From a phage, in the sequence record PQ724392.1: DNA of 64,000 nucleotides. One strand, given 5' to 3'. This document shows positions 1 through 64,000 of this stretch, one piece after another. Under the pieces are notes generated by a model. That model was not told where the DNA came from, searched no databases, and worked only from the letters and a program-made list of their open reading frames with translations. The position numbers and the translations under genes are program-made. How positions within the stretch are numbered: the first letter of the stretch is position 1; each line of letters opens with the position of its first letter.

Positions 1-23
1 TCCTTCAATTTCGTTTTCAATTG

Positions 24-497
24 TCATTTTAAACTCTTTCTAAGCTGCTTCTTAAATGAAGTCATTAATTGTGTTTTGGTGTCAGATTCATTATAAGTCA
101 TACCATTCAAAAGCATTTCCCGAATCATTTCTTCTTTCCCCAGACGACCGAACTCTTTGGCTTTGTCTGTTACAAAATTGGGGTGAATATTGTTTTCGGT
201 ATAATCAGATTTCAGATAGACAAGCAAACTCTCTAACCATTCCAGGTAGTCAACATCGCGACTTTTCAGACCCGAACGGCTGAACTTATGCTTCATTTGT
301 CCTTCTGTCCCATTGCACAGATTGCATAGTAACCCGCGAACCTTACCAGCTTTTGGCCCGTTCAATTCGTGGTCATGGTCAAGATGGTTGGCCTGAACAT
401 CGGAGTCCAAATCACGGTGGCAAATTGGACACTTACCAGCTTGTGCATCATAAAGTTTTTGTTTTTCTTCTTTGTATAATTTGCCAGTCAACAACAT
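24..497 (-). CDS. 49: Endonuclease VII (Holliday junction resolvase)
   Basis: 157 aa; near full-length match to remembered T4 gp49 (MLLTGKLYKEEKQK..., HLDHDHELNGPKAGKVRGLLCNLCN zinc site). Confidence 0.9.
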   Translation of the reverse strand: MLLTGKLYKEEKQKLYDAQAGKCPICHRDLDSDVQANHLDHDHELNGPKAGKVRGLLCNLCNGTEGQMKHKFSRSGLKSRDVDYLEWLESLLVYLKSDYTENNIHPNFVTDKAKEFGRLGKEEMIREMLLNGMTYNESDTKTQLMTSFKKQLRKSLK

Positions 498-532
498 AAT
501 AAACCCTTACCATTATTAGATAAGGGTATTTA

Positions 533-709
533 TTAAATCTTATAAAACGCGCGGTGTAACCGTTTAAATTGACGAATCATCTTTTTAGTAGGACGAGTAT
601 ACAATCCTACACAGGTAGCCATAAACTGGTCAGTTGGACTTCCTTTAATAAGAAGTTTCCAGACCTTGACACCATTTAACTTTTCGGTATAGACTAATGC
701 AGTTTTCAT
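533..709 (-). CDS. small hypothetical protein (58 aa), below ORF-track cutoff
   Basis: hand-translated open frame filling the gap; TAATG stop/start overlap with upstream ORF. Confidence 0.35.
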   Translation of the reverse strand: MKTALVYTEKLNGVKVWKLLIKGSPTDQFMATCVGLYTRPTKKMIRQFKRLHRAFYKI

Positions 710-981
710 TAAACAATCCTAAAACAAGGATAATGACATTCAACGTTACCATTATCAATTATCATATACTCAGTGATACAGGTCCATGACCCTTCAATTT
801 CTATGGTATCAAAAAGGTATTCATCTGTTTCAACAACGTCCCAAACATTACATTCAACATCAGGGTCAAAACGTTGTCTTAACGCCTGGATAACATCGCC
901 ATTTTTAAATCCTGCGTCTTGAAGCTCTTTCATAAATCCTGATTGAGCAGCCGCATGAATATTAACAATTTCTAAAAACAT
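709..981 (-). CDS. hypothetical protein
   Basis: 90-aa ORF in packed minus-strand early block. Confidence 0.55.
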   Translation of the reverse strand: MFLEIVNIHAAAQSGFMKELQDAGFKNGDVIQALRQRFDPDVECNVWDVVETDEYLFDTIEIEGSWTCITEYMIIDNGNVECHYPCFRIV

Positions 982-1154
982 TAAAAGGCCTCATCAGAAA
1001 AGCGGAGTTGAGCTTCAAGCCAATGGATATAATCCGCCGCGGCAAAAATTAAAGCAGATTCTTCATCAGGTAACTTACGGGAATCCGACAGTTCATAAAG
1101 TGATTTTTCAATCAGGCGGCCTTTATGACGGCCAATTTCAATTTTGGTACTCAT
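981..1154 (-). CDS. small hypothetical protein (57 aa)
   Basis: hand-translated open frame; TAATG overlap with upstream ORF. Confidence 0.35.
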   Translation of the reverse strand: MSTKIEIGRHKGRLIEKSLYELSDSRKLPDEESALIFAAADYIHWLEAQLRFSDEAF

Positions 1155-1271
1155 ATCCAAACTCCATATCGATTAAATCATTGTTTGAAGGTTCATTATA
1201 ATCTATTTCGGAATCGTTGTAAACAGGTTCCTCTGGCTCGACGGTTTCCCATCGAGCGGTGTACCATGGTT

Positions 1272-1592
1272 TTATAGCGTAATCCATTCTCTGATAGTTT
1301 GGGTTACGACACGTTCTTGGAGCTTGACCAGTTCAACAGTCGGGACCATATGGTCCCAGTCGGTATGATAAGAGCCGGTACGAGTTTCGTTTACAGCCAC
1401 ATGTACATTATGTTTTTTGCTGAAATAAATTGCCTGGCGATATTGGTATTTGCCAGATTGTGTCCATTCGCCTAATTCAACCGGAACCAGGTAGTCCGAA
1501 AATTCAAACTCGTATGATTCAGTAAACGCATCATGGTCTTCAATGATTTCGCTTAAAACAGCATCAACATCTAATTCATTTTCAATAGTCAT
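1272..1592 (-). CDS. hypothetical acidic protein
   Basis: 106-aa ORF; ATGA overlap with upstream gene. Confidence 0.55.
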   Translation of the reverse strand: MTIENELDVDAVLSEIIEDHDAFTESYEFEFSDYLVPVELGEWTQSGKYQYRQAIYFSKKHNVHVAVNETRTGSYHTDWDHMVPTVELVKLQERVVTQTIREWITL

Positions 1593-1897
1593 TGGTCACT
1601 CCAATAGCTTGATACTTCAAAATCAGGCTCGCCGTCGTCCCAGTACCAGGGACCCACCGGATGCCAATCGCCATGCTTATCTTCTTCATATTCTATAGAT
1701 TCAAGCCCAACGTATTGCCATTGGACTTCATAAGCAGTACCGCCGATTACAACAGTGTTCTCACCATACGGGTTAGCCACAGCAAAGTCAATACCTTCTT
1801 CCTTTGCCAGGGCGACCATGTATTCGTATAGTTTATATTCCAGGTCGTCTTCGTTGCCATCGCCCAGATAAATTGTTTGTCCGTCTAATTCACTCAT
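1589..1897 (-). CDS. hypothetical protein
   Basis: 102-aa ORF, Trp/acidic rich. Confidence 0.55.
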   Translation of the reverse strand: MSELDGQTIYLGDGNEDDLEYKLYEYMVALAKEEGIDFAVANPYGENTVVIGGTAYEVQWQYVGLESIEYEEDKHGDWHPVGPWYWDDGEPDFEVSSYWSDQ

Positions 1898-2070
1898 AAT
1901 TCCACCATAAATTCAAATAACTGGTCGCGTACACAAGTATCAGTCCAACCCCATTCGTTGGCTTCTTCTTTTAACCAATCCGGGAGATTTGCCAATACGG
2001 TTTCTTTACTAGGCGCAGGAGTATCAAACTCTCTTGCGCAGGTTTTATAGGCCATATCAAATTCGGTCAT
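1894..2070 (-). CDS. small hypothetical protein (58 aa)
   Basis: hand-translated open frame; ATGA overlap onto next gene. Confidence 0.35.
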   Translation of the reverse strand: MTEFDMAYKTCAREFDTPAPSKETVLANLPDWLKEEANEWGWTDTCVRDQLFEFMVEL

Positions 2071-2234
2071 TTAAAGTTCCAGAATGAAGCACCAACCAGA
2101 AATAAAGGCCAACAAATCATAGACGTCAGCCACCAGCAAAAGTCACCTGCACCGAAATCATCTAATTTAGCTAGGGTCTTAGCATAACCAATACCGATGA
2201 TAAGATACAAAATACCCAACAATAATTCAATCAT
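2067..2234 (-). CDS. small hydrophobic protein (55 aa), probable membrane peptide
   Basis: hand-translated; ATGA overlap with nrdC stop; one predicted TM stretch. Confidence 0.35.
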   Translation of the reverse strand: MIELLLGILYLIIGIGYAKTLAKLDDFGAGDFCWWLTSMICWPLFLVGASFWNFK

Positions 2235-2494
2235 TTAAAATATTCTCGCAGTTCAGTGAATCCGCCAATATGACTTCCGTCAGGAGCAAATACTTGCGGC
2301 ATGGTCAAACCAATTTGAGATTCGCGACCAAGTGCAGCCAGGAGTTGGGCAATCTTCTCATCATCAAACACACCTTTTTCTGGCATAACGTTGATGAACT
2401 CGTAAGGTTGTTTTTTAACATCCAAAAAACGTTTTGCATTATCGCAGAATACACAGCGATGAATAGATGAATCATAACCATATACTTTAAACAT
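2231..2494 (-). CDS. nrdC: Thioredoxin/glutaredoxin NrdC
   Basis: 87 aa; MFKVYGY...CVFCDNAK redox motif; close to remembered T4 NrdC. Confidence 0.85.
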   Translation of the reverse strand: MFKVYGYDSSIHRCVFCDNAKRFLDVKKQPYEFINVMPEKGVFDDEKIAQLLAALGRESQIGLTMPQVFAPDGSHIGGFTELREYFK

Positions 2495-2495
2495 A

Positions 2496-2738
2496 TTATT
2501 CCTTAATTCCTAATACTTGTTTGAAGGTCTCAGTATAATCGGGGTATTGACCGGTTTGTTCTTTATGTTTGACCATAATACCATAAACTTCTGAACGCAT
2601 ATTATTATATGAACGAGTTAAAGCAGATTTCAATACTGAATAACTATCCGGAAGTTTACCGTGTTCTTTATAATAGGCCAGAGTTAATTCACGGACCGCC
2701 TTATCAGCAGTCTCAAGATATTCTTTACGCTTTGCCAT
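2496..2738 (-). CDS. hypothetical protein
   Basis: 80-aa ORF. Confidence 0.5.
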
Positions 2739-3036
2739 TATCTACAATCTCATTATAAGCTGTATAGGCCGCTATTGCAATACACTCTTCTAACGGTAAA
2801 TTTGTATTTGGTTGGTTTATTAAAGCCGAATTAGCCCGGATTTTAAAAACAGTAATGGCATAATCAATTGAAGATTGAATATTACGATGGATGGAATCTA
2901 TACTAACTGTTGCACCGCAATCTTCAACGTATTGGAGACATATTCGGGTCGTTAATTCCTGAAGTTCTTTAAACAAGCCTTTCATCTCATCAGTCTCAAT
3001 GATATTTTGACTTTTAAATGGGTTTAAATTATTCAT
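2725..3036 (-). CDS. hypothetical protein (start trimmed to internal ATG)
   Basis: internal ATG at 3036 avoids overlap with upstream gene. Confidence 0.45.
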
Positions 3037-3316
3037 TTTCTTCTCGCTCAAATTTGTGTTTGCAATGTCTGCATTTATAACGAAGATTACTAGTCTGCCA
3101 ATGGACCAACTGGACCTGCTCAGTTCCACATTCTGGACAGTTTGGAACACGCTTAGAGGCGCGTTCACGGCGACGAACCATAGCCATTACCATATCCCAG
3201 TCAGTAACCTGGTTATAATCATCAGTCCAGTTTAAAAGACCTTTATTAACCCCCGCTGCGGGGGTCCATTCTGGAAATGCAGTTTCTGCAATATCTTCAG
3301 CTAAACGTTGTTTCAT
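3029..3316 (-). CDS. zinc-ribbon protein
   Basis: 95 aa; CPEC...CRHC Cys pairs. Confidence 0.5.
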   Translation of the reverse strand: MKQRLAEDIAETAFPEWTPAAGVNKGLLNWTDDYNQVTDWDMVMAMVRRRERASKRVPNCPECGTEQVQLVHWQTSNLRYKCRHCKHKFEREENE

Positions 3317-4302
3317 TTCAGCAGCTCCAGAGCTTGTTCCAGTTTATCCAGACGATTAGTTGATTCTTCCCAAAGTCGCTTGGCTTTGGTATAGTCTTCA
3401 GTTGCCTTTTTATTAACAGCAAGAGCTTTATTATACGCCATTTCCAGAGCAACAATTTCAGGCGCTTTTTGTTCCACTGGCTCATTATTCAGATTATCAA
3501 TCAGGTCTTCAAGGGTGGTTTCTTGCGGAGCATTCATAATTTCCTCACTTTTCTTTTTATAAATTTCTGCATCAGTTGGTTGTTTTGCGCATTTAACTTC
3601 ACGCAATGTCACCACAATTTTCCAACCTTTCCAACCATGAGCACTGGTGATAGGGTCTACTTTAATTTTTTCAACAGTGCGCATATAATTAAGGGCACAT
3701 TGCAGCTGTGAAGTAAGCGTGCTCGCGGCATCAAGATACTTTTTGACATTTTCTGGAGTAGCCACTGGCGTAAAGAATCCATACTTAACTGTAATAATTA
3801 CCTGGTTTTCACCAGACTCTTTAACCTTTATCATGTGCTCAGCCAAATGGGAGATAGTGCGATAATCGCTACCCATCAATTTTGTCGCTGATTTGATGAT
3901 AGACATTTTGTTATCTCTGAATTCACGAGCCCAGCAATTTGCGAATTCAGAAACAGTATAGCCTTGTTTATCAAGGTAGTATTTTTCAACATCACCAAAC
4001 CAATGATATCCAATTGTACCTTTACCATGTCTGGATTCAACGCCAAACTTATTAAGAAGGTCTTTATTAACTAGGTATGCCAGGACTCGGGAACCTTTAA
4101 AAGTTTTCTTGATATCATCTTTACCGGCACGGCTCGCAATAGTCGCAATGTCTTTCTTGAAGCGCCCGGATGCAACAATCGTCGAGTCAATCTGATTTAA
4201 CCAGTAATTGATAATTAAAAGGATAGCCGATTCACCTATTAATGGTTTTACTTTTGCATCGATAGTGGTGTTAAAGGCCTGGATATATTCGTTACGTGTC
4301 AT
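3313..4302 (-). CDS. hypothetical protein with C-terminal coiled coil
   Basis: 329-aa ORF; heptad-like C-terminus; promoter upstream. Confidence 0.6.
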   Translation of the reverse strand: MTRNEYIQAFNTTIDAKVKPLIGESAILLIINYWLNQIDSTIVASGRFKKDIATIASRAGKDDIKKTFKGSRVLAYLVNKDLLNKFGVESRHGKGTIGYHWFGDVEKYYLDKQGYTVSEFANCWAREFRDNKMSIIKSATKLMGSDYRTISHLAEHMIKVKESGENQVIITVKYGFFTPVATPENVKKYLDAASTLTSQLQCALNYMRTVEKIKVDPITSAHGWKGWKIVVTLREVKCAKQPTDAEIYKKKSEEIMNAPQETTLEDLIDNLNNEPVEQKAPEIVALEMAYNKALAVNKKATEDYTKAKRLWEESTNRLDKLEQALELLK

Positions 4303-4329
4303 AGTGTTCTCCTCATAAAGTAGGAATTC

Positions 4330-4359
4330 ATTATACTCCCTCCATCCTTGGAAGTAAAC
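4330..4359 (-). promoter_or_regulatory. sigma70-type early promoter (GTTTAC, 18 nt, TATAAT)
   Basis: read on minus strand just downstream of previous stop codon. Confidence 0.45.
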
Positions 4360-4360
4360 A

Positions 4361-5236
4361 TTATTTTAATGCTAAAATCGCCGCCTGCAATTTATTGCGT
4401 TGTGTTTCCATATTCTTGATGCGATTCAGAACATCCTGAATACCCTTTTTCTCATCTTCAATCAGACCGTTTAAGCGGTTGACTGATTCCTGGATAGCAT
4501 CAGCATGATAGCTCTCAATAGGCTTCATTGGTGGGTTAAAGATTTCAAGAGAGCTGTTTGGCTGGATTTTCCATTGATACATATTTTTAACTTCCAGTGG
4601 TGAAATTTTAGCCTGGTCGTAAGATTTAAACTGACCTGTAACTGCTGGGTTATATGCTGCAGTAGGGGTTTCCATTTCTGGTTCCTTTTTCTCTTGATAA
4701 GGAGCATAAGACAAAAGATATTCTTTAGTTAATTTAATATCAATGACTATAGTTTTAAGGAATTTTTCTGTTTGATGGATATAATTTGTATCTTCTTCAA
4801 ACGTGTATGCTTCAACGGCATGACGCATATAAAACAGAGCAATACCCATAACCTCTTTAAAGGTATCACAAAGAGCAACATCACCCTTAGTAGTTGGCTT
4901 GAACTTAATCTGCACGCCATCGTTCTTGATATTAATAATCAAGTTATCGGAGTTAAAATTATAGTTCTTGATGTTAACCGGAGCCTTGCGAATACGAAGC
5001 CCCGCAGCCAGGATTTCCTTAATGCTCTTACGAACTGTGGCACCAAACAAAAACGCAGGGCGGCGGCAGTAATCATTCAGAGAGTTAATTCTTACAATAC
5101 GTTGCCCATACCCCTGGGTGGCAGAACCTGATTTGATTTTACCAAAGTTAACCAGAGAATTCATCGCGATAAGACGGGTTGCACGACCTTCACGCTGTTC
5201 AAATCGAGAATATTCTTTACGTGTTTTAATTTTCAT
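4361..5236 (-). CDS. hypothetical protein with C-terminal coiled coil
   Basis: long ORF; start set to ATG at 5236 (alternatives 5260, TTG 5272). Confidence 0.55.
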   Translation of the reverse strand: MKIKTRKEYSRFEQREGRATRLIAMNSLVNFGKIKSGSATQGYGQRIVRINSLNDYCRRPAFLFGATVRKSIKEILAAGLRIRKAPVNIKNYNFNSDNLIINIKNDGVQIKFKPTTKGDVALCDTFKEVMGIALFYMRHAVEAYTFEEDTNYIHQTEKFLKTIVIDIKLTKEYLLSYAPYQEKKEPEMETPTAAYNPAVTGQFKSYDQAKISPLEVKNMYQWKIQPNSSLEIFNPPMKPIESYHADAIQESVNRLNGLIEDEKKGIQDVLNRIKNMETQRNKLQAAILALK

Positions 5237-5237
5237 A

Positions 5238-5453
5238 TCATAATCCAAATAATTTTTCATAGAGTTTAGCAAAAGGCCAGGTCACACACATTATAACAGC
5301 GACTACCCAGAATATAGGCCAGCAAAATGTTGTGAACGCCGCATCATACTCGTCCCCACTTTCGTAGGGACTATCAAACTTGTGGAGCAACAGGGTAGTA
5401 ATAAAACCTATCACAAGATAACCAAAAATAATGCTGATAATCAAAATAGTCAT
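5238..5453 (-). CDS. small membrane protein (2 TM)
   Basis: ATG at 5453 with AAGGA RBS; hydrophobic. Confidence 0.5.
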   Translation of the reverse strand: MTILIISIIFGYLVIGFITTLLLHKFDSPYESGDEYDAAFTTFCWPIFWVVAVIMCVTWPFAKLYEKLFGL

Positions 5454-5454
5454 A

Positions 5455-6300
5455 TTAATCCTTAAGCAATTCAATAACGTTCATCAGTTTCTGACGTTCG
5501 GCTTTCGCCGCGTTATTCAGTCCCGACAGACGGAAAATTTCATCATCTTGCTGCTGGATGGTGATGTTAAGCTCTTCAATCTGTTTAGTGAAAAGCTCAA
5601 TTTGCTCTGAATATTTTTCATTGCTTCGCACTGGAACAGGTTCCATTTTAGGAGCTTGTTCTGAAGGGCTGACTTCAAATTGGTCTTTAATTTGGCATAA
5701 TTTAATACGCTGGACGCCTCCAGTTTTAACATCATAAAAGGTAAGAATACCGTGACATTCCAGTACAGACAATGCCAAACGAAGATGGAATTTCCAATTA
5801 TCATATTGACATCCACTAAAAGAAGAAATACTGTATTCACCTTCTTTTTGACCTTTAATAACATTAAATAGTTTATAATCTAAAGAATTATTGGTTTTAA
5901 AGGTCATTTGTTTATCTTGACCGCTTGCTAAACGAGCGCCTAATGCCAATAAACGGCGCTGGTTTTTCCAAAGGTCTTTAACCACTTCATCAAACGTCAT
6001 GGTGTTAATCGCACGACCATAAAGGTCATAACCTTTATTATAATTTTTAAGTAAAATTTTGGCATTAGCACGAGACAACATACCTGAACGATGAAGAGAT
6101 TTCATGACTCGGTCTTCTAATGTAAGAAGACCAGTGGTCTTTTCAAAGATTTTAGTGAATTCAGCGGAATTAGTACAAACATTGAACTTATTCCACATCA
6201 TATATAGAACATTTAAAACCACATCTTTGGTGCTTGGTATACGACCAAATTTAACAACTTTTTTAACTTCAGAACGAATTTCATTAATTGCTTGCGACAT
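5455..6300 (-). CDS. hypothetical protein with C-terminal coiled coil
   Basis: 281-aa ORF. Confidence 0.6.
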   Translation of the reverse strand: MSQAINEIRSEVKKVVKFGRIPSTKDVVLNVLYMMWNKFNVCTNSAEFTKIFEKTTGLLTLEDRVMKSLHRSGMLSRANAKILLKNYNKGYDLYGRAINTMTFDEVVKDLWKNQRRLLALGARLASGQDKQMTFKTNNSLDYKLFNVIKGQKEGEYSISSFSGCQYDNWKFHLRLALSVLECHGILTFYDVKTGGVQRIKLCQIKDQFEVSPSEQAPKMEPVPVRSNEKYSEQIELFTKQIEELNITIQQQDDEIFRLSGLNNAAKAERQKLMNVIELLKD

Positions 6301-6363
6301 AATAATTTCCTCAATAGATTAATCAAAGGTCAGAACCATTATACCATCCTTGGTATAAAGCGT

Positions 6364-6888
6364 TTATGCGAGAACCGTCTTTAAACGCTCTTCAAACTTC
6401 TGAAGGAGTACCTGGCGCTCTGCTCTTTGTTTGGTATAGGTTTCAATACGCTCTGAAGTGAGATTGTATTGTTCATTAACTGATTCCCTCATGAATTCAG
6501 GAATCTCTTTACATGCTTTGATTTCATTGAACTTATCAAGCACCGCTTGTTGTTCAGCAATCAGACCATCATAATATTGGATATCTGATTTGATGTTTTG
6601 TACATCAGATTCAGTAGGCATATTTTTCTTTGCTCTTGTCGCCTGATACTCAGCATTAGTCTCTCTTGACCAGAACAAAGAGCGGTTTTTATTGGTGTTT
6701 TTATACACATCAACAATACCAACTGAATCAACAGTCACAATCCAGTTCCAGGCGTTTTTATAAGTTTGACCGCCTGATACTGTAATCTCACCCGCACAAG
6801 CAACATCATTAAAGAACTTGCTTTGTGCTTCTGATTTAAAATTACCATTATTGTAATTAATCAGATTAAAGATTGATTTCGCTTCCAT
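6364..6888 (-). CDS. hypothetical protein
   Basis: 174-aa ORF preceded by conserved leader cassette. Confidence 0.55.
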   Translation of the reverse strand: MEAKSIFNLINYNNGNFKSEAQSKFFNDVACAGEITVSGGQTYKNAWNWIVTVDSVGIVDVYKNTNKNRSLFWSRETNAEYQATRAKKNMPTESDVQNIKSDIQYYDGLIAEQQAVLDKFNEIKACKEIPEFMRESVNEQYNLTSERIETYTKQRAERQVLLQKFEERLKTVLA

Positions 6889-6924
6889 TTTATTCTCCAG
6901 TATTTGGTAACTCAGTATGGGAAC

Positions 6925-6953
6925 ATTATACGTCTATCCCCATACCATGTACA
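6925..6953 (-). promoter_or_regulatory. early promoter (TGTACA, 17 nt, TATAAT) in conserved leader cassette
   Basis: minus-strand reading; about 37-nt leader to ATG. Confidence 0.5.
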
Positions 6954-6956
6954 CAT

Positions 6957-7259
6957 TTAATTAAAAGTTCTTTCAGTATTTTCACCGCTGAACCAGACGC
7001 TCTTAACGGCTTGCTGGGCGCGGTAGAGCTGCTCCGCCATATAAACACCAAGGGCCTCAGCTTTACGCGTTCTGTGAGCTTCTGCGGCGACCATTTGCAG
7101 CTTATCCATCATGATAAGAGCTTTACATTTCTCCTTCAGAGCATATCGCTTCTTCTCTTCTGGAGTTTTGACCATTCCTCTTAACTTGTGCATTTTCAAC
7201 TTAAAATGGTCAGCAGATTTCAGACATGCATCAATCATGTCAATTTCATACTTTTTCAT
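6957..7259 (-). CDS. hypothetical protein
   Basis: 100-aa ORF. Confidence 0.5.
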   Translation of the reverse strand: MKKYEIDMIDACLKSADHFKLKMHKLRGMVKTPEEKKRYALKEKCKALIMMDKLQMVAAEAHRTRKAEALGVYMAEQLYRAQQAVKSVWFSGENTERTFN

Positions 7260-7265
7260 AATTCC

Positions 7266-7472
7266 TCACTTGCGACGACGTTTTGGTAATGGTTTAGGGA
7301 AGAACATTGCTTTACCTGCAGGGGTTAAAGTCACACGCAAAGCATTACCAATACCAAGGGATGCTTTAACCAGACCTTTGGCTTTTAACTCACCAAATGC
7401 TTGACGTTGTTCAGGGTCACGAGTGTTAACCATCAGACCTTTTTCACCAGCAGCTTTGATTAATTCTAACAT
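7266..7472 (-). CDS. small basic hypothetical protein
   Basis: 68 aa, Lys/Arg-rich C-terminus. Confidence 0.5.
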   Translation of the reverse strand: MLELIKAAGEKGLMVNTRDPEQRQAFGELKAKGLVKASLGIGNALRVTLTPAGKAMFFPKPLPKRRRK

Positions 7473-7513
7473 TTTATTCTCCGTTTGTTTATTTGGTAAC
7501 TCAGTATGGAATC

Positions 7514-7542
7514 ATTATGCCTCATGACCATCTGGTTGTACA
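7514..7542 (-). promoter_or_regulatory. early promoter (TGTACA, 17 nt, CATAAT) in conserved leader cassette
   Basis: same architecture as cassette at 6925. Confidence 0.5.
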
Positions 7543-7589
7543 CATATACTAAATAAAAATACTTAATAAAACCATAAAGGAGAAAGTTT

Positions 7590-8336
7590 ATGATTTTATC
7601 CGGAAGAACTGTTGATGAACTCAATGAAAAAGTCCAGGCTGCCTTGGCTAATAATTGGTATTTGTTTGGTTCTACTATGGTGTTGCCGAATACTCCTACG
7701 GATAGCAAAGAGCGTTTTTTCCAAACTATGTCCAGCTCGGAAACTCAGATACCGGGCCCGCCTGGTCCAAAAGGAGACCCGGGTGTACCAGGACCAAAAG
7801 GAGACCCAGGCGGGGATGGAAAGTCTTCTTATCAGATATGGCTTGACTTGGGAAATACAGGAACTGTTGATGATTTTTTAACTGATACAGCAGGAAAGAG
7901 GGAAAAATCCGAGGTGTTTTGGAGTGGTATAAACGTTCTATTAACTAATGGTGTGACTTCAAACATAATTAGTATTTTAAAGGGGATTCCGCCGACTGCA
8001 GGGACTCTATCTCCGTTTTTTAGAACCACTGATGATAAGTTGTGGCCATATAACCAAGACAGAAGCCTAATGTTTAAACTCAACCTTATTGGTAATTTTA
8101 CAGGAGCCTCGCAAGCTCGAAGTATAACATTAAATTTCGTTGGAACCAACGGAAACACTTATATACAGAATCGTCCGGAAAATGCTACAGATATTTTGTC
8201 TTTTACAACGTTCTTTAGCATTGATAAAGATGGGGCAATGGCAACCAATGGTACAGCTATAACTGTTATGCCAAATGGCGGCAACTTTACAATAACCTCT
8301 GCATTGTTAGTAGCCGAACAAACAGTGACTTCATAA
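7590..8336 (+). CDS. collagen-like repeat protein with beta-rich C-terminal domain
   Basis: 248 aa; AAAGGAG RBS; GPPGPKGDPGVPGPKGDPGGDG Gly-X-Y run; only plus-strand gene in the early block. Confidence 0.7.
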   Translation: MILSGRTVDELNEKVQAALANNWYLFGSTMVLPNTPTDSKERFFQTMSSSETQIPGPPGPKGDPGVPGPKGDPGGDGKSSYQIWLDLGNTGTVDDFLTDTAGKREKSEVFWSGINVLLTNGVTSNIISILKGIPPTAGTLSPFFRTTDDKLWPYNQDRSLMFKLNLIGNFTGASQARSITLNFVGTNGNTYIQNRPENATDILSFTTFFSIDKDGAMATNGTAITVMPNGGNFTITSALLVAEQTVTS

Positions 8337-8360
8337 ACAAAAAAAGGGCCAGATGGCCCT
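8337..8360. terminator. bidirectional hairpin terminator between convergent genes
   Basis: GGGCC..GGCCC stem flanked by A-run and T-rich tail. Confidence 0.5.
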
Positions 8361-8548
8361 TAGATTGCACTCCAAAAATTATGGAATCTTATAGTATTGA
8401 TAGCCCAGTTAACAAACCTGCGAGTTTGCTTGGGAGTTGGTTTGCATGTGTACTTGATATTGACCCGACGACCAGTTTCCCGACAGACTGCTTCGAGATA
8501 CCAGCGTCGACCTTTATTAGGTCTTCCGTATGATAAGAAGACCTTCAT
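8360..8548 (-). CDS. small basic hypothetical protein
   Basis: internal ATG at 8548 chosen to avoid overlap. Confidence 0.4.
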   Translation of the reverse strand: MKVFLSYGRPNKGRRWYLEAVCRETGRRVNIKYTCKPTPKQTRRFVNWAINTIRFHNFWSAI

Positions 8549-8555
8549 TTCTTCA

Positions 8556-9566
8556 TTAACGATAATAGGAATTGTGGTTGTCAAGATATACCTCTTCAAC
8601 AAACTTGTCCCAGAACTTCATGTCCACCTTCGCAGGCATACCGTTCTTAGCAGCCTGGATGGCCAGGACTTCAACTTCATCAACAGTATTTTCCAACAGG
8701 CCTTGAACTACTTTGAAAGGCATATCACCAGCTTTTATTGCTTTAATAATAGAAGCGTTTTTGAGCGGATAAACCAGGTCACCAGTTTGATAGATTTCCT
8801 TCAGCTGATATCCAGCTCGATAAGCATGGCTCAGAGCTTTCCAGTCAATACCTTCATTCGCTTCAGCCTTACGAGCACGTTCACCATATTCGGCATCAAG
8901 TTTATTCAGAGATTGCTTGAGCTCGATTAATGACAAAGTAGTTTGGTATTTACGACCGAGAATAGTATAGAACGTTTGAGGACCTGTTTTCTCATGGTTA
9001 TGAAATATCCATTCACAGAACTCGTTTTCAGGGAGTCTGTGTTTGATATCTTCTACCTTAGTACGTCGTTGCTTAGTAGAACCATCTTCTTGATAATCGA
9101 CCCATTGTTCAGGAATCTGGTTAACAATTTCCAATACACCACGCAGTGCAGCCAATCGAGAACCTTTAACACCATATTTGGAAGCTTGCTTACGGACGTA
9201 CCCCAAATAGGCTTTCATGTTAGTTGTATAGAACCGTGAACGGTTGTCCTGAATAAACTTCCATACATCTGGTAAATCGGATTTGACTACCAGGTCAGCC
9301 GGGGTGTGAATCATATCCAGAGCAACGGTTTCGCCATCGGCCGCCAGTTTAAAGAAATATTTCAGACTATAAAGTTCATGGTCAACATCATCTTTTGTAT
9401 TTTTGGTAGCCGTGTTATTCGTGTTCAGGTTTGTATGATTCATCGCGGTTCCGAGCAGGATATCTCGCGGATGTGGAACAAAGATTTCTTTAAAATCGAC
9501 ATCAGATTCTGGGGTACTTGTTCCATAAAGATGGCTACCGAAGTAGCCTTTCATAACTGTTCTCAT
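8556..9566 (-). CDS. nucleotidyltransferase-fold protein (Pol-beta/MNT-like motif)
   Basis: 336 aa; N-terminal YFGSHLYGTSTPESDVDF (GS, 10 residues, DxD) then helical region. Confidence 0.6.
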   Translation of the reverse strand: MRTVMKGYFGSHLYGTSTPESDVDFKEIFVPHPRDILLGTAMNHTNLNTNNTATKNTKDDVDHELYSLKYFFKLAADGETVALDMIHTPADLVVKSDLPDVWKFIQDNRSRFYTTNMKAYLGYVRKQASKYGVKGSRLAALRGVLEIVNQIPEQWVDYQEDGSTKQRRTKVEDIKHRLPENEFCEWIFHNHEKTGPQTFYTILGRKYQTTLSLIELKQSLNKLDAEYGERARKAEANEGIDWKALSHAYRAGYQLKEIYQTGDLVYPLKNASIIKAIKAGDMPFKVVQGLLENTVDEVEVLAIQAAKNGMPAKVDMKFWDKFVEEVYLDNHNSYYR

Positions 9567-10015
9567 TTCTTCGCCTCAAAATGGATTACTGGGCACATCT
9601 TAGATTTACGAGCTTTGATATATTGAATGAAAACATTTTCTTTAATTTCCTTTCCTTCACGTTTAGCTTTAATGCGTTCCCATTCTTTTTCTTCTTTACG
9701 TAAATCGTACCAGGCCCATAAATTCATTAGACCATACATTAGACCAAATGCTACCGTCAGAATAAGAGCCAGTGTAGCTAGTCCTAAAATAAACCCTAAA
9801 CCTAAACCGACCGGGGTGCTTAATACAAAGAAATGCTCTAATACACCTGCGCCCGCGACAGTTAATCCAAAAACCATACTACCGATAAAAACGGCACAAA
9901 CAAAACAAGCCCAAACCATTTTCCAGAAATAAGCACACAAAGAGTGTGGACGAGAATGACGGTCATAAAAACGGTCGTGGAAACGAGCGTGCCATGAGTT
10001 TGTATTGATAATCAT
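9563..10015 (-). CDS. membrane protein (2-3 TM) with charged C-terminal tail
   Basis: 150 aa; ATGA-coupled to the downstream nucleotidyltransferase gene. Confidence 0.55.
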   Translation of the reverse strand: MIINTNSWHARFHDRFYDRHSRPHSLCAYFWKMVWACFVCAVFIGSMVFGLTVAGAGVLEHFFVLSTPVGLGLGFILGLATLALILTVAFGLMYGLMNLWAWYDLRKEEKEWERIKAKREGKEIKENVFIQYIKARKSKMCPVIHFEAKK

Positions 10016-10026
10016 AATAATTTTCC

Positions 10027-10587
10027 TTAAGAGTTCATAGTTGGGATAACAGAGTTCAGATAAGAGACTAAAACTTTTAGCTCGTCCTTAGTAAATACCA
10101 CTTCACTTTCGCCGTCATGTCTTTGGACAATAGATAACAGGTCACGGCCGTTATGTTGATGCACAGTTAATTCAGTATTATAATCTAGTTCTTCTTCATC
10201 GCCTTCAAACGTTTCACTAGAGCGAATCAGTGCATCTTGTCCCGGAACTTTCCATTCAACTTCCGGTTTACATTCTTCCTGGAAGAGTTTGAAAATACAA
10301 TCAAAGAATTTATCAGAATCGCTAATGCTCAGGCATTCTATACCATTTTCCAGATTAAACCCATTTTCATTTTTATAGATATAAGCGTATAGCTCATCGT
10401 TAATATCGACAGGAGCACTGTTACGTCCATTGAGATAGTCAGCTCTATCCAAAACCATTAAATCATAAAGTGGTTTAATATCTTGGATAGTCAGTACGAT
10501 TTTATCGTCTTCTTGACAAAGCTCAATTGCGTTATTAACCACTTCAGCAGTCAGTTCGCCAAACAATTCAGTTGTTTCAATAATCAT
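10027..10587 (-). CDS. hypothetical acidic protein
   Basis: 186-aa ORF. Confidence 0.55.
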   Translation of the reverse strand: MIIETTELFGELTAEVVNNAIELCQEDDKIVLTIQDIKPLYDLMVLDRADYLNGRNSAPVDINDELYAYIYKNENGFNLENGIECLSISDSDKFFDCIFKLFQEECKPEVEWKVPGQDALIRSSETFEGDEEELDYNTELTVHQHNGRDLLSIVQRHDGESEVVFTKDELKVLVSYLNSVIPTMNS

Positions 10588-10597
10588 TTTCTGTTCC

Positions 10598-10813
10598 TCA
10601 ACGGTTATGTTTTAAAATACTATAAAGCGCTTCTACTTGGCTTGCATCCAGGTAAATAACATCATCATCTTGCTCAATGGAAATCCCACCGGTATTACCT
10701 TTAACAAAATTACATTCGCATACTTCAACTGGGCGGTATACGTCACCAACTGGATGCTCAGGCTCCAGAACAATCACACCATTTTCAGAATTACCGCTTG
10801 GGTCATATAACAT
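10598..10813 (-). CDS. hypothetical protein (start trimmed)
   Basis: ATG at 10813 with GAGGAAAA RBS. Confidence 0.4.
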   Translation of the reverse strand: MLYDPSGNSENGVIVLEPEHPVGDVYRPVEVCECNFVKGNTGGISIEQDDDVIYLDASQVEALYSILKHNR

Positions 10814-10904
10814 TACATTTTCCTCACTAACCACGAAAAGAATAAACCGATTAAAATAGGACCTATAATCATTGTTGACCAAGCCCAGGGTTCTAAGTAA
10901 TAAA

Positions 10905-11162
10905 TCATCTCATGCTCCTGTGCCAACAATTTCTTGGTTCACGTTTAAAAATTTCATCATGCATTGATTGACAACCAACACAATATATCACACCTTTAAT
11001 CGCTTGTCTCCGCGCTTCAGGAATTTTTTCGTCGCAGTCAAAACAGAATTCAGCAGACTCCCTTTCAACTGCAACTTGTGCTCGTGCGTGAACGATAGCG
11101 GCTTGGACAACCGCTTCCATCTCTAACTGTTCAGCACCATCTTTTGTAAATCCAACAGCCAT
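10905..11162 (-). CDS. DksA/TraR-family C4 zinc-finger protein
   Basis: 85 aa; CFDCDEKIPEARRQAIKGVIYCVGCQ fits the TraR/DksA zinc-finger pattern. Confidence 0.6.
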   Translation of the reverse strand: MAVGFTKDGAEQLEMEAVVQAAIVHARAQVAVERESAEFCFDCDEKIPEARRQAIKGVIYCVGCQSMHDEIFKREPRNCWHRSMR

Positions 11163-11344
11163 TATGCTTTCAACTCATTCAGATACTCAACCATGGCTGC
11201 TTTAGAGTTAGCCAAATCTCGTTTACACTGCTCTATTCCGGAATATGAATAGCCTTCACAATGTTCGACTGCAATATCATAAGAATCGCGTTCAATAGCA
11301 GTAGCAAGTTTAAGGATTTTTTCAATCTGTTCAGTAGTTAACAT
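11162..11344 (-). CDS. hypothetical protein
   Basis: 60-aa ORF. Confidence 0.45.
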   Translation of the reverse strand: MLTTEQIEKILKLATAIERDSYDIAVEHCEGYSYSGIEQCKRDLANSKAAMVEYLNELKA

Positions 11345-11348
11345 AATA

Positions 11349-11585
11349 TCACCAGTATTTTTTGATGGTAGAAATTAATTCTTGAGCTTGAGTGGTCTTC
11401 AGCTTACACCCACAACCCTTTAAGGTATCTTTAAGGAGCCATGGCTCCTTGAGCTCGTCCTTTTCCAGTCGGATTCTATATCCGCGGTAATCAGCAAATA
11501 TGCTTCCGTCATCAAATATCTTAATTTCAAGAATATGATTATTGGTTTCATATTCTAATGAAACCATGGTATTTGTAAGTTTCAT
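11349..11585 (-). CDS. hypothetical protein (start trimmed)
   Basis: ATG at 11585 forms TAATG junction with upstream ORF. Confidence 0.45.
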   Translation of the reverse strand: MKLTNTMVSLEYETNNHILEIKIFDDGSIFADYRGYRIRLEKDELKEPWLLKDTLKGCGCKLKTTQAQELISTIKKYW

Positions 11586-11791
11586 TATTCCACCACATAT
11601 GATAATGAGAAAATTGCCGATGAAAGATGAGTAGCATCTTCTTCGCACAGTTCAAATGGAGCTTTCTGTAAGAGTTCAACCACTTCTTCATCAGTGGCAC
11701 TGTCCATAAAGATTGCATAATCATTAAGATAGATAACAACCTCATCACCAGTATTAACTGCATCAATCTTGATATTTTTAATTCTCATCAT
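11585..11791 (-). CDS. hypothetical acidic protein
   Basis: 68 aa; GAGGAG RBS; promoter upstream. Confidence 0.5.
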   Translation of the reverse strand: MMRIKNIKIDAVNTGDEVVIYLNDYAIFMDSATDEEVVELLQKAPFELCEEDATHLSSAIFSLSYVVE

Positions 11792-11816
11792 GTTCTCCTC
11801 AGTAGTTGATGGGATA

Positions 11817-11846
11817 ATAGTACACCCTTTTTATGAGGATGTAAAC
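11817..11846 (-). promoter_or_regulatory. early promoter (GTTTAC, 18 nt, TACTAT)
   Basis: minus-strand reading. Confidence 0.45.
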
Positions 11847-11858
11847 CCCCTAAATGAA

Positions 11859-11886
11859 AAAAGGTCCACCCGAAGGCAGACCTTTT
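11859..11886 (-). terminator. rho-independent terminator
   Basis: GC stem with TTCG-like loop followed by U-run on minus strand. Confidence 0.5.
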
Positions 11887-11889
11887 GAA

Positions 11890-12273
11890 TTACTCTAGTG
11901 TTAACAGATACTTAGTCTGAAAGAAAACTCCAACGATATCGTCCAGAGTCGATTGAATAGCCTTAGGTACAACTTTATAGACTCTTTCCGAGCTTTTAAT
12001 CATTTCATCTAAAAACAAAATTGTATCTTTCGGCAAGTCCGAGGCGGACGGTAATGCAGCTTTGTATTGTTTCCCGCTGTAACCTAACCATTGCTCACTG
12101 AACTGGTCGAGTGGACCTTGGATTTCTGTGAAGTAGAAATCATAAGCTTTATGGCGGGCGTAACTTTTGGTTTCAAGATGGGCAGATTTAAAATAAGCCA
12201 AAGAGACTAACAACCACCCAATATATGAATCCACCTCAGACCCACGACCCGTTACGAAATCATCAAATTTCAT
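11890..12273 (-). CDS. hypothetical protein
   Basis: 127-aa ORF. Confidence 0.5.
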   Translation of the reverse strand: MKFDDFVTGRGSEVDSYIGWLLVSLAYFKSAHLETKSYARHKAYDFYFTEIQGPLDQFSEQWLGYSGKQYKAALPSASDLPKDTILFLDEMIKSSERVYKVVPKAIQSTLDDIVGVFFQTKYLLTLE

Positions 12274-12556
12274 CTTCCAATTTTACCTTCATTAATTTAG
12301 CGTATTCGACTGCAGCAGCACGGCCATCAATTTGACATGTGATTTCATTTACACATTGGCTCTTATTGTTCCATTCAGTTTTAATAAAAGCCCAAAATTG
12401 TTCGGACTGCTCGACGCTTGGTTCTTTGAATTGCGAATAGATTTGCATCGCACTATCTGCATACTGGGTAAATTTACCATCTGTCGCAGAGGACATATTT
12501 GGGCCTAAACAGCCCATTAGTAATAGACTTAGAGAAAGTCCTCGAATAAGGTCCAT
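12263..12556 (-). CDS. rI: Lysis inhibition regulator rI-like membrane protein
   Basis: 97 aa from ATG 12556; signal-anchor plus C-terminal similarity to remembered T4 RI; sits next to tk. Confidence 0.65.
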   Translation of the reverse strand: MDLIRGLSLSLLLMGCLGPNMSSATDGKFTQYADSAMQIYSQFKEPSVEQSEQFWAFIKTEWNNKSQCVNEITCQIDGRAAAVEYAKLMKVKLEDEI

Positions 12557-12630
12557 AAAGGACTCCTTATTGTTGGTCATGATTACGCTTTGCAGCCTTA
12601 ACATAGCGGAATACTAGTTAGTAACTGTAT

Positions 12631-12906
12631 TTATAATCTTTTAAATTTGAAACAATACATTGCAAATAAATCAGAAAAATGTCTATCAACCCATATTCTT
12701 TGCACTGGACTAGTCACAGTCAGCATATAATGTGATTTTTGTAAATTTATTCCATTTTTATTCGGGCATTCTTTATTAACAGAATGGTACGTGCTTGCTA
12801 CTATTTCAATTTCCCTTTCATATCTCTCGCTATCTGTTTGTGTGGGAATAAATGCAATTCCAGCAATAACAAAAATAGAGATATACGTCCAAACCTTGTA
12901 TACCAT
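12631..12906 (-). CDS. membrane-anchored hypothetical protein
   Basis: 91 aa with N-terminal hydrophobic helix. Confidence 0.5.
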   Translation of the reverse strand: MVYKVWTYISIFVIAGIAFIPTQTDSERYEREIEIVASTYHSVNKECPNKNGINLQKSHYMLTVTSPVQRIWVDRHFSDLFAMYCFKFKRL

Positions 12907-12913
12907 GCGAACC

Positions 12914-13486
12914 TCAGCTTGTTAATTCGAGCCAATGTTTTCTGCATAAAGATACGTACGATTCATTCCCACCGACTAACACTTGCTCGCCGTCCTTTAC
13001 AGCAGCACCGTCGATTACTCTCGCGGTCATGGTTGCTTTCCGGCCGCAATGACAGACGCCCTTTAATTCAACCAGTTTATCCGAAATAGCCAGAAGTCTG
13101 GCTGAACCGGGAAATAATTGACCCCGAAAATCTGTTCTTAACCCGTAACACATAACGGGGATATTGTAATTATCAACCACTTGAGCTAACTGGTCAATTT
13201 GCTCTGGTAACAAAAATTGAGCTTCATCGACCAGGACGCAATGGATATCCTTTTGAGACTCGGCCCATTTATAGAATTCAAACAGGTTCATGTCGGCCGT
13301 TACCAGGTTTGCTTCCTGGCTAATACCAATACGTGATTTAATTTCAGATTCCGAGTCCCGATTATCAATAACAGGTTTTAGCAAAAGCACACTCATTCCA
13401 CGCTCTTTATAGGAATAAGCTGCAGTCAGCAATGAAGCTGTTTTGCCTGCATTCATTGCTGCGTAATGATAAATTAAACTCGCCAT
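12914..13486 (-). CDS. tk: Thymidine kinase
   Basis: 190 aa; P-loop AMNAGKTASLL; zinc-ligand Cys in C-terminus. Confidence 0.9.
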   Translation of the reverse strand: MASLIYHYAAMNAGKTASLLTAAYSYKERGMSVLLLKPVIDNRDSESEIKSRIGISQEANLVTADMNLFEFYKWAESQKDIHCVLVDEAQFLLPEQIDQLAQVVDNYNIPVMCYGLRTDFRGQLFPGSARLLAISDKLVELKGVCHCGRKATMTARVIDGAAVKDGEQVLVGGNESYVSLCRKHWLELTS

Positions 13487-13495
13487 ATCACCTTC

Positions 13496-13681
13496 TTAAA
13501 GCGTATTCACATAAGCTATTAATTCGTTTTCTTTCGCATCAAATCGATTAGCAAATTCTTCCTGATGTTCGGCATCTATCGGACCATATTCATCGTAAAA
13601 AGCGTTTGCTTCTGTATGCTCATCCAAAAGCTCATGGATAAGCTCAAACAATCTACTTTTCTGACTAATACTTAAACTCAT
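13496..13681 (-). CDS. hypothetical protein
   Basis: 61-aa acidic ORF. Confidence 0.45.
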   Translation of the reverse strand: MSLSISQKSRLFELIHELLDEHTEANAFYDEYGPIDAEHQEEFANRFDAKENELIAYVNTL

Positions 13682-13884
13682 TTCGGTTCACCATATCGCA
13701 CAAATTTAGGATGTTCGCAATAACCAGAATGAAAACCTTCACCCTTATGATTAGAACATCCTTTATTAGAACAGTACCACCAGTAATCAAATTCACATTC
13801 CATTTCGTCGTTGCATAAAGCTGCGATTACTGGCCATTCGCATTTTTCACATTTGGCCGTTTTAAGAATTCGGGCTTGGCTCAT
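13678..13884 (-). CDS. Cys-rich small protein, probable zinc binding
   Basis: 68 aa; CEKCEW, CSNKGCSNH, CEH motifs. Confidence 0.5.
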   Translation of the reverse strand: MSQARILKTAKCEKCEWPVIAALCNDEMECEFDYWWYCSNKGCSNHKGEGFHSGYCEHPKFVRYGEPK

Positions 13885-14078
13885 AATTCAATTCCGTCCA
13901 TAGCCAAAATTCTTTTTCGTTGGGCCTTGAGAGCTTCATTAGCCCGGTCATAATCTTCTTGACTACCGCTAGGCTGTAAAGCCGCTACTTTTTTGGCCAA
14001 GTGAATAAGCTTATCCAAGTTTTCAACAATACGTTCTTGTTCTTCATTCAGGCTCATAACCATTGCACCTTTAAGCAA
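13881..14078 (-). CDS. hypothetical protein
   Basis: 65-aa ORF. Confidence 0.45.
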   Translation of the reverse strand: MLKGAMVMSLNEEQERIVENLDKLIHLAKKVAALQPSGSQEDYDRANEALKAQRKRILAMDGIEL

Positions 14079-14266
14079 TATTCTTCTACATGCTGTTTAC
14101 GTTTATTTTTATCTATAAAAGTATATTCAACAAATGTTCCAATATAGTCTTTATCTACATCATGTGGACTATTAATTGGGCATTTAGTACGGCAAATGCG
14201 TTCCCATTGACGAATAATTTCCACCTTGTTTTTAGGGTCAAACGGATGCGGGTAATGTGCTTTCAT
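14054..14266 (-). CDS. hypothetical protein
   Basis: 70-aa ORF. Confidence 0.45.
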   Translation of the reverse strand: MKAHYPHPFDPKNKVEIIRQWERICRTKCPINSPHDVDKDYIGTFVEYTFIDKNKRKQHVEEYCLKVQWL

Positions 14267-14717
14267 AATCCACCACTATTAAATCAATATCAGGAGTAAA
14301 CATGTCGATTAATTTAGAAACCTTTTCCCAATCTCCACCTGCAATACCACAACCAATGCGAGGAATGTAAATTACCGGTTTAAACAAAAGGGTTTCTGCT
14401 TGTAGATTTAATTCTATCATACAATTTACTAAAGCACCATAATCAAGATTAGGGCCCGGTTCATATTGGGTGTACAAATTATAACACATACCAAACCCAG
14501 TAGGTTTATGTTTAAAAACAATAGACATATCGCCTAATTTATCACGAGAACCATATTCAGTGGTGGTTTTATCTATTTCTAAAACTTTTGGATAGGCCTT
14601 CGCCAACTGTCCAGCTACACCAGAACCCATTGTGTGAAAGCAGTTGCAACCATGAGCAATAATATTGCCTTGAAGAAAGAGGGCGACGATATCGCCCTTA
14701 ATATACTGGGTAATCAT
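14238..14717 (-). CDS. macro-domain protein (predicted ADP-ribose binding/hydrolase)
   Basis: 159 aa; AHGCNCFHTMGSGVAGQL and IGCGIAGG motifs resemble macro-domain signature. Confidence 0.6.
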   Translation of the reverse strand: MITQYIKGDIVALFLQGNIIAHGCNCFHTMGSGVAGQLAKAYPKVLEIDKTTTEYGSRDKLGDMSIVFKHKPTGFGMCYNLYTQYEPGPNLDYGALVNCMIELNLQAETLLFKPVIYIPRIGCGIAGGDWEKVSKLIDMFTPDIDLIVVDYESTLPASV

Positions 14718-15073
14718 TTAGAGTTCAATCCTCTATTATATGAATCCACTAACCTGTCAACCATACTGGTGCAGGCCGCCTTATATTTTGCACTTGAAAG
14801 AATGCAATCCATTTCAAATAATTTCTTTTCATATTTGTTGGATAATACATTCTTTTTCAAAAGTGTATGTTCAACATCATTTTGGCCATCTTTATATGCC
14901 GCGGTGAGCTTGGCACTGAACTGGATTATACAATCCACATTGCTTGCTGCGCAATAATCTTTGGCCGTCCTCGTTGCATATTCTATGATGCTGTTGTTGT
15001 CGTCGCTCTGTACTGAAGCTATTCCTCCCGTGCTGAATACTAACCCTATGGCTAAAGTGATAACTCTTACCAT
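14714..15073 (-). CDS. secreted/periplasmic hypothetical protein
   Basis: 119 aa with signal peptide; four Cys. Confidence 0.5.
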   Translation of the reverse strand: MVRVITLAIGLVFSTGGIASVQSDDNNSIIEYATRTAKDYCAASNVDCIIQFSAKLTAAYKDGQNDVEHTLLKKNVLSNKYEKKLFEMDCILSSAKYKAACTSMVDRLVDSYNRGLNSK

Positions 15074-15075
15074 TT

Positions 15076-15618
15076 TTAATCCACCGTTTTTAATAGGCCT
15101 CGTGATTTTAAGTAGTTAGCTTTTTCTAGGACCTGTGAAGCATACGTATTACCAGCTTTCACATTCCATCCTGCGTTATATGATGATAGTGTTTTCCTTA
15201 TATCCCCCTTATGAATATTCAACCAGTATGAAAGCTCAATGTAAGCCCAGCGTGCACTGTTCTCTCTCTTGCTTATCATCTTGATTATTTCTTTATCTGT
15301 CATTGTCCACCCAACCTGTTTCACGCGTTCGCGCACGGTTGGAAGATAATTTTGGAATATACCATATGCATGATGCTTATCTTTATTTAATCCAGTATTA
15401 ATCCCAGCAGAACTCTCCTGCCAGGTTAAACCAGCCATGATATATCCCAAACCATTATGTTGGTGCGGATTTTCTTTGTACTTACCATTTTTCTGGAACT
15501 GTTCTCCAAACGCATAAGCATATTGGAGGTTTTCCATTTGTTCATTACTGAAAGTAGGCTCTACGCTATGGGCAGACATACTAACTGTCAATAGTAAGGT
15601 GGCGATTACTTTTTTCAT
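15076..15618 (-). CDS. secreted lytic transglycosylase-like protein (T4 vs.1-like)
   Basis: 180 aa; signal peptide; GLTWQESS...AYGIFQ SLT-type motif. Confidence 0.7.
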   Translation of the reverse strand: MKKVIATLLLTVSMSAHSVEPTFSNEQMENLQYAYAFGEQFQKNGKYKENPHQHNGLGYIMAGLTWQESSAGINTGLNKDKHHAYGIFQNYLPTVRERVKQVGWTMTDKEIIKMISKRENSARWAYIELSYWLNIHKGDIRKTLSSYNAGWNVKAGNTYASQVLEKANYLKSRGLLKTVD

Positions 15619-15628
15619 GAATTCCCCA

Positions 15629-16087
15629 TTAGATATAAATCACTTTTGTGCTAATTTTTCCTTCCAGACGATTAGAGTTAACAAACGCCATACGACAACA
15701 CATGGTCGGAGACTTCCCAGGAATAGCGGGGTTAACTGTCATTCCTAACCACAGGTTCTTGTCTGTAATTTCCAGACGAAGTGGACGGTAGTTCACATTC
15801 GGGTCAATTTGTGCTTCAACTTCCGGGAGTGGTTTCATCTCCAAGAATTCAACGATTTCTTTTACATGTGGTGTGATTTTTCCAAACAAGTCAAAAACAT
15901 ATTGTTCATCAATTTCACGTTGGATTGCACGGTCCAACAGATGTGGACTGTACTTAATGAAGAATGCCTCAAGGCCTGCTTCTTTACAAGCCTTGTTGAT
16001 AGCATTATTAATTTTGAGGAACTCCGTTTCAAAAATGCGACGAAGTTTATTGCGGCGAATGTAAACACTTGAATCGATAGTAGTCAT
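15629..16087 (-). CDS. regB: Endoribonuclease RegB
   Basis: 152 aa from ATG 16087 (AAAGGAG RBS); strong similarity to remembered T4 RegB. Confidence 0.85.
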   Translation of the reverse strand: MTTIDSSVYIRRNKLRRIFETEFLKINNAINKACKEAGLEAFFIKYSPHLLDRAIQREIDEQYVFDLFGKITPHVKEIVEFLEMKPLPEVEAQIDPNVNYRPLRLEITDKNLWLGMTVNPAIPGKSPTMCCRMAFVNSNRLEGKISTKVIYI

Positions 16088-16114
16088 AATTATCTCCTTT
16101 TGTTTGATGGGATA

Positions 16115-16143
16115 ATCATAACTCATTTCAATCTGCTTGTACA
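16115..16143 (-). promoter_or_regulatory. early promoter (TGTACA, 17 nt, TATGAT) upstream of regB
   Basis: minus-strand reading; -35 overlaps upstream stop codon. Confidence 0.45.
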
Positions 16144-16723
<580 letters not shown>

Positions 16724-16727
<4 letters not shown>

Positions 16728-16942
16728 TTCACTTCCTCATCAGATGCATTATCATATTCTACCAAACGAAGGCCATCATATCCGCCACGAACAGAGATAT
16801 ATGTACTCGGATAAACAATTTCTTTACCATTCCATTGGCCACCGTCCCAACATTCCATAAAGCCTTGTTCGCCCTGTTCGTGGAACCAGTCAACAAACAT
16901 CTTCAGAGCTTCTTCAGAACCTTCAATAGTCAATTTAGACAT
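16724..16942 (-). CDS. hypothetical protein
   Basis: 72-aa ORF. Confidence 0.45.
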
Positions 16943-17231
16943 ATTTTTTCCAGTCAGAAATCATATGAATCTCTTGGTCATACGTCAAGAGACTACGAGT
17001 TATAATGCCCTTACAAGGCCCTGAGATGAACTCGAGGGTGAAGTAAGGAACCTGTTTCATTAATCGGATACTAGGAGCGTGGCATCTAAAACGAGAGCCC
17101 TTAAAGGGCCCTGACATGAATACATATTCTAATGGATAGAAATAAGCATATTCAAAATTTGTAGTAAGGTCCTCTCTTCGGACCTTACGTGAGAAATAGC
17201 AGAACTCAAAAAGTTCTTCATCAGTCATCAT
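16935..17231 (-). CDS. hypothetical protein with internal duplication
   Basis: 98 aa; FMSGPFKGSRFRC / FISGPCKGIITRS repeat. Confidence 0.5.
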   Translation of the reverse strand: MMTDEELFEFCYFSRKVRREDLTTNFEYAYFYPLEYVFMSGPFKGSRFRCHAPSIRLMKQVPYFTLEFISGPCKGIITRSLLTYDQEIHMISDWKKYV

Positions 17232-17755
17232 TGCATTCCTATCACAAAGAACAGTGGCAGAGGTTTAGAACCTTGGCACATAAATTTATTCATCATTGTC
17301 TGATAAGCTTCATAGAACTTATCCATCGCTGGTAGGCGAATAGGCTCTTCAATAATAATCAATAATCGGGTAACAGACAGTCCACGATATTTGTGAAAAT
17401 GATCTTCATCTAAAAATGAACGAACAGTATCATATACAACAAAACCAGGTCGTTCAACATTAAGATGTGGCTGTGCTTTAGAAACCCGCTTTATTATATC
17501 ACAGATTTCTCGTGAGCGATGCGAAGAACTCGACATAACAATTACATCATTACCCTTAGAAACCCAATCCGCAGCGAACTGCGCAATGGCACTTGTTTTA
17601 CCTGTTTGTCTTCCGCCGTCAAGTCTAAGAGTACCAAACTCTTGCATTCTTGAAGCGGGTTCATACCAGGTGTATTGGTCTGAATCTAAGCGTTCAATGG
17701 CGCGTTCAGCGAAGGCGTGCATTAAGGTTAGATAAATTGGAGTTAAAAATTTCAT
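17228..17755 (-). CDS. P-loop NTPase-like hypothetical protein
   Basis: 175 aa; GGRQTGKTSA Walker A-like and LLIIIEEP Walker B-like. Confidence 0.55.
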   Translation of the reverse strand: MKFLTPIYLTLMHAFAERAIERLDSDQYTWYEPASRMQEFGTLRLDGGRQTGKTSAIAQFAADWVSKGNDVIVMSSSSHRSREICDIIKRVSKAQPHLNVERPGFVVYDTVRSFLDEDHFHKYRGLSVTRLLIIIEEPIRLPAMDKFYEAYQTMMNKFMCQGSKPLPLFFVIGMQ

Positions 17756-17915
17756 AGTTGCCTCTTAGTTGTGGGGCCGTTCCTTGGCACATAATTCATC
17801 CGTGTATCCGTATGTAAACCCCTTACCGCACTTGGGCTCGACCTTATTACAGGTAGGGAAAGGTCCATCACTCAGAGGACGCGACGTTCATGAGGAGAGG
17901 GCCGGCTTGCCTTTA

Positions 17916-18215
17916 TTAGAAAGAACCAGAGCCTTTAATTGTGTTCTGGCGACCTTTATTTTCTAATTCAGAATGGTCGATTTCATATGCTTGTGCTACG
18001 CCAAAGGCCTTTTTAACTTTAGCTAAAGAGCCTTTAGATGTGACAATATTAAAAGTATTGCCTTTAGTAAAATCAACCAAATCCACTTGTACACCCTGTT
18101 TACCGAGGCTTGCTACAATAGCATCAACATATTGTTGGTCTAAATTGCCCTGGACTCCGATTTGAAATGCTTTGGGAGCTTTGGCTTCAGTAATAAATTC
18201 TTGATACGTTTTCAT
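17916..18215 (-). CDS. internal-protein-like capsid-targeted protein
   Basis: MKTYQEFITE N-terminus matches the T4 internal-protein capsid targeting sequence. Confidence 0.6.
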   Translation of the reverse strand: MKTYQEFITEAKAPKAFQIGVQGNLDQQYVDAIVASLGKQGVQVDLVDFTKGNTFNIVTSKGSLAKVKKAFGVAQAYEIDHSELENKGRQNTIKGSGSF

Positions 18216-18263
18216 TTTATATTCCATTGTTTGGTTGATAAAATCATTATACAACCTTTTTAG

Positions 18264-18680
18264 TTAAGCGTACACAGCTTTCCCATAGTATTTGTACCAA
18301 GCAGGCTTTTGAGAAATTTTCTCATTCAGTCTAGCTTGACTGATTTCAATTGACCAGATTGATGGTTGATAATCATTCTTCCATTCATCAGGAATATCAG
18401 TTAAATCTTGGGTAGAAATATCTTTTATGTTAAACCCTCGCTTTAAACATTCCGCAATAAGTTCTTGATGCCGGTTTTTAAGGAACAAAAGCTTATCATA
18501 AAAGAAGGTGACATGACCAGTCCCTAAAAGGAAAGATGATGGGATTTTAAAGTCAGAAACCTTTTTACCATTTTGTACATGCTTACGAACAGCACCAAAC
18601 ACGCGAGGAAGTTCACGATATTCAGCCATAAGATGTTGGTCAGCGAGTTCAGATACCAGGGTTAAATTAATGCGAGTCAT
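18264..18680 (-). CDS. denV: Endonuclease V (pyrimidine dimer glycosylase)
   Basis: 138 aa; near-identical N-terminus to remembered T4 DenV. Confidence 0.9.
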
Positions 18681-18735
18681 GTTTGTTCTCCGTAGTTGAT
18701 AGGGTCATTATAACCCTATCATTTGGAGATGTACA

Positions 18736-19005
18736 TCATTTCTTAGAGTATTGACCCATAAGTTTAGCGATATCACCCAATTTCTGATTAAACAAATAAT
18801 CCACTTCTTTGCCAGATTTATCTACAATTTGCCACTGACCATTTCCTTTGTTGCCAAAGGTCCAATCACCAACTTTAAATGAAGTTCCATTAACTTTTTT
18901 AATAGAAGTAAACTCAAAGCCTTCTTTCTTAGCTAAAAATGCCATGCGGCTTTCATCTGATTCATTTAATACAGATTCAGCCAAAAATTCTTGATACGTT
19001 TTCAT
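18736..19005 (-). CDS. internal-protein-like capsid-targeted protein
   Basis: MKTYQEFLAE targeting sequence; directly downstream of lysozyme e. Confidence 0.65.
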   Translation of the reverse strand: MKTYQEFLAESVLNESDESRMAFLAKKEGFEFTSIKKVNGTSFKVGDWTFGNKGNGQWQIVDKSGKEVDYLFNQKLGDIAKLMGQYSKK

Positions 19006-19013
19006 ATTTTACC

Positions 19014-19505
19014 TTATTTGTATGCGTCAAAAGTTCCGGTACGGAACGTTTCTATAACTCGTTTGGCTCGGTTCGGAGTCTGGACTTTATACCATCTTGA
19101 GTCCGCCAGTTCCTTGGCAGCCGCTTCCCATGATTTAGCCTTCAGCAATCGCATACCCTTAGGAAAACCAGCAACACCAGCAACACCCATCTGGAATACC
19201 ATATTAATGAGTGCACAACGACGAACTTCATCCAGTACATCATAAACAGGTTTTAAGACAGGATGTCTCAAGATTCCGGCTTTAGCCTTTTCGACCGAAC
19301 GGTTAAACAGTGTTTCGGCTTCGTGCTGGGTTATACGACCATTACAGACACGACCCATGAGCTTATCGAGCTCGGCGCGAGCAACATCTTTAGATGGGTT
19401 CTTAGTTATCAGTTGTCCGATGCCAATGGTCCAATAGCCTTCAGTATCTTTATACAAATCCAACTTACAACCTTCATCTATACGTAACATTTCGAATATA
19501 TTCAT
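19014..19505 (-). CDS. e: Lysozyme (endolysin)
   Basis: 163 aa; [12 protein letters not shown]...[13 protein letters not shown] colinear with T4 lysozyme. Confidence 0.95.
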
Positions 19506-19531
19506 AATACCCCCTTATATAGGGGTATTTA

Positions 19532-19990
19532 TTATCCGAAAATTTGAGTCATTACCTTGTACATCGATTTGCCCATCACATACTGCCATTGACTCGGTTT
19601 AATCAGAGCAAATGCATCGAACTCTGGAACCGAACTACCATCCGGGAAGGTATGATAGGCAGAGCATTTACTATGTCTGAACTGCTCATGCTCGACCGGA
19701 ACCGTGTACAAAAACAGGTGAAGATTTTTGTTATCTGAATAACGGAATTCACCCAGGTCCTTTAAGAATGCCGGGTCGTATTGGGTAAACCCAGTTTCTT
19801 CTTCGGTTTCACGGATAGCCGCTTCAATCGGGGATTCACCAGCTTCAACATGACCCTTGGGGGTGTCCCATTTGTGTGCAGGCATACCTGGTTTACGAGA
19901 ACCAGTCACACGACCCATGAATAACTCTTTATCTTCGGTCATGAAAATAATGCCAGCAGATAATTCTTTCACCTTGTTTTTCTTACTCAT
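19532..19990 (-). CDS. nudE: Nudix hydrolase NudE
   Basis: Nudix box GHVEAGESPIEAAIRETEEETG; start (ATG 19990 vs GTG 20023) uncertain. Confidence 0.75.
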   Translation of the reverse strand: MSKKNKVKELSAGIIFMTEDKELFMGRVTGSRKPGMPAHKWDTPKGHVEAGESPIEAAIRETEEETGFTQYDPAFLKDLGEFRYSDNKNLHLFLYTVPVEHEQFRHSKCSAYHTFPDGSSVPEFDAFALIKPSQWQYVMGKSMYKVMTQIFG

Positions 19991-20219
19991 CGTCACGTTT
20001 CCATGATTGGTTAAAAATATCACTCATTAAAAATTCAAGTCTATTTTCCAATGAAGGGCTTTCACTACTAGAAACTTGAACCATGTAGTCAGAAATAGGT
20101 CGGAACATATCCAAGTCAGTTTCTAAATCATCTTTGATTTTCTCTTCTGGTGTTCCAGTGTCATAGGAATACAGATAAGAATCACATGACTCGGATTTAA
20201 TATAAATTGCAATACTCAT
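19983..20219 (-). CDS. hypothetical acidic protein
   Basis: 78-aa ORF. Confidence 0.45.
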   Translation of the reverse strand: MSIAIYIKSESCDSYLYSYDTGTPEEKIKDDLETDLDMFRPISDYMVQVSSSESPSLENRLEFLMSDIFNQSWKRDDE

Positions 20220-20803
20220 TTACGGCATTCCTCAATAAAGGAGTTCAATGTATTTTTCTTAGTGATATCGTCATATACCTTTTTAACTTTAGAAATACGA
20301 AAAGGTACTTCAATAACCATAGTCCATAAAAATGATGCAATAAGCCCAGCGAGAGCAGTAGAAAAGCACGCACCCATTACAGCTACAGGTGCTTCATTTT
20401 TGCCTGTCAAGAAAAACCACAGGAATGGTAAAAATAAGATTCCAGCCCAGGCATAAAACCTGGAACAAATTAACTTATCAAATTCATCACTCCAGGTACG
20501 AAATCCATATTTCTTGCTATAAGAAATTAATGGGTCGGGTGTCTGTTCTTTGAGCGGTTCTGGTTGATGCCCATTAATGATGTATCCCATTTTATATTCC
20601 TTAATTAAAAGCTCTTTCACATGACGATTGCATCGCGACCAATCAACATTTTCCACCTTGATTCCTTCATCACCATCATCAAGGTTCGCCCAATATTTTT
20701 TGGTAATCATAAATTCATCTCTTGATACAATTATACCTGCATTTTCTGCCCGGCGGATGAAGTTTACATCAACACCCATGCACCCGGGCTCATAAAGGGC
20801 CAT
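20216..20803 (-). CDS. membrane protein with FIEECRK C-terminal tail
   Basis: 195 aa; TM helices in C-terminal half. Confidence 0.55.
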   Translation of the reverse strand: MALYEPGCMGVDVNFIRRAENAGIIVSRDEFMITKKYWANLDDGDEGIKVENVDWSRCNRHVKELLIKEYKMGYIINGHQPEPLKEQTPDPLISYSKKYGFRTWSDEFDKLICSRFYAWAGILFLPFLWFFLTGKNEAPVAVMGACFSTALAGLIASFLWTMVIEVPFRISKVKKVYDDITKKNTLNSFIEECRK

Positions 20804-21489
20804 TACCAGCCCTCCATAGGGAATTCCAGATATACTTGAGCATTAACGCGGATTTCATTTGTAATCTTTTTAACACGGTCAGTATTACGAGACACACGAC
20901 CAAACCAGCGCCACCCGTTACTTACTGCGCGAGAACCTGTATGCCATGTCTGCCAATCAAACTGGAGCAATGTGCGGTCAGGAGCATCCCACTTGGTTAA
21001 TTCATTGGACTCAATTTTTTCCAGAACTTCTTTATGCCACTGACGATAGATAAGTTCGCCTTCAGGAATCTGACTAAATTGCGCAGTTCCGGTTGCAAAA
21101 TAAGTAGGACACACATCAGCGTTAACAAGACCAAGAATATGTTCAGAATGGTAACGAGGATTATCATAATCAGGTTGCCCTGCAGTAATAAAGTGTTGAC
21201 CAACCGGAATATCCGGGCGTGGTACATCGTCATGGTGATAACCTGGGATAGCAGGATACCAACCAGGCATCAGCATATGAACCCGAGAATCAAATACAAC
21301 CTGGTCGGTGTTCCAATCATCCGGCAAACTCATGATAAAGCTACGAGTAATAGGACCGCCATTGTCAAAAGCGAAAGCCAATGAGCTGTTGAAGAACATA
21401 GTTTCGTTTTTGATTTTATCATTAGAAATTTTACCAGCGAAACTGCCTACTGCATGAGCTTGAGAATTAAAAGTTTTTGGACCGTTCAT
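20803..21489 (-). CDS. hypothetical protein
   Basis: 228 aa, Trp/His-rich. Confidence 0.55.
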   Translation of the reverse strand: MNGPKTFNSQAHAVGSFAGKISNDKIKNETMFFNSSLAFAFDNGGPITRSFIMSLPDDWNTDQVVFDSRVHMLMPGWYPAIPGYHHDDVPRPDIPVGQHFITAGQPDYDNPRYHSEHILGLVNADVCPTYFATGTAQFSQIPEGELIYRQWHKEVLEKIESNELTKWDAPDRTLLQFDWQTWHTGSRAVSNGWRWFGRVSRNTDRVKKITNEIRVNAQVYLEFPMEGW

Positions 21490-21548
21490 AATATTTTCCT
21501 CATTGATTGTGGGACCATTGTGTCATAGTCCCACTTAGATGTACATAC

Positions 21549-22508
21549 TTATTTTGTGAAAGGACGAATTAAATGCTGGTTAGCTTTGAAACGTTTAACA
21601 TAGTCTTCGTGACCCAGGGTGTTGTACATATTAACCACTTCCTGGTAATGTTCCCAGGCATACTCGCGGAACCATCCAGAAGTAATGGAGGTGCAGACTT
21701 TTTCCAGCGCAATATGGAAGCTCACGGATGGAGAGATATTGAACTCATTGGGAACCTGCGAACGCTCCAGAGCGAGTACACATGCTTCTTCATAAACCCC
21801 TGCCAGTTTAATAATCTCAGGGAGTGCTTCAAATTTTTCACGCGAGGTCATAACTTCTGAATCATCCTTCATATAGAACTTATATGCAGGCTTATCAGCA
21901 AGCGCCACGGCCTCGTGGATGGAGTCATGGTCAAGGGTATAGATTGTATCATTAAAGAAAGTTTTCTTGCCCACGTCTAGTTTAGGGTGGCTATACGACA
22001 ATGTTTCTGCCTGGCGCTGCAGCATGATTTTCTGCAGTTCATCATTAAGAACAACACCCTTATTGCGAAGGTAATTAATATGACTCATGGTCTTCAGGAA
22101 GAATGGATTGTTCTTCAGGTAACGATGAGACAGTTTAATTGCCAGACAAATATCAGGAGTCGCCCAATAGAAACCTGTAAGACGGTCTTTCTTAATATGA
22201 TTTTCAGCGTATTTCAAGAGACGATAACTTGAGGTGAAATCTTCATCTTGAAGCTCACCAGTAATTTCTCGTACGTTAGTCAGGGCACGGACAATATAAG
22301 CTTCAAAATAGGTTTCTTTTCCATTGTACATACATTTAAAAGCTTGGACATCAGGGTTATCCACAGGAACATGAGCACCGAACATACGTGCTTTAAAGTG
22401 GTTCCAGGAGCCCTGGTCAGCGATAAAGTCCCAATCAGAGTTTTCAATTTTCTGACTTTCAATCAGACCAGCGTTATGTAATGCACGAGAACCAATAACT
22501 AACATCAT
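21549..22508 (-). CDS. hypothetical protein with possible nucleotidyltransferase-like N-terminus
   Basis: 319 aa; VIGSRAL...NSDWDFIA (GS then S-D-x-D). Confidence 0.55.
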   Translation of the reverse strand: MMLVIGSRALHNAGLIESQKIENSDWDFIADQGSWNHFKARMFGAHVPVDNPDVQAFKCMYNGKETYFEAYIVRALTNVREITGELQDEDFTSSYRLLKYAENHIKKDRLTGFYWATPDICLAIKLSHRYLKNNPFFLKTMSHINYLRNKGVVLNDELQKIMLQRQAETLSYSHPKLDVGKKTFFNDTIYTLDHDSIHEAVALADKPAYKFYMKDDSEVMTSREKFEALPEIIKLAGVYEEACVLALERSQVPNEFNISPSVSFHIALEKVCTSITSGWFREYAWEHYQEVVNMYNTLGHEDYVKRFKANQHLIRPFTK

Positions 22509-22521
22509 AATATTTTCCTCA

Positions 22522-22689
22522 TTAGTAAAGACGAGTTACTTCATATTTTCCAAGTGCCGATTTTTTCGCTTCAATTCGTGAGGCAGCAAGATTGGCGGCC
22601 TCTAGTGAAGAAAATTGAACCACTTGAGAAGTATTCTGTCTTACTCCACCTTGCGGGTGAGTGACAAAAACAATAAAAACATTATACAT
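22522..22689 (-). CDS. small hypothetical protein (55 aa)
   Basis: hand-translated; GAGGAAAA RBS. Confidence 0.35.
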   Translation of the reverse strand: MYNVFIVFVTHPQGGVRQNTSQVVQFSSLEAANLAASRIEAKKSALGKYEVTRLY

Positions 22690-22699
22690 AATATTTTCC

Positions 22700-22900
22700 T
22701 CAAATAATACCGTATGCGTAAATATCTCTTTTAATGCAGGAAACTACTTCTTCCAGAGAATCACAAACACGTTCTGTGACGCCTGCGTAATCACCACTGA
22801 TGGTTACTTTAATGCCATCAGAAACTTCCTGGAGATTAACCTCCAGTTGGTTGACTTTGGCTTCGTTCAGAACTTTGATTAATTCGTTTGCGATAGACAT
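22700..22900 (-). CDS. hypothetical protein
   Basis: 66-aa ORF. Confidence 0.45.
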   Translation of the reverse strand: MSIANELIKVLNEAKVNQLEVNLQEVSDGIKVTISGDYAGVTERVCDSLEEVVSCIKRDIYAYGII

Positions 22901-22964
22901 TTTTATTCTCCTGTTCTGATAACGTGATTGTCATCAGTTGATAGGAGTATAGTAACACAGTTTT

Positions 22965-23294
22965 TTAGACTTGTATACTGCTTCTACAATATTCTAAAAA
23001 TAATTTATCGTTGTCTACCTTATCCCAACGACGCCAAGATGGATTCCAGACCAGAGCGTTGTCACCGCAATCATTGAGCTTAAAGTGGTCGTAGTACATA
23101 GCTATATGTCTGGTTTCGTCACCAGAGAACCCCAGTATATGCTCACCGTGGGTATGATACATATGATGATGCATTGAGAGGTCGCATTTGTAAAACATCT
23201 CACGTTTACCACGAACGAACAAGAAGGCTTGCCCATTCATATAGAATTCTTTATCTGTTTTCAAAAGATATTTGAATACCGAATCTTTATGCAT
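22965..23294 (-). CDS. His-rich hypothetical protein (possible metal binding)
   Basis: ATG 23294 with AGGAGG RBS; HHHMYHTHGEH cluster. Confidence 0.5.
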   Translation of the reverse strand: MHKDSVFKYLLKTDKEFYMNGQAFLFVRGKREMFYKCDLSMHHHMYHTHGEHILGFSGDETRHIAMYYDHFKLNDCGDNALVWNPSWRRWDKVDNDKLFLEYCRSSIQV

Positions 23295-23324
23295 AATTCC
23301 TCCTACCACATCCTTGTGATTAAA

Positions 23325-23552
23325 TTATTTTCCTAACGAAATACGAGTAGGTTTTTTACCGAAATATTCTTCATAGGAACCATCTAAACGACCCGCTTTA
23401 GACCGACAATACGAATCATACTTTTTGTAATAAGTCAACTCGTTATTATAACGTGGATGTCTATCAGCCATAATAATACTTAATGGCCAACCTTTGGCAT
23501 AATCACGAAGACCATTTATTTTACGAATATATCTTTTCTTTAATTTTAGCAT
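23325..23552 (-). CDS. small basic hypothetical protein
   Basis: 75-aa ORF. Confidence 0.45.
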   Translation of the reverse strand: MLKLKKRYIRKINGLRDYAKGWPLSIIMADRHPRYNNELTYYKKYDSYCRSKAGRLDGSYEEYFGKKPTRISLGK

Positions 23553-23770
23553 GAGCTCGGGTGCCAGATTTTACCGTCAGGTTGAGCAACGAAGGTACGA
23601 CCAGCTTCTTCACCATAACAAGAGCTGTTCAGCCAGTCTTCAAGACGAACCTCACCATCATATTCGTCAAGCTCAATACCGAAATCTTGAGCGTTAGCCA
23701 TATCTTTTACTTTCTTATACAATGCAGCCAGTTCAAGTGCTGCTTTTTCTAATTCATTAATATCAGACAT
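23546..23770 (-). CDS. small acidic hypothetical protein
   Basis: 74-aa ORF. Confidence 0.45.
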   Translation of the reverse strand: MSDINELEKAALELAALYKKVKDMANAQDFGIELDEYDGEVRLEDWLNSSCYGEEAGRTFVAQPDGKIWHPSSC

Positions 23771-23779
23771 TTTTATTCC

Positions 23780-23992
23780 TTAGCATTCGTAAGAGGATGA
23801 TACCCAAGAGGTACCACTAATAGTAATACAACCGTTATAAAGCGTGATATGTCGTTCTAAGTCACGAACACCATCAATGTAGATATCAGCTTCTTCGCGT
23901 TCTTCTTTACAAATCTGGATAACGTTTTCAATAGCTGCCGCGGCAGTACGGATTGCACAATCTAATTCACGAGACATATAATTCCTTAACAT
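23780..23992 (-). CDS. small protein, WVSSSxxC-tail family member 1
   Basis: 70 aa ending WVSSSYEC. Confidence 0.5.
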   Translation of the reverse strand: MLRNYMSRELDCAIRTAAAAIENVIQICKEEREEADIYIDGVRDLERHITLYNGCITISGTSWVSSSYEC

Positions 23993-24267
23993 TCAGAAGA
24001 GGAGGACACCCAACCGCCATTTTCCAGGTCAGTTGTATAGTCATGAGTGTTAACAATAGCCCATTCAGGATGGCCATGTTCTTCCCAATGGGCAAGGTCA
24101 GCTTTCAAGGCACCAGGAGAATAATAGTCACCGCCCATACCGCGAGCAGGGTATATATTAAAATGAGTCTCATATTTGTTTGCAATTTCCTCGGCACGAC
24201 GAATAGCTTTATGGATATCATTTACTGCGTTAGCCAGTTCTTTATTTTTACGGTAATCATTCATCAT
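23986..24267 (-). CDS. small protein, WVSSSxxC-tail family member 2
   Basis: 93 aa ending WVSSSSEC. Confidence 0.5.
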   Translation of the reverse strand: MMNDYRKNKELANAVNDIHKAIRRAEEIANKYETHFNIYPARGMGGDYYSPGALKADLAHWEEHGHPEWAIVNTHDYTTDLENGGWVSSSSEC

Positions 24268-24276
24268 AGCGTTTCC

Positions 24277-24567
24277 TTAGCACATTGCCGAAGAGGAGAC
24301 CCAAGCACCAACTGTAACGACACCGTTTTCAACTTCGCCGCCGTTGTTTTCAATTTCATCTTTAAACCACTGGGAGCACTCATAACCGACAGGATAATAT
24401 GTACGGCCTGAACCATAATCACCGGTACCGAATTGGATACCATATTCATCTGCGATTTCTTCACAGTGTTTTTCAATTTCAGAGGTCTTATTTAGAAGAG
24501 AATAGATAGCTTTTTCTGCAGATTTCTCATCATAATACTTGGGGATAGCAATTTCAATTTTATTCAT
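24277..24567 (-). CDS. small protein, WVSSSxxC-tail family member 3
   Basis: 96 aa ending WVSSSAMC. Confidence 0.5.
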   Translation of the reverse strand: MNKIEIAIPKYYDEKSAEKAIYSLLNKTSEIEKHCEEIADEYGIQFGTGDYGSGRTYYPVGYECSQWFKDEIENNGGEVENGVVTVGAWVSSSAMC

Positions 24568-24917
24568 GATTTACATTCCTTAATAAAGGTTTCAAGGTCA
24601 TTACGTTTTGTTTTGTCTAGGAACTTATTATACTCAGCCATTGCTGAAGCATATCTCTTCCGACTAGGAGCATTCACGGCGTTTGTGTGACAAATATCAT
24701 ACACAACCGGGATAAAATAAGCCACAACAGCCGGAGCGATTATCATAAAGAAACCCATCTCAATGGGCATGACTCCCTCGATTGCAGCCATAACCGTGGT
24801 CATTACCAGACCAACCAAACCACCGAGCATACCGGTGACAATTCCCAATAATAAATTGCCGCCAATATCATATTCAGCCAATTGATAAACATGTGATGCA
24901 AGACTAGGCCGTTCCAT
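24564..24917 (-). CDS. membrane protein (2 TM) with FIKECKS tail
   Basis: ATG 24917 with AAGGAGG RBS. Confidence 0.5.
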   Translation of the reverse strand: MERPSLASHVYQLAEYDIGGNLLLGIVTGMLGGLVGLVMTTVMAAIEGVMPIEMGFFMIIAPAVVAYFIPVVYDICHTNAVNAPSRKRYASAMAEYNKFLDKTKRNDLETFIKECKS

Positions 24918-25299
24918 TACGAACCTCCTTAATAAATTCTTCGGCACATTTAATTTTGTGCTCTTCTTGTAGGGAAACACATTTTTGTTCCCACTCTTTA
25001 ACTCGCCCACGATATCCTTTATTCATATGATTTTGATGCCACACATTTATCAATATCATACTCAGGACCGTAATAAAAGGAGCTGCGATTATTAGCGCCC
25101 AGGCAACTCCAACACTGATGATATCCATATCCCCACAAAGCACCATCATTATAACCCCAACGATGCACATGGACAAAGCTCCAAATGGAGGCATAAGGTC
25201 TTTATCAATCTTGTCTGCGTATACAAATTTTTCTGGTTTACTTGGCAGATATAGCGTTCGCATTTTGAACCCCTTTAGCATATTCACGACATTCAGCAA
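24904..25299 (-). CDS. membrane protein (2 TM) with FIKEVR tail
   Basis: 131-aa ORF. Confidence 0.5.
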   Translation of the reverse strand: MLNVVNMLKGFKMRTLYLPSKPEKFVYADKIDKDLMPPFGALSMCIVGVIMMVLCGDMDIISVGVAWALIIAAPFITVLSMILINVWHQNHMNKGYRGRVKEWEQKCVSLQEEHKIKCAEEFIKEVRNGTA

Positions 25300-25810
25300 T
25301 AAAACGATTAAGCTTACGTTTCCGTTTACGACCCTCTAATGTATACTCAGCCGCCAAATCAAGAAGCTCATCTTTATCATAATTTTTAATATCAGTATAA
25401 GTTGGGCGGCGGTCAACCATTCCAAAGTGGTCACCATTTTCCAACATCAAATAACACACCAAATGGTCATCATCGTCCGCATTAATAAGCTGCTTATAAT
25501 CACTTGGTTCATTTAACGCATACACAGAATAACTCAGCCCAGCGAATTCCACTCGTTGAATACCCAGATTTACGTCAATAATTTCCAAGGCATCTGCAAA
25601 AGAAAGGTCTTCAGCTAAAGCAAAAATAAAAGGCAATTTGGTAGTATCGCCGCGACTTGTTGTTCTTCTTAAGAAATCATTGGAATAGCCCAAGTCGCGT
25701 CGGATTCTATAAAGAACTGTGTTAGTTTCAGTGGCAAGACCACTACCGCCAAACCATTCCACATTTGATAAAAGATTATCATATAAAGTCATAATTTTCT
25801 CCTCTCCCAA
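25238..25810 (-). CDS. hypothetical protein with FIAECR C-terminal motif
   Basis: 190-aa ORF; start may be internal. Confidence 0.5.
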   Translation of the reverse strand: MGEEKIMTLYDNLLSNVEWFGGSGLATETNTVLYRIRRDLGYSNDFLRRTTSRGDTTKLPFIFALAEDLSFADALEIIDVNLGIQRVEFAGLSYSVYALNEPSDYKQLINADDDDHLVCYLMLENGDHFGMVDRRPTYTDIKNYDKDELLDLAAEYTLEGRKRKRKLNRFIAECREYAKGVQNANAISAK

Positions 25811-25834
25811 TTAGGGGGCTTTGCCCCCTTTATC

Positions 25835-26428
25835 TTACTTAAGTGAATTGATGTATTCTTCAATGTCAGCGGACGTGGTATCCACACCAACCTGTGGACC
25901 TTTGAAAGTTTCAACACGCATCAAGGTGTCTTCAATATCAATCTTAGTCAATGCAGCGATTTCAACAACATCATCTGCAGTCGCAATACCCAGGGCAGAT
26001 ACCTTACGGGTTTCGCGGATGTATTCCAGTTTAACAGCTAGTTCCTGACGAGAATCATCCAGCTCTTTAACTTTCAATTTAATTTCATTACGCATTTCAA
26101 CATAATCGTCTGCCTTCTTACGAAGTTGTTTAGCAGTGCGACGATACAGGAGACCCAGTTTAGCATGGACCTGGACATCCGCGCCATCAGCAATCAGTTT
26201 GCGGATTTCACGCTCTTTTGAGGCGGCGAGTTGGTCTTTTTCATTCGCTAACTCGCGGATGCGTTTTTCTTCATTAACAGACTTAACGTGGGCGGTCTGG
26301 AGCTCAGTAATCTTGTCAATCAGGGTAGACGCCGCTTGAGTATATTGGTCTTCAATAGACAGGTTTTTTGCCATTGCAGTACCCAGTTTGGAGCGGATGA
26401 ATTCAACAAGTTTCTTTAAAGTATTCAT
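25835..26428 (-). CDS. coiled-coil protein (weak PspA-like pattern)
   Basis: 197 aa, largely heptad-rich alpha-helical. Confidence 0.55.
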
Positions 26429-26500
26429 GGTATTTCCTTCAGTTGGTTAATGTTTTATTATCCAGGGAACATACTATCATGTTCCCATTAAAGCACTAAT

Positions 26501-26806
26501 TTAGATTTTGTTTTCCTGCACACCATAATAAAGTTCATCAGACACAATATCCAGGATGCGGCGAACATATTCATCATGGTATTGGCAGTCAAAATCAAAT
26601 GCAACAGTAGTTTCCGCTTCACGAGTGAATTTAACTTGCACATTCAGGTGATTAACAACGTTAGTTAATTTATCAGTAAAGAACTCTTTTGCTACCGCCT
26701 GTTGGACTTGCACTTTAAACTTGGTGTTACGAATCATATTTTCAGCAGATGCGAAATTACCAGTTTTATCAAAGTCAACAAGCGCCAGGTTGATGATGAA
26801 TTTCAT
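26501..26806 (-). CDS. hypothetical protein
   Basis: 101-aa ORF behind leader cassette. Confidence 0.5.
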   Translation of the reverse strand: MKFIINLALVDFDKTGNFASAENMIRNTKFKVQVQQAVAKEFFTDKLTNVVNHLNVQVKFTREAETTVAFDFDCQYHDEYVRRILDIVSDELYYGVQENKI

Positions 26807-26847
26807 TTTATTCTCCAGTGTTTTATTTGGTAACTCAGTATGGAATC

Positions 26848-26877
26848 ATTATGCCTTAAAGCAGGGGGCTTGTATAC
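26848..26877 (-). promoter_or_regulatory. early promoter with -35 (GTATACA) in hairpin loop (PeSL-like cassette)
   Basis: GGGGG..CCCCC hairpin, 17-18 nt, CATAAT, conserved leader. Confidence 0.5.
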
Positions 26878-26889
26878 CCCCTTTTTGAA

Positions 26890-27333
26890 TTAAATTTCAA
26901 ATTCTTTGCGGAAGTTGGAAGCATAAGACTGAACTGATGCTTTGTTGAATCCAAACTCACGCACAATCATATCAATAACAGCTCTGCGAGCAGCACCATT
27001 AGACATATTAACAGTTTTGAACATATCATAGCATAAATCTTTGTTGCTCATACCGGAGCGTTTAGGTGCCTTACGTTCAGCTTTTGGTTCAGCTTTAGGA
27101 GTAGGTTTAACTTCTGGTTTAACCTGTCCATCATTCAGACCTTTAAAAATTTTACCTGCCAGAGTTGCCAGTTTAGCAGCTTCGCCACGAGTGATACCAA
27201 ATACTGCCGGGTTAAATGAAATACCTTCAGCTGCCAGACGTTTGAAGAACATACGTGCTGCGGATTGTGCTTCAGCTTCAGAAGAGTTGTTTAATGCCAG
27301 CTTAACGTACTTAACCAGTTTTGAAGTTTTCAT
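26890..27333 (-). CDS. hypothetical protein, paralog of 27415-27840
   Basis: 147 aa; shared tail GAARRAVID...VQSYASNFRK. Confidence 0.55.
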   Translation of the reverse strand: MKTSKLVKYVKLALNNSSEAEAQSAARMFFKRLAAEGISFNPAVFGITRGEAAKLATLAGKIFKGLNDGQVKPEVKPTPKAEPKAERKAPKRSGMSNKDLCYDMFKTVNMSNGAARRAVIDMIVREFGFNKASVQSYASNFRKEFEI

Positions 27334-27373
27334 TTTATTCTCCAGTGTTTATTTGGTAACTCAGTATGGGATA

Positions 27374-27403
27374 ATTATACACTATCCCACCTGGAAGTAA
27401 AAC
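27374..27403 (-). promoter_or_regulatory. early promoter (GTTTTAC, 17 nt, TATAAT) in conserved leader cassette
   Basis: minus-strand reading; -10 within GGGATA..TATCCC hairpin. Confidence 0.5.
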
Positions 27404-27414
27404 ACTTTTCTCAA

Positions 27415-27840
27415 TTATTTTTGAGCTTTGCGGAAGTTGGAAGCATATGACTGAACAACAGTCTTTTTGATATCATGGGTGTTAACCAGAACATCAATCA
27501 GGGCGCGTCGAGCTGCACCATCTGCCATATCAATTTCTGCAAATGCCTGGAAGCAAATGTCACGAGCATTACCAGATTTAGACTGGATTTTTTCTTCTTT
27601 AACTTCTTCAATTGGGAATTCAATCATTTCAGCTTGGATTAATTCAATGATAGATTCTTTTGACTGTTTGGTGTTTACCTTCAGTTCAGAATTAAGGGAC
27701 TTAGCGATGGCAACAATCTGGGTTGAAGTCAGATGAATAAGTGCATCTTCACGAATGCAGATTTCACATACTTCGTCGGCAACCATTTTGTTAGTGATGC
27801 GGGTAACAGAGAATGCAGAAGTCAGGGTCAGGAAGTTCAT
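27415..27840 (-). CDS. hypothetical protein, paralog of 26890-27333
   Basis: ATG 27840 with GGAG RBS; shared C-terminal tail. Confidence 0.55.
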   Translation of the reverse strand: MNFLTLTSAFSVTRITNKMVADEVCEICIREDALIHLTSTQIVAIAKSLNSELKVNTKQSKESIIELIQAEMIEFPIEEVKEEKIQSKSGNARDICFQAFAEIDMADGAARRALIDVLVNTHDIKKTVVQSYASNFRKAQK

Positions 27841-27891
27841 TTTATTTCTCCAAAGTTTTGTTTGATTCAGTGTGTAACTCAGTATGGAATC

Positions 27892-27920
27892 ATTATGCAT
27901 CCAGTCAATTCGGATGTACA
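27892..27920 (-). promoter_or_regulatory. early promoter (TGTACA, 17 nt, CATAAT) in conserved leader cassette
   Basis: third copy of the conserved leader. Confidence 0.5.
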
Positions 27921-27958
27921 CTACTTTTTGAAGAAAATTTCAAATTTATTCGGGGTAT

Positions 27959-27980
27959 AAAAAAGCCCGCAATGCGGGCT
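27959..27980 (-). terminator. rho-independent terminator
   Basis: AGCCCGC..GCGGGCT hairpin followed by U-run on minus strand. Confidence 0.55.
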
Positions 27981-27981
27981 G

Positions 27982-28536
27982 TTAGTTCTTATAAAAGCGG
28001 AACGGATTTATATGAAAGGCGAGCATAGCCTTAGGGATTGGTCGGGACAGAAGACTCTTGAGCTTCCAGCCACAATAAACGCGCAGATAAAAGGTGATTC
28101 CACCGACCTTAAGATAAGGAACAGAAGCAAAAACACCCCAGGCATTATCCGTCCACATCCAGAGCCAGCCATGGTGAGCTTTGTCTGGGGAGCCGGATTC
28201 AACATCAGGATTACCTTTATAATGGAATTCTGAATTGCAATCACGACCAAGCTTGTGGTAAGCAAAATTGTATGCTTTATTTCGCCAGAGCCAGGCTACT
28301 CGTTGGAAGTAAACACCTAACGGCCATTTTCGGATTTTTGACCAACGTTCGACATGACCCCGGTCGCCATCAATCGGATTGTCATATGTCATCATCCAAT
28401 CAAATCCGAACGGAAGTTTACCAGTCTTTTTATTATGGAATGGAACTACAAATGGAGCCAGGATAACGGCCAGAATCATGGAGATAAAATCCAGCGGAAC
28501 TAACAGAATCCAACTCAAATATTTTAACAGTTTCAT
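27982..28536 (-). CDS. membrane-anchored Trp-rich hypothetical protein
   Basis: ATG 28536; N-terminal TM helix; TATAAATC late-like box upstream. Confidence 0.5.
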   Translation of the reverse strand: MKLLKYLSWILLVPLDFISMILAVILAPFVVPFHNKKTGKLPFGFDWMMTYDNPIDGDRGHVERWSKIRKWPLGVYFQRVAWLWRNKAYNFAYHKLGRDCNSEFHYKGNPDVESGSPDKAHHGWLWMWTDNAWGVFASVPYLKVGGITFYLRVYCGWKLKSLLSRPIPKAMLAFHINPFRFYKN

Positions 28537-28560
28537 ACGTTTCTCTTTAGTTGATTTATA

Positions 28561-28587
28561 AAAAAGCCCCAACCTTTCGGAAGGGGC
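28561..28587 (-). terminator. rho-independent terminator
   Basis: GCCCC..GGGGC hairpin with U-run on minus strand. Confidence 0.5.
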
Positions 28588-28625
28588 TATACCTTGTCGG
28601 GGTTCCACCTGCAAGGCAAGTGTTC

Positions 28626-29009
28626 TTATCCGCGAGCGAATGCCATTGCAGCGCGTTCGTTGGCACGGTCGGTGATGTTCAAGAATTTATCACGAGCGAT
28701 TTCGATTGGAGCGCCAACCCAGTCAGCAGCTCCATTACCCGGAGACTGTTTAGGGCGAACCATATAAGTTGAAACTTTGGAACCGGCTAGTTTGGCACCT
28801 GGCGCCGCGGCATTTTTAACGTCTTTAGCTTTGATGCCAAACCCAGTTACGATACCCCAAGAAACGCCATTAACTGGTTTCTTGAACATAACACGGTCAC
28901 CAATTGAAACACCGGCTTTTTCTGGAGCCACTAAAGAAAATTTACCAGCTTCAGTCAGTACAGATTCGGTGATGGTATTGCGATTTAAAAATTCTGCATA
29001 TGTAAGCAT
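28626..29009 (-). CDS. internal-protein-like protein (degenerate targeting sequence)
   Basis: MLTYAEFLNRN N-terminus; perfect TATAAATA about 32 nt upstream. Confidence 0.5.
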   Translation of the reverse strand: MLTYAEFLNRNTITESVLTEAGKFSLVAPEKAGVSIGDRVMFKKPVNGVSWGIVTGFGIKAKDVKNAAAPGAKLAGSKVSTYMVRPKQSPGNGAADWVGAPIEIARDKFLNITDRANERAAMAFARG

Positions 29010-29040
29010 TTTGTTTTTCCATTATTAGGGTTGTTGTTAA

Positions 29041-29048
29041 TATTTATA
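29041..29048 (-). promoter_or_regulatory. T4-type late promoter TATAAATA
   Basis: exact 8-mer on minus strand upstream of 28626-29009. Confidence 0.45.
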
Positions 29049-29241
29049 TTCCATAGTACCGGATGCACCATCCGCTCGGATTTCTCATACTACCGGGCGC
29101 ACCGCCCGCTCTGGAAAAACTCCGTAAAAGGGTGCGCCGTTTCAGCTGTGGTAGTAAAGAACCAGAACACAGTAAAACTGTGGGAGGAACTATACTTCAG
29201 GGAACTTCAGTCCGACGACTTACCGGTAGCGACCCGGTTTC

Positions 29242-29481
29242 TCATTCAATTGTAATAGCTAATTTGACTTTAACAACCTTATAATTGGAATCAAGGTCAT
29301 TGAATTCCATAAAATTTGTTGCTAATCTGCGAGTCGGGAAACTTAGATATTTATTATGCTCAGGTGGAGCAGTTAATGCAAACCATGGGACTTGTTTATC
29401 ATTTTCATCAAACTCATCAAAGCTATAAACCAGCTCGTTGTTGGTTATATCCATAACTGCATATGATTCACTAATAACCAT
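29242..29481 (-). CDS. hypothetical acidic protein
   Basis: ATG 29481 (GAGGA RBS) chosen so ORF does not overlap tRNA. Confidence 0.45.
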   Translation of the reverse strand: MVISESYAVMDITNNELVYSFDEFDENDKQVPWFALTAPPEHNKYLSFPTRRLATNFMEFNDLDSNYKVVKVKLAITIE

Positions 29482-29496
29482 AATATCCTCGGTAAT

Positions 29497-29573
29497 TGGT
29501 CGGGGTGGTGGGATTCTAACCCACAACCTACGGTTTAGAAGACCGTTGCTCTATACAATTGAGCTACACCCCG
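29497..29573 (-). tRNA. tRNA-Arg (anticodon UCU), CCA encoded
   Basis: hand-folded cloverleaf: 7-bp acceptor, D-stem GCTC/GAGC, anticodon loop CTTCTAA, T-arm GTGGG-TTAGAAT-CCCAC. Confidence 0.8.
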
Positions 29574-29575
29574 GG

Positions 29576-29649
29576 TGGCCCCATCCGGACTTGAACCGGA
29601 AACCTGCCAGTTATGAGCCGGATGCTCTAACCAATTGAGCTACAGGGCC
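29576..29649 (-). tRNA. tRNA with CAU anticodon (Met or Ile-lysidine type)
   Basis: hand-folded cloverleaf: acceptor GGCCCTG/TGGGGCC, T-arm TCCGG-TTCAAGT-CCGGA; abuts tRNA-Arg. Confidence 0.75.
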
Positions 29650-29654
29650 TAAAA

Positions 29655-29930
29655 TTAAATTACAAATCCAGCGGGAGCATTATCATCTTTAACCATATGC
29701 TGAATTGTATGATAAGTCATTTCTTCTGGAGCAACCAGATAAGCCGCCGTATTAACCAACGGGATTAATTTGACTTTATTAAATGTTGGACAACCAATTG
29801 ACATAAAGGTTTCGCCTGTTGGATGCTGAATTTCGCCAAATTGGCACTCATACGAGATAGAGCAACGTTTGGTAGTGGTTGTCTTTGTTTTAGGGTCATA
29901 AAAAGCTAATTTTAATACTAACATAAACAC
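29655..29930 (-). CDS. hypothetical protein
   Basis: 91-aa ORF upstream of tRNA pair. Confidence 0.45.
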   Translation of the reverse strand: MFMLVLKLAFYDPKTKTTTTKRCSISYECQFGEIQHPTGETFMSIGCPTFNKVKLIPLVNTAAYLVAPEEMTYHTIQHMVKDDNAPAGFVI

Positions 29931-30045
29931 CTCAAGTAAAATTAAGTAAAGTAAGTTTGATTAATAGCACATGCTATTATGAAAGGTTCTTTGAGGGAAG
30001 AACCTTTGGTAATAGAGGGTACTTATTAATAATAACACATTTTTA

Positions 30046-30528
30046 TTAAAGCATATCAAGCGCTTTAACAGATGGGATTCGGATTTCTTCTTCGATTATA
30101 TATAGCTTAACATAAGAAATTACACGCATGAAATCGCCATCATATTCGCAAGCCATACCAAGGAGCTCAGTAAGGGCTTCATTCAGGTAGTATTCTTCAT
30201 CATCGCCATTTAGCAATGCATCTAAATCTTCTACACCCAAAACCTTACTTAAAAATTCATGGGTTAACTGACCAGATTTTACGCCAGATTCAATGTGGGC
30301 AATAACCAAGTGTTTAACCACATCCCATTTTGAATTACCACATTTGTTGTGGTTGTTGCAATGCGAACCATGGAAAAGTTCCAGGATATATTTGTACTGT
30401 TGGATTTCTTGTTCTTCTACACCAAATACAGTCTGGGTTTTATAATTATCACCATCATTTTCCCAGGTTTCAATTTCAATCACATAACCTTTAGGGATGG
30501 TCTGACCAAATTTGATATTCATTCGCAT
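30046..30528 (-). CDS. hypothetical protein
   Basis: 160-aa ORF. Confidence 0.5.
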   Translation of the reverse strand: MRMNIKFGQTIPKGYVIEIETWENDGDNYKTQTVFGVEEQEIQQYKYILELFHGSHCNNHNKCGNSKWDVVKHLVIAHIESGVKSGQLTHEFLSKVLGVEDLDALLNGDDEEYYLNEALTELLGMACEYDGDFMRVISYVKLYIIEEEIRIPSVKALDML

Positions 30529-30908
30529 GTGCCTTCATCAACAATAGTATGTGTATTGGCATTGACAATCTGCCACCAGTCAAAGCGATTGGAACCATAA
30601 CAAGGCTTATTCTCGTTTTCTTTAATGATAACACGCAGTTCATCTTCAGTCGCAGCCTTTGCGATTAAGTCAGCATAACCGCCACGAGGATAATAGCTAT
30701 CACCAGCAAAGAGCAAAAAGTTTGTTTTGATATTCTTGAATTCTTCAAGAGTAATAACTGTTCCACCCGGTTGAACAATATCTACATAACTATATCCTAA
30801 TTTCTGTGCTTCATTTACCGCTTCGAGCAGGGTGTCGTGTGCCCACCCAATTTGACAATCTGGTTTTTCAGATGGGTTTGCCTGATAATCCGCATACACT
30901 TTATACAT
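30519..30908 (-). CDS. hypothetical protein (start trimmed)
   Basis: ATG 30908 with AGGTGA RBS. Confidence 0.5.
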   Translation of the reverse strand: MYKVYADYQANPSEKPDCQIGWAHDTLLEAVNEAQKLGYSYVDIVQPGGTVITLEEFKNIKTNFLLFAGDSYYPRGGYADLIAKAATEDELRVIIKENENKPCYGSNRFDWWQIVNANTHTIVDEGTCE

Positions 30909-30909
30909 T

Positions 30910-31095
30910 TTACTCACCTTTGGAGATTTTATCCATAACGAAAGAGATTGAACCAATTAAAAATGCAACTACTAAAGAGATTATATTCTCAGAAGTTGAA
31001 AGCATATTCAACATAAAGCCAGCAAACATGCTAAAACCAAAAGCGGTAACAGCAACAAGGGCAGTAACATTTCTAATTAATTCGCAACGTTTCAT
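30910..31095 (-). CDS. small membrane protein
   Basis: 61 aa, 2 TM; GAGGAG RBS. Confidence 0.45.
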   Translation of the reverse strand: MKRCELIRNVTALVAVTAFGFSMFAGFMLNMLSTSENIISLVVAFLIGSISFVMDKISKGE

Positions 31096-31154
31096 TTTAT
31101 TCTCCTCAGTAGTTGATGGGATAATTATAATGCAGTTATCCCATCGCGTATACT

Positions 31155-31397
31155 TTATTTTAAGTCTTCCAGACGTTTTTTCATCTTGGTGCCGTTCTTA
31201 GCAATCTCGCCTGCATCGGAACAAAGAGCAAGGAGAGCTTTAACTTTACCCTGGTCGCCTTTAAAAGATGATGCATCTACTGAATCAGCAAGTTCTTTGA
31301 TACGTGCAAACAGGCGCTCTGCTTCAGCAAGGGCTTGACCAAGTTTAACTTCCATACCATGAGAAGATTCTGTTATAAATGTTTGATAAGTTTTCAT
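31155..31397 (-). CDS. internal-protein-like capsid-targeted protein
   Basis: MKTYQTFITES targeting-like N-terminus. Confidence 0.55.
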   Translation of the reverse strand: MKTYQTFITESSHGMEVKLGQALAEAERLFARIKELADSVDASSFKGDQGKVKALLALCSDAGEIAKNGTKMKKRLEDLK

Positions 31398-31442
31398 GTT
31401 GTCTCCAAGCCATAAAAAGGGGATAATTATCCCCTTGTATTA

Positions 31443-31742
31443 TTACATCTTACTACCACGGATTACACCATAAGCGGCGAAGTCGTCAGTGATATTTTTA
31501 GGGGTGTTCTTACCAGTTTCAATGAAGGCAATGCTTGATTTCTGACTAAAAGAGGTAATTTTGTTATAGTTAGAGTCAAGGAAGGTATAACCATTTTTAC
31601 GCAACTGGTCAAAGTCTTCAGCGTCGCCTTTACCTTTGAAGTCAACCCATTTGTAGGTGTTTTTCTTCTGAAGGCCAAGAGGCCAGGTTTTTGCTTCCGC
31701 CAGGTAATTGTTTTCTACCAAAAATTCATGAAAAGTTTGCAT
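31443..31742 (-). CDS. internal-protein-like capsid-targeted protein
   Basis: MQTFHEFLVEN targeting-like N-terminus. Confidence 0.55.
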   Translation of the reverse strand: MQTFHEFLVENNYLAEAKTWPLGLQKKNTYKWVDFKGKGDAEDFDQLRKNGYTFLDSNYNKITSFSQKSSIAFIETGKNTPKNITDDFAAYGVIRGSKM

Positions 31743-31750
31743 TTGAAATC

Positions 31751-32023
31751 CTATTTAAGATAAATTGCATATTTTTTATAACCAGCTGTCTCATGACGGA
31801 GACCCTTGTCATTGGCAAAACGCTCAATGTTATTAATTTGGTTCTGGTCAAGTTCTGAAATGTCAAACGCGAAAAAGTTGCGTTTGTTGCCAATTGTTAT
31901 ATGGTCAGTTAAGTCAATGCTATACAGGTGATTGATATTGTCAATCATAGCTTTGACTGCTTTACTAATTTTTACTTCTTCATTCAGTTGTGACTCGTTG
32001 AAAAATTCATTGAAAGTTTTCAT
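31751..32023 (-). CDS. internal-protein-like capsid-targeted protein
   Basis: MKTFNEFFNES targeting-like N-terminus. Confidence 0.55.
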   Translation of the reverse strand: MKTFNEFFNESQLNEEVKISKAVKAMIDNINHLYSIDLTDHITIGNKRNFFAFDISELDQNQINNIERFANDKGLRHETAGYKKYAIYLK

Positions 32024-32031
32024 AAGAAACC

Positions 32032-32364
32032 TTATTTATAAAGTTTTGCCAGTTCTTTACGTCCGCGAGCAGACATAATAAATTGTTCATCGCCAATTTT
32101 AAAATAAGCCATACCGCCGTCAACAGCGATACCAATTTCTTTAGTACCTTCTTTGCCTTTCCACTTGCCACCAGATTTCAGGACAGCTTCAACTGCAGCT
32201 TTGGAATATTTGGATGTTTGAAAACGTTCATTACCAATCTGAAAGAAAACACCATCTGCATTTTTGGTTAAACCAAATTTCAGAGAGCCTTCACTATCAT
32301 CAATTGATTTGGTCTCATTGATGGCGGATTCAGCTAAAAACTCGTTATAAGTCTTGAGGTTCAT
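32032..32364 (-). CDS. internal-protein-like capsid-targeted protein
   Basis: MNLKTYNEFLAES targeting-like N-terminus; early promoter upstream. Confidence 0.55.
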   Translation of the reverse strand: MNLKTYNEFLAESAINETKSIDDSEGSLKFGLTKNADGVFFQIGNERFQTSKYSKAAVEAVLKSGGKWKGKEGTKEIGIAVDGGMAYFKIGDEQFIMSARGRKELAKLYK

Positions 32365-32399
32365 TTTAACTCCGTTTGTTCATTCGTTGGTGTAGGAAC

Positions 32400-32428
32400 A
32401 TAATACTGCACCTACACTCATTTGTACA
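32400..32428 (-). promoter_or_regulatory. early promoter (TGTACA, 17 nt, TATTAT) with hairpin over -10
   Basis: minus-strand reading just downstream of 57B stop. Confidence 0.45.
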
Positions 32429-33119
<691 letters not shown>

Positions 33120-33120
<1 letters not shown>

Positions 33121-33797
33121 TATATTACCTTATTAATTTTATCAAAAAGTTCTTCGAGTGTGCCATTGTTTTTAATAACAATGTCACTAGCTAGTGGTGG
33201 AAGTCCAGCTTCCGTAATGTGTGTATCGGTAGAATGATTTGCTTCATCGCGTTCTACAAAGATTATTGTAGCACCCATCGCCCGAAGCGAATCAAGTTCG
33301 TTCTTTTGACGAACATCTGGGACAACGTAATATTTATATCCAGAATAGAGGTTGTCAAGATAATCGCACGCAAAAGTTTTAATCCAAAACATGCTGTCGA
33401 ACTCTGTACAAACGATGTCAGTTCCAAGGGTCTGCATGAAACGTCTAACTGTCCAGGGCTCAACATTATTTAGTGTGTGAAATTCAATGATTTTACGAAC
33501 CATATCTGGATTCGGAAGGTCAAGATTGTATTGTTGTTTCAACCATTCAAGAGCATCAACCAGAAGAATATAAGCTTCGGTGTTGTTCATTATCAAGGTT
33601 TTTTCACGGTCATAACCTTGTCCATCAAAATTTTCCAGGGTCAAATTGTGTGGCAGGTCTTGACGAATCCACGCTTTATAAAGCGCTTCTTTAATCGGAC
33701 CTGCAAGCTGCCACTTTGTTCCGTTTTGACTAATAACATAATCAGCAGTCGTATCTTTACCACTGCGTTTTTTACCCACAATCGCAATTAATTTCAT
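33120..33797 (-). CDS. 1: Deoxynucleoside monophosphate kinase
   Basis: 225 aa; P-loop GKKRSGKDT; T4 gene order. Confidence 0.85.
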
Positions 33798-34393
33798 ACA
33801 TTTCTCATAGATGGATGCATTGACTTAGACCTGATTTCCTGTTGCATTGCTGCATTACTATCAATCTGTGGTCTACCTTCTATTATTATACCATCAATTT
33901 CTACAGCAAAAGACTTAAAGTTAAAAGTTGCTGTTGCATTGATAGCCGGGTCAGAATCTTCTTTATATGAGTACTGAATCTCTGACAGGTCGGACGGCCA
34001 TGCTCCATAGTAATGGATTGACATGACAATTTTGTCCTTGTTGTTATCTAAGATATGAAGCGTGACCGCTTCGGGGCGACCCTTCGGATGCCATGCTTTT
34101 GATTCGTGTGTGATGTAGTTGTTGAGCGAGAGCATCCATTTATAAATGTCAAGCCATGCTCTTAGGTCTTTGTCACACAGAAAGTTAACAATCAGTGGGT
34201 CGAATTCTATTGTACTACCAGGAAGACTGGAGCGATTTATACCTTGTGTTCCCCCAGGAACATCTGTCACAGGGATGTGAACACCAGGGAGGGTAACGTC
34301 TTGAACGTTGAGTTTAAAGGTCTGTGTGAGGTTTGAATCGCTTACCTCTAATATAAAGTTAGTCGTGTTAGTTTGATTATATAAACCTGACAT
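33794..34393 (-). CDS. 3: Tail completion / sheath stabilizer gp3
   Basis: start set to ATG 34393 downstream of gene 2 stop; position in 4-2-3-1 order. Confidence 0.7.
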   Translation of the reverse strand: MSGLYNQTNTTNFILEVSDSNLTQTFKLNVQDVTLPGVHIPVTDVPGGTQGINRSSLPGSTIEFDPLIVNFLCDKDLRAWLDIYKWMLSLNNYITHESKAWHPKGRPEAVTLHILDNNKDKIVMSIHYYGAWPSDLSEIQYSYKEDSDPAINATATFNFKSFAVEIDGIIIEGRPQIDSNAAMQQEIRSKSMHPSMRNV

Positions 34394-34478
34394 AATGCAC
34401 CTTGTTTGCTTTAAAACAATCAGTGTTATAATGGTTCTAGACCTTTGGTCCTTACCAATAACACTGACCGATAATAGA

Positions 34479-35312
34479 TTATGAATTTCTCCATACTTTC
34501 TGGGAAGAGAATCTTTTGCCTTTCGACATAAATTGTTGCAGCGGAAGCATAACAACGTTTGCCCAGTCGCTGGGCTTGATTTCAGTGATAGTACCTTTTA
34601 TATTGCCAGGTATATATGCTTTAATCATCTGGTCAGCCCCTTTAAATCCCTTCACCTTTGACCAATCAATCTTCAGATGAGTCTTGTTTGTAATCGTAGG
34701 AGTATTAGCATATTGCTTAAGAAGTTCCTCAAGGAACTCTTGACGTGCCTTCGGTGGAATATAGTGCAAGTTCAAACCATACATCAAATTGTGCTTACCT
34801 AACCCAAGATAAATGATTAACGGATATTTGTCCCAGTACGGAAGAGTATCCTTATGCTTTGCATCATAGATATAAGCATAAAGTTTGCCTGGTTGAGGTT
34901 TAGCCGTTACGTGGCCGCGAACTGATTTCTTAATTGTCTCTGCGAACCATCTGGCGGATTTGGTGTTGCTTGCAGCGCCTTCGTTAGCAATCTTATCTCT
35001 TATGCTCTTCCTAAAGCTATTCACCATTATCAGCTGGCGTTCAGCCTTCGTAAGTTTACCAGCAGGTTTCTTTTTGAGCTTGGATACTTTATAAGCAGTC
35101 TGAATTCTTGAATGATACCTCGACATGCTTTTGGTAAAGGTCGAATAGTTGATTCCTTTCTCTTCAGCAAACTTTTTCGAGGTCATTCCTTTTTCTTTTG
35201 CTGTATAAAATTCAACCCCTATCTCAACCCATTGTTGTTCTGATTTACTGGGTTTCGGACCTGGTTTATCTGCAGATTCATTGATAAATGTAAAAATACT
35301 CATCCTTTCCAT
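34479..35312 (-). CDS. 2: DNA end protector gp2
   Basis: 277 aa; basic protein between 4 and 3. Confidence 0.8.
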
Positions 35313-35749
35313 CCTAATTTTTTCAGTGAGTTTTCAGTGATTATCCTGAACGTTATACCCATTTTATCTGCGGTAGCTTGCGCAGCTTTCCATTTGTCAG
35401 AGTTAACACTCCAGGTGTACATCTCGTTAATAAATCTCTTTTTACTCGCGGCTGTATTATTAACTGGCTTGGTTGGAGGTCTTGTTTCTTTTAATGGCTT
35501 AACTTCGAAAAAGAACTGTTGTCCTGTATCAAACTTAACCCAGAAATCCATATAATATCTGCGCTTTTTCCCTTCAGCATTGCAGAAGTATGGAATAATC
35601 ACAGTCTCAGAGCCCCATTGAACAACGTTCGGATGGTTGTCGAGCCATCTCATCAGCCACGCCTCCCAGCTTGACCGGTATTGTATTTTCTTCCAGTCGC
35701 CCTTATATTTTTCTATATTAGTGGGCTTAAATTTCCCGGAGTATGCCAT
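35300..35749 (-). CDS. 4: Head completion protein gp4
   Basis: 149 aa; MAYSGKF...[14 protein letters not shown] matches remembered T4 gp4. Confidence 0.9.
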
Positions 35750-35777
35750 ATAGCCTCCTAATAAATATTGATATACT

Positions 35778-35785
35778 TATTTATA
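35778..35785 (-). promoter_or_regulatory. late promoter TATAAATA for gene 4
   Basis: exact 8-mer on minus strand about 29 nt upstream of gene 4 ATG. Confidence 0.45.
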
Positions 35786-35797
35786 AATGGAGGCTTT

Positions 35798-36400
35798 ATG
35801 CTTTTTTCATTTTTTAACCCAATTGATTATGATGCTAAAACAATCAGAAAAAACTCGGCATCATTAACGAAAGAAGATGTCTTAAGCATCCCAATGACTG
35901 ACATCTTCAGAAACTATCGTGCATATTTTGATAAGGTCGCGGTTAATTATACACCGAAAACATATTACATCGCCGGAGCTCCGAGACCTGAAGAACTTGC
36001 ATATCAGCTCTATGGTAATACTCAACTCTATTGGGTTCTCCTTATGCTTAATAATATCTATGACCCGTATTATGGTTGGATATGTTCACAAGAATCATCG
36101 TATCAGGCATCCATTCAACGCTATTCGAATATAGGTGGTAATCAGGTTCTTTATCATGTAAATGAAGATGGTGAAAAATTCTGGAATCTTGTTTCTTATC
36201 CTGATAATCCATACACATGGTATGATAAAGGTGATAAGAACAAATTATACCCGCAATATGAAGGCCCATTAGCTGCAGTGGATATCTACGAAGATGCTAT
36301 TCGCAAAAATGAATATAAACGAGAAATAAAGATAATCGACCCTAATGATATCGAATCATTTATTTCGGCATTAATCCGCGAGATGGAGAAGGCGCTATGA
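35798..36400 (+). CDS. 53: Baseplate wedge protein gp53
   Basis: 200 aa from ATG 35798 (GGAGG RBS); MLFSFFNPIDY matches T4 gp53 start. Confidence 0.85.
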   Translation: MLFSFFNPIDYDAKTIRKNSASLTKEDVLSIPMTDIFRNYRAYFDKVAVNYTPKTYYIAGAPRPEELAYQLYGNTQLYWVLLMLNNIYDPYYGWICSQESSYQASIQRYSNIGGNQVLYHVNEDGEKFWNLVSYPDNPYTWYDKGDKNKLYPQYEGPLAAVDIYEDAIRKNEYKREIKIIDPNDIESFISALIREMEKAL

Positions 36401-38139
36401 TTAATATGTCAGATAGTGTAAGTTGGTTCGTCGGTGTTGTCGAAGACCGAATGGACCCACTTCAACAAGGTCGTGTTCGTGTCCGGGTATGGGGTATGCA
36501 CCCATATGAGAAATCACAAGGGCCTGTAAAAGGTATCAGAACTGAAGACCTGCCATGGATGTCCGTACTGATGCCAACATCATCTGCATCGGTTTCTGGT
36601 ATTCAAACTGCCATGACTGGTATGGTACCAGGGACTCAGGTATATGGTCACTTTTTGGACAAGTGGAAGCTCAATGGATTAGTCCTTGGTACATATGGCT
36701 CAGCATCAAGACAGAAGGCAAACACAACAGAAGGTTTTAGCGACCCCACAGGGCAATATCCGCTTTATGTGGGCAATGATGCTGCTGCGCTTAACCGAGG
36801 CGGTGAGGTCGGTTATGATGACACTTCAAACGTAATACAAGATGCAAACACTGATGTAGGTATTAATCCAGACGGGTTAGATTTAAGCCAAGTTAAGCCT
36901 GATGATAATCCTAATTTCACAATAGAAAACATGCTTCACCGCGATGAAGGTCTTCGTCTGAAAGTATATTGGGACACTGAAGGTTATCCTACTATAGGTA
37001 TAGGACACTTAATTACACCACAACCTATTAGAGATATGAATCAGATAAACAAAATATTATCTAATCAAATAGGCCGTGAAGTTAAAGGTAACCCTGGTGC
37101 AATATCAATGGACGAGGCTTCTAAGTTATTCCAAGAAGACCTTAAAAAAGTCCAAAATGATATAGGTAGACATAGTGTTGTAGGTCCGGTTTACAATAAA
37201 GAAAACCGTTCAAGACAAATGGCTCTTGAAAACATGGCTTTCCAAATGGGATTAGGTGGACTTGCTAAATTCCGTGGAATGCTTAGTGCAATGTTAATAG
37301 GCGATTATAAAAAGGCATTTGAGGAAGCTCGTAATTCAGTATGGTTTAACCAAACTAAAGGGCGTGCATCAAGGGTATCAATGATTATCCTTACTGGTAA
37401 TATGGAATCATATGGTATTATGGCCCCTAAAGAAATGGAATTTAAAGGGCGTTCATATAGGATGATTCAAACCTTTGCGGCCCCTACAAATTCTGACCCG
37501 GCCGACCCGTGGACTCCAGAAGATACGAGGATTCTATTTAAAGAGCCAGAATCAAGTTACAAGGGCGAATATCCTTATGTGCAGACAATGCAAACCGAAG
37601 GCGGACATATTCAGGAATTCGATAACACTCCAGGACAAGAACGTTATCGACTGATTCATCCGACCGGTTCCTATGAGGAAGTTGCACCAGATGGTCGTAA
37701 GACTTCGAAGACGGTAGCCGATGGCTATTATATGACCCAGGGTGATTCAAGCACTTATGTTGGTGGGAATAATAAAGTCAACGTTGGCGGTGACGAAACC
37801 TATTACAATATGGCTAACGTTCGTCGTCAGACCGATGGAAACGAAACCATCCATATTCGTGGTAACGAAGAGAAAACTGTAGAAGGTAATGGAACACTCA
37901 GAGTTAAAGGCAACGTTACTGTTATTGTTGAAGGAAATGCTGATGTTACTGTTAAGGGTGATGCGACTACCTTAGTAGAAGGTAATGAAACTCGCACGAC
38001 TAATGGTAATTTAAACTGGACTGTAAATGGTACCGTATCTTGGACTTGTGCAGGTGCTTGGTCCGAGACTATGGCTTCAATGAGTTCTATTGCATCTGGT
38101 CAATATACTATTGATGGTTCGAGGATTGACATTGGCTAA
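36397..38139 (+). CDS. 5: Baseplate hub subunit and tail lysozyme gp5
   Basis: 580 aa; internal lysozyme domain; C-terminal VxGxxxxx beta-helix repeats. Confidence 0.9.
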   Translation: MINMSDSVSWFVGVVEDRMDPLQQGRVRVRVWGMHPYEKSQGPVKGIRTEDLPWMSVLMPTSSASVSGIQTAMTGMVPGTQVYGHFLDKWKLNGLVLGTYGSASRQKANTTEGFSDPTGQYPLYVGNDAAALNRGGEVGYDDTSNVIQDANTDVGINPDGLDLSQVKPDDNPNFTIENMLHRDEGLRLKVYWDTEGYPTIGIGHLITPQPIRDMNQINKILSNQIGREVKGNPGAISMDEASKLFQEDLKKVQNDIGRHSVVGPVYNKENRSRQMALENMAFQMGLGGLAKFRGMLSAMLIGDYKKAFEEARNSVWFNQTKGRASRVSMIILTGNMESYGIMAPKEMEFKGRSYRMIQTFAAPTNSDPADPWTPEDTRILFKEPESSYKGEYPYVQTMQTEGGHIQEFDNTPGQERYRLIHPTGSYEEVAPDGRKTSKTVADGYYMTQGDSSTYVGGNNKVNVGGDETYYNMANVRRQTDGNETIHIRGNEEKTVEGNGTLRVKGNVTVIVEGNADVTVKGDATTLVEGNETRTTNGNLNWTVNGTVSWTCAGAWSETMASMSSIASGQYTIDGSRIDIG

Positions 38140-38173
38140 TATACTTCCAATGAGCACTGACCTAGGAGACTCC

Positions 38174-38671
38174 ATGGAAGGAGCCTCCATCGATGTTACG
38201 TTTACAGCTCAATTAGAAACAAACGAAACATTAGTCGAAATAAATATAACTGAATATGAGGCCACCCCTGGCGTTAATGTTGAGGGGAATCATCTTTATG
38301 GTGTTTATGAATCCGTGTTCGGATTTGCAGATGATGCACTTAAATATCGGCTTGATGATGAATTCAAAACTGCTGGTTCATGGGAAGACCTTCCTACCGA
38401 TAAGAGTACTCAATTGTATCTCTGGAGGGCCCCATCGAGCCTCCAGAAGGTCTTTTCATACACGGTAACCCTAACCTATGATTTTCAAGAAGAGAGCTCT
38501 GGCGGAGACACAGGGAACTCTGGTGGCAGTAATAGCCGTGCAGTTAATGAGACCGACCCACCTCCTGCTCCAGTAAGAAAGACAATGACAAAAGTTTACA
38601 CAAAAACTATCGTTGGCAACTGGTCAAGATGGGCAGATAAATTGCGTTCATACGTATACGCGAGGGATTAA
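38174..38671 (+). CDS. 5.1: gp5.1-like hypothetical protein
   Basis: ATG 38174 with AGGAG RBS (alternative 38150); position between 5 and 5.4. Confidence 0.5.
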
Positions 38672-38964
38672 TGGCTGGATTAAGTTTTAATCAATGTGTT
38701 ACAGCAGGCCACGAAGCATGGCCGCCGACTGTAATTAATGCAACTCAAGGTAAAGTATTCACCGGGGGAATTCCAGTATTAGTTGCCGGAGACCCTATTA
38801 CCGAGCATACCGAAATTAAAAAACCATATGAAACCCACGGCGGAGTAACACAACCGCGTACATCAAAGGTATTTGTTACTGGTAAGAAAGCTGTTCAAAT
38901 GGCAGACCCGATTTCATGTGGTGATACTGTGGCTCAAGCCTCATCAAAAGTCTTTATAAAATAG
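38671..38964 (+). CDS. 5.4: PAAR-repeat spike-tip protein gp5.4
   Basis: 97 aa, same size and position as T4 gp5.4. Confidence 0.7.
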
Positions 38965-38972
38965 GAAATAAA

Positions 38973-40919
38973 ATGGCTACTCCTACGAATTACCAATTAA
39001 CAAGAACCGTTAACGCTATCCCAAAAGTATTTGTGGGAGCTACGTTTGAAGAAATTAAAAAGAACATCATCGACTGGTTATCAAGCCAGGATGAATTTAA
39101 GGATTATGATTTCGTAGGTTCGCGAATGAATATCCTGATTGACATGCTTGCATATAATACATTGTATATGCAGCAGTTTGCTAATACAGCGGTTTATGAA
39201 TCATTTATCGGAACTGCAAACTTAAGGTCTTCAGTTGTTCAGGCTGCGCAGGATAATGGATATCTTCCATCTTCTCGCTCGGCTGCAAAGACTTCGGTTA
39301 TGTTGACATGTTCTCATGCTCTGCAGCCATCGAATATTGAAATCCCACGAGGAACTAAATTTCTGGCTTATGCTCGTGATACATCAGCTGACCCTTATGT
39401 TTTTGTTACCACGGAAAACGTTATCGCGGTTAAAGATATTAACAACCAATACCTTCCGATTGTATCTCTGGCACAGGGTCGTATTATTCGTACGGAACTT
39501 TTATATGACCCGAAACAACCTATTCTTATCCGCGACCCGGATATTGACCGCAAAGAAGTTAAGTTATATGTGAATGGTGTTGAGTGGGATGACTGGACGA
39601 ACAAATCAATGGTTCACGCTGGTTCGACTTCCACCATATTTTATATGCGTGAAACAATCGATGGCTATACCGAATTTTTCTTCGGTGAAGGCGAATCCAC
39701 CAAATCTGTGGCCGGTGGCGTTATGGAAGCCAACTATATTGGCGGTCTTAAACCTGTGCAAGATTCAACAATTGTTATTGAGTATCTTCGTACTTCCGGG
39801 GCAGATGCAAACGGCGCTGTCGATTTCAGTTATGCTGATACGTTGTCTTATATCACAGTGGATAAGATTACTGAAAACTACAATAATGACCCTGATTATG
39901 TCGGTGCTGATGGTGGTGGTGACCCAGAAGATATCGAACGTATCCGTGAACTGGCTGTTGTTAAACGTGAAGCGCAGATGCGTGCTGTCACCGGAACAGA
40001 TTATGATACCTTCGTATCCGAAAGATTTGGGTCAATTGTACAAGCCGTACAGACGTTTACAGACGCTAATAAACCTGGATATGCGTTTATATCAGTTAAG
40101 CCTAAATCGGGCTTGTATCTCACTGCAGTGCAGCGTGAGGACATCCAGAACTACCTTAGCGAGTTCAACGTATCAACAATTACACCATCGGTAATTTCTC
40201 CGGATTATTTGTTCCTTAAACATAATATCAAAGTGTCTTATGCGCTGAACAAATTGCAAGAATCTGAACAATGGTTGCAAGCACAAATCATTAATCAGAT
40301 TGACCGTTATTATATTGATGAAGTTGAAATCTTTAACAGAAGTTTTGCTAAGTCAAAAATGCTTACATACGTGGATAATACCGACCATAGTATTCTTGGT
40401 TCGTCTGCAACCATTTCGATGGTGCGTGAGGTCCTGAACTTCTTTAAGACTCCAGAATCCGGCATTAAATACTATAACCAGTATGGCAACCGTTCAGTCG
40501 AATCAAGCGAATTTGAATTTGTTCCGACTACAGGTGAAGCCTATAACGTTCGCATTGTTGCAACTGATAAAGATTCTCGTGGTGATGGCAAAATGGTAAT
40601 TGGTCCATTCCGTCCGGGTGATGTTATCGAAAACGTAAACATCCAGCCTTACCTACAAGATGACTTTAATAAAATGGAAGCTCCGGCTGACCAAACAGTT
40701 TATTACGCAATTGGCGAAATTGACTATTACTCTGACTATATTTTTTGGGATATCGCCGCGATTGGATTGACATCCGAGCGCTTTGAAGTTCAATCAATCG
40801 AACTTTATGCAAGTCCCAACCAAGATAATATATACACGCAAGATGGTTCACTGATTGTATTTGAGAATGACCTTCGTCCGCAATATACAAAGATTGACCT
40901 TGAACCGATTACACTATAA
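38973..40919 (+). CDS. 6: Baseplate wedge protein gp6
   Basis: 648 aa; T4 gene order and size. Confidence 0.9.
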   Translation: MATPTNYQLTRTVNAIPKVFVGATFEEIKKNIIDWLSSQDEFKDYDFVGSRMNILIDMLAYNTLYMQQFANTAVYESFIGTANLRSSVVQAAQDNGYLPSSRSAAKTSVMLTCSHALQPSNIEIPRGTKFLAYARDTSADPYVFVTTENVIAVKDINNQYLPIVSLAQGRIIRTELLYDPKQPILIRDPDIDRKEVKLYVNGVEWDDWTNKSMVHAGSTSTIFYMRETIDGYTEFFFGEGESTKSVAGGVMEANYIGGLKPVQDSTIVIEYLRTSGADANGAVDFSYADTLSYITVDKITENYNNDPDYVGADGGGDPEDIERIRELAVVKREAQMRAVTGTDYDTFVSERFGSIVQAVQTFTDANKPGYAFISVKPKSGLYLTAVQREDIQNYLSEFNVSTITPSVISPDYLFLKHNIKVSYALNKLQESEQWLQAQIINQIDRYYIDEVEIFNRSFAKSKMLTYVDNTDHSILGSSATISMVREVLNFFKTPESGIKYYNQYGNRSVESSEFEFVPTTGEAYNVRIVATDKDSRGDGKMVIGPFRPGDVIENVNIQPYLQDDFNKMEAPADQTVYYAIGEIDYYSDYIFWDIAAIGLTSERFEVQSIELYASPNQDNIYTQDGSLIVFENDLRPQYTKIDLEPITL

Positions 40920-40938
40920 GCCTCTTCGGAGGCTTTTT
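40920..40938 (+). terminator. intercistronic hairpin terminator (GCCTC-TTCG-GAGGC, T5)
   Basis: immediately after gene 6 stop. Confidence 0.5.
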
Positions 40939-40947
40939 AAGGAAACC

Positions 40948-43900
40948 ATGATGAGTGTTAAAGCCCCTTATGTAACCAGCTTACGGATTGATAAACTATC
41001 TGCTAACCAGGTTAGCATAAAATGGGATAATGTTGGCGCCAACTTTTATTATTTTGTTGAGATTGCTACGACAAAAGAAAATGGTGTTGCTATTCCAGAA
41101 GAAAATCTGTTATGGAGGAATTTAGGTTATACTCCAGACAATGAATGGTTCGAACAAGATTTTATTCGTCCAGTATCATTTTACAAAATGCGTGTTGCTG
41201 TTGCAGCAATGGGTTTTGAACAATCTGATTGGGTTTATACCGAAGAATTTGAAACCTTTGCAACTAACGCATACACATTTGAGCACATGCGTGAATTTAC
41301 ATTAACAAATAAATTCATCGAAGAAAAATTTACAAACAATAACCAGGCTTATATCAACTTTAATAATGATGCAATTATGGCATCGCTGATGTCTGAAGAT
41401 TTTAGCTTTACTCCTGCTTATTCTCATTTGTCTTCAATTTCAAACTATGTATTAAAAGAAGACCAATATCACGAAATTCAGGGTAGTATTCAGCCGGTGT
41501 GTAATGATGTTAATCGTACAATGATTGCTGAACTTGGTGGTGTACTGTATTTGTTTGAACGATTCCAGACAACTGTCAAAGTCTCCAATGATAAAGGGCA
41601 GAACTGGTATTATGTAAAATTGTTTAATGACCGTATCGGTAACCCAGTATCGCGCACAATTTATTATCAATCAGATACAACAACTTATGTACTCGGGTAT
41701 GACCGAATTTTTTACGGTCGCAAATCAAGTGACATAAGATGGTCTGCTGATGATGTTCGATTCAGTTCTCAGGACATAACATTTGCAAAAATTGGTTCGG
41801 ATATCAATCTTGGATTTGATATTGAAATATTTGGCACATACGCAAGACTTCCTGCTTATATCTCGACAATTGCCGAAGCAATCACTACGACCGATTCCAT
41901 GATTTACGTTGCTGGGCGCGACCGCGTGTACAAAGCTAAATCTTCTGATGCTCCAATTGATAACGACCCCAACTCCCCAACATTCGGTGAAAAATTATTT
42001 GAAGCTGGATATAGCACAATAAGTGGTAACCCAAAAGCTGTTTGTTATAAGATGGATGCAATTGATGGTGAAGTATTTGCATTAATCACGGGGGAAGTAA
42101 AAGAAGAGCGACAAGACCCGACTAAACCTGAAAACGTTGTCGATTCGTTATCTAAGGGCGTTTATAAATTAAATGCTGACACCGATACATGGACACGAGT
42201 TTTTGGTAACACAGAGGATGAACGTCGACGTATTGAACATGGTTACACAAGCATGTCAACCGACGGAATTGAACTTTTTATCAGTTCAAGTAACTTCCGT
42301 TATTCCGTAGAGCCGGATACTGAACTCCCTGCTAAGTATCCTGAAGAAGTTAACGAAGCAGTCAAATATGTGTATGACGAACAATGGATACATGACAAGC
42401 ATTATTTGATGATGAGTTTTAGGTCGAATAAAGATTCAGGTTGGGAAGAGTTTAAACCTGGCCGTATGTCATATTACGCTGAACCGTTCTTTAACTGGTC
42501 TCGTCGTGATGATACTCGTTGTTGGATTACTACGTCAGACAGAGCTCTGGTTGTATATAATGACATGCTATATCAAAAGATTATCGATACCTTTGGTGGT
42601 TCATCCCCTGAACGTATTGTACACGAATACTGGAATAAAGGTCAAGTAAAAGTTACTTCTCCTAACATCGAATTCAATGGCTTTAAAAAATACGCCTCGG
42701 GTATTATGTTACACAAAAATACTGGAGAGCTTATTGGTTATTTTGAATTTGACTATCGTAAACGTGATGAAGTTAGATTAATCTGGAAACCGAAAGAAGT
42801 TATGTTCACTGCAGAATTACAGAACCAGGAACATGATATTCCATGGACCCCAGATAATGACGAACAAGAGAAAGACCCAGACTTGCGTCCTCTTTTAACA
42901 AAGATGGTTCCGGATAGTTATTTGCTCCAGGATAGCAACTTCGAAAAATTCTGTGAATATTATTTGCAGTTTATCAGTGATGGCTCTGGTACCTATTATA
43001 ACAACCTTTTGAACTTGATTCGCAACCAGTACCCGCGCGAGGAAGATGCATGGGAATACCTTTGGAGCGAAATGTACAAAAGAAACATATATTTGTCAAA
43101 GACCAAGCGCGACGAAGTAGTTCGTTTCTTTGAAGCAAGACAGTCTGATTTTTGGGCAACTAAGGGGACTGAAGCATCCTATAAATTTTTGTTCAAATTG
43201 TTATATAATGAAGACGTTGAAATCGATATTGAATCCAAGAACGGAACCGAGTATGACATAATCGTCGAATCTGATAACATCAGCGAAGATATTGTTGGAC
43301 AAACAATTTACACACCAACTGGTCGCAGTAACGTTACCTATATGGAACGTGACTACAAACAGGGTAAATTGAGATGGCGTATCACGATTCATAACTTACT
43401 TGGTCGCTTTATTGTTGGGCAAGAAATTAAATCCGAAAGGACTTCCTTTGAAGGCATGATTGTTCAGGGTGTTCGTGGGAAAGAATTACTTAGCAACAAC
43501 ATCGATTATATCAACCGAAATCGTTCTTACTATGTAATGACCATTAAATCAAGTCTCCCAACATCTCGTTATCGTAATGACGTATTGCGATTTGTTCATC
43601 CGGTTGGATTTGGATTCGTTGGAATTACATTATTGACAATGTTTGTTAATGCAGGTCTGTCATTAAAACATACAGAAACCATTATCAATAAACTGAACAA
43701 CTATCGTTGGTCGTCAGGTATTCCGTCAGAATGGTGCGACCGTATCGCAGTTATTGGGGCCGATGGAAACATTGAGCATAGTCCTGTTACAGGTGAAGCA
43801 GTATATAATATTGCTCCTAATGCAGGTTTACCATTCCCATTACCAGCAGATTATGATGCCGAAAACGATTTTTCGGATTTTCATGGGACTCTCCCGTCTG

Positions 43901-44046
43901 AACGTCGTAAAAAATACAGTCCATTGTTTGACCAGTCTGCCGTGACTTTTGCTAACTGGCGCAATTTGGTTAATCAACGTCTTAAGGATGATATTGGTAA
44001 TCCACGCGACCCGAAAGAACCCACACAGGTAAAGGTAAATGAATAA
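40948..44046 (+). CDS. 7: Baseplate wedge protein gp7
   Basis: 1032 aa from ATG 40948 (AAGGAAACC RBS). Confidence 0.9.
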   Translation: MMSVKAPYVTSLRIDKLSANQVSIKWDNVGANFYYFVEIATTKENGVAIPEENLLWRNLGYTPDNEWFEQDFIRPVSFYKMRVAVAAMGFEQSDWVYTEEFETFATNAYTFEHMREFTLTNKFIEEKFTNNNQAYINFNNDAIMASLMSEDFSFTPAYSHLSSISNYVLKEDQYHEIQGSIQPVCNDVNRTMIAELGGVLYLFERFQTTVKVSNDKGQNWYYVKLFNDRIGNPVSRTIYYQSDTTTYVLGYDRIFYGRKSSDIRWSADDVRFSSQDITFAKIGSDINLGFDIEIFGTYARLPAYISTIAEAITTTDSMIYVAGRDRVYKAKSSDAPIDNDPNSPTFGEKLFEAGYSTISGNPKAVCYKMDAIDGEVFALITGEVKEERQDPTKPENVVDSLSKGVYKLNADTDTWTRVFGNTEDERRRIEHGYTSMSTDGIELFISSSNFRYSVEPDTELPAKYPEEVNEAVKYVYDEQWIHDKHYLMMSFRSNKDSGWEEFKPGRMSYYAEPFFNWSRRDDTRCWITTSDRALVVYNDMLYQKIIDTFGGSSPERIVHEYWNKGQVKVTSPNIEFNGFKKYASGIMLHKNTGELIGYFEFDYRKRDEVRLIWKPKEVMFTAELQNQEHDIPWTPDNDEQEKDPDLRPLLTKMVPDSYLLQDSNFEKFCEYYLQFISDGSGTYYNNLLNLIRNQYPREEDAWEYLWSEMYKRNIYLSKTKRDEVVRFFEARQSDFWATKGTEASYKFLFKLLYNEDVEIDIESKNGTEYDIIVESDNISEDIVGQTIYTPTGRSNVTYMERDYKQGKLRWRITIHNLLGRFIVGQEIKSERTSFEGMIVQGVRGKELLSNNIDYINRNRSYYVMTIKSSLPTSRYRNDVLRFVHPVGFGFVGITLLTMFVNAGLSLKHTETIINKLNNYRWSSGIPSEWCDRIAVIGADGNIEHSPVTGEAVYNIAPNAGLPFPLPADYDAENDFSDFHGTLPSERRKKYSPLFDQSAVTFANWRNLVNQRLKDDIGNPRDPKEPTQVKVNE

Positions 44047-45043
44047 TTCATCTGTAGTTTATCGTTCGATAATTACCTCGAAATTTCGAACTGAAAAAAT
44101 GTATAACTTTTATAAAATGATTGGTAACGAGCCCGACCAGAATACGATGTATGTAACATTCGGTCGTGCTGAACCCTGGGCTTCGAATGAGAATGACCCG
44201 GGGTTCGCCCCTCCTTATCCGGTTGATACAGCACAAGGTGTTGAAGATACTTGGACCAATATGATGGGGGCAGTCAAAGTTTATAAATCAATGCTTGATT
44301 GTGTTGTCCCACGTAAAGACTGGGGCGATATCAGATATCCTAATCCGCTTAACTTCCAGGTAGGGGAAATTGTTGTAGCTAACAGTGCTCCATATAACCG
44401 AACTGATGTTGGTAAAGGTTGGATGGTTTATCGTTGTGTAGATGTTCCTGATGTTGGGACTTGCTCCATTTATTCCATTATCAATAAAGAAGAGTGCTTA
44501 AAACTCGGTGGTAAATGGACGGCAGAATATAACTCGACGAGAGCTCCGGCAGGGACTGGCGACACTGAAGGACGAGTTGATATGGGCGATGGTTATCTAT
44601 GGGAATATTTGTATGAGATTCCGCCTGATGTATCCATCAACCGTTGTACTAACGAATATATTGTTGTTCCATGGCCTGAAGAAATCGAAGAAGACCCGTC
44701 ACGTTGGGGTTACAAAGACAATATCAGCTGGCAACAAGATGATTTCGGTTTAATATATAGAATCAAAGGATATACAATCAGATTTAAAGCATTTATGGAT
44801 TCCATTTACTTCCCAGAATTCAGTCTCCCGGGAAACAAAGGCTTCCGACAGCTGTCGATTATATCCAACCCACTTGAAGTTAAAGTACATCCTAATGACC
44901 CAAATATCAAAGCAATCAAAGAATACTACGATGCAATTGATTTGGACCGTCATTCTGGGGAAATGATTTATATGGAAAACCGCCCACCAATTATTCGTGC
45001 AATGGACCAGACAGAAGAAGTTAACATTATTTTTGAATTCTAA
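44039..45043 (+). CDS. 8: Baseplate wedge protein gp8
   Basis: 334 aa, identical length to T4 gp8. Confidence 0.85.
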   Translation: MNNSSVVYRSIITSKFRTEKMYNFYKMIGNEPDQNTMYVTFGRAEPWASNENDPGFAPPYPVDTAQGVEDTWTNMMGAVKVYKSMLDCVVPRKDWGDIRYPNPLNFQVGEIVVANSAPYNRTDVGKGWMVYRCVDVPDVGTCSIYSIINKEECLKLGGKWTAEYNSTRAPAGTGDTEGRVDMGDGYLWEYLYEIPPDVSINRCTNEYIVVPWPEEIEEDPSRWGYKDNISWQQDDFGLIYRIKGYTIRFKAFMDSIYFPEFSLPGNKGFRQLSIISNPLEVKVHPNDPNIKAIKEYYDAIDLDRHSGEMIYMENRPPIIRAMDQTEEVNIIFEF

Positions 45044-45046
45044 CTA

Positions 45047-45068
45047 GGGACCTTCGGGTCCCTTTTTT
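45047..45068 (+). terminator. rho-independent terminator (GGGACC-TTCG-GGTCCC, T6)
   Basis: between gene 8 stop and gene 9 late promoter. Confidence 0.6.
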
Positions 45069-45072
45069 ATTC

Positions 45073-45080
45073 TATAAATA
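45073..45080 (+). promoter_or_regulatory. late promoter TATAAATA for gene 9
   Basis: exact 8-mer about 28 nt upstream of ATG. Confidence 0.6.
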
Positions 45081-45107
45081 TAGCTATATCAATAACGAGG
45101 CTTACCT

Positions 45108-45977
45108 ATGATTAATCAAACCCCAAAATTATTAGTAGACATCGGCGAGATTGGTAACGCCAGCACCGGTGATATTCTATATGAAGGCGGTCGTAAACTG
45201 AACGTGGATTTAGACAGTTTGTATAATACATTTGGCGACCAGCGTCTGTACTCTGTGAACAATGGAGAAAACACCCAGGTCCTTCATGCGACTGGGTACT
45301 ATCAAAAAGCTACAAATATCATCGAATGGAACTCAACTGTTGCTCTCGGTTCTATGCGTGATGTCAATACTGCCGAAGGTGTTATCACTGCAAGAATTGC
45401 AAAAGGTAAAGCAGGTGAAGGTGTTATCTTTATTAACTCCAATGGTTCATTATCTACCTCGATGCCTCTGGAAGTTGAACTACAAGGCACGGATTCATTC
45501 CTGACCGCTGCAACGAACAAAATGAAATTTACTCAGCCTTATACAAAAATTACATTGTGGTGTATTGACGATGCTAACGGCGTAGGGACCTGGGACTACA
45601 AAATTGAAAGTATGTTTGGTAACCAATCTGTATTGCTCGACAAAACATACAATATGAGCTCGGTTGTTCGTGATATTCCAATCGCTTACCGCGCAGATTA
45701 TAAAACTATCAAATTGATGCTTACGGCTATTTCAACAGACGAAACTAAATACAAAGCATCAGAAATGTTACTTTACATCGACCTTAAGGACCGCAAGGTA
45801 TATAGCACAGAATACGCTGTAATCAGACGTGGACAAGCTAACGACGATGATGAGATATATGCTATCGATTTTAGAATTGATAACCAGGATATCATACAGG
45901 CGGCTATAAGCTCACCCACTGCCATGAAGCTCGCTATTAAAGTAATTTCCGCCCAAACAATCGGAGTACCGGTATAA
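45108..45977 (+). CDS. 9: Baseplate wedge / long tail fibre connector gp9
   Basis: 289 aa, position and size. Confidence 0.85.
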   Translation: MINQTPKLLVDIGEIGNASTGDILYEGGRKLNVDLDSLYNTFGDQRLYSVNNGENTQVLHATGYYQKATNIIEWNSTVALGSMRDVNTAEGVITARIAKGKAGEGVIFINSNGSLSTSMPLEVELQGTDSFLTAATNKMKFTQPYTKITLWCIDDANGVGTWDYKIESMFGNQSVLLDKTYNMSSVVRDIPIAYRADYKTIKLMLTAISTDETKYKASEMLLYIDLKDRKVYSTEYAVIRRGQANDDDEIYAIDFRIDNQDIIQAAISSPTAMKLAIKVISAQTIGVPV

Positions 45978-47788
45978 TGAAACAGAATTTAAAAATTGGC
46001 AATATGGTTGATGATGGTACTGGTGATTACCTTCGTCTCGGCGGTCAAAAAATAAATAATAACTTTGATGACCTTTATTATCAGCTAGGGGACGGTGAAA
46101 ATCCCCATGCAGCTGGTGCATGGAAAACTTGGACTACGCAAGAAGGCACCGAGTTGTCCGCTGTTATGGGTCGAAGCTATACCATCGATACATCAGCCGG
46201 TGCAGTTCGAGTTATCCTTCCAAAAGGAACAACTCAAGAATACAATTATGTAATTCGCTTGCGTGATGTGTTTGCTACCTGGCAAATCAACCCGGTGACA
46301 ATTGTTCCTGCAGTTGGGGATACGATTAAAGGCTCACCGAATCCAGTAGAAATTAAACGCAACTTAGCCGACCTTGAACTTGTATATTGTTCACCCGGTC
46401 GTTGGGAATATATCGATAATAAACAAGTCGATAAAATTTCAAATAACGACGTTGCCACAGTTGCATCCCAACAGTTTATTGCCACCGAAGGACAAACTGA
46501 CTTTATCAATGTGTTTGGTGCTATTCCATATAGCGTATCGAACTTAGAAGTCAAACATCGTGGTAACGACCTGTTTTATGGTAAAGATGATATTTTCGAC
46601 CCGGTGAATGCTGAATTTGGTTCCCCTGGTGCAAACCCTGGTGAAATCGTTGCGCTTGATGGTAAAAGCATCCGTCTGAAAATGCCATGTGCTGAAGGTG
46701 ATACTGTTATCATCCGAACATTTAATGATGGTATTGCTCAATGGCGTAGTTCGTATAATCGTCGTGATATACTTGTTCGTAGTCAAGACAGGACCAAAGA
46801 AACAACAATTAATGGTTCTTTGATTGTTACAGATTTGACAACCAAACACACCTTTACAATTGAAGAACTTGGTATTTCTCCGGGTAGCCCAATTAACCCA
46901 AACGCATGTCAGGTATTCATTAACAGTATTTTGCAACATCAAGCTGGTACTGCGGGAACTCCAGTATTTTATTGTGAAGGTGCACAAGGTTCTACTGCTG
47001 CAGAATGTAGTGCAAATGGTGGTAGCTGGTCTGAATCAAACCAGGATTATTTGCTGCAATTTGATGATGATAACCGTATCGAAGGCATTAGCATTTACCG
47101 TGAATTTGAAGACGGTGATATTCTGTCAGTCATTTGGTACAATAACGATATCGGCACAACTATGACCATGGATGAAATCCGTGATGAGACTGATACTCTT
47201 TATGTTTCTCAGGGAAATACGTTGAGCCTAACCGGTCGTGTGCGTATTACAGATTTTGATAATCCGTTTGCACCAAACGTTGAACCAGTCGGTCTTCAGG
47301 AAGTTGTTCCATCTTCTGTTGGCGCTATCTTTGAATTATTCTATCCGGTCGGTACAATTTACGAAAATACGGTTAACCCAAATAACCCGGTTACTTATAT
47401 GGGATTTGGTTCATGGAAACGTTTGAAAGAACGTGTAATTGTTGCCTGGTCAGACGACCCTGCCTCAAACTTCCATACAAACAATAATGACCTGGATTCT
47501 GGTGGTAACCCACAAGCGACAGCAGGTGGTACAGGTGGTAGCGTTGAAGTTCATATTAAAGATATAAACGTACCTAAACTTGAAACTGATGAGAAGGTTT
47601 TAGTTGTTGATGATAATGGTCCGATTGTTGTCGGTGGTTGTCAGGTAGACCCAGATGCACAAGGTCCAGCCTATACCAAATACAGAGAAGACAAAGCCAC
47701 CATTAATCAGGCGCAAGACCCTCAAGCTCAACCGGTTTATACAATGCCTCCATATTTGATTGCTCATCGCTGGGTAAGGATTGCTTAA
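45977..47788 (+). CDS. 10: Baseplate wedge and tail pin gp10
   Basis: 603 aa, position and size. Confidence 0.85.
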   Translation: MKQNLKIGNMVDDGTGDYLRLGGQKINNNFDDLYYQLGDGENPHAAGAWKTWTTQEGTELSAVMGRSYTIDTSAGAVRVILPKGTTQEYNYVIRLRDVFATWQINPVTIVPAVGDTIKGSPNPVEIKRNLADLELVYCSPGRWEYIDNKQVDKISNNDVATVASQQFIATEGQTDFINVFGAIPYSVSNLEVKHRGNDLFYGKDDIFDPVNAEFGSPGANPGEIVALDGKSIRLKMPCAEGDTVIIRTFNDGIAQWRSSYNRRDILVRSQDRTKETTINGSLIVTDLTTKHTFTIEELGISPGSPINPNACQVFINSILQHQAGTAGTPVFYCEGAQGSTAAECSANGGSWSESNQDYLLQFDDDNRIEGISIYREFEDGDILSVIWYNNDIGTTMTMDEIRDETDTLYVSQGNTLSLTGRVRITDFDNPFAPNVEPVGLQEVVPSSVGAIFELFYPVGTIYENTVNPNNPVTYMGFGSWKRLKERVIVAWSDDPASNFHTNNNDLDSGGNPQATAGGTGGSVEVHIKDINVPKLETDEKVLVVDDNGPIVVGGCQVDPDAQGPAYTKYREDKATINQAQDPQAQPVYTMPPYLIAHRWVRIA

Positions 47789-48453
47789 TGAAAACATTAA
47801 CGAATAAAAAGGCTGGAGTAATTTCCCGCCTTGCTAGTTGCTTAGAATTTCAAAATACATCAAAAAATATTACGGCTGTCATGGGTCAACGAGCAATCGG
47901 CGGCCCATCCGCAACACAAACAACCGAGGGTATTTTTTATCCAACAGTTCAGAGCGCAATAGATGATATTGCGTTTCGATATGAGCTTCCGGTTGGCAGT
48001 GTAATTACTAATACGAATAACCTTTCTCCTGCGGCAATCAGTCAGTCGGATAAAATTAAATTTACCGGGTCTATTTCTGGTGCTGGAGTTGGTGATACTG
48101 TTTTATTTTTCATTTTTGGTATTCCAGTTGAGGTTATTGTCGGGGATTCGGCTGTATTAGTTGCTTCCAAGGTTAACGATGCTTTGCTGGCGGCTGTTGC
48201 TGATAGTTTAATTGTGTCAAGCTCTGCAATTGATAGTGTAGACCAGTCTATATTAAATATTACATATAACGACTATCAAAACCATAATTTTGCACCCTTT
48301 ACTCAATATGGTTGTACGCTTAGCCAGACTATTATACAGCAACCGCGCGGTGGTTATGGTTCCTGGGAATATCTTGGAACTTCAACCCAGACATTATCAG
48401 GTGGCACAGCAGATGGCGCAATTTCACTTTACCATTATAAGCGAGTATCGTAA
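47788..48453 (+). CDS. 11: Baseplate wedge and tail pin gp11
   Basis: 221 aa, position and size. Confidence 0.85.
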   Translation: MKTLTNKKAGVISRLASCLEFQNTSKNITAVMGQRAIGGPSATQTTEGIFYPTVQSAIDDIAFRYELPVGSVITNTNNLSPAAISQSDKIKFTGSISGAGVGDTVLFFIFGIPVEVIVGDSAVLVASKVNDALLAAVADSLIVSSSAIDSVDQSILNITYNDYQNHNFAPFTQYGCTLSQTIIQQPRGGYGSWEYLGTSTQTLSGGTADGAISLYHYKRVS

Positions 48454-50003
48454 TGACAACGACTAACACGCTAAAACACATTAGCGATAAATCCGAATAT
48501 AAAACATTCGACCCGACGGGAACAGCTTTCCCGTCGACTGTTACCAACGTACAAGAGGCTTTAGGGTCTCTTAATAAAATTGCGTTAGATGGTTATATCC
48601 CAGCCTCATCCGAAACGACCGCAGGACTCATCAGGCTAGCCACCACACAAGAAGTTATTGATGGTATTAGTCCAGACTCTGCTGTCACCCCAGCGACCTT
48701 AAAAGCTCGTTTAGACATTCCTACGCAAGCTACAGAAACTTATGTAGGTATTACCCGTTATGCAACCAATGCCGAAGCAATTGCCGGGACAGTAACCGAT
48801 GCAGCTATTGTTCCATCTTCATTAAAAGCAACAATTGATAATGTTTTTACTGTTCGTGTTGGTACTGAAAATAACCTGGGTGTTCTTCGTATTAGTACCG
48901 AGGATGCAGCTTTAGCTGGCACAGATGACACAACCGCTATGTCTCCGTTGAAAGTTGCTCTGGCAATTGGCAAAGCAACAGCAGCGCTTCCAACTTATTC
49001 AACTGCCACACAAACTGTTTCTGGTTTAGTACGAATTGCTACAAATGCTGAAGTGCAAGCAGGAACCCTGGGTGACGGTGTAGCAATTTCTCCAGCAGGT
49101 TTAAATGCTCGTACAGCAACACAAGACCGCGCTGGGATTATTCGTCTTGGTAATCAGTCAGAGATTAATAACAGTGCTGATGGTGTTGCGGTAACTGGCG
49201 CAACTCTTAATGGTCGTGGAGCCACAACCGATAATCGCGGCGTCGTTAGATTAACTACTCAGGCTGGGGTTGCTCCTGGTGGTGATGGTGCCGGTGCACT
49301 GGCTTGGAATGCTGATGTAATCAACACTCGCGGTGGTCAACGAATTAATGGAAGTCTTTCTTTAGATTATATTTCCACCGGCAATTTTGATTCCAATACA
49401 GCTCATATGGGCGGTCAATTACTTTCTACACAGCGTTATGCTTCTGAACGGGTTCCGGTTGGAACGGTGATGATGTTCGCAGGTGATAGTGCTCCTCCTG
49501 GCTGGATTATGTGTCACGGCGGCACCGTTAATGGTGACCAATTCCCTGACTATCGAAATACTGTTGGAACTCGTTTCGGTGGCGATTGGACCAACGTCGG
49601 TATTCCTGATATGCGTGGTTTGTTTGTTCGTGGTGCTGGTACCGGTGGACATATTCTGAATAACCGTGGTCAAGATGGTTATGGCAAAGACCGTTTGGGT
49701 GTTGGTTGTGATGGTTCATGGGTCGGTGGTGTACAAGCTCAGCAAATGTCATATCATAAACACGCGGGTGGTTGGGGTGAATACCAACGTAACGAAGCTC
49801 CATTTGGTGCATCAGTTTATCAAGGTTATCTGGGTACAAGAAAATATGCAGACTGGGATAACGCTTCATATTTTACTAACGATGGATTTGAACTCGGTGG
49901 CGGCAGAGATGCTTTAGGTACGTTAAACCGTGAAGGTCTTATTGGTTATGAAACTCGCCCATGGAATATGTCTTTAAACTATATTATCAAAATTCATTAC
50001 TAA
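48453..50003 (+). CDS. 12: Short tail fibre gp12
   Basis: 516 aa; Ala/Thr-rich repeats; C-terminus ends IKIHY. Confidence 0.85.
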   Translation: MTTTNTLKHISDKSEYKTFDPTGTAFPSTVTNVQEALGSLNKIALDGYIPASSETTAGLIRLATTQEVIDGISPDSAVTPATLKARLDIPTQATETYVGITRYATNAEAIAGTVTDAAIVPSSLKATIDNVFTVRVGTENNLGVLRISTEDAALAGTDDTTAMSPLKVALAIGKATAALPTYSTATQTVSGLVRIATNAEVQAGTLGDGVAISPAGLNARTATQDRAGIIRLGNQSEINNSADGVAVTGATLNGRGATTDNRGVVRLTTQAGVAPGGDGAGALAWNADVINTRGGQRINGSLSLDYISTGNFDSNTAHMGGQLLSTQRYASERVPVGTVMMFAGDSAPPGWIMCHGGTVNGDQFPDYRNTVGTRFGGDWTNVGIPDMRGLFVRGAGTGGHILNNRGQDGYGKDRLGVGCDGSWVGGVQAQQMSYHKHAGGWGEYQRNEAPFGASVYQGYLGTRKYADWDNASYFTNDGFELGGGRDALGTLNREGLIGYETRPWNMSLNYIIKIHY

Positions 50004-50011
50004 GGACCAAA

Positions 50012-51637
50012 ATGATTAATAAACTCAGTCTCAAAGAACTGCCGTATAGCATCGGTATTCCAGACGAAGGTCAACAGAGAATTCGTTGGATACAAAACGG
50101 CGATTGTATGACTGCGGCCAGTACCAAATATGGTCATGATGGTAATTTGAACGCCGCTGCAGTTGGCGTTCAAACAAACGTAGATACACTCGACGACAAC
50201 TCAAATGCATCTAAAGAAAAAATAAACGAAATTATTGATAACGTCAATAATATTCAGGAAGCTTTGAATATAACAACTAACACGGAAGTTGTTAAACAAA
50301 TTGAAAAAAACCGTACGGATATTCTTGACCTTGATGAACGTCAATTTAATACCGAATTGTTATCAAGCGAAACATCTGAAGACCTTAAAAAGTTAAAAGA
50401 AGATGTTGGTGTTTATGACCCGTTAACCGATTCATATTATCGCACAGTTCGTAATGACCTCGTATGGATTAAAAATGAATTAGGCCAGTATGTTGACCAA
50501 GATATAAATGGTCTCCAGGTTATCGGCAATCCGTCAAAAGGCATGAAACGCCGCATCATCGATAACAGTTCGGCTATTGTTGCCCATGGAGTTCGTATTA
50601 AGACTCTTGAAGATAACTATCATGATTCTGATGTTGGTTCTCTTAACGTAAAAGTAATTAAAATTCGTGAAGAATTAGGTGAGTCTACTTTAGCAACAGG
50701 TAAACCGGCTGTATTTGTTCGACTGAATACTCTTGATGGTAAAGCAGTTGAAATTGACGAAGATATTGCCAACATTCAAGAAGCTATTGGTTTTGGTACC
50801 GGACTTGCAATTACAACTCGCGTTGAAAATCTTGGTGGACGTGTTTCGGTCAATGAAACAGATATTGCGAATATCAAACCAAGACTTGCTAAGGTTGAAG
50901 CTGATATCGGCACCGCTCTGGAACCGTTAACAATTAATGGTCGAATCAGTGCTTTGCGCTCGGATGTTAATGGCTTACAGGTTGTTGTTGGTCAGGATTC
51001 AAGCTCTGGTTTACGCGGAACCACTGCATGGCTTTCTCAGAGAATCGGTACAGAGCAATCTCCGGAGCCAAACACTATCACGTATAAGTTGAATGCGACC
51101 ACTACACTGGCTAACGAAACTGCATCAGGCCTTCAGGATGTACAGGCCGAAATCGGTACAAATAACACTGGTATGAAAGGCTCTATTTTGACTTTAACTA
51201 GCCAGATGAATGGTACAAACCCTAACGGTGCTACTGTGGCTGAACGTGGTGTTCTTCCGGTTGTAATTAACTTGGATATGCTGATGGCGTCCAAGCTGAA
51301 CGACGCACCATTGGACAATAAGTTATATGGTCGCAAGCAAGGAAACTGGACTGAAATTATCGATACCAGAACCGAGATTGATGCAATTAAACTCGATACT
51401 GCAAAAATTGCACCATTAACCACTCGCGTGACAACCCTTGAAGGTACAGTAACTCCGCTCCCTGGTCGCCTGGATGCGGCCGAGGCGAAGATAACTACTT
51501 TAGAAGGTAAAGTATCAGCCTTAGAAACAGAGCTCGCCAAAAGGCCTCCTGTCGCTCCTGCAGCTGATGGTCTCCCTTATGTGCTCGTTGATAATGCATG
51601 GGTTCTTTTGTCTACATTCGTGACTGTTGGACCATAA
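50012..51637 (+). CDS. wac: Fibritin (neck whiskers)
   Basis: 541 aa from ATG 50012; coiled-coil segments; C-terminal foldon-like ...PYVLVDNAWVLLSTF. Confidence 0.85.
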   Translation: MINKLSLKELPYSIGIPDEGQQRIRWIQNGDCMTAASTKYGHDGNLNAAAVGVQTNVDTLDDNSNASKEKINEIIDNVNNIQEALNITTNTEVVKQIEKNRTDILDLDERQFNTELLSSETSEDLKKLKEDVGVYDPLTDSYYRTVRNDLVWIKNELGQYVDQDINGLQVIGNPSKGMKRRIIDNSSAIVAHGVRIKTLEDNYHDSDVGSLNVKVIKIREELGESTLATGKPAVFVRLNTLDGKAVEIDEDIANIQEAIGFGTGLAITTRVENLGGRVSVNETDIANIKPRLAKVEADIGTALEPLTINGRISALRSDVNGLQVVVGQDSSSGLRGTTAWLSQRIGTEQSPEPNTITYKLNATTTLANETASGLQDVQAEIGTNNTGMKGSILTLTSQMNGTNPNGATVAERGVLPVVINLDMLMASKLNDAPLDNKLYGRKQGNWTEIIDTRTEIDAIKLDTAKIAPLTTRVTTLEGTVTPLPGRLDAAEAKITTLEGKVSALETELAKRPPVAPAADGLPYVLVDNAWVLLSTFVTVGP

Positions 51638-51641
51638 CAAA

Positions 51642-51660
51642 AGGGCTTCGGCCCTTTTTT
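51642..51660 (+). terminator. rho-independent terminator (AGGGC-TTCG-GCCCT, T6)
   Basis: immediately after wac stop. Confidence 0.55.
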
Positions 51661-51662
51661 CG

Positions 51663-51670
51663 TATAAATA
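51663..51670 (+). promoter_or_regulatory. late promoter TATAAATA for gene 13
   Basis: exact 8-mer about 19 nt upstream of ATG. Confidence 0.6.
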
Positions 51671-51688
51671 CAGTAAAGAGGAAAACAT

Positions 51689-52627
51689 ATGGCAACTGAA
51701 TCATACAACCCGAAACAATTAAAAGATGCAATCCTTCGACGTCTTGGTGCTCCAATTACGAATATCGAAGTTACGACCGAACAGGTCTATGATTGCATCC
51801 AGCGTGCATTAGAATTATATGGCGAATATCATTATAATGGTTATAACAAAGGTTATCAGGCTTTTTATATCGGTCATGATGATGTTTCACAACAGAAATT
51901 TCGCGATGGTGTTTTCGATTTAAAAGGCCGTAATATTTTTGCAGTAACGCAGATTATTCGTACTAACGTCGGTTCATTAACTTCGATGGATGGTCAAGCT
52001 ACATATCCATGGTTCACAGATTTTGTTCTGGGACTGGCCGGGATTAACGGTGGAATGGGTAGCTCATGTAACAGCTTTGGTCCAAATGCTTTTGGTGCAG
52101 ACCTTGGTTATTTTACACAGCTTATGCAATATCGTTCAATGATGCAAGACCTGATGGTTCCGCTTCCGGATTACTGGTATAATGACGATACTGAACAACT
52201 TAAAATTATGGGCAACTTCCGTCAGGGAGATGTGATTGTAATTGAAGTTTATACCAAATCGTATAACGGCGTGGATTCAATGGTAGGTAATACAGCTGGA
52301 TATGGTTTTGCTTCGGCCGATTGTGATAATCCGTGGAATGCTGGCGCACAGTGGGATAACCCAGCGCGCAGAATAAGCGGTATGAGAGCCGGTGAGGACC
52401 TTGGGCTTCAAGATGGTGCATACAACAACCGTTGGGTGAAAGACTATGCCACAGCGCTCGTTAAGGAAGTTAACGGCAACGTATTGGCTAAACACCAGGG
52501 GATGATGATGCCAGGTGGTACCACGGTTGATGGTGTTCGTTTAATTGAAGAAGCTCGTATGGAAAAAGAACGTCTCCGCGAAGAACTTGACCTGCTGGAT
52601 GCACCGACTCCTATATTGGTGGGCTAA
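51689..52627 (+). CDS. 13: Neck protein gp13
   Basis: 312 aa, position and size. Confidence 0.85.
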
Positions 52628-53412
52628 TGGCTACTTATGACGCAAGATTATTCGCCCGGCTCGAAGACGGGACCGGGTATGACAATACCAATGCTACAGA
52701 GATATTGAACCCTTATGTAAACTTTATGCATCATGAAAATACCCAGACTTTAGCCGATGCTATTGTTGCTGAAAGTATTCAGATGCGCGGGATGTCTCTC
52801 TATTATATCCCAAGACAATTCGTTAAACCAGATTTGTTATTTGGTGAAGACCTCCAGAGTAAATTTGATAAAGCATGGAAATTTGCTGGATATCTGGATA
52901 CGTTCGATGCATATCAGGGTGATGGTTCTATCTTTAGTAAATTCGGTATGACTGTGAACGATGAAATTACAATATCCATTAACCCTAATCTGTTTAAACA
53001 CCAATGCAATGGAACTGAACCTATTGCCGGGGATTTGATTTATTTCCCTCTTGATAACAGCCTGTTCGAAATTACATGGGTGCAACCTTATGACCCATTC
53101 TATCAGGTAGGTCAAAATGCTATCCGTAAAATCACCGCGAGCAAATACATTTACTCTGGAGAAGAGCTTAAACCCGAATTGCAACGAAATGAAGGTATTA
53201 ATATTCCAGAATTCAGTGAGCTCGATTTACAACCAATCCACAATATCGACGGTCTTACAGATATCAGCGATATCCCTTATGCTGAATCCAATGAGATTAA
53301 CACAGAAGCAGCTGAATATGTTAAACCATATTTTGTGCAGAATGGTCGTGGACTTGAGGCTCCACCTAAGGCAAAACAGGATAGCTTTGACGATAGTTTC
53401 TTTGATGAATAA
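52627..53412 (+). CDS. 14: Neck protein gp14
   Basis: 261 aa, position and size. Confidence 0.85.
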
Positions 53413-53455
53413 ATACATTTATTAATGCGCCCGAACTGGGCGCCTGGAGGTTACT

Positions 53456-54327
53456 TTGTTTGGGCATTTTTATAATTCGTCTCTGCGTCGCTATATCGTT
53501 TTAATGGGCGATTTATTTTCCCATGTACAAGTGGCCAGAACCAGAGAAGACACTGGACTTAAATATATTAAGGTCCCTATTTCTTATGCTTCAAAAGAAA
53601 AATTCATGATGCAGCTTGGAAAATGGACCGCTATTCAGAATACACCGACTCCTGACATGTCACCACAAGAACGTGCTGCTCAGAAGGCTAAAATCGAGAC
53701 CGTATTGCCCCGTATGAACCTACATATGGTTGACTTGATGTATAACGGGCAATATAAAACGGCTCTCCAGAATCACACACAGGCGCGATTTGCTAATAAC
53801 GACCCTCGCAAGCAGATATCTCAATATTCTCCTGTGCCGGTCAAAATGATTTTCGAGCTTGGAATATATACAAGGCATCAAGATGATATGTTCCAGATTA
53901 TCGAACAAATCATGCCTTACTTCCAACCACATTTTAATACAACTATCACCGAACTTTACACGAATGAAATTACATTCGAACGTGATATAAGAATCGTATT
54001 GCAGTCAATTGCTATGGATGAGCAAATTGAAGGTGATGCAATGACTCGTCGTAGACTCGAATGGTCCATTATGTTCGAAGTTAACGGTTGGTTATATCCA
54101 CCGGTCAAGGAAGTAGCCGGGGAAATCCGTACTATCTATCTTGACTTCTTTGCAAATTCCAGAGAGCTTGCACCGGAGGGCAATTTCGAATCTGTTGACT
54201 CGGAAGCTGTTCCACGAGACGTCGACCAAGAAGACTGGCAAGGTGAATCTGTTCAAACATATTCGCAGGATATTCCTGTACCGGTTGACCCAGCACCGCC
54301 AGCCCCAAGAAAAAATAGGGTACCACT

Positions 54328-54331
<4 letters not shown>
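53456..54331 (+). CDS. 15: Tail sheath stabilizer/terminator gp15 (TTG start)
   Basis: [13 protein letters not shown] aligns with T4 gp15 N-terminus; first codon is TTG with GGAGG RBS. Confidence 0.8.
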
Positions 54332-56638
<2,307 letters not shown>

Positions 56639-56667
56639 AAGTAAAGCAAACTATTAGAGGACTCAAA

Positions 56668-58647
56668 ATGGCTTTATTATCCCCGGGCATTGAGCTCAAA
56701 GAAACAACGGTACAAAGCACTGTTGTTCGTAACGCGACGGGTCGTGCGGCGCTGGTTGGTAAATTCCAGTGGGGCCCAGCTTTCCAGGTAACTCAAATTA
56801 CAAACGAAGTTGAACTTGTTGATTTGTTTGGTGGTCCGAATAATGAAACAGCAGATTACTTTATGAGTGGGATGAACTTCCTGCAATATGGTAACGACCT
56901 CCGTACTGTACGTGTTGTTAACCGTGACGAAGCTAAAAACGCATCCCCTATTGCTGGCAATATTGAAACTACCATCGTAACTGCTGGTACAAACTATGCT
57001 GTCGGTGATGTTATTCAGGTTAAACACAACCAGACTGTTGTTGAACCGGCTGGCCGTGTGACCAAGGTCGATGTTGATGGTAAAATTCAGGCAATCTTTA
57101 TTCCTACCGATAAGATTATTGCATTTGCCAAAACTATTAACCAGTATCCTAATTTAGGTAGTGCATGGACTGCGGAAGTTACAACCACTTCTTCTGGCGT
57201 ATCTGGTACCATCACCGTTGGGAAAATTGTTACCGATTCTGGAATTCTGTTGACTGAAGCAGAAAATAGTGAAGAAGCAATTACTTCTCTGGAATTCCAG
57301 GCATCATTAGCAAAATATGCAATGCCAGGTGTTGTTGCTCTTTATCCAGGTGAAATCGGTTCGACTCTGGAAGTTGAAATCGTATCTAAAGCTGAATTTG
57401 AAAAAGGCGCAGCTGCAAATCTGAATATTTTCCCGGGCGGCGGAACGCGTGCTTCTGTGGCTCGTGCCGTGTTTAACTATGGCCCTCAGTCTGAAAACCA
57501 ATATGCAATTATCGTTCGCCGCGATGGTGCAATCGTCGAAAACGTTGTTTTGTCTACCAAGCAGGGCGAAAAAGATGTTTACGGTAATAACATTTATCTG
57601 GATGACTACTTTGCAAAAGGTACTTCCAACTACATCTATGCAACATCTCGCAACTGGCCTGTAGGCTTCAGTGGTATCATCAATCTGTCTGGTGGTATTT
57701 CTGCAAACGATAAGATTACCGCTGGTGATTTGATGCAAGGTTGGGACCTGTTTGCTGACCGTGAAGCACTGCATATTAACCTGCTTATCGCTGGTGCAGT
57801 AGCTGGTGAAGGTGATGCAACCGCTTCCACTGTTCAGAAACACGTGGTTTCTATTGCTGACGAACGTCAGGATTGTCTGGCATTTATTTCCCCACCGAAA
57901 GGTCTGTTGGTTAACGTTCCTCTGACCCGTGCAGTGGATAACCTGATTGACTGGCGTACAGGTGCTGGCGCATTTGATACTGATAACATGAATATCAGCA
58001 CGACTTATGCAGCGATTGATGGCAACTATAAATATCAGTATGATAAATATAATGACGTTAACCGTTGGGTTCCTCTGGCAGCTGATATGGCTGGTCTGTG
58101 TGCTCGTACTGATGATGTTTCTCAGCCTTGGATGTCTCCGGCTGGTTATAACCGCGGTCAGATTCTGAACGTTCTGAAATTGGCTGTTGAACCACGTCAG
58201 ACCCAACGTGACCGCATGTATCAAGAAGCTATCAACCCGGTTGTTGGTTTCGCAGGTGGTGATGGTTTTGTTCTGTATGGTGATAAGACTGCAACTAAAG
58301 TTCCATCTCCGATGGACCATATTAACGTTCGTCGTCTTACGAATATGCTGAAGAAAAATATCGGTGATGCATCCAAATATAAACTGTTTGAGCTTAACGA
58401 TAACTTCACTCGTGCATCATTCCGTATGGAAACTTCTCAATACTTGGATGGTATTCGTGCACTTGGTGGCATTTATGAAGGTCGTGTAGTTTGTGATACT
58501 ACTAACAACACCCCGTCGGTCATAGACCGAAATGAGTTTGTTGCTAGCATTTATTTTAAACCTGCGCGCAGCATCAACTACATCACTCTTAATTTCGTAG
58601 CCACTAGCACTGGTGCTGATTTTGATGAGCTGATTGGGCCACAATAA
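56668..58647 (+). CDS. 18: Tail sheath protein gp18
   Basis: 659 aa, same length as T4 gp18. Confidence 0.95.
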   Translation: MALLSPGIELKETTVQSTVVRNATGRAALVGKFQWGPAFQVTQITNEVELVDLFGGPNNETADYFMSGMNFLQYGNDLRTVRVVNRDEAKNASPIAGNIETTIVTAGTNYAVGDVIQVKHNQTVVEPAGRVTKVDVDGKIQAIFIPTDKIIAFAKTINQYPNLGSAWTAEVTTTSSGVSGTITVGKIVTDSGILLTEAENSEEAITSLEFQASLAKYAMPGVVALYPGEIGSTLEVEIVSKAEFEKGAAANLNIFPGGGTRASVARAVFNYGPQSENQYAIIVRRDGAIVENVVLSTKQGEKDVYGNNIYLDDYFAKGTSNYIYATSRNWPVGFSGIINLSGGISANDKITAGDLMQGWDLFADREALHINLLIAGAVAGEGDATASTVQKHVVSIADERQDCLAFISPPKGLLVNVPLTRAVDNLIDWRTGAGAFDTDNMNISTTYAAIDGNYKYQYDKYNDVNRWVPLAADMAGLCARTDDVSQPWMSPAGYNRGQILNVLKLAVEPRQTQRDRMYQEAINPVVGFAGGDGFVLYGDKTATKVPSPMDHINVRRLTNMLKKNIGDASKYKLFELNDNFTRASFRMETSQYLDGIRALGGIYEGRVVCDTTNNTPSVIDRNEFVASIYFKPARSINYITLNFVATSTGADFDELIGPQ

Positions 58648-58704
58648 TTATCATCGCTTAGAATGAATTAATCAGTTAGAAACCGTAGAACCATTATACA
58701 GTGG

Positions 58705-58712
58705 TATAAATA
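58705..58712 (+). promoter_or_regulatory. late promoter TATAAATA inside loop of a 10-bp hairpin
   Basis: exact 8-mer between inverted repeat CCGTAGAACC / GGTTCTACGG. Confidence 0.55.
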
Positions 58713-58791
58713 AAAGCATAATCGGTTCTACGGGCTCCTGTGGTTGATTCTGGGAAGCCATTATCTTGAGATGATGAATCATATTACCTAG

Positions 58792-58799
58792 TATAAATA
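58792..58799 (+). promoter_or_regulatory. late promoter TATAAATA for gene 19
   Basis: exact 8-mer about 52 nt upstream of ATG. Confidence 0.55.
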
Positions 58800-58851
58800 C
58801 ATGCATCAGGGACGCGTTCGCGCGACCTGTGTCTATAAAGAGGATTCCTTA

Positions 58852-59343
58852 ATGGAGTTGACCGATATCACACGCGCTTTCGAATCCGGCGACTTTGCTC
58901 GCCCTAACCTGTTCGAAGTCGAAATCCCATTCCTGGGTAAAAACTTTGCTTTCCATTGTAAAGCAGCCCCGATGCCAGCAGGCATTGTAGAAAAAGTTCC
59001 TGTCGGTTACATGAACCGTAAAATCAACGTTGCGGGCGACCGTACATTTGATGACTGGACTATTACGATTTATAACGACGATGCTCATAAAGTTCGTCAA
59101 GCAATTGTTGATTGGCAAAACCTGTGTCACGGTATGACTAACGAAATCACCGGTGCAGCTCCTGCTGATTATAAGAAAACCGCTACTGTCCGCCAGTTCC
59201 ATCGTGATGGCAAGACCGTTACGAAAGAAGTTGTTATTACCGGCATGTGGCCAACCAACGTTGGGGAAGTCCAGATGGATTGGGACAGTAACAACGAAAT
59301 TGAAACGTTCGAAGCAACGTTCGCAATTGACTGGTGGGAATAA
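58852..59343 (+). CDS. 19: Tail tube protein gp19
   Basis: 163 aa from ATG 58852 (AAGAGGA RBS); matches T4 gp19 length and N-terminus. Confidence 0.9.
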   Translation: MELTDITRAFESGDFARPNLFEVEIPFLGKNFAFHCKAAPMPAGIVEKVPVGYMNRKINVAGDRTFDDWTITIYNDDAHKVRQAIVDWQNLCHGMTNEITGAAPADYKKTATVRQFHRDGKTVTKEVVITGMWPTNVGEVQMDWDSNNEIETFEATFAIDWWE

Positions 59344-59344
59344 G

Positions 59345-59352
59345 TATAAATA
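59345..59352 (+). promoter_or_regulatory. late promoter TATAAATA for gene 20
   Basis: exact 8-mer just after gene 19 stop; UUCG hairpin in leader. Confidence 0.55.
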
Positions 59353-59400
59353 AAGTTATTATGAGGCTTCGGCCTCATTTCCCAAACTTCGGAGACTCTA

Positions 59401-60975
59401 ATGGCAGGTTTTAACACAATACTAAATTTTCTTAAGCCTTGGGCTAAAGAAGATGAACAAGAATATAAGCAACAAGAAAAAAATAATTTAGAGTCAATGA
59501 CCGGGCCGAAGTTTGACGATGGGGCTCGCGAAATTGAGTCACAAGAACAAAACGTCCCGTATAATGCATTGATGCAACAGATGTTCGGGAGTAATGAACC
59601 TGAAGTAAAAAATACCAGGGAATTAATTGACACATACCGCAACTTACTAAATAATTATGAAGTTGATAACGCGGTGCAAGAAATTGTGTCTGATGCTATC
59701 GTTTTTGAAGACGGTAAAGATGTTGTAGCTCTTAACCTTGATGCTACCGAATTTAGTCAGAAAATTAAAGACCGAATCCTCGAAGAATTCACGGAAGTTA
59801 ATAACCTCCTTAATTTCGAGCGCAAAGGTTCTGACCACTTTAAACGTTGGTATGTGGATTCTCGAATTTTCTTCCACAAAATTATCAACCCAGCAAAACT
59901 TAAAGATGGGGTCCAAGAACTTCGTCGCCTTGACCCAAGACAAATCCAGTTCATCCGTGAAATCGTTACACGCATGGAAAATGGTACAAAAATTGTCGAC
60001 GGTTACAGAGAATATTTTGTATACGATACTGGCCATGAAAGTTATTGTGCCGATGGTCGTATATATGAAGCAGGTACTAAAATAAAAATTCCTCGTGCGG
60101 CGATTGTATATGCGCATTCTGGATTACTCGATTGTTGTGGCAAGAATATCATCGGATACTTGCAACGAGCAATTAAACCTGCAAACCAATTAAAACTATT
60201 AGAAGATGCTTTAGTCATTTATCGTATAACTCGTGCACCAGACCGCCGAGTCTTTTATATCGATACCGGGAATATGCCGTCTCGTAAAGCAGCAGCACAT
60301 ATGCAACATATTATGAATACGATGAAAAACCGTGTCGTATATGATGCAACCACGGGTAAAATCAAAAACCAACAGCACAACATGTCTATGACAGAAGACT
60401 ATTGGTTGCAACGCCGTGATGGTAAAGCTGTCACCGAAGTTGACACTCTCCCGGGTGCGCAAGGCATGTCGGATATGGACGATGTTCGCTGGTTTAAGAA
60501 CAACCTATATCAGGCTCTCCGAATTCCATTATCTCGTATCCCTAATGACCAAAACAGCGGCGTTATGTTTGATGCGGGCGCGACAATTACTCGCGATGAA
60601 TTGAATTTCTCTAAATGGATTAGGCAGCTACAGAATAAATTTGAAGAAGTTTTCCTCGACCCGCTTAAAACCAACCTTATCCTGAAAAAAATTATTTCAG
60701 AAGAGGAATGGGAAAAGGAACTAAATAATATTAAAGTTACGTTCAACCGTGATAGCTATTTCACCGAAATGAAAGACGCAGAAATCATGGAACGCAGAAT
60801 CAATATGCTAACGATGGCTGAACCGTTTATCGGTAAATATATTTCGCATCAAACGGCTATGAAGGACTTCCTCCAGATGTCTGATGAAGAAATTAATCAA
60901 GAAGCTAAGCAAATTGAATTGGAGTCCAAAGAGGCTCGTTTCCAAAACCCTGAAGAAGAAGAAGAGGATTTCTAA
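59401..60975 (+). CDS. 20: Portal vertex protein gp20
   Basis: 524 aa, same length as T4 gp20. Confidence 0.9.
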
Positions 60976-61226
60976 TGGATGATTTATTTGAAGCCATTAA
61001 ATCAAACGACCTCGTAGCCGTTCGCAAATATTTTGCTGAAAACATTGGCCCAGTATGCGGTAGTTTGATTGAAGAACGTAAGATTGAAATTGCACGTTCC
61101 ATCATGATTGAAGGCGAAGAGCCTAAAGAAGATGATGAAGACGGTAAAGCAGAAAAGAAAGACAAAAAAGAATCTGATGACGCTGACGAAGGCGACGATG
61201 ATGAAGATGATGAGGACGATGAATAA
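60975..61226 (+). CDS. 67: Prohead core protein gp67
   Basis: 83 aa with polyacidic C-terminus. Confidence 0.7.
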
Positions 61227-61654
61227 TGTTTATTATCCCTGATGATTACGAATTAACTCTTGAAAACATTGAAAGTGTTTCCGAAGAAGCTCAGGGACAA
61301 TTTGATTCATTATCTGAAGCCTTAGAAAAAGACGATATAAATATTATTGTAGAAAACATGTTTGCAGCCGGTGAATATGAAAAAGCAACGGTTATCGGTG
61401 CGCTGAATGAAGGTGTTCAGCTTAACGAATTTATCGTTAAACATGTATCGTCTCGCGGTGAGTTAACCCGCACAAAAGACCTAGCTACTCGTAAGCGTAA
61501 TGCTTTCCAAACAACTGGTCTTTCTAAAGCTAAACGTCGTCAAATTGCCCGTCTGGCTACTAAAACAAAAAGAGCAAACCCATCTACGCAAATCAGAGCA
61601 GAGCGCAAGCGCAAAAAAGCTCGAGCTAAGCGTAAAGCATTCGGACTTGATTAA
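61226..61654 (+). CDS. 68: Prohead core protein gp68
   Basis: 142 aa, ATGA-coupled. Confidence 0.7.
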
Positions 61655-62292
61655 TGGAACAGAAACCAGAGTTACTAATCGAACACTGGGGTCAACCGGG
61701 CGAAATTAAAGATGGCGTACCGATGTTGGAATCTCATGATGGTTCCAGCACCGGTTTAAAGCCAGGACTTTATATTGAAGGTATTTTCCTACAAGCTGAA
61801 GTTGTTAACCGTAATAAACGACTTTATCCTAAACATATTTTGGAAAAAGCCGTTGCTGATTATATGACAGAACAGGTTGCTACTAAACAAGCTTTAGGAG
61901 AATTAAATCATCCGCCCCGTGCTAACGTCGACCCTATGCAAGCCGCTATTATTATTGAAGATATGTGGTGGAAAGGTAATGATGTATATGGCCGCGCACG
62001 TATTATCGAAGGCGACCATGGCCCAGGTGATAAACTTGCTGCAAATATAAGAGCAGGTTGGATTCCAGGTGTATCTAGTCGTGGACTTGGTTCCTTGACT
62101 AAATCAGCAAAAGGTTATAGCATCGTTAATGAAGGTTTTAAATTGACGGTTGGAGTAGACGCAGTATGGGGGCCAAGTGCTCCGGACGCTTGGGTCAAAC
62201 CAAAGCAGATTACAGAATCACAAACGGCAGTTGCCGATACCAGTGCCGATGACGCCTTTATGGCTCTCGCAGAGGCTTTAAAGACGTTATAA
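61654..62292 (+). CDS. 21: Prohead core scaffold protein and protease gp21
   Basis: 212 aa, same length as T4 gp21. Confidence 0.9.
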   Translation: MEQKPELLIEHWGQPGEIKDGVPMLESHDGSSTGLKPGLYIEGIFLQAEVVNRNKRLYPKHILEKAVADYMTEQVATKQALGELNHPPRANVDPMQAAIIIEDMWWKGNDVYGRARIIEGDHGPGDKLAANIRAGWIPGVSSRGLGSLTKSAKGYSIVNEGFKLTVGVDAVWGPSAPDAWVKPKQITESQTAVADTSADDAFMALAEALKTL

Positions 62293-62295
62293 ATA
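62288..62295 (+). promoter_or_regulatory. late promoter TATAAATA for gene 22
   Basis: exact 8-mer overlapping gene 21 stop codon. Confidence 0.5.
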
Positions 62296-62324
62296 AATGT
62301 ATATCTTAACAACAGGACTACAAA

Positions 62325-63143
62325 ATGCTTAAAGAACAACTCATTTCTGAAGCTCAGAATATCGATGCTTCCGTTGCTCTCGATAGTATTTTCGAATCAG
62401 TTAATTTGTCCCCGGAAGCGAAAGCTACCTTCGGCACTGTATTCGAAGCTACTGTCAAGCAACACGCCATCAAACTGGCAGAATCTCACATTCACGCCAT
62501 CGCTGAAAAAGCTGAAGAAGAAGTCGAAAAGAATAAAGAAGAAGCCGACGAAAAAGCAGAGAAAAAACTGAAAGAATCTGCAGCTAAATTCCTGGACCAC
62601 GTTGCTAAAGAATGGCTCGCTGAAAATAAACTGGCTGTCGACCGTGGCATTAAAGCTGACCTGTTCGAATCCATGTTCACCGGCATGAAAGAACTGTTCG
62701 TTGAGCACAACGTTGTTGTTCCAGAAGAATCTGTCGATGTTGTTGCAGAAATGCAGGAAGAACTGGCTGAACAGAAAGAAGAAACCGCTAATCTGTTCGA
62801 AGAAGTTGCTAAGCGTGATGCTTATATCAATTATGTCCAACGTGAAGTTGCGTTGACTGAAGCGACTAAAGACCTGACTGAATCTCAAAAAGAAAAAGTT
62901 GGTTCTCTGGTAGAAGGCATGGAATACTCTGATGCATTCGGTACCAAAATTGGCGCTATCGTTGAAATGGTTAAAGGTCAGGTAGAAGCCACCAACAAAC
63001 CAATCACCGAAGCCGCTATAAATAAAAATGTAGACGATGCTGCGGCACTGAATTACATTTCAGAAGCAGTTGAAGAAAAAGGCACCAAGCCTACCCTGTC
63101 CTTTGCGGACTTGTCTGCTCTCGCAGCATCACGAATTTCTTAA
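62325..63143 (+). CDS. 22: Prohead core scaffold protein gp22
   Basis: 272 aa, acidic coiled coil. Confidence 0.85.
   Translation: MLKEQLISEAQNIDASVALDSIFESVNLSPEAKATFGTVFEATVKQHAIKLAESHIHAIAEKAEEEVEKNKEEADEKAEKKLKESAAKFLDHVAKEWLAENKLAVDRGIKADLFESMFTGMKELFVEHNVVVPEESVDVVAEMQEELAEQKEETANLFEEVAKRDAYINYVQREVALTEATKDLTESQKEKVGSLVEGMEYSDAFGTKIGAIVEMVKGQVEATNKPITEAAINKNVDDAAALNYISEAVEEKGTKPTLSFADLSALAASRIS
63017..63024 (+). promoter_or_regulatory. late promoter TATAAATA for gene 23, inside gene 22
   Basis: exact 8-mer about 140 nt upstream of gene 23 ATG. Confidence 0.45.
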
Positions 63144-63164
63144 TTTAATAAGGTTATACAACAC

Positions 63165-64000
63165 ATGAAAAAGAATGCATTAGTTCAAAAATGGTCCGCT
63201 CTGTTGGAAAACGAAGCTCTTCCGGAAATCGTTGGTGCTTCCAAACAAGCTATCATCGCTAAAATCTTTGAAAACCAGGAACAAGATATTCTGACCGCTC
63301 CTGAATACCGTGACGAAAAAATCTCCGAAGCATTTGGTTCTTTCCTGACCGAAGCTGAAATCGGTGGTGACCATGGTTATGATGCTACCAATATCGCTGC
63401 TGGCCAGACCTCTGGTGCAGTAACTCAGATTGGGCCGGCAGTTATGGGCATGGTTCGTCGTGCTATCCCGCATCTGATTGCGTTTGATATTTGTGGCGTA
63501 CAGCCTCTGAACAACCCGACTGGCCAGGTATTTGCCCTGCGTGCAGTTTACGGTAAAGACCCTGTAGCTGCAGGTGCTAAAGAAGCTTTCCATCCGATGT
63601 ATGCTCCGAACGCTATGTTCTCTGGTCAGGGCGCTGCTCAGACTTTTGAAGCACTGGCTGCAGGTAAAGTTCTGGAAGTTGGTAAAATTTATTCTCACTT
63701 CTTCGAAGCAACTGGTTCCGCACACTTCCAGGCTGTTGAAGCTGTAACCGTTGATGCTGGCGCTACTGATGCTGCTAAACTGGATGCTGAAGTTACCAAA
63801 CTGCTCGAAGCTGGTCAGCTGGCTGAACTGGCTGAAGGTATGGCTACCTCCATCGCCGAACTGCAAGAAGGTTTTAACGGTTCCTCTGATAACCCGTGGA
63901 ACGAAATGGGCTTCCGTATTGACAAACAAGTTATCGAAGCTAAATCTCGTCAGCTGAAAGCAAGCTACTCTATCGAACTGGCACAGGACCTGCGCGCTGT
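63165..64000 (+). CDS. 23: Major capsid protein gp23 (5' partial, runs off window)
   Basis: hand-translated from ATG 63165; long identical stretches to remembered T4 gp23 (PEIVGASKQAIIAKIFENQE..., GQTSGAVTQIGPAVMGMVRRAIP...). Confidence 0.95.
   Translation, partial: MKKNALVQKWSALLENEALPEIVGASKQAIIAKIFENQEQDILTAPEYRDEKISEAFGSFLTEAEIGGDHGYDATNIAAGQTSGAVTQIGPAVMGMVRRAIPHLIAFDICGVQPLNNPTGQVFALRAVYGKDPVAAGAKEAFHPMYAPNAMFSGQGAAQTFEALAAGKVLEVGKIYSHFFEATGSAHFQAVEAVTVDAGATDAAKLDAEVTKLLEAGQLAELAEGMATSIAELQEGFNGSSDNPWNEMGFRIDKQVIEAKSRQLKASYSIELAQDLRA

Follow-up and report, generated by a model that had tools for sequence, protein, structure and literature searches.

Although no phage is better studied than T4, a function has been assigned to only a minority of its nrdC.N early genes. 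One member with an experimentally established effect is nrdC.5: supplied on a plasmid, T4 nrdC.5 enables a deletion mutant of the phage to infect MG1655 carrying ECOR17 dsr1 again (Srikant et al. 2022, eLife, PMC9391042). Dsr1, which T4 NrdC.5 overcomes, is a SIR2-type bacterial defence protein (PMC9391042). DSAD1, made by SPbeta-like phages, is a functional analogue of NrdC.5 and no more: it is described as neutralising a defence-associated sirtuin by direct binding, its target being DSR2 and not Dsr1. As for T4 NrdC.3, NrdC.4 and NrdC.6, databases list them in separate families (PF26897, PF26899; phrog_1435, phrog_2257), and we found no record in which these three are unified as one family.

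The window analyzed here comprises 64,000 nucleotides of phage sequence record PQ724392.1. Gaprivervirus genomes match it at 93-98% (megablast), and the phage is a VR7/SP18-like T4-type coliphage. The original prediction had pointed to three consecutive ORFs in this window. All three are present, on the minus strand (the strand had not been given), although their products, called large at the time, are medium-sized. They are the Gaprivervirus orthologues of T4 early genes and are annotated under the same names in phage VR7:

3313..4302, minus strand: nrdC.4 orthologue of 329 aa (stop codon not counted), at the hub of the proposed paralog family
4361..5236, minus strand: nrdC.5 orthologue of 291 aa (stop codon not counted), homologous to, but diverged from, the anti-Dsr1 protein T4 NrdC.5
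5455..6300, minus strand: nrdC.6 orthologue, 281 aa plus stop

The three genes, adjacent and co-oriented, belong to the early region on the minus strand and are found between nrdC and nrdC.11. The gene order is that of T4, whose NrdC.4 and NrdC.6 are orthologous to the first and the third ORF, with nrdC.5 likewise between them. Unlike in T4, nrdC.3 is absent, and family HMMs revealed no further paralogs elsewhere in the 64-kb window. Immediately upstream of nrdC.4 there is a putative promoter, with a GAGGAG ribosome-binding site between it and the gene:

4330..4358, minus strand: T4-early-type promoter-like site (GTTTACT, 17 nt, TATAAT), a consensus match only

Judging by this consensus match, nrdC.4 is probably expressed early.

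Each of the three proteins could be assigned to a known family, and these families are separate in both Pfam and PHROGs. NrdC.4 matches phrog_1435 over residues 1-329 (E = 1.6e-138), has 62 homologues, all with PF26897, and is homologous to T4 NrdC.4 over the full length (50% identity). NrdC.6, a full-length homologue of the NrdC.6 proteins of T4-type phages, matches phrog_2257 (E = 2.3e-119) and T4 NrdC.6 (BLASTP E = 1e-51, 38-45% identity), with PF26899 found on 104 of 104 homologues. For NrdC.5, the ORF extended to position 5272 covers the entire DUF7235 model (PF23882; profile positions 1-307 of 307) and scores 397.8 bits, the gathering cutoff being 30, whereas the same model does not match the NrdC.4 or NrdC.6 ORFs. 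NrdC.5 also matches phrog_2351, and tblastn finds its homologues in 578 phage records. It resembles T4 NrdC.5 in DUF7235 membership, in map position and in alignable length (95%; BLASTP E = 2e-25), and its C-terminal coil ends like that of the T4 protein (QRSKLNNALNALN vs QRNKLQAAILALK). The two differ in that about 47 N-terminal residues of T4 NrdC.5 are missing from the window protein and in that identity is just 24-27%. The reading frame stays open as far as TTG 5272, which makes this codon and ATG 5260 alternative starts. We prefer ATG 5236, because it directly follows the stop codon of a small upstream ORF (TGATATG), agrees with the annotation of phage EAWsc9 and gives an N-terminus of the same type as in the other two proteins (MKIKTRKEY vs MTRNEY and MKTRKHY).

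A PADLOC scan of the trio returned no match to a defence-system or anti-defence family; a single weak match of NrdC.4 to Cmr5 (E = 0.004) was below threshold and was dismissed. The Pfam matches to TctC and Glyoxalase_6 were likewise weak, far under the cutoffs, and were not retained. Many GenBank records carry a wrong 'thioredoxin' label for proteins of the NrdC.3, NrdC.4 and NrdC.6 types.

All three proteins had been predicted to share one layout, an N-terminal domain, a short Pro/Glu-rich linker and a C-terminal coiled coil. AlphaFold2 models of NrdC.4 (pLDDT 83, pTM 0.67) and NrdC.6 (pLDDT 80, pTM 0.66), together with linker composition and heptad periodicity in all three sequences, bear out this arrangement. 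The NrdC.4 model consists of a folded head (residues 1-235), a low-confidence linker and a long C-terminal helix (281-328), and the boundaries in NrdC.5 follow from HHalign alignments:

4048..4302, minus strand: NrdC.4 residues 1-85, N-terminal subdomain predicted to be all-alpha, with six helices
3598..3966, minus strand: NrdC.4 residues 113-235, predicted alpha/beta domain with a tail-terminator-like fold
3463..3597, minus strand: NrdC.4 residues 236-280, Pro/Glu-rich linker, flexible and containing two short helices (pLDDT 48-69)
3316..3462, minus strand: NrdC.4 residues 281-329, helix of heptad repeats at the C-terminus, ending in KLEQALELLK
4697..5236, minus strand: NrdC.5 residues 1-180, head
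4517..4696, minus strand: NrdC.5 residues 181-240, Pro/Glu-rich linker with 8 prolines
4364..4516, minus strand: NrdC.5 residues 241-291, segment of heptad repeats at the C-terminus, ending in KLQAAILALK
5692..6300, minus strand: NrdC.6 residues 1-203, head with the secondary-structure order of NrdC.4
5611..5691, minus strand: NrdC.6 residues 204-230, disordered Pro/Glu-rich linker (pLDDT 33-50)
5458..5610, minus strand: NrdC.6 residues 231-281, C-terminal heptad-repeat helices ending in KLMNVIELLKD

The enrichment of the linkers in proline and glutamate is evident: the two residues make up a fraction of 0.26 in NrdC.4, 0.23 in NrdC.5 and 0.30 in NrdC.6, compared with 0.10, 0.11 and 0.09 in the respective whole proteins. 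The predicted shortness does not hold for NrdC.5, whose linker is about 60 residues long. The head of NrdC.5 is also different: its residues 20-180 align to residues 75-235 of NrdC.4, and the window protein appears to be devoid of most of the first all-helical subdomain.

In each protein the last 49 residues form seven heptads without interruption, and the coil is therefore about 50 residues long, slightly more than the 35-45 originally proposed. Hydrophobic residues occupy 11-12 of the 14 a/d positions but only 8-10 of the 35 other positions. Within-segment shuffling (2000 shuffles) rarely reproduced the observed a/d occupancy, which is 12/14 in NrdC.4 (reached by 7 shuffles), 12/14 in NrdC.5 (3 shuffles) and 11/14 in NrdC.6 (16 shuffles). 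The segment is also the best conserved region of the NrdC.5 family, and phrog_26858 matches NrdC.5 in this segment alone (E = 1.8e-7). We used this anchored a/d analysis instead of a cruder sliding-window heptad score, which was weakly discriminating (z 2.2-3.3). In the NrdC.6 model the C-terminal part is split into two helices (231-257 and 262-280) by a kink at SGLN, and the heptad register runs on continuously. Relative to the terminal LK, all three coils are in one register. Neither of the two outcomes named beforehand as speaking against common origin, coils of different register and heads without detectable similarity, was thus observed. The endings quoted in the original prediction (LEQALELLK, LQAAILALK and LMNVIELLKD) are likewise correct and conform to a pattern, L-x-x-A/V-I/L-x-x-L-K, that closes all three proteins. 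Of the ORFs in the 64-kb window that encode 60 aa or more, 180 in total, three have the strict form of this pattern (L..[AV][ILV]..[LI][KN].?$), NrdC.4, NrdC.5 and NrdC.6, and this sharing exceeds chance expectation.

Such conserved ends might be taken to mean that the paralogs work as one machine, in which the ends join NrdC.3-NrdC.6 in a hetero-oligomeric coiled coil or dock to a common partner, the heads being its subunits. In agreement with this, any two paralogs share 5-6 of the last 12 residues even though the heads have diverged beyond BLAST detection, the register is the same throughout, and the genes are adjacent and co-oriented. Moreover, the coil is better conserved within the family than the head in NrdC.4 and NrdC.5 (in NrdC.6 the two are about equal). 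However, the coils of different paralogs are strongly diverged upstream of their final 12 residues (6-12 identities of 49), and the number of copies varies from two in Acj61 to three in the window phage and four in T4. The T4 reference strain, in which a frameshift deprives NrdC.6 of its coil, is viable, and plasmid-borne T4 nrdC.5 alone is enough against Dsr1, although the infecting deletion phage may supply the other paralogs. We regard a joint machine as unlikely.

The proposal that the three proteins are divergent paralogs was assessed with profiles and structures, the only levels at which similarity of the heads is detectable, as BLASTP finds none in any pair. While the families were still shallow (Neff about 2), HHalign gave probabilities of 2-6%, which rose only once T4-type and other divergent members had been added. 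The NrdC.4 and NrdC.5 families then aligned with 87.5% probability (E = 3.6e-6) over 235 collinear columns, and merging NrdC.3 with NrdC.4 gave 90.5% (E = 1.3e-6) against NrdC.5. T4 NrdC.3 itself is clearly a fourth paralog at the sequence level: the NrdC.4 HMM matches it at E = 8e-16, and the two profiles align with 98% probability. By sequence, NrdC.4 and NrdC.6 are linked weakly (HHalign probability 10-16%), with a score of 29.7 compared with 17.1 +/- 2.7 in block-shuffles, none of which (0/48) reached it. Compared directly, NrdC.5 and NrdC.6 show no significant similarity (their score is matched by 4 of 48 shuffles), and this pair is therefore joined only through NrdC.4 and NrdC.3. Overall, four of the five tested pairs scored above all 48 of their block-shuffles, and all six intra-group profile pairs ranked above all 60 control pairs from neighbouring gene families. 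Low family depth (Neff about 2) limits both the profiles and the AlphaFold2 models.

The models connect the pair that sequence links weakly. In NrdC.4 and NrdC.6 the order of secondary-structure elements is identical, and Foldseek aligns the NrdC.4 model with that of NrdC.6 from phage JS10 over about the full length (336 columns, E = 2.2e-5). The TM-scores (0.43/0.49) are moderate because linker and coil are arbitrarily placed in monomer models. The two window models also have Foldseek matches in common in phages of Acinetobacter, Pectobacterium, Serratia, Klebsiella and Yersinia. Two motifs of the NrdC.4 alpha/beta domain, R..hL..A.+L..G.D and AL.YM..VE, are common to NrdC.5 and NrdC.6. In searches for more distant relatives, the NrdC.5 profile found six matches among 1.84 billion representative proteins (HMMER), all of the NrdC.5 type and hence no sequence bridge, and profile searches of the PDB gave nothing meaningful, the matches being one coiled coil from Smc (E = 0.19) and a few designed helical repeats.

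It could be argued that the three proteins are unrelated, their C-terminal coiled coils having converged and their size and layout being alike by chance, given the BLASTP results, the three separate Pfam/PHROGs families and the non-significant NrdC.5-NrdC.6 comparison; coiled coils are, moreover, known to produce spurious similarity. Yet the collinear stretch of the HHalign alignments, 195-237 columns long, takes in the heads as well as the coils, with probabilities up to 90%, and the alignments exceed both the block-shuffle and the neighbouring-family controls. The common architecture and distant matches of the NrdC.4 and NrdC.6 models and the nearly full-length Foldseek alignment also extend beyond the coil. 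In addition, NrdC.8, which has a coil-like helical C-terminal tail, scored at background in the same HHalign test and was rejected as a fourth member in the window. Unrelated origin is thus disfavoured and, in our estimation, very improbable. The profile and model comparisons instead support the view that NrdC.4, NrdC.5 and NrdC.6 arose from one gene by tandem duplication long ago and have since diverged strongly.

The alpha/beta domain of NrdC.4 (two helices, hairpin, long helix, hairpin) resembles, in the model, tail terminator and completion proteins, including lambda gpU (3fz2), T5 p142 (8bcp), SPP1 gp17-like proteins and a GTA protein (6tba). Sequence identity to these is 6-14% and Z is below 8. 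Tail terminators are stand-alone proteins of roughly 130-280 aa encoded in the late tail-gene module, whereas the NrdC.4 domain is embedded between a helical subdomain, linker and coil, and its gene is in the minus-strand early region behind the early-type promoter-like site. As far as the model goes, the likeness is one of fold and not of membership. We also considered NrdC.5 as a mimic of the Dsr1 trigger. The Dsr1 sensor is reported in a 2026 preprint to recognise major capsid proteins and not tail proteins, and a tail-terminator-like fold therefore gives this idea no direct support.

The trio diverges faster than its neighbours. Identity between the window and T4 is 50% for NrdC.4, 24% for NrdC.5 and 38-45% for NrdC.6, but 67-84% for gp49, NrdC, NrdC.1, 49.2, 49.3 and NrdC.8. 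The fourth copy, nrdC.3, is retained in T4 and RB69-type phages. In Acj61, a T4-type phage of Acinetobacter, nrdC is immediately followed downstream by p120 and p121. The two proteins are 330 and 304 aa long and have consecutive accessions, which fits the Foldseek matches E5E4A1 and E5E4A2. These relatives, recognised through predicted structures and located at the same locus, suggest that the family extends beyond coliphages within the Straboviridae.

Since T4 NrdC.5 overcomes Dsr1, a fast-evolving counter-defence family is the most likely reading. We consider it reasonably probable that the three genes are orthologous, diverged tandem paralogs whose modular products act as non-essential early counter-defence proteins. 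Each copy encodes a soluble protein of several modules. The variable globular head combines an all-alpha subdomain with an alpha/beta domain whose predicted fold is tail-terminator-like; it is followed by a disordered tether rich in Pro/Glu and by a C-terminal helix of about 50 residues in seven heptads, the last 10-12 residues of which are kept in every paralog. Produced early in infection, such host-range proteins would be rendered oligomeric by the coil, and the fast-evolving head would bind and neutralise a particular host immunity protein, with targets differing between paralogs. By analogy with T4, NrdC.5 of the window phage may still target Dsr1 or a similar protein; as it is just 24-27% identical to the tested protein, the target may differ. 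By the same analogy, NrdC.4 and NrdC.6 may also be counter-defence proteins. Both inhibition through direct binding and oligomerisation driven by the coil are what we infer from this picture.

An alternative would be a housekeeping or regulatory early role (for example, DNA/RNA binding or scaffolding of nearby nucleotide-metabolism enzymes), the anti-Dsr1 effect being indirect. The genes do sit among nrd and other early genes, the model shows the first subdomain as a small bundle of helices, and we found no direct NrdC.5-Dsr1 interaction in those papers that our search retrieved; even so, we think such a role improbable. A more far-reaching possibility, which we consider quite doubtful, is that NrdC.3-NrdC.6 are early oligomeric decoys built on a virion-protein (tail-terminator-like) fold. 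Their heads would occupy different immunity sensors ahead of the late structural proteins, and their C-terminal ends would assemble a multi-specific, hetero-oligomeric anti-defence hub. If this were true, NrdC.4, NrdC.6 and NrdC.3 would each uncover a new E. coli defence/counter-defence pair.

Taken as a counter-defence family, the genes are of practical value for annotation and for the choice of genes for host-range experiments, the kind of system not being new. The analysis suggests that NrdC.3, NrdC.4, NrdC.5 and NrdC.6 constitute one diverged, fast-evolving family, one member of which is experimentally anti-Dsr1. Three 'hypothetical proteins' thereby become concrete candidates for further counter-defence proteins, with a testable modular picture in which a variable target-binding head would be combined with a conserved oligomerising coil.

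The window has a GC content of ~40%, and the region matches Gaprivervirus genomes at 93–98% identity over 6.5 kb (megablast). Gaprivervirus comprises VR7/SP18-like T4-type coliphages of the Straboviridae. We read the gene order from the annotated relatives VR7 and EAWsc9 together with the T4 reference. In the direction of transcription, the (−) strand carries nrdC.11, three small ORFs, nrdC.9, nrdC.8, nrdC.6, a small membrane-protein ORF, nrdC.5, nrdC.4, nrdC.2, a 103-aa ORF, nrdC.1 and nrdC. Based on the gene order of VR7, EAWsc9 and T4, the three ORFs considered here are the orthologs of T4 nrdC.4, nrdC.5 and nrdC.6. All three genes are on the (−) strand, a detail to be added to the original prediction.

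Orthologs of T4 nrdC genes among the three ORFs
3313–4302, (−) strand: nrdC.4 ortholog, 329 aa; phrog_1435 (E = 1.6e-138); PF26897
4361–5236, (−) strand: nrdC.5 ortholog, 291 aa; DUF7235 (PF23882), 397.8 bits against a cutoff of 30; phrog_2351
5455–6300, (−) strand: nrdC.6 ortholog, 281 aa; phrog_2257 (E = 2.3e-119); PF26899

Judging from the sequence, the nrdC.5 start is best placed at ATG 5236, where it adjoins the stop of the small ORF in front of it (TGATATG), and the ORF boundary first proposed agrees with this ATG. The sequence GTTTACT, 17 nt, TATAAT upstream of nrdC.4 resembles a T4 early promoter, and nrdC.4 is also preceded by the ribosome-binding site GAGGAG. The promoter-like regions of nrdC.4 (4330–4358, −) and nrdC.6 (6330–6365, −) have CCAAGGATGG in common between −35 and −10 (GTTTACTTCCAAGGATGGAGGGAGTATAAT and GCTTTATACCAAGGATGGTATAAT, respectively). 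This string may be a duplication remnant or part of an extended T4 early promoter consensus.

The three proteins have diverged considerably from their T4 counterparts, with identities of 50% for nrdC.4, 24% for nrdC.5 and 38–45% for nrdC.6. Neighboring genes are much closer to T4: gp49 (83%), NrdC (84%), NrdC.1 (79%), 49.2 (75%), 49.3 (70%) and NrdC.8 (67%). The best conserved part of NrdC.4 and NrdC.5 is the C-terminal coil, while the coil of NrdC.6 is about as conserved as its head. The T4 reference nrdC.6 (NC_000866, 12067–12160, compared with 6715–6930 of locus L008) has a 1-nt deletion, reading CTG-ATATTT where other Tequatrovirus genomes have CTGAATATTT. Because the deletion shifts the frame, the annotated protein ends in ...IFLFNNMMMKFSDYLD and has lost the conserved coiled coil; ...ISIQQYDDEIFRLSGLSSKAKSEREKLIKIVDLLKS is still encoded in the other frame. 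The deletion is either a laboratory-strain mutation or a sequencing error.

The predicted layout of a head, a linker and a C-terminal coil was borne out by AlphaFold2 models of NrdC.4 (pLDDT 83, pTM 0.67) and NrdC.6 (pLDDT 80, pTM 0.66), by amino acid composition and by heptad analysis. The models show a folded head (residues 1–235 in NrdC.4 and 1–203 in NrdC.6), then a linker predicted with low confidence and finally a long helix at the C-terminus. As noted originally, Pro and Glu are frequent in the linkers (fraction 0.23–0.30 vs 0.09–0.11 in whole proteins), but these are not uniformly short, that of NrdC.5 being ~60 residues long. The coil likewise is a heptad coiled coil, though of ~50 rather than 35–45 residues. 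Seven uninterrupted heptads make up the last 49 residues of the window NrdC.4, NrdC.5 and NrdC.6, of T4 NrdC.3, NrdC.4 and NrdC.5 and of one Tequatrovirus NrdC.6. In these seven proteins, 11–13 of the 14 a/d positions are hydrophobic, compared with 6–10 of the 35 other positions, a contrast reached by 0–16 of 2000 within-segment shuffles. NrdC.3, NrdC.4, NrdC.5 and NrdC.6 all have an identical register when their coils are aligned at the terminal LK. The proteins end in GLRNAIEVLK (NrdC.3), KLEQALELLK (NrdC.4), KLQAAILALK (NrdC.5) and KLMNVIELLK-D (NrdC.6); paralog pairs share 5–6 of the last 12 residues vs 6–12 of the last 49. A strict pattern for the Leu-rich ends noticed originally occurs in exactly three of the 180 window ORFs, NrdC.4, NrdC.5 and NrdC.6. 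The definition of this C-terminal end, conserved among the four paralogs, is an addition of the present analysis.

Similar coils might have arisen by convergence in unrelated proteins. BLASTP between each pair of the three window proteins returned nothing, and public family libraries keep NrdC.4, NrdC.5 and NrdC.6 apart. For profile comparison we drew on homologs of each family, 14 related IMG/VR loci and the T4 locus. The NrdC.4 HMM matched T4 NrdC.3 at E = 8e-16, making NrdC.3 and NrdC.4 plain paralogs. In an all-against-all HHalign comparison with eight neighboring gene families as controls, the six NrdC.3/4/5/6 pairs gave the top six of 66 scores (best control score, 23.2). Block shuffling of the template alignment (48 shuffles per pair) gave the following values.

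HHalign scores of paralog pairs and of block-shuffled templates (mean ± sd)
NrdC.4–NrdC.5: 38.8; shuffles 17.4 ± 2.9; reached by 0 of 48
NrdC.4–NrdC.6: 29.7; shuffles 17.1 ± 2.7; reached by 0 of 48
NrdC.3–NrdC.5: 33.7; shuffles 18.0 ± 2.1; reached by 0 of 48
NrdC.3–NrdC.6: 29.4; shuffles 15.8 ± 2.4; reached by 0 of 48
NrdC.5–NrdC.6: 23.8; shuffles 18.3 ± 3.4; reached by 4 of 48

Once the NrdC.5 profile was enlarged by two divergent representatives from an exhaustive HMMER search, the probability of its match to NrdC.4 rose to 87.5% (E = 3.6e-6, 235 columns). A merged NrdC.3+4 profile matched NrdC.5 with a probability of 90.5% (E = 1.3e-6, 237 columns). This alignment runs collinearly from residue 75 of NrdC.4 through the C-terminus. 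Motifs paired between NrdC.4 and NrdC.5 include DLLNKFG/NSLVNFG, FRDNKMSIIKSATKL/VRKSIKEILAAGLRI, ALNYMRTVE/ALFYMRHAVE, PEIVALE/PMKPIES and both C-terminal ends. The NrdC.6 sequence signal is weak (probability 10–16%), and the relation between NrdC.5 and NrdC.6 would follow by transitivity.

Structure comparison fills the gap left by the weak NrdC.6 signal. The order of elements is the same in the NrdC.4 and NrdC.6 models: five to six helices lead to a beta wing and two further helices, after which come a hairpin, a long helix and a second hairpin, and finally linker and coil. In addition, the NrdC.4 model matches the BFVD model of JS10 NrdC.6 (Foldseek E = 2.2e-5, probability 1.00, TM 0.43/0.49). 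Convergent coils are disfavored both by this structural evidence and by alignments that span the heads. We conclude that the three window proteins are paralogs that have diverged, NrdC.4 being the hub; the observation is real, and its original interpretation holds. New here is the unification of NrdC.3, NrdC.4, NrdC.5 and NrdC.6 as one modular family. Also new, the models suggest a tail-terminator-like fold for part of the head, probably its central domain.

Both models match the same uncharacterized proteins of ~300–370 aa from Acinetobacter (Acj61, fHyAci03), Pectobacterium (PM2), Serratia (PS2), Klebsiella (vB_Kpn_P545) and Yersinia (fHe-Yen9-01) phages. Proteins of Klebsiella phage Mineola and Erwinia phage Cronus are matched by the NrdC.4 model alone, and those of Citrobacter phage Merlin and Enterobacter phage IME523 by the NrdC.6 model alone. 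In Acj61 (Twarogvirinae), the neighboring genes p120 (330 aa) and p121 (304 aa) directly follow nrdC on its downstream side (L018, 35452–37472). Their lengths and consecutive accession numbers fit the Foldseek matches E5E4A1 and E5E4A2, which are structurally related to NrdC.4 and NrdC.6; p120 and p121 likewise have a layout of head, linker and C-terminal helix. The p120 helix is continuously heptad (11 of 14 a/d positions hydrophobic; 25 of 2000 shuffles), while for p121 a single register over seven heptads did not reach significance. An L-x-K-A-L motif is present near the end of both (TLNKALEIMML in p120; ILAKALVV plus eight more residues in p121). Neither protein was detected by the NrdC family HMMs. 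These predicted structure-level relatives in other T4-type phages, and the apparently identical locus in Acj61, are new; on this single example, locus and layout look old within Straboviridae. The number of NrdC.3–6 copies is two in Acj61, three in the window and four in T4 and RB69-type phages, NrdC.3 being present in 654 records of the latter two. A metagenomic protein, P0218 (83 aa), consists of the NrdC.5-type C-terminal module only (KPVEQYHSD...LNKLYIQKAKLIAAIESLK); it is a fragment or else a coil module in its own right. In the window NrdC.5, phrog_26858 matches nothing but the C-terminal 60 residues. Both hint that the coil module may combine with other heads.

nrdC.3 is not in the window. 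In its stead, between nrdC.2 (3029–3316) and nrdC.1, there is a ~103-aa ORF (2725–3036, −; phrog_5899, E = 3.8e-32). It is open from GTG 3168; in its long form the ORF shares 140 nt with nrdC.2, in another frame, compared with only 8 nt in the short form. Between nrdC.6 and nrdC.5, a 78-aa ORF predicted to encode a transmembrane helix (5238–5474, −), whose stop adjoins the nrdC.5 start, is labeled VR7ORF094c in VR7 and 'TMhelix containing protein' in EAWsc9, and has no Pfam or PADLOC match. T4 has a different membrane protein, NrdC.7, on the other side of nrdC.6. NrdC.8 (6364–6888, −) ends in a helical, coil-like tail (ERQVLLQKFEERLKTVLA), and the ortholog of NrdC.9 (6957–7259, −) is labeled 'coil containing protein' in EAWsc9; neither has profile similarity to the NrdC.3–6 family. 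NrdC.9 is 26% identical to that of T4 and is therefore another fast-evolving gene. On the opposite strand within this (−)-strand early region, a 248-aa ORF (7590–8336, +) combines a short collagen-like G-X-Y stretch (GPPGPKGDPGVPGPKGDPGGDG) with an Sf6-type tail needle knob domain (PF16532, E = 3.2e-32). Some Gaprivervirus genomes (EAWsc9) carry this ORF, VR7 having other small ORFs in its place, and a terminator-like hairpin is predicted on the (−) strand just past the 3′ end of the 248-aa ORF (8361–8344). The ORF looks like an inserted moron-type gene.

Homologs of NrdC.3, NrdC.4, NrdC.5 and NrdC.6 are widely labeled 'thioredoxin', and one 'replication protein', in GenBank records. The gene name nrdC.N seems to be where such labels came from; the window NrdC.4, NrdC.5 and NrdC.6 have no thioredoxin or glutaredoxin family match. 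A 2026 paper likewise takes nrdC.8 for a nucleotide reductase.

That these are known T4-type genes, one orthologous family of which has a published anti-defense role, is already established. The only experimental evidence in the NrdC.3–6 family concerns T4 NrdC.5. A T4 clone with a deletion lost plating on ECOR17, and deletion of host dsr1 restored it (Srikant et al. 2022, PMC9391042). In MG1655, cloned dsr1 gave protection from the T4 deletion mutant, and nrdC.5 expressed in trans restored infection (PMC9391042). Dsr1 is a SIR2-domain defense protein that likely disrupts NAD+ levels (PMC9391042); according to a 2026 preprint, its TPR sensor recognizes phage major capsid proteins (PMC12803255). 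Later studies of how NrdC.5 works, or of NrdC.3, NrdC.4 or NrdC.6, did not turn up in our literature search.

The paralogs may form one hetero-oligomer via their common C-terminal end, as conservation of the last 12 residues would suggest; the varying copy number, the viability of reference T4 with a coil-less NrdC.6 and the sufficiency of plasmid-borne nrdC.5 speak against this. They may also play an early role outside immunity; our searches detected no signature of an enzyme or of nucleic-acid binding in NrdC.4, NrdC.5 or NrdC.6. Homologs of these three proteins are restricted to phages, as seen in the homolog collections and the exhaustive HMMER search, and nrdC.5 is dispensable, since it fell inside the deletion of a viable evolved T4 clone. 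Taken together, paralogy, fast divergence, variable copy number, phage restriction and dispensability fit a counter-defense or host-range family. In the window proteins, the variable head would recognize a host target and the conserved coil would provide oligomerization. The main use of these results is in annotation and in the choice of candidates for counter-defense experiments.

Follow-up and report, generated by a model that had tools for sequence, protein, structure and literature searches.

Promoter-early stem-loop (PeSL) elements were described in the coliphages RB49 and phi1 (Arbiol, Comeau, Kutateladze, Adamia, Krisch 2010; PMC2839356). They consist of an AT-rich tract, a sigma-70-like early promoter with its two boxes about 17 bp apart, a stem-loop whose position varies (across the -10 box, over the -35 box or upstream), a Shine-Dalgarno sequence and an ATG, and they occur in variable regions in many copies of one orientation, before small genes of unknown function; where close relatives differ by indels and replacements, the crossovers fall in the stem-loop or in the stretch from the -10 box to the ATG. 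In a later paper (Comeau, Arbiol, Krisch 2014; PMC4122927), a separate PeSL sequence variant is shown for every T4-like lineage, clustered near indels. The idea that dispersed early cassettes act as recombination substrates is thus already published, as the PeSL model (PMC2839356, PMC4122927).

The DNA analysed here, referred to as the window, is a stretch of 64,000 nucleotides from phage record PQ724392.1, and its source is a Gaprivervirus, a VR7/SP18-like T4-type coliphage. The segments 6000–9000 and 25500–29500 were matched over their full length by Escherichia phages ECML-359 and pEC-M719-6WT.2 (97.5–98.6%) and by Escherichia phage EAWsc9 (95.3% and 98.3%, respectively), with several hundred T4-like records as more remote matches. 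Repeated regulatory cassettes lie at two sites, both of them runs of small minus-strand early genes; by the annotation of VR7 and SP18, the first site (copies A and B) lies in the nrdC.8–nrdC.11 stretch and the second (copies C, D and E) between e.4/e.6 and the tRNA genes. We consider it highly probable that they are PeSL-type regulatory cassettes of a Gaprivervirus. At the level of sequence, all the defining features of PeSLs are present, and the cassettes are a further member of this class, not a new kind of element.

The cassette unit and its distribution

One unit of about 75 bp, comprising an early promoter, a short conserved mRNA leader and a ribosome-binding site, is present in five minus-strand copies that precede the start codons at 6888, 7472, 26806, 27333 and 27840. 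Its parts are, from 5' to 3', GT(G/A/T)TAC, 17–18 nt, (T/C)ATAAT, G/T-A/T-T-T/C, CCATACTGAGTTAC(C/A), an A-rich stretch that varies in length among the copies, and GGAGAATAAAATG. The promoter is of the sigma-70 type, with hexamers 17–18 nt apart in all five copies, and an independent consensus scan recovered these hexamers at every one of the five sites, together with terminators at 8344–8361 and 27964–27980. Judging by the usual 7-nt distance from the -10 box, the transcript would start at the A of CCATAC; CCATACTGAGTTAC is the invariant stretch, from about -2 to +12. The Shine-Dalgarno block and the start codon at the 3' end read GGAGAATAAAATG in copies A to D and GGAGAAATAAAATG in copy E. 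The scan also flagged a second sigma-70-like promoter within the leader (TTACCA, 16–17 nt, TAAAAT), which was rejected because the core-to-Shine-Dalgarno spacing varies among copies and orthologues.

Copy A (6886–6954) leads nrdC.8 (174 aa, 6364–6888) and comprises the ATG (6886–6888), GGAGAATAAAA (6888–6898), the core (6906–6920), the -10 box TATAAT (6925–6930) and the -35 box GTGTAC (6949–6954). Copy B (7470–7543) leads a 68-aa ORF (7266–7472), with the ATG at 7470–7472, GGAGAATAAAA at 7472–7482, the core at 7495–7509, CATAAT at 7514–7519 and GTGTAC at 7538–7543. The first-pass annotation had placed two cassettes at 6889–6953 and 7473–7542, and both were recovered here as copies A and B, on the minus strand and matching the copies at 26.8–27.9 kb. 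The -35 box of copy B is, as that annotation had indicated, close to the start of a plus-strand gene, 47 bp from the ATG at 7590. At the second site, copy C (26804–26877, or to 26882 with its stem-loop) leads a 101-aa ORF, with the ATG at 26804–26806, GGAGAATAAAA at 26806–26816, the core at 26829–26843, the -10 box at 26848–26853 and the -35 box GTATAC at 26872–26877. Copy D (27331–27402) leads a 147-aa ORF (26889–27333), with the ATG at 27331–27333, GGAGAATAAAA at 27333–27343, the core at 27355–27369, TATAAT at 27374–27379 and the -35 box at 27397–27402. Copy E (27838–27921, or to 27980 with an upstream terminator) leads a 141-aa ORF (27415–27840); its parts are the ATG (27838–27840), GGAG (27848–27851), the core with one mismatch (27873–27887), the -10 box (27892–27897), the -35 box (27916–27921), an AT-rich tract and the terminator (27964–27980). 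For the genes led by the cassettes, the searches gave either no Pfam family or a PHROG family whose function is unknown.

The similarity among the copies is concentrated on the transcribed side. The 15-mer CCATACTGAGTTACC has four exact occurrences and one with a single mismatch in the window, all on the minus strand; allowing up to three mismatches, nine matches were found against 1.09 expected, a number reached in none of 100 shuffles, and the other four matches have two to three mismatches each. Of the 46 invariant columns in an alignment of the five copies, 38 lie in the stretch from the -10 box to the ATG, and a comparison of copies B and C gave 92% identity over 53 nt. We anchored twelve early-type promoters of the window (the five cassettes and seven others) on the -10 box. 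Over the 22 nt after this box, identity was 0.88 within the family and 0.40 to the seven other promoters, whereas over the 45 nt upstream it was 0.44 and 0.40, and over the 18-nt promoter spacer 39% and 32%. Since the excess of identity is confined to the stretch that lies downstream of the -10 box, what the copies share is the start-site region with the leader and the Shine-Dalgarno block, and does not include the promoter. In the RB49 and phi1 PeSLs, by contrast, the promoter and stem-loop are the most conserved part. The near-identity claimed in the first-pass annotation therefore holds from the -10 box to the ATG and fails for the upstream half, where taken alone the copies are as alike as unrelated early promoters.

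These values also bear on the reading that the copies merely reflect the generic early-promoter consensus of the phage, with no distinct cassette. The -35 box, the -10 box and the start-site CCAT are indeed common to the early promoters at 4359, 11846, 16144, 18275, 31153 and 32429, and the upstream halves of the cassettes are no more alike inside the family than outside it. However, this reading is refuted by the difference in identity after the -10 box, and the 15-mer core is confined to the five cassette sites, so that we regard it as highly improbable. The positions near 11846, 16144 and 32429, which had been taken for looser copies, turned out to be ordinary early promoters that share the hexamers and the start-site CCAT and lack the family leader; the one at about 16144 is the regB promoter. 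The promoters at 11785–11818 and 31092–31125 form a second, smaller leader family, with 91% identity.

The unit is widespread among the relatives of this phage. In the complete genome of TH44 it occurs 13 times, in every case on the early-gene strand and immediately ahead of an ATG, and a BLAST search with the cassette returned 49 records, including about 35 Gaprivervirus genomes with 9–14 places each. Outside this genus, five units stand in tandem in Morganella phage MP1 (Gualtarvirus), where the -35 box, the AT-rich tract and the core are those of the window cassettes, and Dhakavirus IME341 has one copy. Two of the MP1 units lead orthologues of the 141-aa and 147-aa genes, whose proteins are 45% and 52% identical to those of the window, and the core CATACTGAGTTA is unchanged. 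When IMG/VR was scanned for the exact pattern, only the same isolate genomes and one 17-kb metagenomic contig were recovered, with no wider family. Our literature search, of incomplete coverage, found no report of PeSLs in Gaprivervirus or of the core motif in a phage context. In addition to their copy number of about 13 per genome, the cassettes differ from the RB49 and phi1 PeSLs in their -35 box (GTGTAC here, TTGACA there) and in that a stem of a G run and a C run is not the rule.

Stem-loops, leader RNA and a predicted RegB site

Stem-loops accompany all five window copies, at positions that vary as described in the PeSL papers (PMC2839356, PMC4122927). Copies A, D and B have inverted repeats through which the spacer of the promoter is paired with the core at the start site, and the stem thus spans the -10 box. 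The free energy of this stem is -18.3 kcal/mol in copy A (none of 200 spacer shuffles was as stable), -16.1 kcal/mol in copy D (TGGGATA/TATCCCA; 2 of 200) and -10.9 kcal/mol in copy B (12 of 200). Among 23 copies from the window, TH44 and MP1, the stem surpassed the spacer shuffles in about half and was not significant in the rest; one MP1 copy has a perfect 13-bp inverted repeat. A count of covariation from single-sequence minimum free energy pairs was discarded as circular, because only predicted pairs were counted, and the spacer shuffles are the valid test. Copy C has a GGGGG/CCCCC stem-loop (26863–26882) that holds the -35 box in its loop and has no T run on the gene strand. In copy E, the terminator at 27964–27980 lies 45 bp upstream, and the stem between its -35 box and its -10 box is not significant.

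An AT-rich tract of the TTTAAAAAGTA type is found upstream of the -35 box in copy E, in copy B of the relatives and in most copies of TH44 and MP1. In the relatives without the plus-strand gene, the sequence upstream of copy B consists of a stop codon, GGACCCTTCGGGGTCC, a T run, ATTTTAAAAAGTA and the -35 box, with the terminator and the AT-rich tract thus directly upstream of the cassette. In the window, the tract is replaced in copy B by the AT-rich 5' region of the inserted plus-strand gene, and a G+C-rich terminator stem-loop on the minus strand (AAGGGCCATCTGGCCCTT followed by a T run) is located at 8344–8361, on the far side of that gene. This terminator is the displaced stem-loop part of element B.

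The leaders themselves have little structure. Together with the first codons they fold at -0.4 to -2.7 kcal/mol, more weakly than shuffled sequences (positive z-scores), and in a search of the window with Rfam covariance models only two tRNAs reached the gathering score, with no match to the cassette leader. Although the leader is a conserved 5' untranslated region, as would be expected of a structured cis-regulatory RNA (riboswitch, attenuator or thermosensor), both results argue against such an RNA, as does the core-to-Shine-Dalgarno distance, which differs among copies and among orthologues. We therefore give this reading a probability close to nil.

The consensus of strong intergenic RegB/S1 cleavage sites in T4 is GG*AGRAYARAA (Durand et al. 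2006, as reviewed in PMC3014915), and pairing of the RNA protects it against RegB (PMC3014915). GGAGAATAAAA, in which the Shine-Dalgarno sequence is embedded, matches GGAGRAYARAA at 11 of 11 positions in four of the five cassettes (A to D), and copy E matches at 9 of 11. The window has six exact occurrences of this pattern, against 0.39 expected; all six are on the minus strand, and four are in cassettes. A RegB endoribonuclease homologue is encoded on the minus strand at 15629–16090 (phrog_1323 "endoribonuclease", E = 4e-72), and regB occupies the same place in VR7 and SP18. The cassettes of this phage therefore combine what is expected of candidate RegB sites: a consensus match, an unstructured leader, a position at the translation start and an encoded RegB homologue. 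In the exact consensus at the Shine-Dalgarno sequence, the unstructured leader and the phage-encoded RegB they resemble the T4 RegB/S1 sites, although cleavage here is predicted and the T4 sites were not described as part of a repeated mobile cassette. The MP1 copies carry GGAGTC..., so the RegB link is specific to the genus. By analogy with T4, the cassette probably sets both a strong immediate-early onset and a RegB-dependent shut-off.

Cassettes at probable recombination junctions among relatives

We compared the window with 50-kb stretches of ten Gaprivervirus genomes and 9 kb of RZ, all oriented like the window. Edges of indels were found in cassettes across 10–11 Gaprivervirus genomes, which supports the earlier suggestion that the dispersed cassettes are recombination substrates tied to accessory genes.

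One case is a 369-bp module, consisting of a 98-aa ORF and one cassette, which VR7, TH22, TH54, TH57 and TH44 carry between the cassette of the 147-aa gene and that of the 141-aa gene; the window and five other relatives lack it. The alignments that flank this module overlap by 48 bp at 27331–27378, inside cassette D, and an overlap of this kind is the mark that an event between two direct repeats leaves. According to a three-way alignment, the window's cassette D equals the upstream cassette of TH44 through GGAGAATAAAATG and then switches to the 147-aa gene; on this alignment, cassette D is a recombinant junction relative to TH44, TH22, TH54, TH57 and VR7. Cassette B of SP18 is chimeric, with an A-type promoter and spacer joined to a B-type leader, and the switch lies inside the shared core. 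A further junction concerns the DUF7338 ORF (27985–28536, minus strand; 27985–28587 with the bracketing terminator). The two terminators around this ORF (27964–27980 and about 28566–28587) both end in the 13-mer GGGCTTTTTTATA, and in VR7, SP18, TH54 and TH57, from which the ORF is missing, the junction falls within GGGCTTTTTTATA.

The gene next to copy B, a plus-strand accessory gene (7590–8336), encodes 248 aa with collagen-like repeats and an Sf6-type tail-needle-knob domain (PF16532, E = 3e-32; the match to Pfam Collagen, E = 0.003, is below Pfam's cut-off). It is inserted with the terminator stem-loop on one side and the -35 box of cassette B on the other. A consensus scan found no sigma-70-like site upstream of 7590, and the late promoter TATAAATA is also absent there. 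The gene is present in the window, RZ, TH40 and TH54 and missing in seven others. With the seven relatives that lack it, homology breaks off precisely at 7543, where the -35 box of cassette B has its outer edge, and with SP18 at 7518, inside the cassette; in three genomes there is a clean presence/absence of 784 bp (7544–8327). The slot has at least five different fillings among twelve genomes. Only one cassette flanks this gene, so that the comparison does not demonstrate homologous exchange from cassette to cassette in its case; the copies described as identical are so only in their leader half. Single-sided cases such as the insertion of this gene, as well as degraded or half elements, are also among the PeSL/PmSL elements of T4/PST and KVP40/nt-1 (PMC4122927); those elements belong to other genera, and no cross-genus initial transcribed core appears to be reported for them.

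We mapped breakpoint clusters over positions 1000–34000. The five cassettes, which make up 1.6% of the sequence, hold 5 of the 69 clusters (1.09 expected, P = 0.005), and all twelve early-promoter units hold 10 of 69 (2.43 expected, P = 1.5e-4), a 4–5 fold enrichment that is relative to a background of all sequence, genic included, and in which the two ends of one event are not independent. Most clusters (59 of 69) lie elsewhere. The crossover points are scattered: some are close to the ATG, and others fall within the core, at the -35 edge or in the T runs of terminators. This scatter fits general homologous or microhomology recombination and not a site-specific enzyme.

The copies could in principle be remnants of tandem gene duplications that carried their upstream regions along, and not a dispersed mobile cassette. 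The 147-aa and 141-aa genes led by cassettes D and E have a C-terminal domain in common (44% identity over 73 aa, E = 2e-18), and the repeat reaches the 3' ends of both genes (26904–26934 and 27426–27456, 97%). However, the promoter spacers of D and E are unrelated and their leaders identical; nrdC.8, the 68-aa ORF and the 101-aa ORF are not homologous and belong to different PHROG families; and cassettes A, B and C, like another eight in TH44, stand before genes that are unrelated and lie in distant regions. We therefore judge an origin by duplication to be very unlikely and retain the dispersed PeSL-type cassette as the preferred reading.

Under the PeSL model, each cassette would be an early-expression unit complete in itself and located immediately ahead of a small gene, in most cases an uncharacterised one. 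The AT-rich tract and the sigma-70-type early promoter would serve the unmodified host RNA polymerase; the transcript would begin at the A of CCATAC and continue into an unstructured leader of about 25–45 nt and the Shine-Dalgarno sequence in GGAGAATAAAA. The unit as a whole would probably give a burst of expression just after infection, followed by inactivation of the mRNA by the phage RegB. Whether it lies across the -10 box, over the -35 box or upstream as a terminator, the stem-loop probably shields the unit against transcriptional read-through. The same 25–50 bp, repeated about 13 times per genome in one orientation, would provide portable homology for the very active homologous recombination of the phage, and single-gene modules could thereby be deleted, inserted or swapped with their expression signals intact. 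Mini-circles and the activity of promoters and terminators are experimental findings in RB49 and phi1 (PMC2839356), whereas each signal of the present cassettes is a match to a consensus, and we infer their promoter activity, transcript start, RegB cleavage and recombination mechanism.

Other known systems are similar in part. When T4 internal-protein genes are shuffled (Repoila et al. 1994, cited in PMC4122927), a short 5' sequence shared by small accessory genes also acts as portable homology, although there it is the coding N-terminal targeting sequence (MKTYQEFI...) and not a promoter with a leader. The window too shows such homology, with overlaps of 32–45 bp at 18175–18219. Integron cassettes and lambdoid "morons" are likewise single-gene modules with or beside their own expression signals. 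However, the cassettes described here have scattered crossovers and neither an integrase nor an attC-like site, unlike integron cassettes, and morons are independent of conserved flanking repeats.

The invariant transcribed core

The invariance of the core raises the question of whether it has a role of its own. Portable homology leaves the identity of the 12–13 nt core in MP1 unexplained, where the orthologous proteins are only 45–52% identical. It is possible, though unlikely, that a phage or host factor specifically recognises CCATACTGAGTTAC (about -2 to +12), with the effects on promoter and recombination secondary; the core could then be the operator of an early-gene regulator, a tag of the RNA 5' end or the site of a dedicated recombination protein. 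In favour of a recognition site, the core is identical in 13 paralogous copies with differing spacers, it is also identical in MP1 and in Dhakavirus IME341, and its overlap with the start site is a typical operator position; moreover, the requirements of the promoter, the Shine-Dalgarno sequence and RNA folding leave its identity unaccounted for. However, no candidate binding protein was identified, the dyad symmetry is limited to ACTNAGT, and the scattered crossovers argue against site-specific recombination. A convincing opposite-strand (antisense) partner of the core was found neither in the window nor in TH44; an antisense match at 115010 of TH44 proved to be the 5' arm of the stem-loop of that cassette itself.

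The core is also the 3' arm of the stem-loop in about half of the copies, and conserved initial transcribed sequences are known at strong phage promoters. Both points weigh against a recognition site, and the invariance may have one of these ordinary causes: the core as a stem-loop arm, or as an initial transcribed sequence that aids promoter escape. It is therefore doubtful, in our view, that the 12–16 nt core (CAUACUGAGUUA(C/A)CAAA) is a dedicated regulon tag on about 13 immediate-early genes, and the PeSL-type cassette with portable homology remains the preferred interpretation.

These findings extend the PeSL model of modular gene shuffling to a further T4-like genus. With a perfect consensus of strong RegB/S1 sites in its Shine-Dalgarno block, the cassette may fix both the onset of expression and its shut-off. 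The cassettes mark points at which accessory genes arrive and are lost in phages considered for therapy, and they could be natural landing pads for phage engineering. Across genera, the first dozen bases of the predicted transcript do not vary; if the core is a tag, it would be a dedicated mark of an early regulon, beyond its part in portable homology.

Cassette variation among the compared genomes

The orthologues of cassette B, the minus-strand early promoter and leader cassette preceding the 68-aa ORF, vary in the length of the stretch between the conserved start-site core and the Shine-Dalgarno block. In TH55 (approximately 7507-7545), this stretch carries a tandem duplication, CAAACGAACAAACGG, and AAAACTGG or AAACTGG is found there in other genomes. 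Judged from these sequences, the A-rich leader seems to have changed in length by slippage, with the core and the GGAG block remaining fixed. The plus-strand collagen-like/tail-needle-knob gene inserted at the edge of the -35 box of cassette B has a good Shine-Dalgarno sequence, AAAGGAG, in its upstream segment (7544-7589), in which neither a TATAAATA late promoter nor a sigma-70-like site was found.

VR7 lacks 1.9 kb relative to positions 25232-27143 of the window. This deletion, the edges of which do not lie at cassettes, takes out the 101-aa gene with its cassette (C). It also removes the 3' portion of the gene for the 147-aa protein, leaving behind a truncated ORF of 68 aa. SP18 has an additional cassette of the same family, family 1 (approximately 22404-22470), before a 74-aa ORF (MNTIKAKDV...), and the window has no cassette at this position. 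Two of the cassette-led proteins, one of 147 aa (26889-27333) and one of 141 aa (27415-27840), both encoded on the minus strand, have a C-terminal domain in common, with 44% identity over 73 aa and the terminal residues VQSYASNFRK. Homologues of VR7_gp147 and SP18_gp147 are included in the virion mass spectrometry protein list of the Morganella phage MP1 paper, a list that also includes obvious non-structural proteins.

Second leader family and tRNA genes

A second leader family, TATCCCATCAACTACTGAGGAGAA..ATG, is represented on the minus strand at 11785-11818 and 31092-31125, and these two copies are 91% identical. In the 31.1 kb copy there is, in addition, GGAGAATAAAA, which matches the consensus of strong cleavage sites of the T4 endoribonuclease RegB, and a sixth exact match to this consensus (22901-22911, minus strand) is located at the start of an early gene without a family-1 cassette. 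At the 31.1 kb copy, the relatives display an indel of 240-605 bp, and the alignments flanking this indel overlap by 40-55 bp (31090-31144).

The window has adjacent minus-strand genes for tRNA-Arg (TCT; 29497-29573) and tRNA-Met (CAT; 29574-29649). This tRNA set and its flanks vary among relatives, with Arg, Asn and Met in SP18 and, for this stretch, only Met in VR7.

Genes with an internal-protein targeting sequence

Four small minus-strand genes of the window (17916-18221, 18736-19005, and at approximately 31403 and 31748) encode the internal-protein capsid-targeting sequence MKTYQEF(I/L), repeat family D2, at their N-terminus. In the genome comparison, insertions of 245-824 bp distinguished the relatives at these genes, and the flanking alignments between the window and the relatives shared an overlap of 32-45 bp at 18175-18219. 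Given these overlaps and insertions, the 5' coding sequence common to these genes serves as portable homology, a role that has been described for the T4 internal-protein locus.

Follow-up and report, generated by a model that had tools for sequence, protein, structure and literature searches.

What is a single plus-strand gene, coding for a collagen-like protein, doing among the minus-strand genes of a T4-like phage, and on which part of the particle, if any, would its product be displayed? We addressed this question in a window of 64,000 nucleotides of phage DNA (sequence record PQ724392.1), the term window denoting here the whole stretch that was analysed. The gene is an accessory gene of a T4-like coliphage of the genus Gaprivervirus, present in 9 of 38 related records, and its product is probably a small three-chain fibre displayed on the virus particle.

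A lone plus-strand gene and its surroundings

The ORF is a real gene, because its dN/dS against the orthologues is 0.10-0.23, at divergences reaching synonymous-site saturation, which denotes purifying selection, and because its product matches a solved structure at E 1e-31. It lies in the nrdC-mobD variable region of a T4-like myovirus genome, and homologues of the 248-residue protein are 96-49% identical to it (Table 1). The original prediction had singled it out as the only plus-strand gene between 24 and 35749 and had credited it with a strong RBS, and it was right on both counts: the RBS is AAGGAG, the gene is the sole plus-strand CDS within 53,025-85,729 of phage RZ (97% identical), and a greedy ORF set of the window contains no second credible plus-strand gene in 24-35749. 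A 152-aa plus-strand ORF at 23953-24411 overlaps two annotated-type minus-strand ORFs and was rejected as spurious. This orientation is conserved, the gene being always the lone plus-strand gene in a minus-strand block in the five T4-like genera with orthologues (Gaprivervirus, Dhakavirus, Tegunavirus, Kanagawavirus and Pseudotevenvirus). The block had been described as one of early genes, but it is not purely early: TATAAATA occurs in it five times on the minus strand, in four cases 17-39 nt ahead of a gene start, and late genes lie inside it (lysozyme, internal head proteins, gp2/3/4 homologues).

Table 1. Features of the gene, its product and its flanks (window positions)
Feature	Position	Strand	Basis or remark
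Repeated early-promoter/5'UTR element, PeSL-like	7455..7560	-	Left cassette boundary; 5 aligned copies in the window
Exchangeable cassette (late-promoter-like site, RBS, ORF, hairpin)	7545..8358		Pairwise alignment with VR7
TAAAAATA, late-promoter-like	7554..7561	+	7 of 8 letters as in the T4 late promoter TATAAATA; at -36 from the ATG
RBS AAGGAG	7577..7582	+	Read from the sequence; 7-nt spacer to the ATG
CDS of the collagen-stalked knob fibre protein	7590..8336	+	ORF list; 248 aa, ATG start
Divergent DUF1737 fold (strand, helix, two strands), candidate virion/capsid docking module	7590..7745	+	Residues 1-52
Collagen-like stalk, residues 56-77	7755..7820	+	Sequence GPPGPKGDPGVPGPKGDPGGDG
Two-helix neck motif KSSYQIWLDLGNTGTVDDFLTDTAG, residues 78-101	7821..7892	+	AF2 helices 80-86, 93-101
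Sf6-type knob, TNF/C1q-like jelly roll, residues 99-244 (146)	7884..8321	+	PF16532, PHROG 1030, PDB, Foldseek
G+C-rich hairpin AAGGGCC-ATCT-GGCCCTT	8344..8361		Between two convergent genes; terminator scan

The gene is a self-contained cassette, with the stem-loop on one side and, on the other, the early promoter that belongs to a repeated promoter/terminator element. The same slot in phage VR7 holds an unrelated minus-strand ORF, ORF099c, and pairwise alignment of VR7 with the window gives sharp junctions, identity ending after GGTTGTACAC and restarting at CTTAGATTGCACTCC, which adjoin promoter and terminator elements. The earlier suggestion of an acquired gene is thereby supported, the gene together with its RBS and hairpin replacing the VR7 ORF; a recent foreign origin was rejected on composition, with 41.1% G+C in the ORF and 40.4% in the window. 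On the left flank, the repeated element consists, in this order, of GTGTACA-N17-CATAAT, GATTCCATACTGAGTTACCAAATAAA, GGAG and the ATG of the 7266-7472 gene; BLAST finds further copies in the window at 6886, 26804, 27331 and 27838, and a promoter scan places TGTACA-17-CATAAT at 7542-7514 on the minus strand. On the right flank, the hairpin has a 7-bp stem with 5 G-C pairs; the minus-strand sequence folds at -18.8 kcal/mol (z -3.0), the plus-strand sequence at -14.6 kcal/mol (z -1.9). A T7 run follows it on the minus strand only, UAGAUUGC following it on the plus strand, and the terminator scan called it on the minus strand only. The convergent minus-strand ORF thus has a good terminator here and the 248-aa gene a weak one, so that of the bidirectional hairpin terminator originally proposed the 3' hairpin stands, as a canonical terminator on the minus strand alone; truly bidirectional hairpins are found at the orthologous loci of RB43 and CfP1.

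In this arrangement the minus-strand hairpin at the 3' end would block antisense early read-through of the gene, and early transcription would start anew from the repeated promoter at the opposite edge of the cassette; stop and restart would thus produce an insulated cassette, swappable by recombination between promoter and terminator elements. The locus combines a stem-loop carrying a T7 run on the early strand, a conserved promoter and a variable ORF, which is the composition of a PeSL-bounded mobile cassette: in the PeSL model a stem-loop terminator and a conserved early promoter flank a variable ORF in a hyperplastic region (PMC4122927). The model is attributed to Arbiol 2010 and Comeau 2014.

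The timing of expression had been left unclear in the original prediction, which saw no exact TATAAATA ahead of the gene, and indeed the nearest plus-strand copy lies at 45073. A T4-type late gene is recognised by a TATAAATA that precedes its start by about 25-40 nt, and the genuine late promoters of the window have a modal distance of 26-39 nt. Between 7473 and 7589 the sole match with at most one mismatch to this motif is TAAAAATA, one-mismatch matches having a chance rate of 0.75 per kb per strand. Four orthologous loci carry an exact TATAAATA, at -30 (MN04, AnYang) or at -33 (fHe-Yen9-01, PEi20), and three more (RB43, CfP1, D6b) carry CATAAATA at -30. From TAAAAATA and these orthologue motifs we infer late expression in the phage of the window as well: transcription would start from a weakened T4-type late promoter, TAAAAATA at -36, and the gene would occupy the strand that T4-type phages use for late transcripts only. 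Two other promoter types were considered and rejected, since the upstream sigma-70 sites of the promoter scan are on the minus strand only and 7473-7589 contains no TGCTT box at a distance suitable for a MotA middle promoter.

Four modules of the 248-residue protein

The C-terminal module scores 112 bits with PF16532 (Phage_tail_NK), whose cut-off is 27 (E 3.2e-32, over positions 30-175 of the 175-position profile), and matches PHROG 1030 with E 1.8e-67 and, by sequence, the PDB entries 3RWN and 4K6B with E 1e-31 (1.2e-31 for 3RWN). Its AF2 model, predicted as a monomer (pLDDT mostly 70-93), was matched by Foldseek to the same two entries (E 1e-16, target TM 0.84-0.88, rmsd 2.3-2.8 Å), the next-best structural neighbours being ExsFA of the Bacillus exosporium, PRD1 P5, EDA-A1, C1q-like proteins and TNF-like lectins, with E values of 1e-4 to 1e-3 for C1QL2/3, EDA-A1 and PRD1 P5. 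No match to the Pfam C1q and TNF families was found at E up to 1. The profile and structure search that had been proposed for this part of the protein has thus returned an Sf6-type TNF-like knob. PF16532, 3RWN/4K6B and the AlphaFold neighbours, which belong to the families named in advance, agree with the predicted C1q/TNF-like head; the domain matches support the interpretation of the protein as a collagen stalk with such a head; and the C-terminal part is, as described, rich in Thr, Asn and Gly (14%, 8.8% and 8.8% of 171 residues, against about 170 predicted). Sf6-type knobs are homotrimers whose ligand pockets lie where the subunits meet; because of the knob homology and the collagen run, we infer that the knob here is a homotrimer.

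The collagen run is likewise confirmed, with 7 uninterrupted G-X-Y triplets (residues 56-76) and a closing Gly77 where eight or so triplets had been counted; 8 of its 14 X/Y positions are Pro, and a 14-bp direct repeat lies within it (7767-7780 and 7794-7807). The run being short, Pfam Collagen (PF01391) scores only 17.6 bits (E 0.0032), below its cut-off of 27.2, and the longer homologue P0009 carries PF01391. Conservation of the run in close homologues had been named as a test of the prediction, and the outcome is mixed: from 0 to about 27 triplets are found among the homologues, the run being kept at variable length in four genera and missing from Pseudotevenvirus and the Carvaje siphovirus. 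The run thus acts like a spacer that can be dispensed with, not like the core of the protein. The neck, which no Pfam family covers, is a module seen again in many fibre-like proteins of phages, where tandem copies and alternation with collagen runs are frequent; its motif occurs in P0012-P0017, P0023 and P0058.

Ahead of the stalk, the original prediction had seen an N-terminal segment; the segment is present, and beyond this its roughly 55 residues are a DUF1737-like domain, an identity that is new here. The protein's own score against Pfam DUF1737 (PF08410) is 17.6 bits (E 0.0034) with a cut-off of 24, and all six family members match it, with a best E of 2.6e-6. Aligned by hhalign with an alignment seeded with phi24B gp84 and DUF1737 proteins, the domain gives 99.1% and E 1.7e-18, and a profile search of 1.84 billion proteins returned, after its own family, small Pfam-certified DUF1737 proteins. 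The AF2 model (pLDDT 77.7) has a strand at residues 2-5, a helix at 8-20 and strands at 24-31 and 43-48, and so has the DUF1737 fold, a helix with three antiparallel strands in about 55 residues. In BFVD, which collects predicted structures of viral proteins, the best neighbours of the model outside its own family are DUF1737 proteins (TM 0.6-0.76, probability 1.0). Other searches with this domain were negative: Foldseek found nothing below E 1 in an April 2026 copy of the PDB, evidently one without the phi24B model; a PDB sequence search with the domain profile gave chance matches only (E >0.4); NCBIfam gave no match and PHROGs, with the domain alone, no significant one; and a word-indexed homologue search gave no candidate with the 55 residues alone and, with a 14-sequence alignment, small DUF1737 proteins only and no new architectures. 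Genes with DUF1737 as their only domain have small non-structural ORFs for neighbours, a genomic context that was uninformative and that we list against display on the particle.

Likenesses to known fibres and anchors

The protein shares modules with several known systems, and differs from each of them. (i) With the Sf6 gp9/HS1 knob it has homologous C-terminal 146 residues, about 40% identical and with the same TNF-like jelly roll (TM 0.86), and the knob domain is C-terminal as in all known members. However, it lacks the N-terminal plug and the trimeric coiled-coil shaft of the Sf6/P22 needle (gp26/gp9): homology starts at residue 99, residues 1-98 being taken up by the DUF1737-like domain, the collagen run and the neck, and no needle family was found in Pfam at E up to 1. 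Moreover, the phage is a contractile-tailed T4-like myovirus with the gene outside its tail cluster, whereas the needle belongs to the tail cluster of podoviruses. The protein is thus not a tail needle, and the database label of 'tail needle knob', borne by at least 13 T4-like RefSeq records matched by tblastn, is probably wrong.

(ii) The N-terminal domain is homologous over about 55 residues (a helix and three strands in both) to that of phi24B gp84, a NanS-p esterase, and its AF2 fold matches the one described for gp84 residues 2-57. In gp84 these residues are a DUF1737 domain that, by cryo-EM, docks the esterase onto capsid hexons, binding as a hexamer over the pore of the face-centre hexons, so that capsid binding by DUF1737 is known from one podovirus with an unrelated coat-protein sequence, and from a preprint (bioRxiv 10.64898/2026.04.10.717836). 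Both are accessory genes outside the structural module, late-expressed (in our case probably so), and in both the domain precedes a linker and a 'cargo'. The cargo here is a collagen-stalked knob in place of an esterase; the Tyr42 'tooth' of gp84 is not conserved in the window, which has a Pro/Thr loop, although it is Tyr or Phe in RB43, fHe-Yen9-01 and PEi20; and the coat protein is of the T4 gp23 type, already carrying Hoc.

(iii) PRD1 P5, a structural neighbour of the knob (1yq8, 1yq5, E 1e-4), has an N-terminal particle-binding part, a collagen-like Gly-X-Y stretch and a C-terminal TNF-like trimeric knob. It has no sequence similarity to our protein, and the phage whose five-fold vertices bear it is tailless and contains a membrane. 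(iv) C1q, EDA-A1 and the Bacillus exosporium proteins have the same head fold with a collagen run directly N-terminal of the head, but that run is far shorter here and the anchor is different. (v) T4 Hoc acts in the way that we propose for our protein: this accessory decoration and adhesin of the capsid projects outward, is made late and can be dispensed with, and its gene lies apart from the core head genes. Its build is different, a monomeric chain of Ig-like domains that binds the capsid through a C-terminal domain, and neither its sequence nor its fold is related to ours.

Among phage relatives, the RB43 protein is a full-length orthologue of the Gaprivervirus gene (47% identity). RB43-type proteins lack the collagen run, those of the Vi01 type consist of the knob only, and the phage 31 protein has another N-terminal part; the knob homologues of RB43, phage 31 and the Vi01 group were noted by Leavitt et al. 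2013. Our literature search returned no paper on the 248-aa protein, no virion proteomics of full-length orthologues (fHe-Yen9-01, GuL6, RB43) and no microscopy or transcript data for the protein or any full-length orthologue, and the PP35 paper leaves the knob ORF of PP35 unmentioned.

Proposed display on the particle and its alternatives

We give about even chances to the reading that the gene encodes a late-expressed, non-essential accessory fibre of the virion, built of four modules and docked on the particle by DUF1737. The DUF1737-type N-domain of about 50 residues would dock the protein, and by analogy with phi24B gp84 the capsid shell is possibly the likeliest site. The 7-triplet run would form a triple-helical stalk of about 6 nm (21 residues x ~0.29 nm), the 'SYQIWL-GNTGT-DFL' two-helix neck would set the register of the three chains, and the trimeric Sf6-type knob would be the exposed tip, probably binding a surface ligand (a glycan, an envelope component or a small molecule). 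P22 with an Sf6-type (HS1) knob had unaltered host specificity, and loss of the glutamate site of the HS1 knob gave no phenotype (PMC3741392); these results count against a ligand-binding role for the knob. Hoc occupies hexon centres, so the phi24B-type site may be taken in T4-like phages; Hoc is encoded in RZ and in Pseudotevenvirus and, as it co-occurs with our gene, the two proteins may be rivals for the same sites or divide the sites between them. A hexameric anchor with a trimeric stalk also makes a symmetry mismatch.

A broader version, which we hold only tentatively and at rather less than even chances, makes DUF1737 a portable capsid-docking module acting on unrelated coats (a T=9 podovirus, the prolate heads of T4-type phages, a siphovirus) and displaying the knob as an unrecognised head fibre or adhesin in T4-like phages. 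The fibre would then use hexon sites jointly with Hoc or in competition with it, the symmetry mismatch being resolved by two trimers on each hexameric anchor or in another way, and the RefSeq label would name the wrong end of the virion. A capsid-anchored fibre would be a second swappable decoration system in T4-like phages beside Hoc and Soc; its docking domain would be common to a fibre and an esterase of Stx phages, making DUF1737 a candidate general display handle for phage engineering; an orphan family, recorded since 2013 simply as knob homologues with no function assigned, would be explained; and a widespread annotation would be corrected. The range of collagen lengths, with the PeSL-type cassette, is a concrete example of how T4-like genomes tune and exchange surface-exposed accessory fibres. 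If the protein were instead tail-associated or not part of the virion, the gene would be an ordinary accessory gene with a known domain.

The first of these two alternatives, which we consider unlikely, is a fibre or tip associated with the tail or baseplate, its knob at the distal end of the tail contacting the envelope or triggering DNA delivery. PHROG 1030 is filed under 'tail', the central-spike knob of phi812 is a structural neighbour (E 3e-5), and a repeat-rich, fibre-like 'structural protein' of 455 aa in the jumbo phage CRJP21 has the knob at its end. Yet everything before residue 99 is other than needle shaft or plug, no known baseplate-attachment domain was found in Pfam, PHROG or NCBIfam, the spikes of T4-like phages have a PAAR protein as their cap, one being annotated in RZ, and at none of the 8 loci examined does the gene lie in a tail or baseplate cluster.

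Somewhat less likely still is a late non-virion protein, either freed at lysis as a soluble lectin-like trimer or decoy that acts on neighbouring cells or in the environment, or docked transiently and then shed, as the phi24B preprint proposes for cargo cleaved from its DUF1737 anchor (bioRxiv 10.64898/2026.04.10.717836). This would suit an accessory gene outside all structural modules, the non-structural company of the single-domain DUF1737 genes and the TNF-like bacterial lectins among the neighbours of the knob. Set against it are the combination of collagen stalk and trimeric head, typical of anchored fibres such as PRD1 P5, C1q and the exosporium proteins, an N-terminal sequence in which direct reading finds neither signal peptide nor lipobox, and 16 spectra of a knob homologue in CsCl-purified virions of a Vi01-like myovirus (PMC10892097), which also speak for the virion fibre. 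Finally, a functionless passenger, kept only through the shuffling of promoter and terminator repeats between genomes, is very improbable, for patchy distribution, sharp junctions beside repeated promoters and a degraded late promoter in the window's lineage are outweighed by the dN/dS values, by a reading frame that is intact and by a four-module layout that is conserved across five genera of T4-like phages and one of siphoviruses.

Beyond the variable region of the T4-like genomes, a head-side context favours the reading as a virion fibre: the Carvaje siphovirus orthologue starts at the stop codon of the terminase large subunit, upstream of the portal gene, and the knob protein gene of Aeromonas phage 31 lies between gp23 and gp24.

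The plus-strand gene and its surroundings

The DNA derives from a coliphage of the T4-like genus Gaprivervirus, and 7400-8500 is 97-98% identical to TH54, ECML-359, RZ and other phages; the RefSeq record of RZ puts the locus within the variable nrdC-mobD region. Judged on homology and selection, the 248-aa ORF is a real gene, since its homologues span 96% to about 45% identity and its dN/dS is 0.10-0.23 where measurable (against six orthologues). The ribosome-binding site predicted upstream is present (AAGGAG, 7 nt ahead of the ATG), and the claim that the gene runs alone against its block holds beyond this phage: the RZ annotation has no other plus-strand CDS across 53,025-85,729, and the orthologue is the lone plus-strand gene within a minus-strand block in all eight T4-like loci compared, from five genera (Gaprivervirus, Dhakavirus, Tegunavirus, Kanagawavirus and Pseudotevenvirus). 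The sole sizeable plus-strand competitor in the window was rejected as spurious, as two minus-strand ORFs are overlapped by it. Among minor features, a tandem pair of small paralogous ORFs, ending in GGWVSSSSEC and GAWVSSSAMC, appears to be a duplication of a small Cys-terminal protein, and a convergent 80-aa ORF, followed directly by the minus-strand terminator (the hairpin below), resembles ORF100c of VR7, shares 47 nt with the nucleotidyltransferase gene at that gene's 3' end and has no RefSeq annotation in RZ.

Features of the knob-gene locus and related sites (negative positions are those of late-promoter motifs)
Feature	Position	Strand	Remark
RB69-ORF102c-like gene	7266-7472	minus	left neighbour of knob gene
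nrdC.9			also a left-hand neighbour
Knob gene ORF	7590-8336	plus	248 aa
nrdC.11 nucleotidyltransferase	8556-9566	minus	right neighbour
Direct repeat CCAAAAGGAGACCC	7767-7780, 7794-7807		14 bp; 27 bp apart
Hairpin	8344-8361
Convergent ORF	8360-8602	minus	80 aa
Tandem paralogous ORFs	23986-24267, 24277-24567	minus	93 aa, 96 aa
Spurious ORF	23953-24411	plus
Promoter/5'UTR/RBS elements	6871-6976, 7455-7560, 26789-26894, 27316-27421, 27823-27935	minus	five copies
TATAAATA, exact	12628, 29041, 32033, 33331, 35778	minus
TAAAAATA, second site	14104-14111	minus	33 nt upstream of minus gene start 14078
TAAAAATA	-36		window's knob gene
CATAAATA	-30		RB43, CfP1, D6b
TATAAATA, exact	-30		MN04, AnYang
TATAAATA, exact	-33		fHe-Yen9-01, PEi20

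Putative anchor, stalk, neck and knob

By sequence, the protein is assigned to the knob domain family, residues 99-244 being an Sf6-type knob: they match Pfam PF16532 (E 3e-32), PHROG 1030 (E 2e-67) and the crystal structures 3RWN and 4K6B (E 1e-31), on which the AlphaFold model superimposes with a TM of 0.84-0.88. The next structural neighbours of the model are ExsFA, the phi812 spike knob, PRD1 P5, EDA-A1, C1q-like proteins and TNF-like lectins, which bears out the original prediction of a C1q/TNF-like head. The likeness of the gene product to PRD1 P5, to C1q and to exosporium proteins is confined to design.

The Gly-X-Y run, also predicted, occupies residues 56-77 as seven uninterrupted triplets. 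Within it, the repeat CCAAAAGGAGACCC codes for a repeated PKGDP and is likely to invite slippage, and this would account for the variation in triplet number among homologues (0 in RB43 and Carvaje, then 7-14, and about 27 in the homologous protein P0009). Residues 78-101 are modelled as two short helices, and the neck motif KSAYxxWL-GNxGT-xxFL, for which Pfam has no covering family, is found again in many phage fibre-like proteins, where short collagen runs often stand in tandem with it.

The newly recognised part of the protein is its N-terminus: at the family level, profile and structural comparisons favour residues 1-52 being a divergent DUF1737 member. Pfam DUF1737 is matched by 6/6 family members tested (best E 2.6e-6), the window protein itself scoring under the cut-off (E 0.0034). 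A profile search of 1.84 billion proteins, run with no word index, returned, next after the domain's own family, small proteins that are DUF1737 by Pfam certification. Aligned by hhalign with phi24B gp84 and similar small proteins, the domain scored 99.1% (E 1.7e-18), a value somewhat inflated because the alignment was partly gathered with the domain's own profile. The AF2 model (pLDDT 77.7) has a strand (2-5), a helix (8-20) and strands 24-31 and 43-48, and, the family itself apart, its best neighbours in BFVD, which collects predicted structures of viral proteins, belong to DUF1737; in gp84, a NanS-p esterase, the resolved residues 2-57 form a helix and three strands (bioRxiv 10.64898/2026.04.10.717836).

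The varied layouts of P0057, P0058 and P0059, metagenomic proteins sharing the N-terminal domain, indicate that shuffling acts separately on the anchor, the stalk modules and the head. In one layout (335 aa) the knob is preceded by collagen and SAYQIW modules, three in alternation; another metagenomic layout (520 aa) has two tandem N-terminal domains followed by about nine 'IQWR...W..L' repeats. Structural modelling hints that a DUF1737-like anchor with collagen may be a wider design. Weak BFVD matches (E about 1; ranks 29, 38 and 49) liken the N-domain model to the N-terminal ends of a 'collagen-like protein' from phage vB_EcoS-BECP10 and of proteins from Rogue1 and Jk06 (T1-like siphoviruses).

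Timing and mobility of the cassette

Late expression of the knob gene is likely, given the upstream motifs, their distances and T4 strand usage. The motif of the window lineage is one base off consensus, and genuine TATAAATA sites of the window lie 26-39 nt ahead of starts. Miller et al. 2003 reportedly place T4 early and middle transcription on one strand only and late transcripts on the other. The surrounding block had been called an early-gene block, a description that needs correcting: it is not purely early, carrying five exact minus-strand TATAAATA sites (4/5 at 17-39 nt before gene starts) and, in the RZ annotation, late genes for lysozyme, internal head proteins and gp2/3/4 homologues. 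The second TAAAAATA, ahead of a minus-strand gene, is the same one-mismatch variant at the same distance as ahead of the knob gene.

Identity with VR7, whose slot holds an unrelated minus-strand ORF, breaks at ~7544, as soon as a conserved early promoter's -35 box has ended, and returns at ~8359, shortly beyond the hairpin. This hairpin had been predicted to be a bidirectional terminator; the structure is there, but a terminator is called on the minus strand only, where alone a T7 run is found (folding energy -18.8 kcal/mol minus versus -14.6 plus). The knob gene is present in only 9/38 records sharing the flanks, and an earlier study took a Vi01-group knob gene to be an insertion too (PMC5048108). 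Five copies of a promoter/5'UTR/RBS element (GTGTACA/TTTACT-N17-(C/T)ATAAT, then GATTCCATACTGAGTTACCAAATAAA, GGAG and AATAAAATG), each ahead of a different small minus-strand gene, look like recombination and regulatory cassettes of the PeSL type, a type of element through which, it has been proposed, modules are shuffled among T4-like genomes (PMC4122927); in copy 26789-26894 a G5/C5 stem-loop overlaps the -35 region. Followed along the early strand, the stem-loop terminator comes first, then the knob gene in antisense and last the early promoter, an arrangement that is a split PeSL-type element.

Probable display on the virion

In RefSeq the orthologues go by the name 'tail needle knob', and a tail needle protein was rejected, there being no fit in shaft, plug or genomic context. 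The protein is probably a late fibre displayed on the virion, and three contexts lean towards the head side: (i) in the siphovirus Carvaje the orthologue begins at the stop codon of the terminase large subunit and precedes the portal gene; (ii) in Aeromonas phage 31, ORF163w (2566-3432 of locus record L012; 288 aa), with a C-terminal knob and a different N-terminus bearing a tail-fibre-like motif (SFNGRIGPV...), lies between the major capsid gp23 and vertex gp24 genes; and (iii) a knob-only homologue yielded 16 spectra from CsCl-purified virions of a Vi01-like myovirus (PMC10892097).

Anchoring on the capsid itself, argued by analogy, is a tentative reading to which we give somewhat less than an even chance. 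On face-centre hexons the gp84 domain sits over the pore as a hexamer; the authors of the 2026 preprint named it a decorating capsid protein and suggest that cleavage frees its esterase cargo (bioRxiv 10.64898/2026.04.10.717836). DUF1737 capsid binding comes from this one preprint on one phage, the Stx phage phi24B, whose gp84 gene is placed apart from the structural module and follows the annotated late promoter, pR'. Several points weaken the proposal: single-domain DUF1737 genes occur among small non-structural ORFs, Hoc, the occupant of hexon centres, co-occurs with the knob gene, and a hexameric anchor and a trimeric stalk are mismatched in symmetry.

Taken as a whole, the following explanation is evenly balanced between right and wrong. 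The protein would be a late accessory fibre in which knob and neck set the register of three chains, while a collagen stalk of about 6 nm, a spacer of tunable length, would hold the knob away from the particle, with a DUF1737-type domain as its anchor there. Early transcription in antisense would be kept out of the knob gene by the minus-strand terminator and started again by the early promoter beyond. We found no description in the literature of the DUF1737-collagen-knob layout, the late promoter or the cassette; Leavitt et al. 2013 had listed homologues of the knob, with function unknown, for RB43, phage 31 and Vi01-type phages, and in P22 chimeras the knob was without effect on host specificity but altered the DNA-delivery rate (PMC3741392). 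The TNF-like lectins among the structural neighbours of the knob are glycan-binding.

Follow-up and report, generated by a model that had tools for sequence, protein, structure and literature searches.

A T4 NrdC.11-type nucleotidyltransferase of the RlaP family and its variable membrane-protein neighbour in phage sequence record PQ724392.1

The window, that is, the whole stretch of DNA that was analysed, comprises 64,000 nucleotides of a phage (sequence record PQ724392.1), and the locus considered here lies on its minus strand. Three ORFs are found there, with the positions that a preliminary description made from the letters had given them: 9563..10015 encodes a membrane protein of 150 aa, 8556..9566 encodes a 336-aa protein that starts MRTVMKGYFGSHLYGTSTPESDVDF, and 8360..8602 encodes 80 aa from a TTG start. 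Within the last of these, an internal ATG at 8548 opens the strongly basic 62-aa ORF of that description (8360..8548, minus strand; beginning MKVFLSYGRPNKGRRW), which matches Pfam DUF7279 (36.3 bits, against a cut-off of 24.5) and PHROG 8921 (E=1.1e-39). The DUF7279 ORF is directly 3′ of the nucleotidyltransferase (NTase) gene in 14 of 78 viral loci; for a sister phage, RefSeq leaves it unannotated. Immediately upstream of the group is a MobD.1/y05I-like gene (10027..10587, minus strand; Pfam T4_y05I_N, E=1.8e-36, and T4_y05I_C, E=1e-19), whose product is 34% identical to that of T4 mobD.1.

The plus-strand TCAT at 9563-9566 is ATGA on the minus strand (9563..9566), so that the stop codon of the membrane-protein gene overlaps the start codon of the NTase gene, as had been described. 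A Shine-Dalgarno sequence, GAGG, can be read 7 nt upstream of this ATG (9574..9577, minus strand). In many related phages, the NTase gene shares a -4 or -1 overlap with whichever gene precedes it; because any upstream gene is overlapped in this way, the coupling is generic. At the other end of the unit, a terminator scan reported a GC-rich hairpin on the minus strand (AAGGGCCATCTGGCCCTT, 8344..8361), with seven pairs, five of them G-C, and a T-run behind it. It sits between the ORF at 7590..8336 on the plus strand and that at 8360..8548 on the minus strand and is probably the terminator of the minus-strand unit. Since the stem is palindromic and has A/T runs on both sides, the hairpin may also terminate the convergent plus-strand ORF and, thus, serve both strands. 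From 8.3 to 14.4 kb, the minus strand showed no MotA-type middle promoter, and a scan for sigma-70-like promoters near the genes gave nothing above chance.

The 336-aa protein (8556..9566, minus strand) is a NrdC.11-type NTase of the RlaP family. It matches Pfam PF10127 (RlaP) with E=2.2e-11 and 44.4 bits, against a curated cut-off of 23, over residues 8-133 only (profile positions 25-141 of 249), and PHROG 388, 'nucleotidyltransferase', with E=1.9e-129. The Pol-beta/minimal nucleotidyltransferase fold and the GS-x10-DxD signature that had been proposed for it are borne out by these matches and by conservation. The signature, G10-S11...D22-x-D24, spans residues 10-24 (9495..9539, minus strand), and its four named residues are invariant in 77 of 77 homologues of 34-82% identity; in the structural model, the GS lies just before a helix (11-14), with D22 and D24 at the start of a strand (23-30). 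The third catalytic aspartate, which the preliminary description had left to structure prediction, is probably D62 on strand 61-67 (9381..9383, minus strand). This position is D in 73 and E in three of the 77 homologues and, as the hhalign alignment reads, it lines up with the D that short canonical RlaPs conserve in their 'lDinG' motif, which suggests a metal-binding carboxylate.

The AlphaFold model of the NTase (pLDDT 94.3) is laid out as an N-terminal alpha/beta core and a helical C-terminal region with a long last helix (316-335), together with an additional beta-rich insertion of five strands (residues 154-208; 8943..9107, minus strand). This insertion is typical of a long, NrdC.11-like subfamily, and homologues have between 39 and 75 aa in this segment. 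The approximately 230 C-terminal residues, which had been supposed to be helical, are thus not all so. Past the insertion, homologue alignment shows a conserved motif, DWKALSHAYR (residues 241-250; 8817..8846, minus strand), in which K243, H247, and R250 never vary and only one of the 77 sequences lacks D241. This motif, which also served as a search pattern for relatives, may take part in NTP or RNA binding.

Several other families had been named as possible homes for this protein, and none of them reaches its cut-off, whereas RlaP does. NTP_transf_2 in Pfam is sub-threshold (14.1 bits, against a cut-off of 21). CD-NTase and SMODS families were rejected, as none appeared in Pfam down to E=1 or in PADLOC at E<=0.1. 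For MenT, AbiEii, and MNT, there was only an MntA score of 13.7 bits in NCBIfam, where the cut-off is 60, and no PADLOC match. The CCA-adding/poly(A) polymerase family was likewise set aside: PolyA_pol is absent from the Pfam scan, and a search of solved structures with the NTase sequence gave no match. There was no RlaP-labelled chain among the PDB matches, and a BFVD fold search matched only other phage "nucleotidyltransferases".

Over 336 of 336 aa and with no gaps, the protein is 81% identical (89% positives) to T4 NrdC.11 (NP_049709, T4p095), whose RefSeq product name is 'nucleotidyltransferase' and which itself scores 46.6 bits against Pfam RlaP. This alignment identifies the gene as orthologous to T4 nrdC.11, and the earlier impression that T4 has no gene with this fold does not hold. 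Nor is the system an undescribed one: RlaP (PF10127) is a described family, with T4 NrdC.11 as a named member (bioRxiv 10.64898/2025.12.29.696909), and NrdC.11 had already been assigned to the COG3541 nucleotidyltransferases in T4-like genomes in 2006 (PMC1524935). Given that the T4 counterpart belongs to a described family and that the membrane-protein gene is merely a variable neighbour (see below), this is an ordinary, catalogued gene. It is present as a single copy and conserved across about 1500 records of lytic T4-like phages.

The surroundings of the gene in T4 and in the window are alike in having mobD.1/y05I upstream, in the same orientation and within the nrdC-tk early region. In T4, however, the HNH homing endonuclease gene mobD is found between mobD.1 and nrdC.11 (in the order mobD.1-mobD-nrdC.11), and nrdC.10 follows nrdC.11, whereas the window has the 150-aa membrane protein before the NTase and the DUF7279 ORF and terminator after it. 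As a possible RlaP paralogue, T4 nrdC.10 was ruled out, since it has only weak AAA/STAND ATPase matches. In the annotations of phages SP18 and vB_EcoM_RZ, the order is nrdC.9 ... nrdC.11 - membrane protein - mobD.1 ... tk.

RlaP stands for RNA-ligase-associated Pol-beta, a name reportedly given by Burroughs and Aravind in 2016. The window protein shares with RlaPs the Pol-beta core, the GS...DxD signature, and the third aspartate, with homology over residues 4-177, and, in its model, probably also a helical domain after the NTase domain. In the crystal structure of one member, PfRlaP, the NTase domain is followed by a C-terminal helical domain, the last helix of which packs back on the NTase domain. 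By contrast, the window protein exceeds the short RlaPs found here (about 255-273 aa) by approximately 70-80 residues: the beta-rich insertion 154-208 is extra, and the C-terminal half does not align, the hhalign profile-profile alignment to short RlaPs ending at query residue 177. Because this half, with its beta insertion, cannot be aligned to canonical RlaPs, substrate specificity may differ.

Members of the family have been predicted to act in phage RNA repair (PMC7824862). [quoted passage not shown] The addition of 1-2 NMPs to an RNA 3′-OH is known only for these two enzymes, which fall in sequence-similarity cluster 1a, whereas NrdC.11 falls in cluster 5, and the rescue of aminoacylation by RlaP is partial and non-templated (bioRxiv 10.64898/2025.12.29.696909).

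RNA-repair genes also recur in the genomic neighbourhoods of the cellular relatives. In 33 of the 80 cellular loci that encode the closest cellular relatives found, the gene is accompanied by RNA-repair genes (RtcB, RtcA, Pnkp, Hen1, or Ro60) or by a second, short RlaP; individually, a second RlaP is present in 24, RtcB in 10, Pnkp in seven, Hen1 in six, and RtcA and Ro60 in two each. These closest relatives are often a tandem of a long and a short RlaP within RNA-repair operons. Unlike the relatives in RtcB/RtcA and Pnkp/Hen1 operons, the phage NrdC.11-type gene is not beside a ligase. A tblastn search of the 64-kb window with RtcB, RtcA, Pnkp, Hen1, Ro60, T4-type Pnkp, and Rnl1 returned nothing; in a sister phage, Rnl1 and Pnkp are more than 80 kb from the NTase gene, and RtcB or Rnl1-like genes occur within about 4.5 kb in only three of 78 viral loci. 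Since RNA ligase, Pnkp, and RtcB are all absent from the window, the association in phages is genome-wide rather than local. Similarly, while the cellular long form is often paired with a short RlaP, there is no second RlaP in the window or in T4 at 48-58 kb, where an HMM search gave one gene each.

We consider it fairly probable, by analogy with the Pseudomonas enzymes, that this member of the long RlaP subfamily restores tRNA ends and does not require its neighbours for this. Most likely, it would assist the tRNA repair of the phage as an accessory enzyme. In such a mechanism, D22, D24, and D62 would hold two metal ions, and one or two NMPs would be moved from NTPs to the 3′-OH of a broken RNA. 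As substrate, the enzyme would prefer the 5′ half of a tRNA whose anticodon loop has been cut by a host anticodon nuclease of the RloC type, which also removes a nucleotide; the NTase would restore it before ligation, so that Pnkp and RNA ligase 1, both encoded by the phage, could seal the loop at its full length. The membrane protein and the DUF7279 ORF would be transcribed together with the NTase, as neighbours in an early-gene array of varying content rather than as required partners. The identity of the protein, its family, its conserved catalytic residues, and its fold are observed here, as are the RNA-repair surroundings of cellular relatives; any activity of the phage protein, its substrate, and a role against RloC are inferred. 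Among the roles that the preliminary description had put forward, modification of tRNA or RNA 3′ ends is the best supported, while signal synthesis and toxin or exclusion functions find no CD-NTase, SMODS, MenT/AbiEii, or defence match.

The same chemistry might instead be directed at other RNA 3′ ends, such as trimmed acceptor (CCA) ends, phage tRNAs in maturation, or host and phage RNAs tailed for stability. Besides cleaved tRNA, PfRlaP and PaRlaP label full-length species of tRNA and rRNA size as well as single-stranded RNAs, and they discriminate little between NTPs; moreover, with its divergent C-terminal half, the NrdC.11 subfamily may accept other substrates. However, when both ends are offered, these enzymes favour the 3′ end at the anticodon break rather than that of the acceptor (bioRxiv 10.64898/2025.12.29.696909), and the cellular relatives adjoin RtcB, RtcA, Pnkp, and Hen1 and not CCA enzymes or RNA-decay factors. 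Targets of this kind are, on balance, unlikely.

A rather doubtful variant of tRNA-end restoration is that the long NrdC.11-like subfamily has a distinct specificity, conferred by the beta insertion and the divergent C-terminal half; for instance, it might recognize the anticodon stem-loop and re-insert a particular wobble nucleotide. According to this proposal, the bacterial long form would often work as a pair with a short RlaP inside RtcB or Pnkp/Hen1 operons, and T4-like phages would have kept the long enzyme alone, as an antidote to RloC-type nucleotide-excising anticodon nucleases.

The membrane-protein gene bears on a further alternative, in which it would form a module with the NTase. 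Its 150-aa product (9563..10015, minus strand) belongs to PHROG 944 (E=1.2e-55), has no Pfam family above cut-off, and gave only noise when compared with solved structures by sequence. The family comprises 86 protein clusters, all named ones of which come from T4-like phages, and W8, H9, P23, C27, Y29, K139, and C141 are invariant in it. Of the two to three transmembrane helices originally proposed, two appear in the model (pLDDT 70.7) as long hydrophobic helices at 26-62 and 67-118, while a simple hydropathy scan of close homologues gives three segments.

Across 78 viral loci, a membrane-protein homologue is adjacent to the NTase gene in 12 and downstream of it in one; in 29, the two are kept apart by a further gene, for a soluble protein or a homing endonuclease, and in the remaining 36, no homologue was found within 4 kb. 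There is none in the 80 cellular loci. The 10 kb around nrdC.11 in T4 (48-58 kb) holds no homologue even at E<=10, and mobD fills the slot. A reverse co-occurrence scan with the single membrane-protein sequence recovered the same close relatives only. In other phages, the genes directly upstream of the NTase may have no family or encode an HNH endonuclease, a ProQ-C-like protein, or a large unrelated ORF; a conserved upstream partner was ruled out by this heterogeneity. Thus, the two genes are linked in some T4-like phages, but their pairing is a lineage-specific neighbourhood and not the conserved two-gene module that had been envisaged.

These observations weigh against an NTase that makes a nucleotide or oligonucleotide signal to gate a membrane effector, as in the HalB-HalA pair of Hailong, for superinfection exclusion or interference with signalling. 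T4 retains the NTase without the membrane protein in the region searched, and the overlapping start codon is the generic coupling noted above. The likeness to HalB (PDB 9dbh/9dbj; 12-15% identity) is limited to the NTase core (143 residues, 12% identity), there is no sequence-level or defence-database match to it, PADLOC gave no match, and, here, the membrane neighbour is not conserved with the NTase. Such a module is very unlikely.

A small-molecule NTase of the kanamycin or lincosamide type (ANT/Lnu-like), modifying an antibiotic or metabolite, is equally improbable. The layout of an N-terminal NTase domain and a C-terminal helical bundle is shared with kanamycin nucleotidyltransferase/ANT(4′) and with the structural-genomics entry 3c18, but identity is only 8-11% (about 10%) and TM-scores are about 0.3. 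No aminoglycoside or lincosamide NTase of Pfam or NCBIfam matches, the assayed Pseudomonas RlaPs used RNA and not DNA or protein, and the cellular neighbourhoods are those of RNA repair. A toxin or antitoxin of the MenT/AbiEii or MNT-HEPN type, borne by the phage as an abortive-infection or exclusion module, is scarcely credible given the MntA score far under its cut-off, the lack of any PADLOC match, a C-terminal DWKAxSHAxR that differs from the HEPN Rx4-6H motif, the single-copy conservation in lytic T4-like phages, and the absence of a conserved cognate partner.

As nrdC.11 orthologues are catalogued and published work already covers the family, the fold, and the proposed role, the value of this locus as a discovery is small. 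Nevertheless, if the long enzyme is an antidote to RloC, as in the doubtful variant above, this would settle the long-standing question of how T4 answers that nuclease. More generally, if NrdC.11 restores the nucleotides excised by RloC before Pnkp and Rnl1 act, it would supply the third enzyme that has been missing from T4's classic tRNA-repair counter-defence.

The 336-aa nucleotidyltransferase (NTase) encoded at 8556..9566 on the minus strand, whose N-terminus is MRTVMKGYFGSHLYGTSTPESDVDF, is essentially certain to be the orthologue of T4 NrdC.11 and a member of the RlaP family. In Pfam, it matches PF10127, "RlaP, RNA repair pathway DNA polymerase beta family", over residues 8-133 (E=2.2e-11; 44.4 bits against a cut-off of 23), and in PHROGs it matches family 388, "nucleotidyltransferase", over its full length (E=1.9e-129). 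By megablast, the region belongs with T4-like phages of the genus Gaprivervirus, and in SP18 it is annotated as nrdC.11 (nucleotidyltransferase), a membrane protein and mobD.1. Direct comparison with T4 NrdC.11 gives 81% identity across 336/336 residues without gaps, and RefSeq labels the T4 gene "nucleotidyltransferase". Therefore, the preliminary description was wrong in its premise that this fold is missing from T4. The identity and family of the protein are already known rather than novel: nrdC.11 orthologues of six T4-like genomes were matched to COG3541 nucleotidyltransferases in 2006 (PMC1524935), and what had been proposed as an undescribed system belongs to PF10127, of which T4 NrdC.11 is a named member.

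The protein is widespread. It was found by tblastn in 1514 phage records, with hosts that include Escherichia, Klebsiella, Aeromonas, Acinetobacter and Vibrio, among others, and 3096 clusters at 50% identity match it at E<=1e-3 (798 at E<=1e-30). Many phage genomes deposited in GenBank call it a 'thioredoxin', apparently an annotation error that has spread between records, because NrdC itself is a thioredoxin and the label looks inherited from the locus name nrdC.11. In isolated records, it is an 'HNH homing endonuclease' or an 'ArsR family regulator'.

The predicted nucleotidyltransferase fold is borne out by PF10127, PHROG 388 and structural searches. Across 77 homologues (34-82% identity), G10, S11, G15, S21, D22, D24 and Y131 are invariant, as are R230, K243, H247, R250, P267 and G280, while D60, D62 and D84 are kept in at least 73/77. 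In a confident AlphaFold model (pLDDT 94.3, pTM 0.81), an N-terminal alpha/beta NTase core is followed by helices; the GS pair immediately precedes helix 11-14, D22 and D24 open strand 23-30, and D62 lies on strand 61-67. The C-terminal region is indeed helical, but the 230 aa of helical sequence described earlier are interrupted by a beta-rich insertion (residues 154-208). The model weakly matches NTase-fold families of the PDB in Foldseek and retrieves many phage "nucleotidyltransferases" from BFVD; a sequence search of solved structures gave no match, and no RlaP-labelled chain was present among the PDB structures searched. Profile-profile comparison with short canonical RlaPs (93% probability, E=3e-7) aligns, by our reading, D62 with their conserved Asp. 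This alignment is limited to residues 4-177, and the protein thus falls into a distinct long subfamily, consistent with its separate cluster in a published sequence-similarity network.

The ORF list and the sequence confirm three consecutive minus-strand ORFs with ATGA coupling, as previously described. A hydrophobic 150-aa protein (9563..10015) precedes the NTase, and the two genes overlap at 9563-9566 (TCAT on the plus strand), with a GAGG 7 nt 5′ of the NTase ATG. The third ORF is listed from a TTG start (8360..8602); its internal ATG at 8548 yields the 62-aa ORF, whose product is, as had been noted, very basic. On its 3′ side, at 8344-8361, the terminator scan placed a GC-rich hairpin followed by a T-run, which divides the minus-strand unit from the convergent ORF 7590..8336 (+). 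The upstream boundary of the unit may be another terminator-like hairpin, at 11859-11886. Sigma-70-like promoter matches were not above chance, and there is no MotA-box-like site on the minus strand at 8.3-14.4 kb. In the whole window, MotA-box-like sites (TGCTT-N13-17-TANNNT) number 34, mostly on the minus strand, against 17.1 +/- 3.8 in shuffles (34 reached in 0/100), an excess consistent with T4-type middle promoters throughout the early region.

The 62-aa ORF matches DUF7279 above the Pfam cut-off and PHROG 8921, is left unannotated by RefSeq in the sister phage vB_EcoM_RZ, and is a sporadic neighbour, with homologues after the NTase in only 14/78 viral loci. ORF 7590-8336 encodes 248 aa with collagen-like G-X-Y repeats and, at the C-terminus, a tail-needle-knob domain of the Sf6 type (Phage_tail_NK, E=3.2e-32; PHROG 1030); it abuts the hairpin within the T4-like minus-strand early-gene region. 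It occupies the position of T4 nrdC.10 (6344-7321 (-) in the T4 locus, L001), which lies directly downstream of nrdC.11 and has weak AAA/STAND NTPase matches. In contrast to T4, the window lacks nrdC.10, which is replaced by the DUF7279 ORF, the terminator and the tail-needle-knob ORF.

RlaP is named for genes that adjoin RNA-ligase genes, and a preprint by Carruthers, Fatma and Huang lists T4 NrdC.11 as a member, in cluster 5 (bioRxiv 10.64898/2025.12.29.696909). There, two Pseudomonas RlaPs added 1 or 2 NMPs at RNA 3′-OH ends, with DNA and protein not being substrates, and preferred Mn2+ and the 5′ half of a cleaved tRNA. When a tRNA lacked one anticodon-loop nucleotide, RlaP treatment and then ligation partly restored aminoacylation. 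Phage RlaPs were earlier predicted to replace, before ligation, nucleotides removed by RloC-type RNases (Iyer et al. 2021, PMC7824862). From this family biochemistry and from gene neighbourhoods, the phage NTase probably adds one or two nucleotides, non-templated, to RNA 3′-OH ends; this would be an accessory step by which phage tRNA repair counters anticodon nucleases that excise nucleotides. That it acts instead on other RNA 3′-end targets seems unlikely.

When prokaryotic genomes were scanned, one per species, full-length relatives (33-51% identity) were encoded at 80 cellular loci (L082-L161), whose neighbours were clustered and scanned with Pfam. In 24/80, the flanks encode a short canonical RlaP (PF10127, E as low as 1e-81) as a second family member, often immediately downstream; they also hold RtcB (10/80), Pnkp (7/80), Hen1 (6/80), RtcA (2/80) and Ro60 (2/80). 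At least one of these six occurs in 33/80 loci, and in 23 of the 48 that have 3 kb or more in each flank. For instance, one clear operon reads RtcB, RtcA, NrdC.11-like, short RlaP (L112) and another Hen1, Pnkp, NrdC.11-like, short RlaP (L133). Thus, the long subfamily itself, beyond the canonical RlaPs, is tied to RNA repair. Long-then-short tandems (for example, L112:6001-7743 and L133:6001-7802) often lie within RtcB-RtcA or Hen1-Pnkp operons and suggest a two-enzyme division of labour; neither the window nor the T4 region searched has a second RlaP.

A module of the NTase with a membrane effector, Hailong-like, is highly improbable. The 150-aa protein is a PHROG 944 member for which Pfam gave no family above cut-off; it matches 86 protein clusters, all named ones being from T4-like phages. 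Its N-terminal (SWH...P.SLC.YFW) and C-terminal (YIKARK.K.CP.I.F) motifs are conserved around a variable hydrophobic middle, and the invariant residues (W8, H9, P23, C27, Y29, K139, C141) cluster in them. A model of moderate confidence has two long helices and short terminal strands (2-4, 145-147), which hints that both termini might form a small cytoplasmic His/Cys module, possibly metal-binding. Some Acinetobacter-type and other T4-like phages have two paralogues near the NTase (L056:2712-3589; L066:2931-3410 and 5312-5731, one downstream of the NTase).

Among 78 IMG/VR loci, a homologue of the membrane protein is adjacent to or overlaps the NTase gene in 12, lies upstream in 29 but is set apart by an intervening gene (a homing endonuclease, or a soluble ORF belonging to various families or to none), is downstream in one, and was not found within 4 kb in 36. 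Against a two-gene module, T4 has no homologue at 48-58 kb, the 10 kb around nrdC.11, where mobD, a free-standing HNH homing endonuclease, fills the mobD.1/nrdC.11 slot, and the 80 cellular loci have none. The linkage is real but loose: the pair is sometimes linked, as proposed, but is not an obligate module. In many viral loci, the start of the NTase gene overlaps the stop codon of its upstream neighbour, whatever that gene may be (gap -4 or -1); therefore, ATGA coupling is generic in compact early-gene arrays. The slot is a hot spot, with the membrane gene in the window (9563-10015) and mobD in T4 (56429-57208). VR26-like phages have a 267-aa ORF between the two genes (L006:3198-4001), and the VR26 record annotates mobD in this region. 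A small-molecule NTase is equally improbable and a toxin-antitoxin NTase even less credible. The NTase gave no PADLOC match and, in NCBIfam, only MntA under threshold.

For the preferred role in tRNA repair, the link in phages is genome-wide, not local. No ligase or Pnkp lies within the 64-kb window, and in vB_EcoM_RZ the genes for Pnkp (HAD_PNKP + AAA_33) and RNA ligase 1 are located in another part of the genome; in a few distant viral loci, an RtcB or Rnl1-like gene is within about 4.5 kb. A T4 fragment from nrdC.11 to mobD.3 can be lost in genome-reduction experiments (PMC9825161), which fits an accessory role.
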